From Wolbachia endosymbiont of Ctenocephalides felis wCfeF (GTDB lineage: Bacteria > Pseudomonadota > Alphaproteobacteria > Rickettsiales > Anaplasmataceae), in NCBI GenBank assembly GCA_028571325.1, contig CP116767.1, positions 89,150 to 153,149 of the forward strand: a stretch of 64,000 nt of DNA. The letters are read 5' to 3'. Both the position numbers and the translations under genes were made by a program. The notes under the pieces were generated by a model, which had not been told where the DNA came from, ran no database searches, and was given only the letters and a program-made list of their open reading frames with translations. Numbering within the stretch: the stretch's first letter is position 1; each line of letters begins with the position of its first letter. Positions 1-64,000 of this stretch are shown one piece after another.

Positions 1-663
1 TTTATTCTGAAAGTCTTTTTTATACCAGTCATTCCAGTATTCGTACTTGGGCTTGCTTTAAAAATGCAACATGATCAAGTTCTATCTATAATATTTAAAG
101 ATTGCTCAGTAATTTTTGTTATTATAGCATCCGTAACTTACTTTTATGTTTTTCTCTCATACGGAGCAGCAAATTCATTTAAGATCACAGGCTGGATAAC
201 TAGTATAAGCAATATGATGCCAGCATTTATTACTGCGATGAGTACAATGTCTAGCAATGCAACCATGCCACTTACTCTTGAAGGAAGCAGAAAAAATGTA
301 AAGCAACCTGATGTAGCATCGTCTGTTATACCAATAACTGCTGGCTTTCATTTAGTAGGTGATTGCTTTTTTATTATAATATTGTCGATGATAATCACTT
401 CTGGTTATGCATTATCCACAACAGATCATGTAACTTTCCTTCTTTATTTTTTGTTATTTAAGTTTGCTATTGCTGCAATTCCGGCAGGAGGAATTGTGGT
501 AATGCTGCCTATTCTTGAAAGGTACCTTAAATTCTCCCCAGAAATGCTCTCGCTGATCACAGCATTATATATAGTGTTTGATCCAATAATAACTTCAGCA
601 AATGTTATGGGCAATGGTGCTTTTGCTATAATGTTTACAAAACTCTACGATAAGCTTAAGTAA
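1..663 (+). CDS. dicarboxylate/amino acid:cation symporter (DAACS/GltP-DctA type), C-terminal part; 5' end lies upstream of the window
   Basis: The frame is open from base 1, with no stop before the listed ATG at 64. The sequence is polytopic and hydrophobic, with [23 protein letters not shown] and [13 protein letters not shown], resembling the C-terminal hairpin/TM8 motifs of this symporter family. Confidence 0.7.
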
Positions 664-1271
664 TGTCCATTCTGGCAATTGATACTGTAGGTGCTGGTAG
701 TTCGGTAGCGATAATTGACCACGATGGCAATTGTTTTGTAGAGCACAATTCCACCTGCAATAGTCATGCAGAAACATTTTTTCAAATTTTGAACACTCTG
801 TTCAATAAGTACGACTATAACTACGATAAAATAGACCATTTAGTGGTGGTAGTTGGACCAGGAAGTTTTACTGGAATTAGAGTTGGTATATCGGCCGCAA
901 AAGGCATAAATCTTGCTACGAATAAACCGTTATACGGAGTGAGTGCACTGGAAGTTCAGGCGTATGCAATATCCTTGCTTTGTGCAAACAGCAAAAAAAA
1001 TATCAGAGCTATAATCAAAAATGCTCAAGGATTTTACACGCAGTTATTTAATTTCAATTTATTGCCGCTGTCAGAGCCAGTTGCGGCCCAGTGTGTGATA
1101 GGTACTGGGACGACAGACAATAACTGCATCACGTATGTGGATTGCAATCTACCAGAGTTAAGTGCTAGCCATGCAGGACTATTGGTCCGTTATAGGCTAG
1201 AAAATAAACAAAAATTAAATGGGGTCGACGCTCTATATTTAAATGAGCCCCAGTATATGAAATTATTGTAG
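663..1271 (+). CDS. tsaB: tRNA t6A37 biosynthesis protein TsaB (YeaZ family)
   Basis: ILAIDT..SSVAI N-terminus and [21 protein letters not shown] motif. The ATG overlaps the upstream stop (TAATG). Confidence 0.85.
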
Positions 1272-1922
1272 TTACCCTTTTGCGTAAGCTCTATCGATTT
1301 GACTAAGTCTGTACATCTGATTTGTTATTTCTTCGGCTACTTCTTTTATACTCATATTTGAATTTTCTATTTCTATGGCATTCGGTGGTATAAATAAATT
1401 ACGAGTCCTAAATTTCTCTATAACACTACTCATGTTAGTAACCTTCCTATTTTCCCTTTGTCTTTTTAATTTAATGCGTTTTTGTAATGTAGGTAGGTCA
1501 CACTTTAGCACTATAGGAAGAATTCTTGTATTCATTCTCTTACTAAGCTCTACTACTGAGTTATACATCCTTATATTGTAGTCGTTATTTTTCATCAATT
1601 CATCGATAAATATGTAATTTTTTGAATGAATTGGATAGGCTTCTATTGCCTGAAACATAATTTGTGCAACGTTATATATTCTATCTTGGACTTCTTTAGG
1701 GATTTGGTCATATTCAAAGATATTATCATATATAGAGCGGATTTGAGTATTGTTGGAAAAGTTGCTGTTTACAATCAGTGCACCTATCATATTAGATAAT
1801 TCTATTGCTGTAGAAAGCTTGCCACTCCCTGAAAAGCCGATAATATATACGAAAACTCCTGTTACCCGTTCCTTTGTATTAATGTTTATCATATTATTTA
1901 TAATGTTAAAATCTATATTCAT
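1272..1922 (-). CDS. P-loop NTPase/kinase-like protein of unknown function
   Basis: Walker A GFSGSGKLST near the N-terminus; nothing else recognised. Start is uncertain: ATG at 1922 or 1892 is preferred, because the first 36 codons of the track ORF (to 2030) look like AT-rich non-coding sequence. Confidence 0.5.
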   Translation of the reverse strand: MNIDFNIINNMININTKERVTGVFVYIIGFSGSGKLSTAIELSNMIGALIVNSNFSNNTQIRSIYDNIFEYDQIPKEVQDRIYNVAQIMFQAIEAYPIHSKNYIFIDELMKNNDYNIRMYNSVVELSKRMNTRILPIVLKCDLPTLQKRIKLKRQRENRKVTNMSSVIEKFRTRNLFIPPNAIEIENSNMSIKEVAEEITNQMYRLSQIDRAYAKG

Positions 1923-2163
1923 AATAACATGAAACTTAAACTTTAAAACATTTGAAACATTATATAGAAAAATTATTTTTACAGTTAAGATATTATGTAA
2001 TTCAGGACATAAATTCTGTACAGGTTCCATAGATTATGTGATAGCGAATTGTTTACTTAAAAATTAACAATTCCTCTTCCTAATTTACCTCCAAACTAAA
2101 AGTATGAGTTTACTACGAGCCTGTTTTCTTGTATAAACCTTCAGAAGATCTTAGCTGAAAATT

Positions 2164-2874
2164 GTGTTGTTGACAAAAAGCGAGGTAAAAAAGGACTTAG
2201 CCTATGCCTATCAGATTTTATCTCACTTGGGACTGGATGACCATACGTATACTCACCTATCGGTGCGTTCTGAGGATCAAAAGTCGTTTTATATTTATCC
2301 ATTTGGGATACGCTTTAACGAAGTGAATGAAAATTCATTGATGAAAGTGTCATTTGATGGAGATGTTATTGAGGGCAAAGAATATCAATATAATAAAACT
2401 GGTTATATAATCCACGGCTTTATTTATCAAGCAAGAAAAGATATTCAAGCAATTTTTCATTTGCATACACCTTCTATTGTGGCAGTTTCCTCCCTCAAAG
2501 ATGGGTTACTTCCAACGAGTCAATGGGCACTGCACTTTTATAATAAGGTATCTTACCATGATTATAATTCCCTGGCGCTTGATGATACAGAAGGAAAAAG
2601 ACTAATAGCTGATCTGAAAGAAAATTTTGTGATGTTAATGCGCAATCATGGGTCTATAACGTGTGGTCGGACTATACAAGAAGCAATGTTTTATACATAT
2701 CACTTAGAGCAAGCGTGCAAGACTCAATGTTTAACATTAGCGATGAATAGGGAATTATCAATTCCAAGTGAAGAAATTTGCTCAAAAGCTGTAAAGGATC
2801 TTTTGTCTTTCGAAAACAATCTTGGTGAGCGAGATTGGCACGCATGGGTTAGACTAATTAAAAGTAAGTTGTAA
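2164..2874 (+). CDS. class II aldolase/adducin-domain protein
   Basis: Length and motifs ([17 protein letters not shown]) are typical of the class II aldolase/adducin N-terminal domain family. GTG start. Confidence 0.75.
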
Positions 2875-3133
2875 GAGGCCCTTCGCACTCTTCCCAGTGC
2901 CCTCTCTTCTTGTCATCTCAACCCCTATGATATCATCCAAGTAGTACCACGGAGATCTCGTATTACTTAAAAATTCAAGCAATTTAAGAGCATACAAAAA
3001 ACGCCAATATGATATAAGTTGTCTTTTTTCTGCTTAGTTTAGGGGTTATGCAAGAAATCTATTATTTTTTAACACAGTTAACATCTTGACTTTATCTAGT
3101 TAATATTTCAAATTGTAGAAAACAGAAAGTTCT

Positions 3134-3919
3134 ATGGCAACAAGTCTACTACAAGGCAAAAAGGGATTAATAACTGGAATAACAAACAAGAGGTCGATAG
3201 CGTATGGCATAGCAAAAACTCTCTCAGAGCACGGAGCAGAACTTGCAATCACTTATCAAAACGAAATGGTAAGGGAGAGATTGTCATCGGTAGCAGCTGA
3301 GCTAAATGTGGAGTTAGTACTAAATTGTGATGTTGCAAATGAGGAAACCATAGATGAGGTTTTTAAGATAATAGAAAAAAAATGGGGTACTCTTGATTTT
3401 TTGGTACACGCAATCGCATTCTCTGACAAGAATGAACTCGGTGGTAAATATGTTAACACGTCACTGAGCAACTTCCTCAACGCAATGCATATATCATGCT
3501 ATTCTTTTACTGCTCTAGCGCAAAGAGCTGAAAAGATAATGCCAAACGGTGGTAATTTACTCACTTTATCTTACTATGGTGCTGAAAAAGTTATGCCAAA
3601 TTATAATGTTATGGGCCTATGTAAAGCGGCACTCGAAGCAAGTGTAAGATATATAGCATGCGACCTTGGACCGCAAAATATCAGAGTGAATGCCATTTCT
3701 GCTGGTCCAATTAGAACTTTAGCATCTTCTGGAATAAGCAATTTTCACTTCATATCAGAATGGAACAGAAATAATTCTCCACTAAGGCGCAACACTACAA
3801 TAGAAGACGTTGGAAAAGCAGCACTGTATTTGCTAAGTGACTTAAGTAGCGGCACCACTGGGGAAGTTTTACATGTTGATTCAGGGTATAACGTGGTAGG
3901 GATGAAAGCAATTGATTAG
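3134..3919 (+). CDS. fabI: enoyl-[acyl-carrier-protein] reductase (NADH) FabI
   Basis: LQGKKGLITGI..SIAYGIAK Rossmann N-terminus, SYYGAEK..PNYNVMGLCKAALEA (Tyr/Lys catalytic region) and the ISAGPIRT motif. Confidence 0.92.
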   Translation: MATSLLQGKKGLITGITNKRSIAYGIAKTLSEHGAELAITYQNEMVRERLSSVAAELNVELVLNCDVANEETIDEVFKIIEKKWGTLDFLVHAIAFSDKNELGGKYVNTSLSNFLNAMHISCYSFTALAQRAEKIMPNGGNLLTLSYYGAEKVMPNYNVMGLCKAALEASVRYIACDLGPQNIRVNAISAGPIRTLASSGISNFHFISEWNRNNSPLRRNTTIEDVGKAALYLLSDLSSGTTGEVLHVDSGYNVVGMKAID

Positions 3920-3985
3920 TTCAAAGTTGAGTGTGAGAAAAAAGCCTTTCTAAAACTGGTAATATGATTTATAGTTGATAATGCA

Positions 3986-4483
3986 GTGTTTAAATACTTT
4001 ATGCTCAAGAAATTAGCTTGGTATTGGTCCTTTGTAGAATTAATTAAAGGGTTTATTATTACGCTTAGGTATGCGTTTAAACCAAAGGTGACACTTAGGT
4101 ACCCTATGGAGAAGGGACCTCTAAGTCCAAGATTTCGTGGTGAGCATGCGTTGCGTAGATATTCAAACGGCGAAGAACGATGCATAGCTTGTAAACTATG
4201 TGAAGTTATCTGCCCTGCCCAAGCGATAGTTATTGAAGCAGAAGAAAGAGAAGATGGCAGCCGTCGCACTACGCGTTATGATATTGACATGACGAAGTGC
4301 ATATATTGTGGGCTTTGCCAGGAGGCATGTCCGGTCGATGCAATTGTCGAGGGCCCTAATTTTGAGTTCGCAACAGAAACTAGGGAGGAGCTAATGTACA
4401 ACAAAGAAAAGTTATTGCGTAATGGTGACATTTGGGAAGAAGCAATTGCACTCAGATTGAAAAAGGATAGGTCATATCACTAA
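3986..4483 (+). CDS. nuoI: NADH-quinone oxidoreductase subunit I
   Basis: Two 4Fe-4S ferredoxin motifs ([24 protein letters not shown]) and the [11 protein letters not shown] signature. Confidence 0.92.
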
Positions 4484-4530
4484 TGTTAAGAATTTATAAT
4501 ATTAAACCTCTGTTATTCCGGTATTCTTTC

Positions 4531-4600
4531 GTGTCATCCAAGTAGCTCCACTTCCTGTCATGTCAGTGCCTTCTCCTGTCATCCCAGTGCGTGACACACA
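4531..4600. repeat. array of short tgtcatcc(c/a)agt(g/a)c units (degenerate palindromic-element halves)
   Basis: Three units (gtgtcatccaagtagc, cctgtcatgtcagtgcc, cctgtcatcccagtgcg) about 22 nt apart. The same unit arrays recur at 19910-19989 and 60448-60584. Confidence 0.7.
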
Positions 4601-4643
4601 ACTGTACAAACATTGCAATTAGCAGGTAATTTGCGTAACAGAC

Positions 4644-4770
4644 GGTGTCATCCCAGTGCTCCGACACTGGGATCCAGTTTTCCATAAAAATGGTGCATTT
4701 TAACATAACTTTTATGCCCACTAGCCTAATAAAGTTCCTGGATTCCAGCGTCACGTGCTGGAATGACACC
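4644..4770. repeat. ~125-bp palindromic element (RPE/WPE-like)
   Basis: Terminal inverted repeats ggtgtcatcccag / ctggaatgacacc. Internal hairpins cccagtgctccgacactggg and ttccagcgtcacgtgctggaa. A near-identical copy lies at 60585-60708. Confidence 0.8.
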
Positions 4771-4807
4771 ACTTGTTGTAAAAACAAATGTTCGTTCATA
4801 GATTGCA

Positions 4808-5287
4808 ACTAGCTATAAATATTTAAGAAATTTACCAAGCGAGAAAAAAAGCAAAAGAAACCCCGTGGTGGCTAATTATTTACTTTTGTGTCGAAATGTT
4901 GGCGTTTTTTTATCCTAAACGCTTAATAAGTGCGACTTAGCTGCTTTTTAATGCAACTTAACCTTAGCCATAAACGTTTAAGAAACTCACTAAGCAGAAA
5001 AAAAGCAAAAGAAACCCCGAGTAGCTAGTTATTCACTATCTATCTTATGATATTGGCGTTTTTGATGTCTTAAACGACTTATAAGCGCGTTTGAGCTTGT
5101 ATAGGTAAAAAACCAGAAGTTTTAAAAAGACATGCAGTGCACATAGTGCGAAAAATTAAACATGAGACGCCAAATATGCTAAGTTTTTTTCTCATTTAAT
5201 CTGCACAGACTGAAGATAAATAATAGTTTCAGTCTCATTATAAGGGTAACGGCGGGAGTTGTCAAGTAGTTTTTTCGCACATGTCAA
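4808..5287 (+). repeat. composite intergenic repeat R, copy 1 (diverged type a)
   Basis: Shares these blocks with five other copies: ctagctataaat, two ttaagaaatttaccaagc.gaaaaaaagcaaaagaa subunits, cttaaacgacttataagcgcgttt.agcttgtatagg, gtgcacatagtgc..aaacatgagacgccaa, ctgcacaga..gaagataa, ttgtcaagtagtttttt. Confidence 0.85.
5237..5265 (-). promoter_or_regulatory. sigma70-like promoter motif at the end of repeat R1
   Basis: Minus strand reads TTGACA (5265-5260), then 17 nt, then TATAAT (5242-5237), a perfect consensus. Confidence 0.5.
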
Positions 5288-5442
5288 AGCTAGCTTTTTA
5301 TGCAAGAAATCTGATGTTGTTCTGACGCACCTATGTGATATTTGATAACTCCTCTTTTACAAACTTCATGTCACACAATATAGAGATTGTGGAAAGAGTT
5401 TGTTCTTGGTATCATGTTATACCTATAGAATTCTAGCACCGT

Positions 5443-6948
5443 ATGAACTTTAAATCGGTCGTTTTATGTATACTAGATGGCTGGGGAAATGGAATAGAGA
5501 ATAGTGAATATAATGCTATTAGCAATGCAAATCCACCCTGTTGGCAGTATATTAGCTCTAATTACCCAAAATGCAGTTTATCTGCCTGTGGAGCCGATGT
5601 TGGGCTACCAGATGGCCAAATAGGCAATTCAGAAGTTGGCCATATGAATATTGGCAGTGGCAGAGTAGTGATGCAAAGCCTACAGCGCATTAATCAAGAA
5701 ATAGGAACAATAGAAAGCAATGCAAATCTACAAAACTTTATTGGCAATTTAAAAAGTAAGCATGGCGTATGCCATATAATGGGACTAGTGTCAGACGGTG
5801 GTGTTCATTCGCATCAAAAACATATTTCAACTCTAGCAAATAAAATATCGCAACACGGAATTAAAGTTGTGATACATGCATTTTTAGATGGCAGAGATAC
5901 ATCGCCAAATTCGGGGAAAAAATGCATTCAAGAATTTGAAGAGAGTATAAAGGGCAATGACATAAGAATTGCTACTGTCTCTGGACGCTATTACGCTATG
6001 GACCGTGATAACAGGTGGGAAAGAACAATTGAAGCTTACGAAGCTATTGCATTTGCAAAGGCACCTTGTTACGATAGCGTGATGTCGTTGATTGATAATA
6101 ACTACCAAAACAACATAACTGATGAGTTTATCAGACCTGCAGTGATAGGTAACTATCAAGGTATAAAGCCAGAAGATGGAGTGTTACTGGCTAACTTTCG
6201 TGCCGATCGAATGATACAATTGGCGAGTATTTTGCTTGGTAAAACAGACTACATTGAAGTAGCAAAATTCTCTTCAATTTTAAGTATGATGCAATACAAA
6301 GCGGACTTAAAAATTCCCTGTCTTTTTCCTCCTACATCTTTCACTAATACTCTAGGACAGGCAATAGCGGATAATAAATTACAACAGTTGCGTATTGCTG
6401 AAACTGAAAAATACGCTCATGTAACTTTCTTTTTCAATTGCGGCAAAGAAGAACCTTTTCCTGGTGAAGAAAGAATTCTCATTCCCTCACCAAAAGTCAA
6501 AACTTATGATTTGCAGCCTGAAATGTCAGCCTTTGAGCTCACAGAAAAGCTTGTAGAAAAAATTTATTCCCAAGAATTTGCACTGATAGTTGTAAATTAC
6601 GCTAATCCCGATATGGTAGGTCATACGGGTAACATGAAAGCAGCTCAGAAGGCTGTGCTAGCTATAGATAATTGCCTTATGAAAGTGCTCAATGCTGTTA
6701 AAGAAGTAGGTAACACTGTGCTCATTGTTACGGCAGATCACGGTAATGTTGAGTGCATGTTCGATGAAGAAAACAACACACCCCATACAGCACATACTTT
6801 GAATACAGTTCCATTCATCGTATGCTTTGATTCTTATAACAATCTGAAGCTGAGAGATGGAAAGTTATCTGATATCGCTCCCACTATTTTACAGTTACTT
6901 GGAATTAAAAAACCAGACGAAATAACAGGTAGTTCATTGATTGTATAA
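5443..6948 (+). CDS. gpmI: 2,3-bisphosphoglycerate-independent phosphoglycerate mutase
   Basis: LCILDGWG N-terminus, [21 protein letters not shown] and TADHGN motifs; 501 aa. Confidence 0.93.
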
Positions 6949-6970
6949 GCAGCTAGTACGCTTTATGTTA

Positions 6971-7726
6971 TTATAATTCTACTGCCGGGGATTGATTTGC
7001 ATTTGGAAATAAAACACTGTGTAAAGCAGATAGCATATCTATTTGCTGCTCTAAATGACCATGCTCTGCTTCCACATTAGAGTACCGAATATTGTTCTCT
7101 CCAGCATATACAGATAAAGAACCATCGTCTTCAACTGCTTTGTTGTTTTGCAATATTATATTAAAAACTTCCTTCTGTTTTAAAGCCTCAAACCAATCTT
7201 CAACTGTCATGTAGAAAAACTCACCCGTTCCGCTTTCTGGACATACTTCTGGATAAATCTTCAGTACATCACGGGAAAGTGGTGGAGAAAAATAGCTTTT
7301 GAATGAGTAGCTAGGAGAGTTGTAGTTATTATGCAGAGCGATGACATGATCTTGACCAGGAAGCAAAAAACCTAAAATTTCTTCTGCAAAATTTCTAACT
7401 GCCTTCAAAGCACCTTCTGAGAAATTGCCAAATTTTTTTAAACTAGCCTCTGCACCCACGTCGTCAAATATACGATTGGGATCAAACTCATACTTTTCCC
7501 CATTTAAATTAAATTCTACATTACGTGAAGTACCATCGCCATGAATAATGTACAACATTCTACCGCCAAATTGTTGGATTATGCGCTTGCCGGCTTCTTT
7601 TGAAGTTACTTCATTTTGATGCACGTTAATAAAATTAATTCCACTTATGTCATCACTTTCAATAAAAAGTTTAACTGTGGTATCACCTAATGTTAGGTTG
7701 AACTCTTTAGTGTTAATATTTGCCAT
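6971..7726 (-). CDS. hypothetical protein, possible M14/AstE-like zinc hydrolase
   Basis: VHQNE (HxxE), FDPNRIF (compare DLNRNF of M14 peptidases), a later ALHNN histidine and a C-terminal VEAEHG glutamate. The assignment is tentative. Confidence 0.4.
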   Translation of the reverse strand: MANINTKEFNLTLGDTTVKLFIESDDISGINFINVHQNEVTSKEAGKRIIQQFGGRMLYIIHGDGTSRNVEFNLNGEKYEFDPNRIFDDVGAEASLKKFGNFSEGALKAVRNFAEEILGFLLPGQDHVIALHNNYNSPSYSFKSYFSPPLSRDVLKIYPEVCPESGTGEFFYMTVEDWFEALKQKEVFNIILQNNKAVEDDGSLSVYAGENNIRYSNVEAEHGHLEQQIDMLSALHSVLFPNANQSPAVEL

Positions 7727-7789
7727 ACCTCTTACCCTCCCTTAATTGGTAGAACTAACAATCAACTTTATTTGTGCTAGCTATACGCT

Positions 7790-8770
7790 TTAACTTAAAC
7801 TAACTTCTAGATTTTCCGCTGTCAACACTAACGATTCATTAAGAAAACTATCAATATCACCAACACTATTTATATTTTTCGTAATGATGGATTGATCAAT
7901 TCTTTTAACTAGATTAGATAAAACTTTGTTAGGTCCAATTTCAACGAATTTGTTAACGTCACGGTTTACCATATATAAAACCATCTCTCTCCACCTTACT
8001 TTGCTTATAATCTGTTTAGCGAGCAAAGCTCTTATTATTTCTGGGTCACTTTCTTCTTTGGCTGTAACATTTGATACAAAGGGAATTAAAGGTCGAGTTA
8101 TTGTAATGTTTTCCAAAAATTCCAAGAGTTTTTCATCAGCGGGTTTCATAAGAGATGAATGAAAAGGCCCACTAACTTGCAATTTAATTAGTTTCCTCAC
8201 ACTTGAGTTTTTGAATAAATCGGGTAACATTTCAAGAGCTTCCGCAGTGCCGCTTACCACTACCTGTCCACCGCCATTATCGTTTGCAACTTCACAAACC
8301 CCGTCAATTTGGGCTGATTCTAATACATCTTCTACTTCTCTTATCTCTGCTCCAAGCAATGCAACCATTCCGCCTTTACATTTCAGAGAGGCTTCATGCA
8401 TCGCTTCACCACGAACTTTCAGCAATTTGACCGCAGATTCAAGAGTCAATGCTCCTGCAGCACATAGTGCTGTATACTCGCCAACTGAATGCCCACAAAC
8501 ATACTGAACGTTGCAATCAGAGAAAAGAGATCTGCCAAACACATGCTCCATAACACGTAGCGTTGCAATTGACACTGCCATTATAGCTGGCTGAGCATTT
8601 TCTGTGATGGTCAATTCTTCAATAGGGCCGTCAAAAATTAAACTAGATAACTTTCTACTTAGTACACTATCTACTTCATTAAATACCTGTCTTGCAACAG
8701 AGAACTCACTATATAAGCTCCTTCCCATTCCTACAAACTGAGAGCCCTGACCAGGGAAAGCAAAAATCAT
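7790..8770 (-). CDS. fabD: malonyl CoA-ACP transacylase
   Basis: FAFPGQGSQFVGMG N-terminus, GHSVGEY active-site serine motif, and QPAI and SGPFHS motifs. Confidence 0.92.
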   Translation of the reverse strand: MIFAFPGQGSQFVGMGRSLYSEFSVARQVFNEVDSVLSRKLSSLIFDGPIEELTITENAQPAIMAVSIATLRVMEHVFGRSLFSDCNVQYVCGHSVGEYTALCAAGALTLESAVKLLKVRGEAMHEASLKCKGGMVALLGAEIREVEDVLESAQIDGVCEVANDNGGGQVVVSGTAEALEMLPDLFKNSSVRKLIKLQVSGPFHSSLMKPADEKLLEFLENITITRPLIPFVSNVTAKEESDPEIIRALLAKQIISKVRWREMVLYMVNRDVNKFVEIGPNKVLSNLVKRIDQSIITKNINSVGDIDSFLNESLVLTAENLEVSLS

Positions 8771-8898
8771 AATAATTATTATTTATTCTTCATTAAGTAT
8801 ACTACTTTATTTATTTTTTGTCAATATTTTAGAATAATAATTGACTTAGTGAATCGAATCCACTAGAATATTAACTAACTAGAAGTTTGTAGGTAGCA

Positions 8899-9111
8899 AT
8901 GGCAGAAATTGATTATCATAAGATTACTATAATCATGACAAATGGTCAAGAGTTTGAAACTCGTTCCACTTATGGAAAGGAAGGTGATAAGGTAAAACTT
9001 GATAGAGATCCTCTAACCCACCCTGCATGGACTGGAAGTTTGACAAGTGGATCGGCAAGCAAAACTAGCAAAATAGCTAAGTTTAATGATAAATATGGAG
9101 ATATCTTCTAG
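8899..9111 (+). CDS. rpmE: 50S ribosomal protein L31
   Basis: 70 aa; the TNGQEFETRST...KLD.DPLTHPAWTG pattern matches alphaproteobacterial L31. Confidence 0.85.
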   Translation: MAEIDYHKITIIMTNGQEFETRSTYGKEGDKVKLDRDPLTHPAWTGSLTSGSASKTSKIAKFNDKYGDIF

Positions 9112-9135
9112 TTTTTGCTTCTTTCTGGGTGAAGC

Positions 9136-9930
9136 ATGCATAAATATAAAAATATAGCTTACGTTGCTTCTGAGTCACCAAAATCGCAGGAAGTATCCAA
9201 GCTGTTACAAAAATTTAATTTTACCAATATAACAGAGGAAAATAAATCCGAAATTGATCTACTTATAGTTGTTGGCGGTGATGGCTTCATGCTACGCACT
9301 CTGCATAATTACATGATAGGAAATAAAAATATACATGTATATGGAGTAAATACTGGTAACGTTGGATTTTTGATGAATAAGTGTTTTAGCCGTAGCGAAG
9401 ATCTAATTGATAACATAGAATACGCAACCCCAACCCAGCTCACTTTGTTAAAAATGGAAGCTACAGACATAGGTGGCAAAAAATACCATTACATAGCGTT
9501 AAATGAGGTATATGTCTTTAGAAAAGCGAATCAAATAGTAGAAATGAATATTACTATCAATGACAAGCTAAAAGTAGAAAAATTTAGAGGGGATGGAATA
9601 ATATTGTCTACCCCAACCGGTAGCACCGCATATAACTTTTCTGCCGGAGGCCCAATCTTACCATTAAACTCAAACTTACTTGCACTGACCTCTATTAATA
9701 GCTATCACCCAAGGCATTGGAACGGAGCATTAATCTCAAGTGATACAGTAGTGCAAATTGACATTAACGACGTGGAAAATCGTCCAGCACTTGTAGTATC
9801 AGATTACAAAGAGTTTCACCACATATCACAGATAAAAATGCAGAAAGACCATGAGAACACAGTAACTCTACTTTTTGACAAAGATTATTCACTAGACGAA
9901 AGAATCTTTGATAGGCAGTTCTTATACTAA
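9136..9930 (+). CDS. nadK: NAD kinase
   Basis: VVGGDGFMLRT (GGDG motif), NEV.V, GDGIILSTPTGSTAYNFSAGGPI. Confidence 0.9.
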   Translation: MHKYKNIAYVASESPKSQEVSKLLQKFNFTNITEENKSEIDLLIVVGGDGFMLRTLHNYMIGNKNIHVYGVNTGNVGFLMNKCFSRSEDLIDNIEYATPTQLTLLKMEATDIGGKKYHYIALNEVYVFRKANQIVEMNITINDKLKVEKFRGDGIILSTPTGSTAYNFSAGGPILPLNSNLLALTSINSYHPRHWNGALISSDTVVQIDINDVENRPALVVSDYKEFHHISQIKMQKDHENTVTLLFDKDYSLDERIFDRQFLY

Positions 9931-10021
9931 ATTTTCATATTTATTCTTAAATTAGTATTTACTGCATCTTAACAACTATAGTGTAATCAACACAGCATAG
10001 TAATTAATTTCGGAGAGTAAT

Positions 10022-11005
10022 ATGCCAGGATCATTCACAGGAAGATCAACTACTGATAGTGGAGTAGATAATCAAAGCTTGAAAAAGTCAGCTTCTCAAG
10101 AGACAGTATTTGATAAACCTTGGGATAGTTATGATATTGGTAACCAAGAGAAGACAAACAGATTTTGGCAAAAGACGAAATATCTGATGATGAAGAAGAA
10201 AGTTATAGTGCCTTTCGTAGGTTTTGCTACGATGTGTTGTACTATGGCAATCGCCTTGAGTGTGCAACAAAAAGGATTTATTGGATTCATTGGCAGCGTA
10301 AATCCTGTTACTATATTTGGCGGGGTATTAGCCTCTTGTTTAGTCTTGGGAATTATGTGGGAACTTATACAAGCAGTTCGTACTAAGGAGCATAAGATTA
10401 AAGAAAGAGATACTCAAAAAGTTTTAAACGAGGTACTAAATACACTTCCAGAAGACAAATGCATCAAGTCTTTGATATTAAAATATAGTAACGGTAACCG
10501 CATTTATTTTACGTTTCATTCTCTTCAAGGACAAGAAAAAAATAATGCGAGCATTGTAGAACTTATAGGACAGCCAATCTGTTACAAGAGTAAAGTAAAT
10601 TCATTAGTCAATGATAGACTATGGCTTCCTATTTTAAGCACAGTTCTTATTACTGGAAGCATAACCTTCCCTTTAACACTATATTCAACAGGTGGTTTGA
10701 GTAATATAGTAAATTTATATACAAATCCTACCATTTACTGGCCAGTCATTGCAATTTCATGTACTCTACTGCTTTTCACTGTAGTTTGTGCCCTTCATCA
10801 TTGGAACAAAACTGATTTTAAAGATTATTTGTTATTACATAAACAAGATGCTAGCAGTGAAAAACTTAATGAAACATTTATCGAAGTTGTGAAAGAAAGT
10901 CAGAAGGAGATTAGTTCAAAGTTGTTACAAGCAACGAACAGACAAAGTCTGTTAAACCCTGAAAGAAACTCCACTACTTCTGTTTTTAGCAGTCTTGAAG
11001 TATAA
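10022..11005 (+). CDS. lineage-specific polytopic membrane protein; the last ~25 codons are supplied by the left end of the IS110 element
   Basis: Two pairs of hydrophobic segments. From ~10926 the reading frame runs through sequence duplicated exactly at 32331-32410 as part of the IS. Confidence 0.6.
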   Translation: MPGSFTGRSTTDSGVDNQSLKKSASQETVFDKPWDSYDIGNQEKTNRFWQKTKYLMMKKKVIVPFVGFATMCCTMAIALSVQQKGFIGFIGSVNPVTIFGGVLASCLVLGIMWELIQAVRTKEHKIKERDTQKVLNEVLNTLPEDKCIKSLILKYSNGNRIYFTFHSLQGQEKNNASIVELIGQPICYKSKVNSLVNDRLWLPILSTVLITGSITFPLTLYSTGGLSNIVNLYTNPTIYWPVIAISCTLLLFTVVCALHHWNKTDFKDYLLLHKQDASSEKLNETFIEVVKESQKEISSKLLQATNRQSLLNPERNSTTSVFSSLEV

Positions 11006-19909: not shown

Positions 19910-19989
19910 GGTGTCATTTCAGCACCCTTCCTCCTGTCATTCCAGTACTCCTTTTCTTGTCATCCAAGTAGCTGGCACTGGAATCCAAA
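19910..19989. repeat. array of short tgtcat(t/c)c(c/a)ag units
   Basis: ggtgtcatttcagcac, cctgtcattccagtac, cttgtcatccaagtagctggcactggaatcc. Confidence 0.7.
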
Positions 19990-19996
19990 ATACTAC

Positions 19997-20457
19997 TCTA
20001 GCTATAAATATTAAGAAATTTACCAAGCGAGAAAAAAAGGCAAAAGAAGCCCTGGTCGGTAGCTAATTATTTATATGTACCTCAAATATCGGCATTTTTA
20101 TTCTCAGCGCTACGATTCAGCTACTTTTAAATGCAAATAACCAAAACTACAAACGTTAAGAATTTTACTGAGCGGAAAAAAAGGCAAAAAAACTCTAAGG
20201 CAGCTAGTATTCAAATTCTCCCTTGTCTATTTGACGTTCTATACTGTCTTAAACGACTTATAAGCGCGTTTCAGCTTGTATAGGCAAAAACCAGAAGTTT
20301 TAAAAAGACGTAAGGTGCACATAGTGCAAAAATTTAAACATGAGACGCCAAATACCCTAAGTTTTTTGTCATTAACCTGCACAGATTGCGAAGATAAACA
20401 AATAGCTTCAGTCTTATAATAACAGGGTTGGCGAAGGTTGTCAAGTAGTTTTTTTGT
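19997..20457 (+). repeat. composite repeat R, copy 2 (type a)
   Basis: Collinear with R4 (42126-42580). The two are identical by eye over roughly 250 bp, from ...aggcagctagtattcaaattc to ...aaacaaatagcttca. Confidence 0.88.
20416..20444 (-). promoter_or_regulatory. promoter motif at the end of R2, pointing toward the 1359-aa gene
   Basis: Minus strand: TTGACA (20444-20439), then 17 nt, then TATTAT (20421-20416). Confidence 0.45.
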
Positions 20458-20541
20458 TTCTGTCAGCTACCTAGATAACAGCTAGGATTGTATAATAGTT
20501 GTATTGGAATCCAGTTTTTCGTATAATTTTATTAAAAAAGT

Positions 20542-21876
20542 ATGAAAGGCCTATATATCAAGACTTACGGCTGTCAGATGAATGTTTATGACTCCGTTTT
20601 AATGGAAAATATAATTAAACCGCTGGGGTTCAACGTTGTCAGTGACGCGGAAAAGGCTGACTTGGTGATATTGAATACTTGCCACATTAGAGAGAAAGCA
20701 GCAGAAAAGCTCTATTCAGAGCTTGGGAAGATCCATTCGTCACGAAAAAATAAGGAAATTACCATAGTGGTAGCCGGATGTGTAGCACAAGCAGAAGGTG
20801 AAGAAGTGTTCAGAAGAGCCCCATTTGTGGACATCGTTGTTGGTCCGCAGAGCATTGCTACTCTGCCGGAGCTGATAGTCAAAGCAAGCAGAAGTAAAGG
20901 TCATGTGATAAATACCGATTTTCCTGAGGTTACAAAGTTTGATAAATTGCCAGATGAGTGTTACGGTAATAGCCAAGGATCTTCTGCGTTTCTCTCCATA
21001 CAAGAGGGTTGTGATAAGTTTTGTACATTTTGTGTAGTGCCCTACACTCGTGGAGTTGAGTATTCACGACCAGTGAATGAAATATTCCGCAAAGCGCTGA
21101 AATTAGTTGCAAATGGGGCAAAGGAAATCAATTTGCTCGGTCAGAACGTCAATGCTTACCACGGGGAATGCGAAGGGAAAACATGGGATTTAGGAGAATT
21201 AATTGGTCATATCGCTAAAATTGAAAAGCTAGAAAGAATCCGCTATACGACCTCTCATCCGCGAGATATGCATGAATCTCTCTACTTGGCACATGCAGAA
21301 GAACCGAAACTCATGCCATTTATTCACCTGCCTGTGCAGTCAGGCTCGAATAAAATATTACGCGTGATGAACAGAAAACACACTGCAGAGGAGTATTTGG
21401 AAATAATAGATAGATTGCGCAAATTGAAACCTGAAATCGAATTTTCTTCTGACTTTATCGTTGGTTTTCCTGGCGAAACCGAAAAAGACTTTGAGGAAAC
21501 TATGAAATTAGTGGAAAAAGTAAAGTACGCTCAAGCTTACAGTTTTAAATATAGCCCAAGACCAGGAACACCGGGGGCTGAAAGGAAAGATCAAGTGCCA
21601 GAGGAGATCAAAACAGAGCGCCTTCTTCGTTTACAGAAGCTAATTAGTGCACAACAACTCGAATTTAATCAGAGTGTGGTGGGCAAGACTATTCCTGTTC
21701 TATTTGGCGATAAAAAAGGCAAACATCAAAACCAAATTATTGGTAAAAGCCCATATATGCAATCAGTTTGCATTGATGATCCTGAGGATAAATATAGAGA
21801 CAAGATAGTAAGTGTGAAGATATTGGAAGCTCGGCAGAATAGTTTGCTAGGGACAGGAATGCTTTTGAATTTGTGA
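20542..21876 (+). CDS. miaB: tRNA-2-methylthio-N6-dimethylallyladenosine synthase
   Basis: [15 protein letters not shown]-terminus, radical-[14 protein letters not shown] cluster and a C-terminal TRAM-like region. Confidence 0.92.
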
Positions 21877-21918
21877 TTTTCCAGAAAGTCATATATTCTC
21901 TAAATTTGTCCAGTTAGA

Positions 21919-24900
21919 ATGAATATGAAGTCAAAGCATTATCCTGATACAACGAGTAGTCCTGATTTTTCGTCGTTAGAAAAGGAAATCATAAAATTTT
22001 GGCAGGAAAGCAAAATTTTTGAGCGGTCAGTTGAGGAACGTTCCAAGGACAATTGTTTTGTCTTTTACGATGGACCTCCATTTGCAAATGGATTGCCACA
22101 TTATGGGCATTTACTCACTGGTTTCATCAAAGACGCATTTGCAAGATATCAAACCATGCTACAAAAAAGAGTCGAGCGTAGATTTGGTTGGGATTGCCAC
22201 GGGTTGCCGGCTGAGATGGGTGCAGAAAAGGAACTTGGAATATCTGGTAGAACTGAGATAGAAAAATTCGGCATTGAAAAATTCAATAATCATTGTCGTA
22301 CTTCTGTGATGAAATTTTCATCAGAATGGGAGAAGTATGTAAATAGACAAGCAAGGTGGGTAGATTTTCATAATGACTATAAAACCATGGATAAGTCATT
22401 CATGGAGTCAGTCATGTGGGCATTTAAGCAGCTTTGTGATAAGGGTCTGGTGTATGAATCGGTACGCGTTGTTCCCTATAGCTGGGCATGTGAAACTCCA
22501 TTGTCCAATTTTGAAACAAGGCTTGATAACGCATATAGAGAAAAGACTAGCAAAGCTGTAACTGTTGCATTTGAGCTTTTAGAAAACCCAAAGCAGTTTA
22601 AACAAAAATGTAAGTTACTCGCTTGGACTACAACTCCTTGGACGTTGCCGAGCAACTTGGCGCTGGCAATAGGGAAAGATATTGAGTATTGTGCAGTGTC
22701 AGTTCACTCCTTGGTGTCATTCCAGCGCGTGACGCTGGAATCTAGAGAGAAAGAAACCTGGATTCCAGTGTCAAGCACTGGGATGACAGAGAAGAGTGCT
22801 GGAATGACATTAGACCAACCTAATGAAATTTGCATCTTCGCTGAAAGCTACCTGGAGAAGTTCATTAGCCACCTCGAACAAAACAATATTCCATATAAAA
22901 ACTGCAATATAAAACTCAAAGCAGATGATCTTGTAGGTCTTTCTTATAAGCCACTGTTTGATTACTTTAAAGATACAAAAAATGCGTTCCGCGTTTTCAT
23001 GGCTGATTATGTTACAGCAGAAGATGGTACTGGAGTTGTGCACACTGCTCCTGGATTTGGTGAAGAAGATTTTTATCTTTGCCAAAGCCATGATATTCCA
23101 GCCATTTGTCCAATTGATAACGGAGGCAAATTTACTGCTGAAGTTTCAGATTTAGCTGGAGTTCATGTTTTTGATACTAACGATACAGTAATAAAGAAGC
23201 TGAAAGAACAAGGAAATTGGTTCAAAACTGAGCAATATATTCACAATTATCCACACTGCTGGAGAACTGATACTCCTTTAATCTATCGTACTATGCCTTC
23301 TTGGTATGTTGCTGTGACAAAATTCAAAAGCAGAATGGTAGAGCTGAATAAGAGAGTTAATTGGATACCAAATCATATCAGGGATGGTCAATTTGGAAAA
23401 TGGCTTGAAGGGGCACATGATTGGTCAATTTCGCGCAATCGATTCTGGGGTACACCGATTCCCGTATGGAAATCAGACGATGCAAGATATCCAAGGGTAG
23501 ATGTGTATGGTTCAATAGTGGAACTAGAGCGAGATTTTAATGTTAAAGTGGACGATTTGCACAGACCGTTTATCGATACTTTAACAAGACCAAATCCTGA
23601 TGATCCAACAGGAAAATCAGTTATGCGCCGTGTGCCTGACGTGTTTGATTGTTGGTTTGAATCTGGTTCAATGCCATTTGCACAAGTCCACTATCCGTTT
23701 GAAAATAAAGAATGGTTTGAGAGTAATTTCCCGGCGGATTTTATCACCGAGTATATAGCGCAAACTAGGGGATGGTTCTATACGCTTTTTGTATTGTCTA
23801 CTGCTTTGTTTGACAGTGAGCCATTTAAGAACTGCATATGCCACGGTGTTGTTCTCGATATAAAAGGGCAGAAATTATCCAAACGTTTGAATAATTATGC
23901 AGACCCAATGGAAGTGTTTGATAAATACGGTTCTGATGCACTGCGTTTTCTTATGCTTTCTGGATCTATTGTTTGTGGTGGTAATTTGCTGCTTGATAAA
24001 GAAGGAAACTCAATCCGAGATGTTCTGAGAAACGTAATAAAACCTATTTGGAACAGTTATCATTTTTTTACCATGTATGCAAATGCAGATGGAATTAAAG
24101 CTGAGGTTTGTAAGGATTATCAAAGCACTATTGATCGTTACATGATCTCCAAATGTTTTGAAGCTGTAGAAGGTATCCAAGCTTCTATGAACAACTACAA
24201 TTCCCAAGAGGCTTGCAAAATTCTGATAGATTTTTTTGAAGTGTTAAATAACTGGTATATTCGTCGCAGTCGTGAGCGTTTTTGGAAAAGTGATTTAGAT
24301 CAGGATAAGACTGACGCTTATAATGCTCTATATACGGTTTTTTATTACATACTTCGGGTTGCAGCTCCTCTATTGCCGCTTATAACGGAGACTATATGGC
24401 AGGGGCTCAAATATCAAGAAACATCTATTCATTTGGCTGATTTTCCACAATTAGAAAAGTTTGATAGCGAGCTCATTGCTAAGATGGATTTAGTGAGAGA
24501 GATATGCAACTCTGCACTCTCTATCAGAAACACCTTTAATATACGTATCAGACAGCCGCTTGGCAGTATGATCATTTATCACAAGTCTTCCTGTAGTTTT
24601 CTTGAAGGTGAACCGCTTTCTGTCATCCCAGAGTTCTCTCCTGTCATCCAAGTAGCTGACACTGGGATCCAGTGTGCTGCAGATTCAAATGAGTACCAGG
24701 AGATGATAAAAGATGAGGTGAATGTAAAAAAACTAGAACTGGTAAACAAACTTGAAGATATTGCATCACTAGAGCTAAAACTAAATTTCCCGCTACTTGG
24801 AAAGAAGATTCCAGACAAAATCAAGAAACTAGTTCAATATGTCAAGGAGAGAAAATGGAAGCAAATTGGAAATGAGCGGATATTTCTAGGAGATGAATCA

Positions 24901-25281
24901 GAGAACTACATTATAGAAAAAGGTGAGTACGAATTATTATTAAAAGCAAATAGTGAATATTCTGCTGTGTTTGATAACAACAAAGGGGTTGTCATCCTAA
25001 ACACTGAACTAAATGATGAATTAATTCTAGAAGGGCTCGCGAGAGATGTTGTAAGGCTCATCCAGGAAACTAGAAAGCAAGCTGATTTCCATATATCCGA
25101 TAGAATCAGAGTAGTAATCAAAACAGAGGATGAGAAAATTAAAGAAGCAGTGGATACTTGGAGTGAGTATATAAAAGAACAGACTCTTGCCTTATCTTTA
25201 GAAATTAATGCGGAAATTGGAACCCATTTCTATTCTAAGGAATACCAAGATTTGATTGTTGGTATTAAGTTAGATTGTTAG
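21919..25281 (+). CDS. ileS: isoleucine--tRNA ligase (type 2), carrying two in-frame palindromic-element insertions
   Basis: PPFANGLPHYGHLL (HIGH), KLSKRL (KMSKS), WTTTPWTLPSN editing-domain motif and WISRNRFWGTPIP. Start may be 21919 or 21925. Confidence 0.93.
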   Translation: MNMKSKHYPDTTSSPDFSSLEKEIIKFWQESKIFERSVEERSKDNCFVFYDGPPFANGLPHYGHLLTGFIKDAFARYQTMLQKRVERRFGWDCHGLPAEMGAEKELGISGRTEIEKFGIEKFNNHCRTSVMKFSSEWEKYVNRQARWVDFHNDYKTMDKSFMESVMWAFKQLCDKGLVYESVRVVPYSWACETPLSNFETRLDNAYREKTSKAVTVAFELLENPKQFKQKCKLLAWTTTPWTLPSNLALAIGKDIEYCAVSVHSLVSFQRVTLESREKETWIPVSSTGMTEKSAGMTLDQPNEICIFAESYLEKFISHLEQNNIPYKNCNIKLKADDLVGLSYKPLFDYFKDTKNAFRVFMADYVTAEDGTGVVHTAPGFGEEDFYLCQSHDIPAICPIDNGGKFTAEVSDLAGVHVFDTNDTVIKKLKEQGNWFKTEQYIHNYPHCWRTDTPLIYRTMPSWYVAVTKFKSRMVELNKRVNWIPNHIRDGQFGKWLEGAHDWSISRNRFWGTPIPVWKSDDARYPRVDVYGSIVELERDFNVKVDDLHRPFIDTLTRPNPDDPTGKSVMRRVPDVFDCWFESGSMPFAQVHYPFENKEWFESNFPADFITEYIAQTRGWFYTLFVLSTALFDSEPFKNCICHGVVLDIKGQKLSKRLNNYADPMEVFDKYGSDALRFLMLSGSIVCGGNLLLDKEGNSIRDVLRNVIKPIWNSYHFFTMYANADGIKAEVCKDYQSTIDRYMISKCFEAVEGIQASMNNYNSQEACKILIDFFEVLNNWYIRRSRERFWKSDLDQDKTDAYNALYTVFYYILRVAAPLLPLITETIWQGLKYQETSIHLADFPQLEKFDSELIAKMDLVREICNSALSIRNTFNIRIRQPLGSMIIYHKSSCSFLEGEPLSVIPEFSPVIQVADTGIQCAADSNEYQEMIKDEVNVKKLELVNKLEDIASLELKLNFPLLGKKIPDKIKKLVQYVKERKWKQIGNERIFLGDESENYIIEKGEYELLLKANSEYSAVFDNNKGVVILNTELNDELILEGLARDVVRLIQETRKQADFHISDRIRVVIKTEDEKIKEAVDTWSEYIKEQTLALSLEINAEIGTHFYSKEYQDLIVGIKLDC
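22713..22810. repeat. palindromic element inserted in frame in ileS
   Basis: ggtgtcattccagcgcgtgacgctggaatc...tggattccagtgtcaagcactgggatgaca...gctggaatgacat. It is translated as LVSFQRVTLESREKETWIPVSSTGMTEKSAGMT. Confidence 0.8.
24618..24672. repeat. short palindromic-element units inserted in frame in ileS
   Basis: tctgtcatcccagag...cctgtcatccaagtagctgacactgggatccag, translated as SVIPEFSPVIQVADTGIQ. Confidence 0.7.
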
Positions 25282-25339
25282 TAGTTGCAAATTGTTAGTA
25301 TTTATGCTATATTTTAGGTAATTGGGGTAAGGTTATGGT

Positions 25340-28036
25340 ATGAATGCTGTTGTAGGTCCTGGTGGAGTTATTGGCTTAACTAATGGTGGTTCAGGTAAAA
25401 AAGAACCTATTGCTGTTTCCAGTTCGGTGAAAGAGGGAAAATTTTTTAGTGGTACGACTTCTGGTTTTAACGTTCCACTGAGTATATTTCGTTATAAAGG
25501 TTATGACTCTGACTTTTTTACTTCTTGGTATAATATACTAAGAGAAATATTTGAAGAGATAAAGGAAATGTGCCCAGAAAAACGGGTGTTGAATTTAGCT
25601 CTGTCAGTTTTAATGCTTCCTTATATTGCCTCTGTTTCATTGGGATTAGTAGTATATAACAGATCTAAAGCAGACGGTAAAATACAAGCCAGTCCGGAGG
25701 GAAATGAAACAAAAAAAAGTGAGGTAAGTGAAAGTACAGCAAAAAGATTGGCATATAGTGTTCTTGCTGCAATAGCGATTCTTGTTAATATAGTTGTGCT
25801 TGTCACCTTAATTATTCCTGCAACACTAGCTTTGGCTACTTTTTATCTTTCGAATAAGAAGTTATCCCATTCTTTGATTGCTACTGTTAAAATAGGTAGT
25901 GGGTTGTATAAGAATGAACACCAGAATATTGAGGTATCTTTTCACGAGATGGATGCTGGTGAGTCAGACATTAGGTGGGATATGGAAATCAAGTTTCCAC
26001 CACAATTTGAACAGTTACTTAGAGATTTGTGCGAAGATAAAAATGATAAGCTATTTGTTACACAAGATGCAGAGCATAATATCATACTGAAACTATCAGC
26101 TAATATCCACTTGAAAAATGGTCTTGTGCCTTTACGCAATGAGATCAGGGGTATGCTTGCAACTTCGATTCAAGGATTCACAGAAGCTATGGAAAAGCTA
26201 TTGAAGTCAGATAAAAAAGATATTACAAAGCTGAAGGAATTGTTGAACGAGTTCAGACTGAAAGCGGTGAATAGTGTAGATCCTAAGCTGACAAGTCACT
26301 TAATACAAGATGCTTACAGAGTTGCCCTTATACAAGCAATCAAAATTGCACAGCAAAGAAGAAAAGAAGGTTTTTCATTAGAAGAAAGGCTGAAAGAAGT
26401 ATTAGTAGAACAAGAATTAAGAAGCCAAGGTAAGGAATTGCCGACTGAAAAGGAAATGATACTAAAAGATCTAGGAATATCAAATAACTTAGATGATAAA
26501 ACACTTCCTTCATTTAGAGCAAAGAGGAGAAAGCTTATAACAGAAAGGAAAATAGCTGAAAAGAAGGTGATTGATGTCTATAAGGATAAATACCCTAAAG
26601 AAACAGCGGAGGCTTTACGTAAAGCTGAAGTGATAATAAAAGAGTTAAAAGGAATGGAAGAAAAAAGGTATGAGGAGATATGTGAAGAATTAAGAAAAAT
26701 ACATGGGGATGTAGGGAAAAATAACTTAAAAGATGGTGCTCTGAAAAGGAAATTAGAAGATCTTTTTAAATTTGAACCTACTGATCAATACGTTTATCGA
26801 GAATTAATAAAATCGAGAATAAGAAAAGCTGAAGTTATGTTAAATCAATCAGATTTAATAATTGATATAAAGCAAAGTTTGCTTAGTGAATTCCGTGATT
26901 TAAATGTAGATGTGTGTTCTCATCACGAAATAAATCTCTTGCTGGAAAAAATGCATTCAGAAATAACAAAATGTAAAACTCAAAGTTTATTTCAAGAGCA
27001 AGGAAAGAGTATAAAAGACATAGAAGATAATACAGGCATACTTATGCTATTCAATGGAGAAGATGAAAAACGTCTAGTAAAAAAGATTGTTTCTTATCGG
27101 GAAGAAATTAGAAAATGTTTAACGCAACCTGCGAGAGTAAAGGAAATAATAGAAAAGCAGAATAAGGATTTGGATATTGAGAAAAATAGTGAAGAAAAGG
27201 AATCTCTAGCTATGGAGTTAATAGAATTATGCTTGAAAAATAACCAAGAAATTCTAAAAGCATTAGAGGACTTAGAATCTGAAAAAGAGGGATTATTGAT
27301 AAATGAAAAAACAGAATATGATTACAAAGAAGAACTAACCTCTCGTGAAAAGATAAAATTTGCAATCATAGAAGATGATTTACTAGAGATATTCAAGCAA
27401 AAAACTTTTAATGAAGAAGAAATCAAGAAGTTATTAGAAAAAGCAGAACTTGAATATTGCTTAGCTGAAAGATGCATCAAATATCCTACGATTAAAACGA
27501 AAGATAATATCAAACACTTTTGTCAGACTTTATTGTCTCCTTTGATAGACAATTTGGTGGAAAAGATAATAAACAATGTGCCAAAAAATATATCAAAAGA
27601 TACTGAGAGTAATTGGACAGGTTGGGATTGGATACATAGAAAGGTGATAAAGCCTGTGCAGATTACTTGGAATTATAATATGCTTGGATTGTCAGCTATT
27701 GGAGGCAAAAATAGTACAGAAGGAAAAGCGTTAGATGTGGCGCATGATACTTATAAGGAAGTAGATACATTGCTTAAATATTTCGAGTCAAGTTATGAGG
27801 AGGTGGGAGGCTTGATAGGTAACGTATTTTCTGATGATGGCGAAACATTTAAAAAGGATATATGGCCTGAGATAAAAAATCATTTGCTTGGAATGTGGGA
27901 TAGATTTTCTAAGGATGTTGAATTTACGTTAATCAGCAAGGATAAAAACATCAATCAAGAAACAGTAAACACTGAATTAGGTCAATTTACAATACAAAAA
28001 CATAATTCTATTGGCGGCCTAGTAGCAGGAGCATAA
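25340..28036 (+). CDS. 898-aa membrane-anchored, Lys/Glu-rich coiled-coil-like orphan protein
   Basis: Hydrophobic segments at aa ~83-106 and ~137-170 (the second is 34 aa with a central Pro). These are followed by ~700 aa of charged, heptad-like sequence. No recognisable domain. Confidence 0.6.
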   Translation: MNAVVGPGGVIGLTNGGSGKKEPIAVSSSVKEGKFFSGTTSGFNVPLSIFRYKGYDSDFFTSWYNILREIFEEIKEMCPEKRVLNLALSVLMLPYIASVSLGLVVYNRSKADGKIQASPEGNETKKSEVSESTAKRLAYSVLAAIAILVNIVVLVTLIIPATLALATFYLSNKKLSHSLIATVKIGSGLYKNEHQNIEVSFHEMDAGESDIRWDMEIKFPPQFEQLLRDLCEDKNDKLFVTQDAEHNIILKLSANIHLKNGLVPLRNEIRGMLATSIQGFTEAMEKLLKSDKKDITKLKELLNEFRLKAVNSVDPKLTSHLIQDAYRVALIQAIKIAQQRRKEGFSLEERLKEVLVEQELRSQGKELPTEKEMILKDLGISNNLDDKTLPSFRAKRRKLITERKIAEKKVIDVYKDKYPKETAEALRKAEVIIKELKGMEEKRYEEICEELRKIHGDVGKNNLKDGALKRKLEDLFKFEPTDQYVYRELIKSRIRKAEVMLNQSDLIIDIKQSLLSEFRDLNVDVCSHHEINLLLEKMHSEITKCKTQSLFQEQGKSIKDIEDNTGILMLFNGEDEKRLVKKIVSYREEIRKCLTQPARVKEIIEKQNKDLDIEKNSEEKESLAMELIELCLKNNQEILKALEDLESEKEGLLINEKTEYDYKEELTSREKIKFAIIEDDLLEIFKQKTFNEEEIKKLLEKAELEYCLAERCIKYPTIKTKDNIKHFCQTLLSPLIDNLVEKIINNVPKNISKDTESNWTGWDWIHRKVIKPVQITWNYNMLGLSAIGGKNSTEGKALDVAHDTYKEVDTLLKYFESSYEEVGGLIGNVFSDDGETFKKDIWPEIKNHLLGMWDRFSKDVEFTLISKDKNINQETVNTELGQFTIQKHNSIGGLVAGA

Positions 28037-28040
28037 TATA

Positions 28041-30671
28041 CTATCTTGCTAAGTAATTATAAATAGCTGTAATAATATCACTACTATTGCAGCCCATTTG
28101 AGCAAGTTCAGCGTTTCCACCGCAACCTCTTCCGGTTACGGTAGATACCAGCTCTTTTGCGCTGATCTTATCAGTTAAGTCTTTACTTACTTTGACAATC
28201 AGCACTGTTTTGTTTTTTTCCGTTGCTGTGAAAGCTATTACAGTTTTTGGTTTTTGTTGCTGCAGAACAAATTCCCTTATTATGCTTGCTGGAATGTCAG
28301 TAAAAGTGTGGCTTATGAAATTTATCCCGTTTATTTCAGTGCTTTTTATGTTCTCTGTGCTTACGAGCTTTTTATAAAGGTTTTTTATTTTAGCTTCGGA
28401 TTCCTTACGCTCTTGGCTTAAAATACTGAGTCGATTTGTTATTTCACTTATTGGCGCTTTTACGGATTCTGCGACTTTTTTCAAGTTGATTTCATTATCA
28501 CGCACATAGTTAATTGCTTCTTGACCGGTCAAAGCTTCGATTCTTCTTACTCCAGATGCAATAGAACATTCTGTTACTATTTTAAACAAACCAATTTCTC
28601 CAGTGCGCTCCACATGTGTGCCGCCACATAATTCTTTTGAATCTCCAATGTTTACAACTCTAACCTGATCACCATATTTTTCACCGAACAGTGCCATAGC
28701 TCCTTCATCTATTGCCTGATTCATGCTCTGAATTTTTGTAGACGTGAAAAAATTTTCTCTGATTAGGGAGTTTACCATATCTTCTATTGCAAACAGCTGA
28801 TCCTGAGTAACTTGAGTGTTGTGGCTGAAGTCAAATCGCAATCTATCTGGTGCAACTAGGGAACCTTTTTGAGTAACGTGATCACCTAAGATTTTTCTCA
28901 ATGCAAAGTGCAGAAGATGCGTAGCTGAATGGTTTCTTCTTAGGTCTTGCCTTCTTTTCTTGTCAATACTGGCTGTAACTGTGTCACCTTTACAAATTGA
29001 GCCAGATTTAACTACACACCTGTGCAAATATAGGTCATTAATCTTATTGGTATTCTCTACTGTAATTACACCTAGGTCTGGTGTCACTCCTGCTGGCTGG
29101 ATCCCAGTGTCGGAACACTGGGATGACAATAAGAGAGGCACTGGGATGACAATAAAACTTCCAGTGTCCCCCACCTGTCCACCTGATTCGCCATAAAAAG
29201 GTGTTTTATCAAGTATAATGGTTACCTTCTCTCCTTCTTTCGCAGAATCAATAACTTCATTTTTAGGAGAAATTATGGCTATCACTTTTGCATCCTCTAC
29301 TTCATCAAACTCATAACCGACAAATTCTGTTTTGCCAAATTTATCGATCAAATCAAACCATATTTGCTCAACAAACTTTTCACCAGATCCAGCCCATTTA
29401 GCGCGTGCTCTTTCCTTCTGCTCTTCCATTGCATCATCAAAACCTTTTTGGTCAAAATTTATTTTCCTCTCTTTTAAAATATCAAGTGTGATATCCAAAG
29501 GAAATCCATAAGTGTCATATAGCTTAAACGCCGATTCTCCTGGCAGAGTATCGCCTGGTTTTAAATCTGCAGTAAATTTTTCCAAGAGATTAATGCCTTT
29601 CATCAAAGTATCTTTAAAGTTCTCTTCCTCTGATTTTAACGTTGTCTCTATTGAACTTTTGGCTCTAATCAGTTCAGGATAAACATCTCCCATATAAGCT
29701 GAGCTTGAGCTATCTATCAGCACTGGAAAAATGCGATGGAGTAGAGAGTCATTATATCCAAGCAGGTGGATATAACGTGCAGCCCTCCTGATTAATCTGC
29801 GCAGTACGTAATTTCTACCTTCATTTCCAGGGAGTATTCCTTCTGCAATCAGAAATGCAGCTGCACGAAGATGGTCCGCGATGATCTTATGAGCTACTTT
29901 ATTTTCTGTATTTCCACAAAGCTCTTGCGACTTATTTATCAGAGCAGAAAATAGATCAATATCATAATTATCGTGAACGTTTTGCATTGCGGCAGCTATT
30001 CTCTCAAGGCCCATTCCAGTATCGATGCATTTTTTTGGTAATTTTTGCAAATCACCTTCTTCATCTTTATTAAACTCCATGAATACCAGATTCCAAATTT
30101 CAACAACTCTATCGTCATCTTGTAAATTAGGTTTTGCATGGTCATAAAAAATTTCAGAACATGGACCACATGGACCAGTATTGCCCATGCTCCAAAAGTT
30201 GTCATCTGTTGCAATTCTGATGATTTTATCATTCGAAAAACCACTTACCTTGCGCCAAATCTCATATGACTCATCATCAGTGTGGTAGACAGTTATGGAT
30301 AATCTATTTTTGTCAAGAGACAATTCTTCAGTAATGAACTTCCACGCAAGTTCTATCGCGGTTTCTTTAAAGTAATCACCGAAACTAAAATTTCCGAGCA
30401 TTTCAAAAAATGTGTGATGCCGAGTTGTATAACCAACATTTTCAAGATCGTTGTGCTTGCCACCTGCTCTTAGACACTTTTGACTTGAGACAGCGCGTTT
30501 CATCTCAGTTTTTTGTAAACCGGTGAAGATGTTTTTAAACTGCACCATACCAGCATTTGTAAACATGAGTGTAGGGTCATGCTCTGGGATCAAAGGAGAA
30601 GAAGAAACCTGCTCATGGTTGTTACTTACAAAAAACTTTACAAATCTTTCTCTAATTTCATTTAGCTTCAT
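28041..30671 (-). CDS. alaS: alanine--tRNA ligase with an in-frame palindromic-element insertion
   Basis: [40 protein letters not shown], the editing-domain HSATHLLH...CGGTHV motif and a C-terminal DHHA1-like GGG region. Confidence 0.93.
29081..29152. repeat. palindromic-element units inserted in frame in alaS
   Basis: Plus strand: gtgtcactcc..ctggatcccagtgtcggaacactgggatgacaa..cactgggatgacaa. Translated on the minus strand as [23 protein letters not shown], between GGQVGDTG and the V.V.NT.K barrel strand. Confidence 0.75.
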
Positions 30672-30888
30672 CGTTTTTATTGAGATTATCTATGCATAAT
30701 AAGTTGTAATGAGAGTAAAATCAATTCATCGCTCTGAATATTAATATATGCATTATTTAGTATAATAAAAATAATACTTACATAAAAGTTTTAATAAAAA
30801 GCTGTGGCCTCAAATGATTTATCTACTAACATTAAAGAGATATTTGTTAATTCAAGTAATATTTTTATTAATTAATTTAGGGGGTAGA

Positions 30889-41860: not shown

Positions 41861-41933
41861 TGATCCCGGCGCGAATCGAACGCGCGACCCACTGATTAAA
41901 AGTCAGTTGCTCTACCGGCTGAGCTACGGGATC
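41861..41933 (-). tRNA. tRNA-Lys (anticodon UUU)
   Basis: The reverse complement reads GATCCCG-TA-GCTC-AGCCGGTA-GAGC-A-ACTGA-CTTTTAA-TCAGT-GGGTC-GCGCG-TTCGATT-CGCGC-CGGGATC-A. This is a full cloverleaf with TTT in the anticodon loop; CCA is not encoded. Confidence 0.9.
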
Positions 41934-42125
41934 ATTTCATTTCTCAGTTATATTGAACAGTAATACAGCTTTTATCCGTTTTAATCAAACTAAAATTTTC
42001 ATATGTAGTTAAATAAATTATACAATAGACTTGTTGCATAACCTAAACTAAGCAGAAAAAGGCAATTTACTGTCTGCTACTACCTGCGGATCTCATCCGC
42101 TGACACGTAGCGGGATGATGGTGGC

Positions 42126-42580
42126 TACAAAGGTTTAAGAAATTTACCAAGTGGGGAAAAAAGCAAAAGAAACCCCGGTCGGTGGCTAATTATTTATATG
42201 TACCTCAAATATCGGCGTTTTTATTCTCAGCGCTACGATTCAGCTATTTTTAAATGCAAATAGCCTAAACTGCAAACGTTAAGAAATTTACCAGGCAGGA
42301 AAAAAAGGCAAAAAAACTCTGAGGCAGCTAGTATTCAAATTCTCCCTTGTCTATTTGACGTTCTATACTGTCTTAAACGACTTATAAGCGCGTTTCAGCT
42401 TGTATAGGCAAAAACCAGAAGTTTTAAAAAGACGTAAGGTGCACATAGTGCAAAAATTTAAACATGAGACGCCAAATACCCTAAGTTTTTTGTCATTAAC
42501 CTGCACAGATTGCGAAGATAAACAAATAGCTTCAATACTATAATAAAAGGATCGGTAGAGTTTGTCAAGTAGTTTTTTGT
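42126..42580 (+). repeat. composite repeat R, copy 4 (type a)
   Basis: See R2; same block order and near-identical core. Confidence 0.88.
42540..42568 (-). promoter_or_regulatory. promoter motif at the end of R4, pointing toward tRNA-Lys/nuoF
   Basis: Minus strand: TTGACA (42568-42563), then 17 nt, then TATTAT (42545-42540). Confidence 0.45.
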
Positions 42581-42741
42581 TTCTAGCGAAACTCAACACT
42601 AGCTTGTAAATGGTTGTTCTTGCTTTCGCTGTTTTGCTCTTGAAAAGATTATGAATAGGTTCTTAGGGTTATTGAAAGTAATAAACTCCTTTATTTAAGA
42701 CCGAAGTTTTGCTATTCTCGCATTTTAATAATTTAAAATTA

Positions 42742-44376
42742 ATGAATATAAACAAGAACGAGTTTTTATTTCTTCCACTTGGAGGAGTAGGCAGAATTGG
42801 GATGAATGTAAGCCTATATCATTACCAAGGTAAGTGGATTATGATTGACCTTGGCATTGGTTTTGCCGATGAAACTATGCCAGGCATTGAGCTATTAATC
42901 GCTGATGTGAACTTTATTGCTCAAAGAAAACAGGATTTGCTTGGAATAATAATTACGCATGCGCATGAAGACCACTGCGGTGCAGTGCCTTATTTGTGGG
43001 AAGAGTTGCAATGTCCCGTATATACAACAAAGTTCACGGTTAATTTTCTCAAGGAGAAACTAAGGGAGTTTCGGCTAGAAGGCATGGTACCTGTGAAAGA
43101 GGTGGACATAAACGGTAGCATAAATTTAGATCCTTTCACCGTTGAGTTTATAAACGTAACTCACTCAATTCCTGAAGCACATTCAATATTGGTTAGCACT
43201 GATGTAGGTAGCGCACTTCATACTGGTGATTGGAAATTTGATCCAAAACCTGTTGTTGGTTTAACTTCTAACATAAGTCGTTTAAAAGAAATTGGCGATA
43301 AAGGTGACCTGCTTGCAGCAATTTGCGATTCAACAAACATATTGAGCAAACATAATCCTGAATCAGAAGGTGAGATTTATAACAATATCTATAACATAAT
43401 AAGACGGTCTAAAAAGCTAGTTGCTGTGTCGCTTTTTGCTTCAAACGTGGCGCGAATTGAAACAATAAGCCAAGCTGCAAAGGCGCTGGGCAGAAAAGTA
43501 GTTCTACTTGGAAGGTCTTTATGGAGAATAGTAAAAGTTGCACAAGATAGTGGGTATTTAACCAATTCTGTTGAATTTTGTGAAGCAAAAGATGTAGCAG
43601 ATTTGCCAAGGGAAAAGCTATTATTGATCTGCACTGGTTGTCAAGGTGAGCCAATGGCAGCAACCTCAAAACTTGCTAATAAGAATCATCATGCATTTAA
43701 AATGCAACAGGGTGATACAATAATTTTTTCGTCAAAAATCATCCCTGGCAATGAAACTCGTGCACACAGTATGTTCAACGCCTTTATCGAAATGGGCGTG
43801 GAGGTTATCATTGATAAAATGGAGCATGTTCATGCCTCTGGACATCCAGTAAAAGCAGAGCTAAAGGAAATGTATTCTTTGATAAAACCTAGAATGTCTA
43901 TTCCAGTTCATGGTGAGTATATTCACACGCATGCACATGTAAAATTTGCTAAAGAGTGCGGTGTGGAAAAAGCAATAATGATTGCACCAGGTGATATCGT
44001 TAATTTGGAAAGCGGAGAAAAGGTTGATTCAATTGATGTTGACTACTTTGGTGTTGACGGTATGTTGCTACGTTATCCAGAGAGTGGTGTTATAAAAATG
44101 CGTAAGAAAATGAGAGATGCTGGAGCTGTTGTAGTGACAGCAATTGTCAACAAGAAAAATAAATTGCTTGCTAAACCAAAGGTATTTGCACCTGGCGTTT
44201 TCGAAGCGTCAGAAGATGCAGCTATTATACAGAGGATTATAAAAACGGTTGAGTCAGCGTTTAGTTTACAGTCGACAAAAAAAATAAGAAATAAGATTGA
44301 GAGCTCAATATTCAGTATCTTAAAGGAATATTTACTAAAAAGGCCTATAATTGAGGTCCAAATAGAACAGGTATGA
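42742..44376 (+). CDS. rnj: ribonuclease J (metallo-beta-lactamase/beta-CASP)
   Basis: FLPLGGVGRIGMN, ITHAHEDHCGAVPYL, and later HASGH and VHGE motifs. Start is taken at MNINKNEF (42742). Confidence 0.88.
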   Translation: MNINKNEFLFLPLGGVGRIGMNVSLYHYQGKWIMIDLGIGFADETMPGIELLIADVNFIAQRKQDLLGIIITHAHEDHCGAVPYLWEELQCPVYTTKFTVNFLKEKLREFRLEGMVPVKEVDINGSINLDPFTVEFINVTHSIPEAHSILVSTDVGSALHTGDWKFDPKPVVGLTSNISRLKEIGDKGDLLAAICDSTNILSKHNPESEGEIYNNIYNIIRRSKKLVAVSLFASNVARIETISQAAKALGRKVVLLGRSLWRIVKVAQDSGYLTNSVEFCEAKDVADLPREKLLLICTGCQGEPMAATSKLANKNHHAFKMQQGDTIIFSSKIIPGNETRAHSMFNAFIEMGVEVIIDKMEHVHASGHPVKAELKEMYSLIKPRMSIPVHGEYIHTHAHVKFAKECGVEKAIMIAPGDIVNLESGEKVDSIDVDYFGVDGMLLRYPESGVIKMRKKMRDAGAVVVTAIVNKKNKLLAKPKVFAPGVFEASEDAAIIQRIIKTVESAFSLQSTKKIRNKIESSIFSILKEYLLKRPIIEVQIEQV

Positions 44377-44381
44377 AATGA

Positions 44382-45662
44382 ATGAAGGTGCTCGTTCAGC
44401 TAATATTACTTCTTTCGTTATTTCTTCCTTATTTTGCTAAAGCTGCTTTGTATGTTGACATAAGGGAAAACACTGTTGGTAATATTAGCCTTGTTGTGTC
44501 CAAATGTGCATGTAAAACAGAGCTGGAGAGCGAATTAAGCGAAAGCATCACAAGGATAATTGAGGCAAATTTATCCAATTGTGGCCTATTTAATGTAAAA
44601 CGTGGCACAGAAACTGAAATCACGTCGTACAAACCATGGGGCGATACGCTGGCTACAGTAAGTTTAAGTGAAGTATCAGATAGAGCCTTAGAGTTATCGT
44701 TACACTTGTTTGATGCTTTCACAAAAAGGGAGTTGTTTACTCATTCGGTTGTTTTTTCGGCAAAAGACTGGAGAAAAATTGCCCATTTTGTTTCAGATGT
44801 GATACATGATAGACTAACTGGTGAGAAAGGGCATTTTAACACGAAGATAGCGTACATAGCCGAAGAAAAAGATAGTAATTACAAATCCATACGCAGAATT
44901 GCTGTTATGAATCAAGATGGAAGTGATATAAAATACTTAACAAATGGCGACAAATTTGTGTCAACACCAAGGTTTGCACCAAGTGGAGATAGTATTGTTT
45001 ACATCTCATATCTGGATGGTAGAAGCTACATAATATTGAAGAATCTGAAAGATAATACTGAGTCAATAATTAGTGCCTTCGAGGGGGTAATCTCTGCTCC
45101 GAGATTTTCTCCTGACGGAAAATCTCTTTTGATCTCCCACTCATCTAATGGTGAAACAAATATATTGTCTCTAGATTTGAACAGTAAGCACACGAAAAAA
45201 ATCACTAGAAGTTCGGCTATAAGCACTTCTCCCTCTTTTTCTCCAGATCAGAAATATATGGTCTTTAGTTCTGATATAAGTGGAAGTCAGCAGCTATATA
45301 TCATCGATTTCACAAAAAAAAATAAAAAGCCTAAGAGAATTAGTTTTGGAAGTGGAAAGTATGCCACACCTGTTTGGTCGCCAAATGGGGATCTTATAGC
45401 TTTTACAAAGATCCAATCGGGGAAATTTTATATAGGAGTTATGAAGCCAGATGGCAAAGGAGAACGTCTACTTTCAGAGGGACATAAAATCGAATCCCCA
45501 GCATGGCTTCCAAATGGCAGGGGTATCATCTTTACAAAAACAGAATCACCAAGCGACTCTAAGCTATATTCGGTAGACTTAGTAAAGAGGAATCACAAAA
45601 TAATTTCTACCCCAACAAATGCCTATTTGCCAGATTGGTCGCATCCGCCTCTGGTGAAGTAG
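44382..45662 (+). CDS. tolB: Tol-Pal system beta-propeller protein TolB
   Basis: Signal peptide, then repeated ..P.FSPDG..(I/L).(F/Y).S propeller blades (PRFAPSGDSIVY, PRFSPDGKSLL, PSFSPDQKYMVF, PVWSPNGDLIAF, PAWLPNGRGIIF). Confidence 0.9.
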   Translation: MKVLVQLILLLSLFLPYFAKAALYVDIRENTVGNISLVVSKCACKTELESELSESITRIIEANLSNCGLFNVKRGTETEITSYKPWGDTLATVSLSEVSDRALELSLHLFDAFTKRELFTHSVVFSAKDWRKIAHFVSDVIHDRLTGEKGHFNTKIAYIAEEKDSNYKSIRRIAVMNQDGSDIKYLTNGDKFVSTPRFAPSGDSIVYISYLDGRSYIILKNLKDNTESIISAFEGVISAPRFSPDGKSLLISHSSNGETNILSLDLNSKHTKKITRSSAISTSPSFSPDQKYMVFSSDISGSQQLYIIDFTKKNKKPKRISFGSGKYATPVWSPNGDLIAFTKIQSGKFYIGVMKPDGKGERLLSEGHKIESPAWLPNGRGIIFTKTESPSDSKLYSVDLVKRNHKIISTPTNAYLPDWSHPPLVK

Positions 45663-45751
45663 AAAAATAGATAGATGGTATGAGTAGGTATTGTTTGGTT
45701 GAGAAAATGAAAAGATAATAACTTTTCAGAGTGAATAGGGGCAACAAAAAC

Positions 45752-46205
45752 AAAAAAAACTACTTGACAACCTTCGTTAGTTCCATTATCATGATATTGG
45801 AGGTATTCAGTTATCTTCATCTGTGCAGATTAAATGACAGGATTATAACGTAGTTGGCGTCTTATGTTTAATTTTTTGCACTATGTGCACCTTATGTCTT
45901 TATTAATTTCACCTAGACTTCTAGGTTTTTCCCTATACAAGCTGAAACGCGCTTATAAGTCGTTTAAGACAGTATAGTACGCCAATTTGCAGGATTAGAG
46001 AGTGAGCAACTTCTACCACGGGATTCTTTTGTCTTTTTTTCTGCTTAGTAAGTTTCTTAGCGCTTAAGCTAAGGGTCTGTTGCAGTTTAAAAGTCGCTAA
46101 ATTGCAGCGTTTAGGACTTAAAAAAACGCCAATACTGAAAATAAATACCGAACGGGGCCTCTTTTGCTTTTTTTCTCGCTTGGTAAATTTTTTAATATAA
46201 TTGCA
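45752..46205 (-). repeat. composite repeat R, copy 5 (type b), inverted orientation
   Basis: Reverse complement is collinear with R6 and R3 across all blocks. Confidence 0.88.
45764..45792 (+). promoter_or_regulatory. promoter motif at the end of R5
   Basis: Plus strand: TTGACA (45764-45769), then 17 nt, then TATCAT (45787-45792). Confidence 0.45.
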
Positions 46206-46310
46206 ATACAAGATGAGGCTTGGGTTCTTAGGCCAATACATCCGAACAAAAAGATTGAATATTTCTTCAGAATTGTGTATAATTCTTAATACTTTTTAAG
46301 TGAATCTCTC

Positions 46311-47214
46311 ATGGCTTTATCAAAATTTCTCAATCCAAAACTGGACTTAACATTCAAAAGAATATTTGGTAACGAGGGAAATAAGAATATCCTTATTCAC
46401 TTTCTTAATGATATTTTAGGATTTACTGGCTATACAAGAAGTTGAGTTTCTCAGCACCATTATGGATCCTGAAATTGCCTCCGATAAGCAAAGTATTGTT
46501 GATGTTCTCTGCAAAGACTCTATTGGAAATAGATTTGTCATCGAAATGCAGCTCGCTCGCGATAAAGGCTTCGAAAAACGCGCTCAGCTATACGCAGCTA
46601 AAGCTTATTCAAGGCAGGTTGGGAAAGGTGGCGAGTACATCGATTTAAAGACAGTATTCTTTATTGCCATCTCTAATAATATCCTGTTTCCTGAGGAAGT
46701 TAAGTATATTTCTACTCATAATATACGAGAGGTAAAAACTAATGGACATTACCTGAAAGGTTTTCAATTTGTGTTCATTGAATTACCTAAATTCAAAAAA
46801 GACAAAGTGGAACAGTTGGAAAGTACAGTAGAGCGCTGGTGCTTTTTTTTCAAACATGCAGAAGATACTACAGATAAAGACCTAAAAGACATAGCAGAAA
46901 AATCTCCGATAATAAATCTAGCGTATGATGAGTTAAACAAGGAACGCTGGAGTGAGAAAGATCTGGTGGCATACGAAGAAAGGTTAATGGATCTACGGAA
47001 AGAAGAGGCCATCATTGCGTACAGACTTGATACTGCTAAAGAAGAAGGTAGAAAAAAAGGCATTCAAATCGGCGAAGAAAGAGGAGAAAAACACGCTAAA
47101 ATAGCTGTGGCAAAAAACCTACTTAAAGCTGGCGTATCTGTTGACTTGATAGCTGAATCTACTGGTCTTCCTAGAGCTGAAATTGTGCAACTCAAAGAGG
47201 AAGTCACGAGTTAA
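46311..47214 (+). pseudogene. Rpn-family recombination-promoting nuclease / PD-(D/E)XK putative transposase, frameshifted
   Basis: MALSKFLNPKLDLTFKRIFGNEGNKNILIHFLNDILGFTG (frame 3, stop at 46443-46445) continues as AIQEVEFLSTIMDPEIASDKQSIVDVLCKD..RFVIEMQ in frame 1 from ~46429. One frameshift lies near 46427. Confidence 0.75.
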
Positions 47215-47240
47215 CCGCTTAGCTACCAATATATTTTGAA

Positions 47241-47381
47241 GTAAGCCACCCACGGGGCTTCTCTTGCTTTTTTCTCATTTGATAAATTTCTTAAATATCT
47301 ATTACTAAAGTAGTATCTTGGATCCCAGATACAAGAGTTACGCGCTGGGATGACAAGGAGAAGGGCTACTTAGATGGCACC
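47241..47381. repeat. fragment of an R subunit (inverted) plus a degenerate palindromic element
   Basis: cacggggcttctcttgcttttttctcatttgataaatttcttaaatat is the reverse of the ttaagaaattta...gcaa.agaagccccg subunit. It is followed by ggatcccagat...gcgctgggatgacaagg. Confidence 0.6.
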
Positions 47382-47398
47382 AACATTGTGCATCCATT

Positions 47399-48406
47399 CT
47401 ACTGTGACGCAGAGTCTATAAGGCTGACATTCCGTACGTCCATGAAAAATAAACCTTCTTTCTCGTCTTGAATGCCGATGGTAGTGTGGGTGTTAAGAGG
47501 TAAGGGATCGTTTGTATACCCATGGCCTATTCCTTGAATTGTGAACACCGGAAAGTTGACACTTTTCGCAAATCTCTTTTTTACAGCTTCAACGAGGTTA
47601 TCGTTGCCGGAGTCAATAAAATTGCCAAAAATTACTACCTGCACTCCATCGAAAATATGAGCTTGTTTTAGGTGATCTAAACTGCGTTCCATTGCGTATG
47701 GATAAACTCTTATGTCTTCCAAAAATAAAATTTTGCCTTTTGCATTTACTTGCCAAGCAGTTCCTACGCTATTTTCAACTAAAGTCATGTTACCACCAAC
47801 AATTTTAGATTCTAACCTGCCGTTTTTTAGTTTAATACCATTGTCGATTATTTTTAAATTATCGAATCTAATATAGCTGCGTTTGTTCAAAATTAACTCT
47901 TTTAATTTTTCAACAGAGCTCTCAGAAACGGAGTTATTTACTATCATTTCCAACATGGTACCGTGAAGGGTTTGCCAATCGTATTTAGCTTGTAGATAGA
48001 TGTGCAAGGCAGTGATATCGCTATAGCCTATGAGAATTTTTTTATTTTGGGCAATTCTTTCTTTTTTATCATTGGACAATCTCTCTAGATAAGGAATTAA
48101 CCGAGAAGCTCCCGTTCCTCCTCTAATGCACCAAATTATTTTGCTATCGTCGGTTAAGGCACTAATCAAATCATTTGCTCTAAATTCATCGGAGTTAGAG
48201 TAGAATGGATTATCGTTACTGTATGTTTTCTCCGAAATATGGGGATAAAAACCCAAGGCTTCTACATATTCTTTTATAGTAGGTAGATCTGACTCTTTCC
48301 CCTTCGAAGAAGGAGCAATAATATCAACTTGGTCAATTGCACAGACACCCGTGTTAATACACAAAACAAGGATGAAGTATAAAATGTAAACAATAATGGA
48401 GTGCAT
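47399..48406 (-). CDS. ldcA: LD-carboxypeptidase (peptidase S66, muramoyltetrapeptide carboxypeptidase)
   Basis: WCIRGGTGASRLIPYL, GYSDITALH, and a C-terminal GHG..N.PLP pattern after a signal-like N-terminus. Confidence 0.8.
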   Translation of the reverse strand: MHSIIVYILYFILVLCINTGVCAIDQVDIIAPSSKGKESDLPTIKEYVEALGFYPHISEKTYSNDNPFYSNSDEFRANDLISALTDDSKIIWCIRGGTGASRLIPYLERLSNDKKERIAQNKKILIGYSDITALHIYLQAKYDWQTLHGTMLEMIVNNSVSESSVEKLKELILNKRSYIRFDNLKIIDNGIKLKNGRLESKIVGGNMTLVENSVGTAWQVNAKGKILFLEDIRVYPYAMERSLDHLKQAHIFDGVQVVIFGNFIDSGNDNLVEAVKKRFAKSVNFPVFTIQGIGHGYTNDPLPLNTHTTIGIQDEKEGLFFMDVRNVSLIDSASQ

Positions 48407-49023
48407 TAAAATATCTTATAAAACTCTTTTTTTAGTATGTCGTCCAATTCAGAAAGTGAAACTTCAACTCCTAGTTCTTTCATTGATGTAACACCATAAT
48501 CTTTCAGCCCGCAAGGAATAATGCCTCTGTAGTGAGAAAGATCTGGAGAGACGTTAAGTGCTATGCCATGGTAAGTTATCCATTTTCTTATACGAATGCC
48601 AAAAGCTGCTATTTTTTCTTCTACTCCATTTTTATTCACCCAAATACCTATTCTCTCTTCTTTGAATTCTCCAAATATATTGAAGTGCTTTAAAACATTT
48701 ATGATCCAATTGCTTAGATCCCTGATATATAGCTTTATATTGCATTTATTTCTTTTTCTGAGATCCAACATTAAATATATAATGCGCTGCCCTGGGCCAT
48801 GGTATGTGTATTTACCACCCCTGCCTGTTTTATATATAGGAAATAATTTTTCAACAATGTCATCATCTGTTGCACTAATCCCTGCTGTGTAAAGTGGAGG
48901 GTGCTGGAGCAGCCATACTAACTCATCAGATAAACTATCGTAAATTCTTTGAATTTTTGCTTCCATGAATTTTACAGCATGGTTATAATCGATAAGTTGG
49001 TTAGATATTAGCCACTTTATCAT
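48406..49023 (-). CDS. lipB: lipoyl(octanoyl) transferase
   Basis: LLQHPPLYTAG, GRGGKYTYHGPGQ, KIAAFGIRIRKWITYHG, PCG. Its stop overlaps the ldcA ATG (TAATG). Confidence 0.9.
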   Translation of the reverse strand: MIKWLISNQLIDYNHAVKFMEAKIQRIYDSLSDELVWLLQHPPLYTAGISATDDDIVEKLFPIYKTGRGGKYTYHGPGQRIIYLMLDLRKRNKCNIKLYIRDLSNWIINVLKHFNIFGEFKEERIGIWVNKNGVEEKIAAFGIRIRKWITYHGIALNVSPDLSHYRGIIPCGLKDYGVTSMKELGVEVSLSELDDILKKEFYKIF

Positions 49024-49268
49024 GTTCTGTTTCTTTGCTATTTAAATCTGTTGATGCTATCCCAATGCTTAACACTAACCACAGTTTTCTTTATTCCTAA
49101 TGATATCTTGTAATACTATATTAACTTCTGTGCCATTAGCAAAATGGCAAATTTTTAGTTATTTGTCAACACAGGTGCATAAAATCCTCTTTACATATAG
49201 GTAACTTCTTTTATTGAAAAATTCAGGAAAATGTTGTATAATTGTTGTAGTAGGTTTTGGTAAAACAT

Positions 49269-49484
49269 ATGACAGACTCAAGATTCAGCATAACTTTTAA
49301 CAATGAAATTTCAGAGTATCTTGTTGAGTTGGCTAGAATAAAAAACCAGTCCATTCAAGATCTGGCACAAGAGCTAATGCAAGAAGCAATTGAAATTGAG
49401 AAGGAAGATATGGCACTAGCTGAGCTTGCTGCTAAACGCTCAGGTGCAGAAAGAGTTAAGCTTGAAGATGTTAAGTGGGAATAA
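49269..49484 (+). CDS. type II antitoxin, ribbon-helix-helix (RelB/ParD/CopG-like)
   Basis: 71 aa with N-terminal beta-strand FSITFNNEISEYLVELA followed by acidic helices. It overlaps the start of a RelE/ParE-type reading frame by 10 nt. Confidence 0.6.
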   Translation: MTDSRFSITFNNEISEYLVELARIKNQSIQDLAQELMQEAIEIEKEDMALAELAAKRSGAERVKLEDVKWE

Positions 49485-49743
49485 AGCCCTACAAAATTGA
49501 ATTTCTAAAGGATGTTACAGAAACGGATCTTCCAGCTCTCCCAAAAACAATAAGATTGAGAGTTGAAAAGCCATAAAAGAGCGCCTGACAGTTAATCCTG
49601 ACAAAATAGGAAAGTCTTTGTCATACAAATTTAAAGGATCTCGTAGAATGCGAGTAGGTGATTATCGTGTGATTTATGAAATAGATAATATAGAACATAT
49701 GGTAGTGGTTAGTGCAATAAGACATAGGAAAGATAGTTACTAG
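49475..49743 (+). pseudogene. RelE/ParE-family toxin, inactivated by a 1-nt frameshift
   Basis: Frame A reads VGIKPYKIEFLKDVTETDLPALPKTIRLRVEKP then a stop at 49574. Frame B from 49573 reads IKERLTVNPDKIGKSLSYKFKGSRRMRVGDYRVIYEIDNIEHMVVVSAIRHRKDSY, then a stop. The two join cleanly if one G is restored in gaaaag(g)ccat. Confidence 0.75.
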
Positions 49744-49958
49744 TATATACAGCACTCCCTCCTGATCCATTCTCTACCTTAGGTGGCTTCGCTCAGCTCA
49801 GAAAAAATCATTTTTTTGACCGTTCCCTCCTGCCTTTCACTACTGTGTAGAGATTGTTTTCAAACATGATGTTCATATGTGTGATACCAATTTATATAAT
49901 TCCACCATAATTTCAATTTTTCAACAAATTCAATTTTTTCAACAAACAGGAGGCAAAT

Positions 49959-51143
49959 ATGAATCTCAACATCTTTCAAAGGAGAAAAGCGCATAAATAC
50001 TCTGCTTTGCAGCTCATAATGGAGCCAAGTTGGAGTGAGCGCAGTTATGCGAGTTTTGCTGAGGAAGGCTACGTCAAAAATGTTATTGCCTTTCGAGCAA
50101 TCAACATGATTGCAAATGCTGCATCTTCAGTGCCTTTTATCCTCTACCGGCTTACTAATCAGGGAAAGTCGCAACTAAAAGTCCATCCATTACTGAAGTT
50201 ACTTTATTCTCCCAGCCCAATAACATCAAAATCGGAGTTTATTGAGGGAATTGTAACTCACCGATTAATCAGCGGCAATGCTTATGTGTTGATGATTGAG
50301 CCGAAGAACAATAGAAAACCGCCAACAGAACTCTATCTTCTGCGCCCCGATAGAGTTGAGATTGTTCCTGGAAGGAATAACGTTCCTTATATATACCGCT
50401 ACACTGTGAACAATAACAGTTATGACTTTAGAGTTGATAAGCTAACTGGACGTTCAGCAGTGCTACATCTTAAAACCTTCAATCCTTTGAGTGATTGGTA
50501 TGGACTGTCACCAATTGAGGCAGCAGCATATAGCATAGATCAGCATAACCAAGCTGGTGCTTGGAATCAGGCAATGTTGCAAAATGGGGCGAGACCAAGT
50601 GGTGCAATAGTTGTAAAACCAGCAAAAGATGGGAGCAGTGGAAATTTAAGCCAGGAGCAGTACCAGCGCTTGAAAGAACAGATAAATGATCATTACTCAG
50701 GCTCTGTCAACGCTGGAAGGCCAATATTGCTTGAAGGAGGCTTGGAGTGGAAGGAAATGAGTCTATCGCCAAGAGATATGGATTTTATTGAATCCAAACA
50801 TAGCTCAGCTCGCGATATTGCACTGGCTTTTGGTGTTCCACCGCAGCTGCTTGGCATACCAGGTGACAACACTTACAGCAATTTGGTTGAAGCACGCCTT
50901 TCCCTTTGGGAACAGACGGTTTTACCAACACTGGAAAACATCGTCTGTCACCTAAATTCTTGGCTGACACCAAGATTTGGTGAGGATCTGTGCTTGTCAT
51001 ACGACAAAGATGCAATAGAAATTCTCATGGAAAAGAGGCAAAAGCTGTGGAAATACGTAGAAAACGCAAGCTTCATGACACTCAACGAAAAAAGGGAAGC
51101 ATTTGGCCTGCCGCCGCTGCCGGGTGGTGATGGGTTGGGTTGA
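49959..51143 (+). CDS. phage portal protein (HK97-type size class)
   Basis: 394 aa with NVIAFRAINMIANAASSVPF, LISGNAYV, GLSPIEAAAYSID, RPSGA, DMDF.ESK...ARDIALAFGVPP.LLG: the typical portal pattern. Good SD (aggagg). Confidence 0.8.
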   Translation: MNLNIFQRRKAHKYSALQLIMEPSWSERSYASFAEEGYVKNVIAFRAINMIANAASSVPFILYRLTNQGKSQLKVHPLLKLLYSPSPITSKSEFIEGIVTHRLISGNAYVLMIEPKNNRKPPTELYLLRPDRVEIVPGRNNVPYIYRYTVNNNSYDFRVDKLTGRSAVLHLKTFNPLSDWYGLSPIEAAAYSIDQHNQAGAWNQAMLQNGARPSGAIVVKPAKDGSSGNLSQEQYQRLKEQINDHYSGSVNAGRPILLEGGLEWKEMSLSPRDMDFIESKHSSARDIALAFGVPPQLLGIPGDNTYSNLVEARLSLWEQTVLPTLENIVCHLNSWLTPRFGEDLCLSYDKDAIEILMEKRQKLWKYVENASFMTLNEKREAFGLPPLPGGDGLG

Positions 51144-51239
51144 AGATTTTATACACAATATAAATATAGCAATATTAATAAATATCAAATATTTATGTTG
51201 CATTATTATATTAGTACATTAATAAGTTGGAGGTATTTT

Positions 51240-52049
51240 ATGAATGAAGTACAACAAACAGAGTTAAATAAACAGCTTTTTAATGCTGTTAAAAGAGGAG
51301 GGATAACAAAAGTCAAAAAGTTAATAGAAGATGGAGCAAATATTGATGCAGTAGATCCGTATGGACGTACTCCATTATATCTGGCTACTAGAAGTGGTCA
51401 TCTAGAGATGATCAAAACTCTAATAAACAAAGGTGCTGAGGATATTGATGTAGTAGATGAAGATGGAAGAACTCCATTGCATCTGGCTGCTAGAGATGGA
51501 CGTCTAGGAATGGTAAAAACTCTAATAAACAGGGGAACTTGTGTTAATAGAGTAGATAAAGATGGAAGAACTCCATTACGTTTAGTTGTTGAAGATGACC
51601 ATATAAGACTTATACCTCACTTATTCCTTGAACCCGGTGTGCAAAAAGTTGTTTCTATCGAGCACGAACATGAGGAAGTAGCAAAGATTTTGGTAAAATA
51701 CACTCTGTTAAAAGATACCGAAGTGAACAGACCAGATTATTTAGAGCAGGATTCTAATTTTAACAGGAAGGTGTTAGAATATTGGAAGCAATGTCAAGAG
51801 GAAATCAGAAAACTTAAAGAAGAGAATAAGCCACTGTATGACTTTTTAAGAGAAAGCAACATTGACAATCTAGTTAGTATATGGGAAGGAAATAAAAATG
51901 TACGCAGTAAGTTTGGCAACCAAAAAAGCTTACAAGAACAATATCCAGAATATGCCCATATTTTAATTAACAAGGCTAATGAAGCAGAAAAAGGGGAATG
52001 TTTAAAAAAGTGTGTCAAACCGAATTTTTTAATTCAACCCGATTTTTAA
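51240..52049 (+). CDS. ankyrin-repeat protein
   Basis: Three to four ANK units (DPYGRTPLYLATRSGHLEMIKTLINKGA, DEDGRTPLHLAARDGRLGMVKTLINRGT, DKDGRTPLRL). ATG at 51240 follows ggagg. Confidence 0.85.
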   Translation: MNEVQQTELNKQLFNAVKRGGITKVKKLIEDGANIDAVDPYGRTPLYLATRSGHLEMIKTLINKGAEDIDVVDEDGRTPLHLAARDGRLGMVKTLINRGTCVNRVDKDGRTPLRLVVEDDHIRLIPHLFLEPGVQKVVSIEHEHEEVAKILVKYTLLKDTEVNRPDYLEQDSNFNRKVLEYWKQCQEEIRKLKEENKPLYDFLRESNIDNLVSIWEGNKNVRSKFGNQKSLQEQYPEYAHILINKANEAEKGECLKKCVKPNFLIQPDF

Positions 52050-52214
52050 TCTACCAGGGGAAAAAATATCAAGTTGAGATATAGTTAAAGCCCAATTAGG
52101 TATAGCCATAGTCCAATTCTGTTCTGCCTTTTTTGTGAGATTTTCTGCATAATCATAAACCGCTAATTGATGCTTTATCAACACATTATGAATGTGATTT
52201 TCAAGCAATGGCAT
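52029..52214 (-). pseudogene. possible C-terminal fragment of a transposase (IS256/mutator-like)
   Basis: ...TKKAEQNWTMAIPNWALTISQLDIFSPGRL resembles the ..KKWTMPI.NW..AL.QF.I.F..R tail I recall from one IS256 subgroup. No upstream catalytic region is present. Confidence 0.3.
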
Positions 52215-52635
52215 TTGCTGACATAAAAAACTTTTTTAAAGATCATAGAAATGATTTTAAACAAGAACTGGGAGGTGAGGGAATAACTCTGATTAACTTT
52301 GTAGATTTTGAAGATGTCGCAAAAAGACATACTTCTACACTAAAAGTACAGGCATTTGCAGAATTTGTAAAAAATAATACACCAGGCAGAAATCTTAGCA
52401 GTTCAAACGCTGAACAACACCTGGAGTTGTGGTCCTATTGTTCGATCCTTTAACCACCCCATACACATAGGCCCGCTGGGCCTATGCTTAAAGTATGGAA
52501 CGGGCAGCAGAGTTGCCAGTAAAATAGCACTTTACTTTACGAAGAATGTGGATATCATTTGAAATATATTTTTGAGAATTGGTAATGTCAGAGGTTGCGG
52601 GTGTAGAAACTAAAGAGCAAGCTGTGTGCGAGCAA

Positions 52636-53733
52636 ATGCGTTTTAGCGTGAGCCGCGCAAGTCTTTTAAATACGCTATCTAGAGTGAGCGGAGTGGTTGA
52701 AAGGCGTAACGCAATAGATGTTCTAGCATGTATAAATATTAAAGCACAACATGGCAGCATAAAACTAAAGGCTACTGATCTTGACATTTCAATATTTGCC
52801 TCGCTTGCTGCAAATGTGTCAGCGGAAGGGGAAGTAAAAATCTCAGCACATACTTTACATGACATAGTGAAGAAGTTGCCAATTGATTTGGATATTAATT
52901 TCGAAATGAACGATCAAGGGAAATTATTGATATCTTGCGGAAATGCAAACTTTTCTCTACCGAATGTAGTTTCAAATAACTTTCCTGTCCTTGAAGAAGG
53001 GGATCATAAACATGATTTTACTCTACTGAGTGCAGATTTGGTAGACTTATTAACTAAAACGAAGTTTGCTGTATCACTAGATGATACAAGATATAATTTA
53101 AATGGGATATACTTGCATACGGATGAGCAATTTCTGTACTGCGTTGCAACCGATGGTCACCGTTTATCATGTATAAAGAGGCCTAAACCTGAAAATATCA
53201 ATGGCGAATTTGGTGTGATAATTCCACGTAAAACTGTCATGGAGCTGCTAAAAGTATTGGATGATTGCAGTGAAATTAATATAAAGCTTTCAGATAGAAA
53301 AATCAAATTCACATGCGGTGAATATATTATAATATCAAAATTAATAGATGGAACTTTTCCAGATTATAAAACTGTTATTCCGGCATCTCAGGATAAACAA
53401 ATGATTGTTGAGAGCGGTGAGCTAGCTAGCGTTATAGATCGGGTTTCCGTTGTTGTGTCCGATAAAATAAAATCCATTAGGTTTTCGTTACAAGAAAAAT
53501 TATTAACTCTAAACTCAAACTCTCAAGAGTGCAGTGATGCAACTGAATCCATAGAGGTAGATTATAATGAAACTCCTATGGAAATAGGGTTTAATTCACG
53601 CTATTTGCTTGATGTTTTGTCCTGTATAAAAAACAAGTGTAAGTTTAGCTTGTCAGATGGCAATGGTGCTACAATTATTACTGATGAAGCTGATCCAAAT
53701 GCATTATATATAGTAATGCCAATGAGGACTTAA
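52636..53733 (+). CDS. dnaN: DNA polymerase III subunit beta
   Basis: MRFSVSRASLLNTLSRVSGVVERRNAIDVL....LKATDLDISI start, the three-domain length (366 aa) and NSRYLLDVL near the C-terminus. Confidence 0.9.
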   Translation: MRFSVSRASLLNTLSRVSGVVERRNAIDVLACINIKAQHGSIKLKATDLDISIFASLAANVSAEGEVKISAHTLHDIVKKLPIDLDINFEMNDQGKLLISCGNANFSLPNVVSNNFPVLEEGDHKHDFTLLSADLVDLLTKTKFAVSLDDTRYNLNGIYLHTDEQFLYCVATDGHRLSCIKRPKPENINGEFGVIIPRKTVMELLKVLDDCSEINIKLSDRKIKFTCGEYIIISKLIDGTFPDYKTVIPASQDKQMIVESGELASVIDRVSVVVSDKIKSIRFSLQEKLLTLNSNSQECSDATESIEVDYNETPMEIGFNSRYLLDVLSCIKNKCKFSLSDGNGATIITDEADPNALYIVMPMRT

Positions 53734-53734
53734 A

Positions 53735-54472
53735 CTAGTAATCTATCTTTACCAAATATAAACCGCAAGGTGGTGCAGTAACTCCAGCGGCGTTTCTTTT
53801 GCGCTTATTTAATATATTTAGCATTTCTTGTGGATTAGTTCTATTTTTCCCAAATTCAACCAAAGTACCGACAATGATCCTCACTTGGTTATGTAAAAAA
53901 GAAATAGCGGATATTTTGATGTATATATGACTCCCATTTTGTACTATCTCGATATTATCAATTGTTCTTACCGGATTTGCAGCTTGACAGTCTTTTGAGC
54001 GGAAACTTGAAAGGTTGTGCTTTCCAAGCAGATGTTTAGCCGCTTCACGCATAATGTTTACATCAAGTGGGTTAAATACTTGCCATACATAACCAGCTTC
54101 CAAAGCTGCAGGGGCATAGCGGTTAATTATTCTATATTCATAGTGCCTTTTTTTTGCTGAGAATCGCGCGTGAAACTCATCATCTACAACTTCTGCATTG
54201 AGTACGACTATAGGAATCGATTTTAAGTGATAATTTATTGCGTTCCTTATTCTGTAAAGCTCAAATTCCCTCTCCATATCAAAATGAGCAACTTGTCCTA
54301 AAGCATGAACTCCCGCATCAGTCCTGCCACCGCAGTATAAAGTGACTTTCTCGCCACTGAAATTAAATATAGCATTTTCTATGGTCTCCTGGATTGAGTT
54401 AGCAGAATGTTGTTGTTTCTGCCAACCAGAGAAACTACTACCGTTATACTCTATCGTTATTTTGTATCGCAC
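53735..54472 (-). CDS. truA: tRNA pseudouridine(38-40) synthase
   Basis: YKITIEYNGSSFSGWQKQ, GGRTDAGVHALGQVAHF, FLHNQVR. Confidence 0.92.
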   Translation of the reverse strand: MRYKITIEYNGSSFSGWQKQQHSANSIQETIENAIFNFSGEKVTLYCGGRTDAGVHALGQVAHFDMEREFELYRIRNAINYHLKSIPIVVLNAEVVDDEFHARFSAKKRHYEYRIINRYAPAALEAGYVWQVFNPLDVNIMREAAKHLLGKHNLSSFRSKDCQAANPVRTIDNIEIVQNGSHIYIKISAISFLHNQVRIIVGTLVEFGKNRTNPQEMLNILNKRKRNAAGVTAPPCGLYLVKIDY

Positions 54473-54687
54473 TGCAAAATCTATCTAATTTTCTATCTTA
54501 TACCAAATCTCGCTGATAATAAGATAAATTAATAAAGAGTACTTTTTGCCCACAACTGGAGGTTTAGGTAAATTTATGGTGGTTCTACCTAGATGACACA
54601 CAACTGGTCAAAACCACAATGTTTGTGCAATTTCAGTAGCAGGTTGCTTGAGTCCGTACTATTATATAGTATAATACTATATAATAT

Positions 54688-55506
54688 ATGACCTTTAAAA
54701 AGCTCAATCTACACTTAGTATCAGATTCAAGCGGTGAAACTGTTATATCAGTTGCAAAATCAGCTCTGAAACACTTTCGTTCTGTAGAAACAATTGAATA
54801 TGTTTGGTCCTTTGTGAAAAAAGAAGAACAAATTGATAGAATTTTGGAGGAAATCAATAAGAAAAGTGATGAGCATCACTTTGTTATATGCACTATTACT
54901 GATGATGAACTAAGAAAATATTTAAAAGATAACTGTATAAAATTGGAAATTCCCTATCGAGCAATATTATCACATATTATTAGAGAAATTTCTTCCTACC
55001 TTGAAATTGAAAAAGACGAAAAGCTTGACTTGCATGCTGAGATAAATAATGAGTATTTTCAGCGCATTGAGGCAATAAACTACACTATTAATCATGATGA
55101 CGGACAAAATATTCAAGATATTGATAAGGCAGACATAATCTTGATTGGAGTTTCGCGTACATCAAAGTCTCCCACCAGTATGTATTTAGCTTATCGGGGC
55201 TATAGGGTTGCAAATATTCCCTTTGTTAGTGAGATACCCTTTTATGTTGACTTAACAAAGTTAGAGAACAAGATGACAATAGGGCTAACAATAGATGCAA
55301 GTAGGCTGGTGGAAATACGCAAAAATAGACTTACTTCAATTAACAACGAAAATAATAATGTATACGCTGACCCCAAGAAAGTAGAAAAGGAAATTAAAAA
55401 GGCAGAGGAACTTTTTAAACAAAACAATTGGCCAATTATCGACGTAACACAAAAGTCGATCGAGGAAGTGTCAGCAACGATTATACAATATTTTAATAGA
55501 ATGTGA
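54688..55506 (+). CDS. pyruvate,phosphate dikinase regulatory protein (bifunctional kinase/pyrophosphorylase, DUF299)
   Basis: [13 protein letters not shown]-terminus and P-loop [15 protein letters not shown]. Confidence 0.88.
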
Positions 55507-55575
55507 TAAATTTATCAATTGACTAACTCTTTGTAAGTAACCATAATATAAAATAATTTGGTTTTCGCTATAGTT

Positions 55576-55704
55576 ATGAAAGTTAAAGGCTCACTAAAGT
55601 CCCATCGCAGCAGAGATAAAAACTGTAAAGTTGTGAGAAGGAGTGGTAAAATTTACGTTATAAATAAAGTAAAGCCAAGGTGTAAAGCCCGCCAGGGTTC
55701 TTGA
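55576..55704 (+). CDS. rpmJ: 50S ribosomal protein L36
   Basis: 42-aa ORF, below the track cutoff: [42 protein letters not shown]. It matches the alphaproteobacterial L36 pattern MKV..SL......R...C.VVRR.G..YVINK...R.KARQG. Confidence 0.85.
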
Positions 55705-55809
55705 GTATCAGCCATAAATTGGTTATGTAAGGGGCTTATTGATTGCCTTGAGACAAACAGTGGTTGTGTCAGTTGTATATCCGGGGCTTGGCTTGCGGTA
55801 TAAAGGGTT

Positions 55810-55839
55810 CTAAGCTGTAACTAGGGTGCTTAGTTTTTT
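55810..55839 (+). terminator. candidate intrinsic terminator downstream of rpmJ
   Basis: ctaagc-(12-nt loop)-gcttag followed by tttttt (55834-55839). Confidence 0.4.
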
Positions 55840-55887
55840 GTTCACTTTTTCATGCTATACATTTTTTAGTTTCTTATATGTAAAAGT

Positions 55888-56205
55888 ATGGTGTTTGTAT
55901 TTAGGAATAAGAGGAAGTTACTGTATTTAAGTACAGCTTTGCTCATTTCTTCTCTTACGCTATATTTTAGTATCAGTACAATTACGGGTAAACGTGGCTT
56001 ATCAGCGTTAACGGATTTAAAAAAAGAGATAGAGTACAATAAACTTTTGCTAAAGAATATATCTTTTGAAAGGGAAAAGTTGAGTAATAAAGTGTTTGGC
56101 TTATATGAAAAAAGCTTGGATTTGGATCTGCTTGATGAGCAAGCAAAAAATGCTCTGGGTTATGTGAGCCCTAAGGAGCTAATGGTTGTTCTTGATGTGG
56201 AATAG
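55888..56205 (+). CDS. ftsB: septum formation initiator family protein (FtsB/DivIC)
   Basis: 105 aa with an N-terminal TM segment, then a coiled coil. LDLLDEQAKNALGYVSPKELMV is the typical family C-terminus. Confidence 0.75.
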   Translation: MVFVFRNKRKLLYLSTALLISSLTLYFSISTITGKRGLSALTDLKKEIEYNKLLLKNISFEREKLSNKVFGLYEKSLDLDLLDEQAKNALGYVSPKELMVVLDVE

Positions 56206-56217
56206 CAACATCTTTAA

Positions 56218-56916
56218 ATGAAAGAAAAAAAACGCTATAATCCAAGTGCAGGCATTATAAACGAGATGAAAGTGAAAAATATCTTATTAGCGCTTTTAAT
56301 ACAGGCTATGTTTGGGTTGTCATCATTTGCGGCCGATCCTATTTTGCTTAACTGTATTGAAACTCCAGAGATTTATGATCTTGATGCAAAACCAAAAAGC
56401 TTTAACTCTTCGAATAATTTAAGAAGAAAACCTGGTTCTCCAAATAGCGCAACAGGAGAATTGATAAGCATAGTGGGTAGAGTTACTGATGTAAACTGTT
56501 TGCCAATACAAAACGCTGTAGTTTCTATATGGCACGCAAATTCACGTGGCGTGAACCATTATGATGAAAATGTGGAGGATGATAAGCTTGATCCAAATTT
56601 TGCCGGATCAGGAAGATTTATAGTCAATAACCTTGGCTATTATAATTTTATTACAATAGCACCTGGTAAGATCGGTGATAGGGCTCCACACATCAACTTT
56701 TTGGTTCAACATCCAGATTTCCCAGAGTTCACAACACAAATGTTCTTTGCCGACCATAATTGCGACAACTGTGCTGATCCTGTTCTTAGGGATCTTATTG
56801 ATAATGGGCTTGCAAGCCTTCTGATAGCACCATTTACTTATAATGATCGTGCAATTAAGACCTACACATTTAATATCACCTTAGGCGGGTATAACAAATT
56901 TTCTGATAAAAGATAA
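56218..56916 (+). CDS. intradiol ring-cleavage dioxygenase-like protein (PcaH-like), probably exported
   Basis: GRVTDVNCLPIQNAVVSIWHANSRG..HYD and GYYNFITIAPGKI...APHINF, the family core. There is an internal signal-peptide-like MKVKNILLALLIQAMFGLSSFAAD, so the start may be 56266. Confidence 0.7.
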   Translation: MKEKKRYNPSAGIINEMKVKNILLALLIQAMFGLSSFAADPILLNCIETPEIYDLDAKPKSFNSSNNLRRKPGSPNSATGELISIVGRVTDVNCLPIQNAVVSIWHANSRGVNHYDENVEDDKLDPNFAGSGRFIVNNLGYYNFITIAPGKIGDRAPHINFLVQHPDFPEFTTQMFFADHNCDNCADPVLRDLIDNGLASLLIAPFTYNDRAIKTYTFNITLGGYNKFSDKR

Positions 56917-57051
56917 AATCCTTGCATATCAGGGAAGTTCATAGTAGCCTTAAGCGCTGTTGTACTTAAAATGTATATGAAAAACATCTTACTAATGTTT
57001 TTACTATGTTTTATGTGCAGCTCACAATTATTTGCAACGGAGATGTCAACG

Positions 57052-58515
57052 ATGAAGATAACAATTTCTAAGGCTTTACCTGATTTTGAAACGCTAGTAG
57101 TAGGTTTGTTTGAAAATGATGAACTTATAAGTAACGGTAAGGTTTTACAAGATAAGCAAATTACAGATAACATCAAAAGATTTAGTGATTTCAATGGAGG
57201 TTTTGGTGAATTTTTCTCCATTACTTCATCAGAGGGAAAGAACATTATAGTTGCTGGACTTGGCAAGAGAGATGAATGGGATGAAAATAAAGAATTAAAT
57301 ATTGGCGGAAAAATATATTGCGAACTAAGCAGATTAAAAATCAAGCAAGCGGCAATTTCAATCGAAGGCAATGCAGCAAATGTTGCATACGGTGCATTTC
57401 TGCGCAGTTTTAAGTTTGATAAGTATAAAACCAAAAAGGATGAAAAAGTTACAGAAGTAGAGGAAATCACAGTGCTAGCGAAAGATGAGCAATTCAGTAG
57501 TGCTGAAAAATCATTTGAGCGTTTAAGGCAAGAAGGTGAAGGCATATTTCTTGCACGTGCTCTTACCACTGAACCACCTAATGTTTTATATCCAGAATCC
57601 TATGCTGATCACATAAAAACCGAACTTACTAAGCTTGGCCTTGAAATCGAAGTGCTTGGTAAGAAGCAAATGGAAGAGAAAAAAATGGGAGCATTGCTTG
57701 GGGTAGCACAAGGAAGTAGTAAAGAGCCAAAATTAGTAGTGATCAAATGGAATGGAGCTTCCAAGGAACAAAAGCCTGTAGCTTTTGTAGGTAAAGGTAT
57801 AACGTTTGATACTGGTGGAGTGTCACTCAAGCCCTCGCGTGGCATGGAGTCAATGAAATATGACATGGCAGGTTCTGCTACTGTGGTTGGGGTGATGCGT
57901 ACTCTAGCTGGACGAAAAGCGAAGGTAAATGCAATTGGCGTAGTTGCGCTTGCAGAAAATGCAGTGGACGGCAATGCTCAAAGACCAAGTGATGTAGTAA
58001 CTTCGATGTCTGGGCAAACAATAGAGGTATTAAACACCGATGCAGAAGGAAGGCTCATACTTGCGGATGCTTTGTGGTATACGCAGGACAGATTCTCACC
58101 TAAGTTTATGGTTGATCTTGCAACTTTAACTGGTGCCATAGTGGTTGCGCTTGGGAATAATGAATATGCTGGTCTTTTTTCCAATAATGATGAATTAGCA
58201 AATCGTCTTATCGATGTAGGAAATGAAGTAAACGAGAAGTTGTGGCGTTTTCCTATGAATGAGACTTACGATAAAATTATCGATTCGCCGATTGCTGATG
58301 TCCAAAACATCGCTCCTGCAGGCTCTGGCGGGGATAGCATAATGGCTGCACAATTTTTACAGCGTTTTGTGAATGAAACTTGCTGGGCACATTTAGACAT
58401 TGCAGGCACGGCTTGGCATGAAAAAGGCACTGATATTTCTCCAAAAGGAGCGGTAGGTTTTGGTATAAGGTTGCTTAATAAATTGGTTGAGAAATACTAC
58501 GAAACGGGTAATTGA
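57052..58515 (+). CDS. pepA: leucyl aminopeptidase (M17)
   Basis: GKGITFDTGG, NTDAEGRL, DLATLTGA. Start is taken at the ATG at 57052, 9 nt after GGAG; MKITISKALPDFETLVVGLFE aligns with the usual PepA N-terminus. In-frame ATGs at 56971, 56977 and 57043 would add a hydrophobic leader. Confidence 0.9.
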   Translation: MKITISKALPDFETLVVGLFENDELISNGKVLQDKQITDNIKRFSDFNGGFGEFFSITSSEGKNIIVAGLGKRDEWDENKELNIGGKIYCELSRLKIKQAAISIEGNAANVAYGAFLRSFKFDKYKTKKDEKVTEVEEITVLAKDEQFSSAEKSFERLRQEGEGIFLARALTTEPPNVLYPESYADHIKTELTKLGLEIEVLGKKQMEEKKMGALLGVAQGSSKEPKLVVIKWNGASKEQKPVAFVGKGITFDTGGVSLKPSRGMESMKYDMAGSATVVGVMRTLAGRKAKVNAIGVVALAENAVDGNAQRPSDVVTSMSGQTIEVLNTDAEGRLILADALWYTQDRFSPKFMVDLATLTGAIVVALGNNEYAGLFSNNDELANRLIDVGNEVNEKLWRFPMNETYDKIIDSPIADVQNIAPAGSGGDSIMAAQFLQRFVNETCWAHLDIAGTAWHEKGTDISPKGAVGFGIRLLNKLVEKYYETGN

Positions 58516-58540
58516 AGCCTTAATACTGAAGTTTAGAAAG

Positions 58541-59569
58541 CTATGGGCTTTTGGCTTCTTCTGCTGGTTTTGCTGGCTGATGGCTTGTGTCCTTCATTTT
58601 AGAAGGTGGAACTGCTTCATAAGCTTTCTCATTAACTTTTTTCTTTACCTCCTCTATTTTACCTTCGCCAATTTCCATAATTTTAGGTAGAAAATTATCC
58701 ATAAAACCTTTCAATTTATCCATATCTTCTACATGAGTACTATCACCTTTTCCTATAAGCTTTTCCAGATCCTCTTTTGAAAAATCTTTAATCTCTTCCT
58801 TTTTCACTAATTCTTTTATAGCCCACCGCTGCCCTTCATCTTGAAGCATTTCTATTACTATAGCCTTATCCCGAGCGCTCTTTACTTCACCTTCCTTCTC
58901 CGACCCACTAGCGCCTATAATAGATTTAGACAATTCCTTACGTAACCTACCAAAATTATTCTCCCTTGCTTGAATTGTAGGCAATTTATCGATAAAATTT
59001 TTCACTAAACTTTTAATTGCTTTTCCTAAAGACTCAGCACCTTCTTTTATCTCACCTCTATGTTGATATATAACATAACCAATAGCAGCTATAGCCACCA
59101 GTGCCACAAGCCCAACTAATGCTAATCCACCACCCATTAATGCACCAGTCACTCCTCCTATTACTAATGAACCCGCCAATGCACCTGTTAGTGCTGTAAT
59201 AGCTGCTCCACCTATAACTCCTTGAGTTGACAACTGGTTACCTAAGGCTTCGAGTTTCCCCTCCATGTCTTTTACTTTGTTTACTTGTTCAAGAAACTCT
59301 GCTAAGACAGCTTTATCTTGCTCAAAATATTTCCCTACAATACCTATTGCATCCTCTGAAAGATCCCCATTGCCCTTCAGTAAATCAGTAACATCCTTGA
59401 TGGTTAGTTCCTTAAACTCCTTACTTAACTTTTTAAAATCCTCATTACCTTTTAATAGGATCTCCAAATTGTCTACCAAATCCGGCTTTTCTCTAATATA
59501 TCTTACTATATTTTCAATGAACTGATCCGAATCAGCTGGATTTGTCGCACCACCTTGTACCATATTCAA
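58541..59569 (-). CDS. glycine-zipper membrane protein with charged flanks, lineage-specific
   Basis: Central GVIGGAAITALTGALAGSLVIGGVTGALMGGGLALVGLVALVAIAAIGYVIY, flanked by Lys/Glu-rich helical regions. No recognisable domain. Confidence 0.6.
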   Translation of the reverse strand: MNMVQGGATNPADSDQFIENIVRYIREKPDLVDNLEILLKGNEDFKKLSKEFKELTIKDVTDLLKGNGDLSEDAIGIVGKYFEQDKAVLAEFLEQVNKVKDMEGKLEALGNQLSTQGVIGGAAITALTGALAGSLVIGGVTGALMGGGLALVGLVALVAIAAIGYVIYQHRGEIKEGAESLGKAIKSLVKNFIDKLPTIQARENNFGRLRKELSKSIIGASGSEKEGEVKSARDKAIVIEMLQDEGQRWAIKELVKKEEIKDFSKEDLEKLIGKGDSTHVEDMDKLKGFMDNFLPKIMEIGEGKIEEVKKKVNEKAYEAVPPSKMKDTSHQPAKPAEEAKSP

Positions 59570-59713
59570 TTCCTATCAATTATAAATATGCCTAATTATA
59601 CATAACAATTATTAATTATATTATAACTAGTATGAAGTAATTAACACAATTACCCCTTTTCAAACATGGAATTTGTACTACAATACCTAAATTATATGAA
59701 AACAAGGTACTCT

Positions 59714-60406
59714 ATGGGTGAAAAAAAATTAAAAGTTGCTGTGGTTTTATCAGGATGCGGTCATCTCGACAGTGCAGAGGTGAGAGAAGCTGTTTTAAGC
59801 TTGCTTGTGCTTGATCAGCAGGAAGTGGAAGTCAAATGCTTTGCACCTGATATCAATATTACACAAGTTATGAATCATAAAACAAAAGAAGCAGTAAAAG
59901 AGAAGAGGAATGTACTTGTAGAAGCAGCAAGAATTGCAAGAGGTGAAATATATGACCTAAAGGAAGCCAAAGCTAAAGATTTTGACATGCTAGTTGTACC
60001 CGGCGGATATGGAGTTGCGAAAAATTTATCTGACCTAGCTGAAGGTAAAGACATGGTAACAGTAATACCCGAATTTGAAAGATTAGTTTCAGAATTTTTT
60101 GCTGCAAAAAAGCCAATAGGGGCAATATGTATATCTCCAGCGGTGGTTGTTTTTATTTTAAGTAATAAAATAGGCAAAAAAGGAAATAAAATTAAGGTGA
60201 CTATAGGAGATGACAAAGAAAAGTTGATAGAAAAGCTTGGTGGCGAGCATATAAAGTGCGACACAGAGTTATCAATAGAAGACGAAGAACATAATGTATT
60301 TTCCTGTTCTGCTTATATGCGTAGCGACGAAAGTACGTACTCTGTATATCAAGGGATAAAACATATGATTGACAGCATGGTAAAAAAGATCAACAAAGGA
60401 AATTAA
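59714..60406 (+). CDS. elbB: isoprenoid biosynthesis glyoxalase ElbB (DJ-1/PfpI superfamily)
   Basis: KVAVVLSGCGHLDSAEV.EAV, VVPGGYGVAKNLSD, PIGAICISP. Start is taken at MGEKKLKV. Confidence 0.82.
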   Translation: MGEKKLKVAVVLSGCGHLDSAEVREAVLSLLVLDQQEVEVKCFAPDINITQVMNHKTKEAVKEKRNVLVEAARIARGEIYDLKEAKAKDFDMLVVPGGYGVAKNLSDLAEGKDMVTVIPEFERLVSEFFAAKKPIGAICISPAVVVFILSNKIGKKGNKIKVTIGDDKEKLIEKLGGEHIKCDTELSIEDEEHNVFSCSAYMRSDESTYSVYQGIKHMIDSMVKKINKGN

Positions 60407-60447
60407 TACCAATGGTAATAGGACAAATTAAATTGCCAGTCAACAAT

Positions 60448-60584
60448 GGTGTCATTCCAGCGCCCCTCCTCCTGTCATCCAAGTAGCGGATACTGTGATC
60501 TCATTTCACTTTATGACGGTGTCTCCCAACCCCACGATGTCATTCCAGTGCCTCCTTTTTTGTCATCCTAGTGCCTCCCTCTCT
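60448..60584. repeat. array of short tgtcat(t/c)c(c/a/t)ag units
   Basis: At least five units: ggtgtcattccagcgc, cctgtcatccaagtagc, gatgtcattccagtgcc, ttgtcatcctagtgcc, cttgtcatcccagtgc. Confidence 0.7.
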
Positions 60585-60708
60585 TGTCATCCCAGTGCTC
60601 GACACTGGGATCCAGTTTTCCATAAAACTATGTATTTTAACATAACTTTTATACTCACTAAACCTAATAAAATTCCTAGATTCCAGCGTCACACGCTGGA
60701 ATGATAAC
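60585..60708. repeat. ~125-bp palindromic element, second copy
   Basis: Collinear with 4644-4770, including the central ttttccataaaa..t.tattttaacataactttta segment. Confidence 0.8.
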
Positions 60709-60745
60709 ATTTGTTGTAAAAACAAATGTTCGTTCATGAATTGCG

Positions 60746-64000: not shown

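Follow-up and report, generated by a model that had tools for sequence, protein, structure and literature searches.

An intergenic repeat of Wolbachia with a conserved predicted promoter directed into its own body

A 64-kb stretch of the genome of the Wolbachia endosymbiont of Ctenocephalides felis wCfeF (CP116767.1, forward-strand positions 89,150 to 153,149; hereafter, the window) contains an intergenic repeat, which we call R, whose copies all carry a promoter-like motif at the same end. What would such a promoter be for? It could serve the genes that happen to lie beside each copy, an RNA made from the repeat itself, or no transcriptional purpose at all. The question bears on Wolbachia biology more widely. 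Wolbachia genomes are small, strong consensus promoters appear to be uncommon in them, and a transcription start site (TSS) study in Wolbachia reported that the TTGACA motif of the −35 element is less frequent than the TATAAT box of the −10 element. Against this background, R places a near-perfect predicted promoter at dozens of intergenic sites, possibly 100 or more.

A repeat with a constant frame

A profile search with nhmmer, in agreement with a repeat finder, identified six copies of R and one solo 3′ module in the window. The copies make up ∼4% of the sequence, and all six are intergenic. R1 (4797 to 5286), R2 (19992 to 20466), R4 (42112 to 42589), and R6 (60735 to 61208) lie on the minus strand and are of the long form defined below. 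R5, also of the long form, lies on the plus strand at 45743 to 46205, as placed by its nhmmer match (profile positions 5 to 477, E = 1e-137) and by the alignment of copies. R3, on the minus strand, is divided into a 5′ part (33955 to 34099) and a 3′ part (32010 to 32330; nhmmer match 32010 to 32319, profile positions 164 to 480) by a 1,627-bp IS110-family insertion sequence on the plus strand (32331 to 33957; Pfam DEDD_Tnp_IS110 and Transposase_20) that is foreign to R. A second IS110-family copy, at 10926 to 12552, is 99.8% identical to the first over 1,627 bp. Our coordinates agree to within ∼15 nt at the ends with those of a first-pass annotation made from the sequence alone. Its description of R as a six-copy family is correct for this window and too narrow overall, as many more members are found in other genomes. 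Absent from its list was a seventh fragment, the solo 3′ module on the plus strand at 47240 to 47316 (nhmmer, profile positions 402 to 480), which directly follows the stop codon of a co-oriented Rpn (PDDEXK_2) pseudogene.

R5 illustrates the layout of the element, all of it on the plus strand. The copy opens with a 5′ block, AAAAAAAACTAC-TTGACA (45752 to 45769), conserved at 90% or more across 117 copies, in which an A-tract in the UP-element position is followed by the −35 hexamer (45764 to 45769). A 17-nt spacer, hypervariable in sequence and fixed in length (45770 to 45786), leads to the −10 hexamer TATCAT (45787 to 45792), giving a promoter that matches the consensus at 11 of 12 positions. 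With the usual spacing of ∼7 nt after the −10 element, transcription is predicted to start at ∼45799. The body (45799 to 45972), delimited by the conservation profile and by recurrent predicted helices, comprises a 5′ hairpin, a block TTGGCGTCTTATGTTTAATTTTTTGCACTATGTGCAC, and a core CAAGCTGAAACGCGCTTATAAGTCGTTTAAGACAG. Module extraction placed a first 3′ module, which runs from ACGCCAAT to CGGGATTCTTTTGTCTTTTTTTCTGCTTAGTAAGTTTCTTA and is U-rich on the transcribed strand, at 45973 to 46063. A second module at 46119 to 46197 is a paralogue of the first, and its presence defines the long form.

Across the family, R measures 300 to 460 bp with a body of ∼250 nt. Short forms have one 3′ module and extend ∼300 nt from the −35 element, and long forms have two and extend ∼440 nt. 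The two forms are about equally common (42 long and 41 short among 83 unique copies), and occasional copies carry three or four. On the promoter strand, the 3′ modules are rich in U and terminate in GGTAAATTTCTTAA. The interior is less constant: in a second body family, similarity to the first is only ∼60%, yet the promoter block and 3′ module are those of the first. On sequence grounds, it is thus the frame that is conserved, a promoter at one end and a U-rich tail at the other with an interior between them, and this layout would suit a small transcription unit complete in itself. One limit applies to the core, where the conservation of GCGCTTATAAGTCGTTTAAGAC is inflated because the loci were retrieved with that 22-nt string.

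The promoter motif forms the 5′ extremity of R and is oriented into the element. Immediately upstream of TTGACA, a stretch of 10 to 11 nt, AAAAAA(A)CTAC, shows conservation of at least 90%; farther upstream, conservation is at background level, and the sequences flanking this edge differ from copy to copy. Given this abrupt onset at the A-tract, the repeat unit begins where the promoter begins. The A-tract itself occupies the expected site of the proximal UP-element subsite of a sigma-70 promoter. Since the motif lies at the 5′ edge and points inward, any transcript would cross 300 to 440 nt of R before reaching a neighbouring gene.

Beyond the window, we found more than 140 copies of R in at least 9 genomes or metagenome-assembled genomes (MAGs), as well as on termite-gut metagenome contigs. 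At least 120 loci in the genome collection match the 22-nt core, and nhmmer returned 173 matches to the R profile in the retrieved loci and the window together. The core matches listed all come from Wolbachia or from termite-gut MAGs labelled “Rickettsiales bacterium” with Wolbachia-like sequence; the Wolbachia sources among them include wTis, wPaur, wMoz, a Psylliodes strain, and Paracimex-type MAGs. The flanks in our window are 96 to 97% identical to the termite-gut MAGs and to wTis. Contigs often start or stop within R, and the repeat accounts for breakpoints of short-read Wolbachia assemblies. For one protein encoded in the window, matches came only from Logan assemblies of run SRR35761224, where the contigs are broken at R1.

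A metagenome search seeded with the promoter added at least 23 further copies on Wolbachia-like contigs, mostly at contig ends. Of these, 21 belong to body family 1 (one truncated) and 2 to family 2, and no third body type appeared among the promoter-seeded matches listed. Most of the metagenome loci that fit the promoter pattern were of another kind: 100 of the 120 among the matches listed had no family-1 match and resemble unrelated strong promoters. The 13+6-base pattern likewise matches unrelated strong promoters in phage and in Firmicutes-like metagenome contigs, so the 5′ block of R is a generic strong-promoter sequence. When the degenerate pattern was tried as a family probe in viral contigs, it matched only unrelated generic promoters, and we rejected it for that use. 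The phage collection yielded only two partial matches, both in WO records of supergroup A. A wRi record has the R promoter and 5′ hairpin between ruvA and rnhB, and at the end of the WOVitA1 record an R-like body overlaps the 3′ end of a serine recombinase gene. A search of the plasmid collection for R gave no match.

Constraint on the promoter motif

Within the 64-kb window, TTGACA-N17-TATNAY matches six times, once per R copy, compared to 0.18 matches expected from dinucleotide-preserving shuffles, none of which (0 of 100) reached six. A scan of the window placed the minus-strand motifs at 5237 to 5265 (R1), 20416 to 20444 (R2), 34054 to 34082 (R3, in its 5′ part), 42540 to 42568 (R4), and 61162 to 61190 (R6), and it reproduced the −10 hexamers first reported for R1 to R6, namely TATAAT, TATTAT, TATCAC, TATTAT, TATCAT, and TATCAT.

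To describe the motif across many genomes, we used the 117 R copies with an intact 5′ end. The −35 hexamer is exactly TTGACA in 111 of them (95%), including all six window copies, and the spacer is 17 nt long in 116 (99%) despite 87 distinct spacer sequences. Indels are abundant in the remainder of R and essentially lacking in the spacer. In the −10 element, T1 (98%), A2 (96%), T3 (84%), A5 (96%), and T6 (91%) are strongly preferred, and position 4 is free (C, 66%; T, 18%; A, 16%). These preferences parallel the information profile established for the −10 elements of sigma-70 promoters. A sigma-70 −35 element, a spacer within 17 ± 1 bp, and a −10 element are thus all three present in R.

The first-pass annotation had proposed that an invariant −35 element and fixed spacing amid local divergence reflect selection on promoter function, in which case the hexamers should be better conserved than their surroundings in other genomes as well. 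They are: in an alignment of 83 copies, column conservation is 97 to 99% in the −35 block and A-tract and 89% in the −10 element, compared to 71% in the spacer and 67% in the discriminator. Together with the 117-copy statistics, this supports selection on promoter function. Concerted evolution could add to the uniformity of the hexamers but would not by itself account for the pattern, because 15 polymorphic positions persist between two invariant hexamers.

Neighbours, recombination, and the putative RNA

If the promoter served adjacent genes, the genes downstream of R might be expected to share its orientation. In the window, three copies face a co-oriented feature and three a convergent gene, as had been noted at first: a 1359-aa open reading frame (ORF) lies 244 nt downstream of R2, tRNA-Lys and nuoF follow R4, and the third co-oriented feature is the Rpn pseudogene. 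Across the sampled loci, the next downstream ORF shared the orientation of R 50 times and was convergent 59 times (p = 0.44), at a median distance of 241 nt when co-oriented, and the upstream ORF was in tandem in 64 cases and divergent in 51. Given the lack of enrichment for downstream co-orientation, copies of R do not appear to be placed to drive neighbouring genes, and the promoter most likely serves R's own predicted transcript.

Other elements near R offered no evident means of mobility. Among the sampled loci, an Rpn gene lies next to R in only three separate places, one common to orthologous loci (the window, L083, and L041), one convergent (L080), and one at a solo 3′ module (L057); a solo module next to Rpn, as in the window, is also present in L041 and L057. 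With adjacency at just three distinct sampled places, we rejected Rpn/PDDEXK_2 as a transposase of R. Targeting of R by IS110 was rejected as well, as the two IS110 copies sit in unrelated targets. The window holds no autonomous insertion sequence that shares ends with R, the sole type present being the IS110 family, whose ends are unlike those of R. R itself has no terminal inverted repeats, only internal ones, and its two ends are unlike each other. We found no clean empty site from which a target-site duplication could be defined; two candidates, at L054 (nuoF) and L051 (R6), were rearrangements. R does share with MITEs that it is small, non-coding, present in many copies, and, in the window, intergenic.

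Comparison of copies points to exchange among them. Orthologous copies have flanks that are 97 to 99% identical up to AAAAAACTACTTGACAA (TTGACAA), followed by a different spacer and body, and the orthologue of R5 in locus L014 carries a family-2 body. Orthologous copies can also vary in the number of 3′ modules. Over all copy pairs, spacer distance is nearly uncorrelated with body distance (r = 0.14 to 0.16), compared to r = 0.69 between the two halves of the body, and among the 63 pairs with at most 3% body divergence, the spacers still differ at 36% of positions. The first-pass annotation had described R2 and R4 as identical for ∼250 bp and sharply diverged at the promoter. The divergence is real, with ∼11 differences in the 30 nt of spacer and discriminator that precede the identical run and an identical −35 block beyond them, and the unbroken run is shorter, 213 nt, with its first position close to where transcription is predicted to start. 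In the same way, its observation that the spacer and adjacent downstream sequence are the most diverged part of R was correct as to the divergence, the cause of which would be mainly recombination between copies and not simple decay. Gene order is affected as well: in locus L041, the right flanks of R5 and R1 meet at a single R copy, which implies that R1 and R5, being inverted relative to each other, recombined to produce an inversion. Taken together, the comparisons point to a mosaic family kept in flux by frequent recombination between copies.

We then considered what an RNA from R would look like. Searched against Rfam 15 at gathering thresholds, the whole window gave a sole match, to tRNA-Lys, and none in R; in E-value mode, the best match to R5 (E = 0.69) fell far below the family threshold. 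With no Rfam match, no terminal inverted repeats, and no published description found, the original statement that R is not a recognisable insertion sequence, intron, or RNA gene stands. The Wolbachia small RNAs ncrwmel01 and ncrwmel02 were rejected as R, being single-copy loci. No ORF is conserved among the R copies, and indels differ between subfamilies.

With respect to structure, RNAalifold applied to a MAFFT alignment of 83 copies returned 12 consensus pairs at −3.3 kcal/mol. A 47-pair model, built manually from helices that recur in single-sequence folds, exceeded all 500 shuffles on three of five measures. In this model, 89.7% of cells are paired, compared to 87.9% in shuffles (0 of 500 as high), and covariation is 0.121 compared to 0.103 (0 of 500 as high), both among sequences that are related to one another. 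Double changes occur in 15 pairs against 10.3 expected (reached in 6 of 500 shuffles, again among related sequences). Helix variants, compared as a test of strand, show no clear excess of G-U over A-C, with 265 and 196 cells, respectively, and 35 column pairs each. The 47-pair model gives weak to moderate support for a conserved RNA structure in R, which we regard as putative. At the 3′ end, a terminator scan called no canonical intrinsic terminator in the modules, where the U-rich run is accompanied by a stem of only 3 to 5 bp, and the modules folded alone gave weak and inconsistent structures. A search for antisense targets within the window yielded only 12- to 15-mers of the kind expected by chance. 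A Cappable-seq study of Wolbachia TSSs drops multi-mapping reads and is hence silent on repeats, so the R family would be hidden in such maps (PMC12558409).

Interpretation and comparison with known systems

We lean, with a little more confidence than doubt, toward the view that R is a self-transcribed, non-coding, mosaic, and recombining repeat whose promoter is under selection, and that its effects on neighbours and on the genome are by-products. Under this model, an A-tract and sigma-70 promoter (TTGACA, 17 nt, TATcAT) would fire into R and yield an RNA of ∼260 nt from the short form or ∼400 nt from the long form, probably ending in one or two U-rich 3′ modules. The promoter would be active, and its conservation would reflect selection for transcribing R itself, whether through some use of the R RNA or through the loss or failure to spread of copies that are silent. 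Poor termination would likely lead to read-through into co-oriented genes and antisense transcription into convergent ones, and homologous recombination acting on the copies would rearrange the genome.

Several other explanations share part of this evidence. R might be a mobile promoter or regulatory cassette that supplies a downstream gene with a strong promoter and a long leader, with selection acting on the expression of the neighbours. The three co-oriented window copies fit this idea, as does the short median distance to co-oriented ORFs, and read-through is plausible given that the 3′ modules are unconvincing as terminators. The balance of downstream orientations (50 versus 59) is not what a cassette would produce, and a promoter donor would not need a conserved body of 250 to 400 nt, 3′ modules, or a second body family in the same frame, and we therefore think it rather unlikely. 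A similarly low probability attaches, in our judgment, to a family of trans-acting regulatory or sponge RNAs that benefits the host and whose conserved blocks are functional sequence. Here, body blocks conserved at 95 to 99% lie beside variable ones, covariation exceeds shuffled controls, and the promoter and U-rich tail are on the same strand. Yet conserved structure is only weakly evident, interiors are exchanged freely among copies, the second module is absent from about half of the copies, complementarity to other window sequence was not found, and the conservation of the core 22-mer is inflated by its use in retrieval. At least 100 copies would also be unusual for a host regulatory RNA. 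The idea of a small-protein or type I toxin locus, in which the promoter expresses a short hydrophobic peptide, derives from a 38-codon ORF in R5 (MFNFLHYVHLMSLLISPRLLGFSLYKLKRAYKSFKTV). A subfamily indel cuts this ORF to 13 codons in R1, R2, and R4, it has no Shine-Dalgarno sequence, and variation in the core has no codon pattern; the alignments contradict a toxin, which we consider extremely improbable.

The AAAAAACTACTTGACAA block might be a DNA site, that is, an element end or recombination site recognised by a recombinase or nuclease, its promoter-like appearance being secondary. It is the outermost conserved sequence of R, the breakpoints between orthologues fall at it, the genome has IS110 and Rpn-type (PDDEXK_2) genes, and R-like sequence adjoins the serine recombinase gene at the end of the WOVitA1 record. 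Such a site leaves unexplained a −10 element at exactly 17 nt with a profile specific to sigma-70, and a breakpoint at the outermost identical block is trivially expected from homologous recombination; the few places where Rpn adjoins R and the unrelated targets of IS110 also speak against it. We consider a DNA site decidedly unlikely. A more speculative possibility, to which we give little credence, is that R is a SINE-like element of bacteria, or an RNA cassette, whose interior is copied between loci by way of its own transcript, for example, as cDNA made by group II intron reverse transcriptases, which are abundant in Wolbachia. Copying of this kind would account for the R2/R4 identity that starts at about the transcription start, for an untranscribed spacer that assorts independently of the body (r = 0.14), and for the other body family found behind a similar promoter in the R5 orthologue. 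A simpler account of these data is ordinary homologous gene conversion with an edge effect.

A self-transcribed repeat of this kind, apparently unannotated, would be relevant to both transcriptomics and genome stability in Wolbachia. Since reads from repeats are usually discarded, R could account for a large share of the transcriptome that has gone uncounted, and it could be a source of strain-specific antisense and read-through transcription. Rearrangements that scramble the gene order of Wolbachia also have a substrate in R, and we observed one inversion of this kind. If the R RNA is functional, few RNA gene families would be more abundant in this endosymbiont, which is used against mosquito-borne disease.

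Literature searches, including searches by sequence strings, found no published description of R. The nearest candidate in Wolbachia is “repeat family 8” of wMel, an unclassified repeat of >200 bp with 45 copies that is unlike known mobile elements (Wu et al. 2004; PMC368164). It may be R or a supergroup A relative of R; compared by description only, it differs in being flanked by inverted repeats, which R lacks at its termini, and in having no reported promoter (PMC368164). Clusters of REP-like hairpins often follow R. These are probably the CGTC-4 REPs (PMC3733652) or VNTR hairpins (PMC3287509) described in Wolbachia. VNTR-141 and VNTR-105 were rejected as R itself, as they consist of 23-bp hairpin units; similar hairpins flank R.

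In other bacteria, R resembles BIME/REP elements and the pneumococcal BOX in its interchangeable modules, variable module number, and nearby short palindromes. Those elements are built of palindromic units of 20 to 60 bp and have no promoter of their own, whereas the body of R is long and non-palindromic and is preceded by a consensus promoter. “Mobile promoters” are identical promoter segments found upstream of unrelated genes at many loci per genome; R differs from them in having no orientation preference relative to genes and in having its own body and tail. Another likeness is to the Neisseria Correia elements (CREE/NEMIS), small intergenic repeats that are non-coding, occur in abundance, and carry functional sigma-70 promoter elements, which in R are predicted. 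Correia elements are transcribed and alter the expression of their neighbours. They are 100 to 155 bp long, with terminal inverted repeats, a TA target duplication, and promoters that fire outward, whereas R is 300 to 460 bp long, lacks terminal inverted repeats, and has one complete, inward-directed promoter at its 5′ edge. In Coxiella burnetii, also an obligate intracellular bacterium, small RNAs (the CbsR RNAs) derive from copies of dispersed non-autonomous repeats (QMITE1/2). QMITEs have inverted repeats, and their transcription is limited to some copies and driven by surrounding promoters; in R, by contrast, the predicted promoter lies within the repeat unit and is retained in ∼95% of copies.

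Rearrangement and insertion at repeat copies

We compared the window with L041, a contig of a Paracimex-type Wolbachia (MAG C61_2), and found that one repeat copy there connects the right flank of R5 (45743-46205, + strand) with the right flank of R1 (4797-5286, - strand); the comparison was between L041:3218-8000 and window 45798-47048 and 5066-8772. This single bridging copy implies that R1 and R5, which lie in inverted orientation, would have recombined with each other in one lineage and so inverted ~40 kb. The repeat also interrupts assemblies. Among public contigs, those that encode an iPGM protein identical to the window's came solely from Logan assemblies of one run, SRR35761224, and one of these (L243, 5686 bp) stops 197 nt upstream of the iPGM gene, at R1, an example of short-read assemblies being broken by the repeat.

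Copy R3 is split by an IS110-family insertion sequence (32331-33957), and another copy of this element lies at 10926-12552. The two are 1627 bp long, share 99.8% identity and each encode a 448-aa DEDD transposase. Their targets are unrelated to each other, and the element therefore shows no specificity for the repeat.

Coding sequences beside the repeat

Between R5 and an isolated copy of the repeat's U-rich 3' end block (47240-47316, + strand) lies a frameshifted Rpn/PDDEXK_2 "transposase" pseudogene, which together with this trailing solo 3' module occupies 46311-47316. The pseudogene has a promoter-like site of its own (TTGAAT-17-TATAAT, 46255-46283), and its stop codon is followed at once by the solo 3' module, a pairing of Rpn gene and module that was found again in L041 and in another compared locus, L057. 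Downstream of R2 by 244 nt, and co-oriented with it, is a 1359-aa ORF (15669-19748, - strand) in which no Pfam domain was detected at E<=1e-5.

Partial copies in supergroup A and R-like sequence in phage WOVitA1

In wRi, a supergroup A strain (MN180249.1; L121:1495-1590), a shortened repeat is flanked by ruvA on one side and by the 3' end of rnhB on the other. It retains the A-tract, TTGACA-17-TATCAT, the 5' hairpin and ~40 nt beyond, and the family, at least its promoter end, therefore extends beyond supergroup F-like genomes.

The extreme end of the deposited phage WOVitA1 genome is also R-like (HQ906662.1 positions 1-155; L122:1150-1304), running from the -10 region to the mid-body of the repeat without the -35. 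This stretch extends into the 3'-terminal part of the serine recombinase gene, which leaves one to ask whether a repeat copy might contain the prophage boundary or the attachment site.

Other repeats in the intergenic DNA

Several distinct sequences lie immediately 5' of the repeat and recur at nonorthologous sites in the upstream flanks of many copies, among them ..TCTTGCATA..TTTTGGCAGCGCGTTGGATGAAAC and ..CTCGCATATCAAACTAGTTTTAGCATATGCG. Another intergenic module, TATTTATAGCTAGTTGCAATTCATGAACGAACATTTGTTTTTACAACAAATG..TCATTCCAGCG.GTGACGCTGGAATC.., also recurs and often lies directly 3' of the repeat; it is present at 4577-4800 and 60585-60735 and in L031, L056, L089, L052 and other compared loci. 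The intergenic DNA is a mosaic built from several repeat types, and the repeat may tend to adjoin other modules or may belong to larger composite units. The 3' end of the repeat is also commonly followed by clustered palindromes, short and REP-like and often in tandem, of which GGATCCCAGT..ACTGGGATGACA is an example (for instance at 19880-19990 and 47296-47380, as well as in many other loci). These palindromes resemble two kinds of sequence already described from Wolbachia, the 23-bp hairpins that make up VNTR loci and the CGTC-4 REPs.
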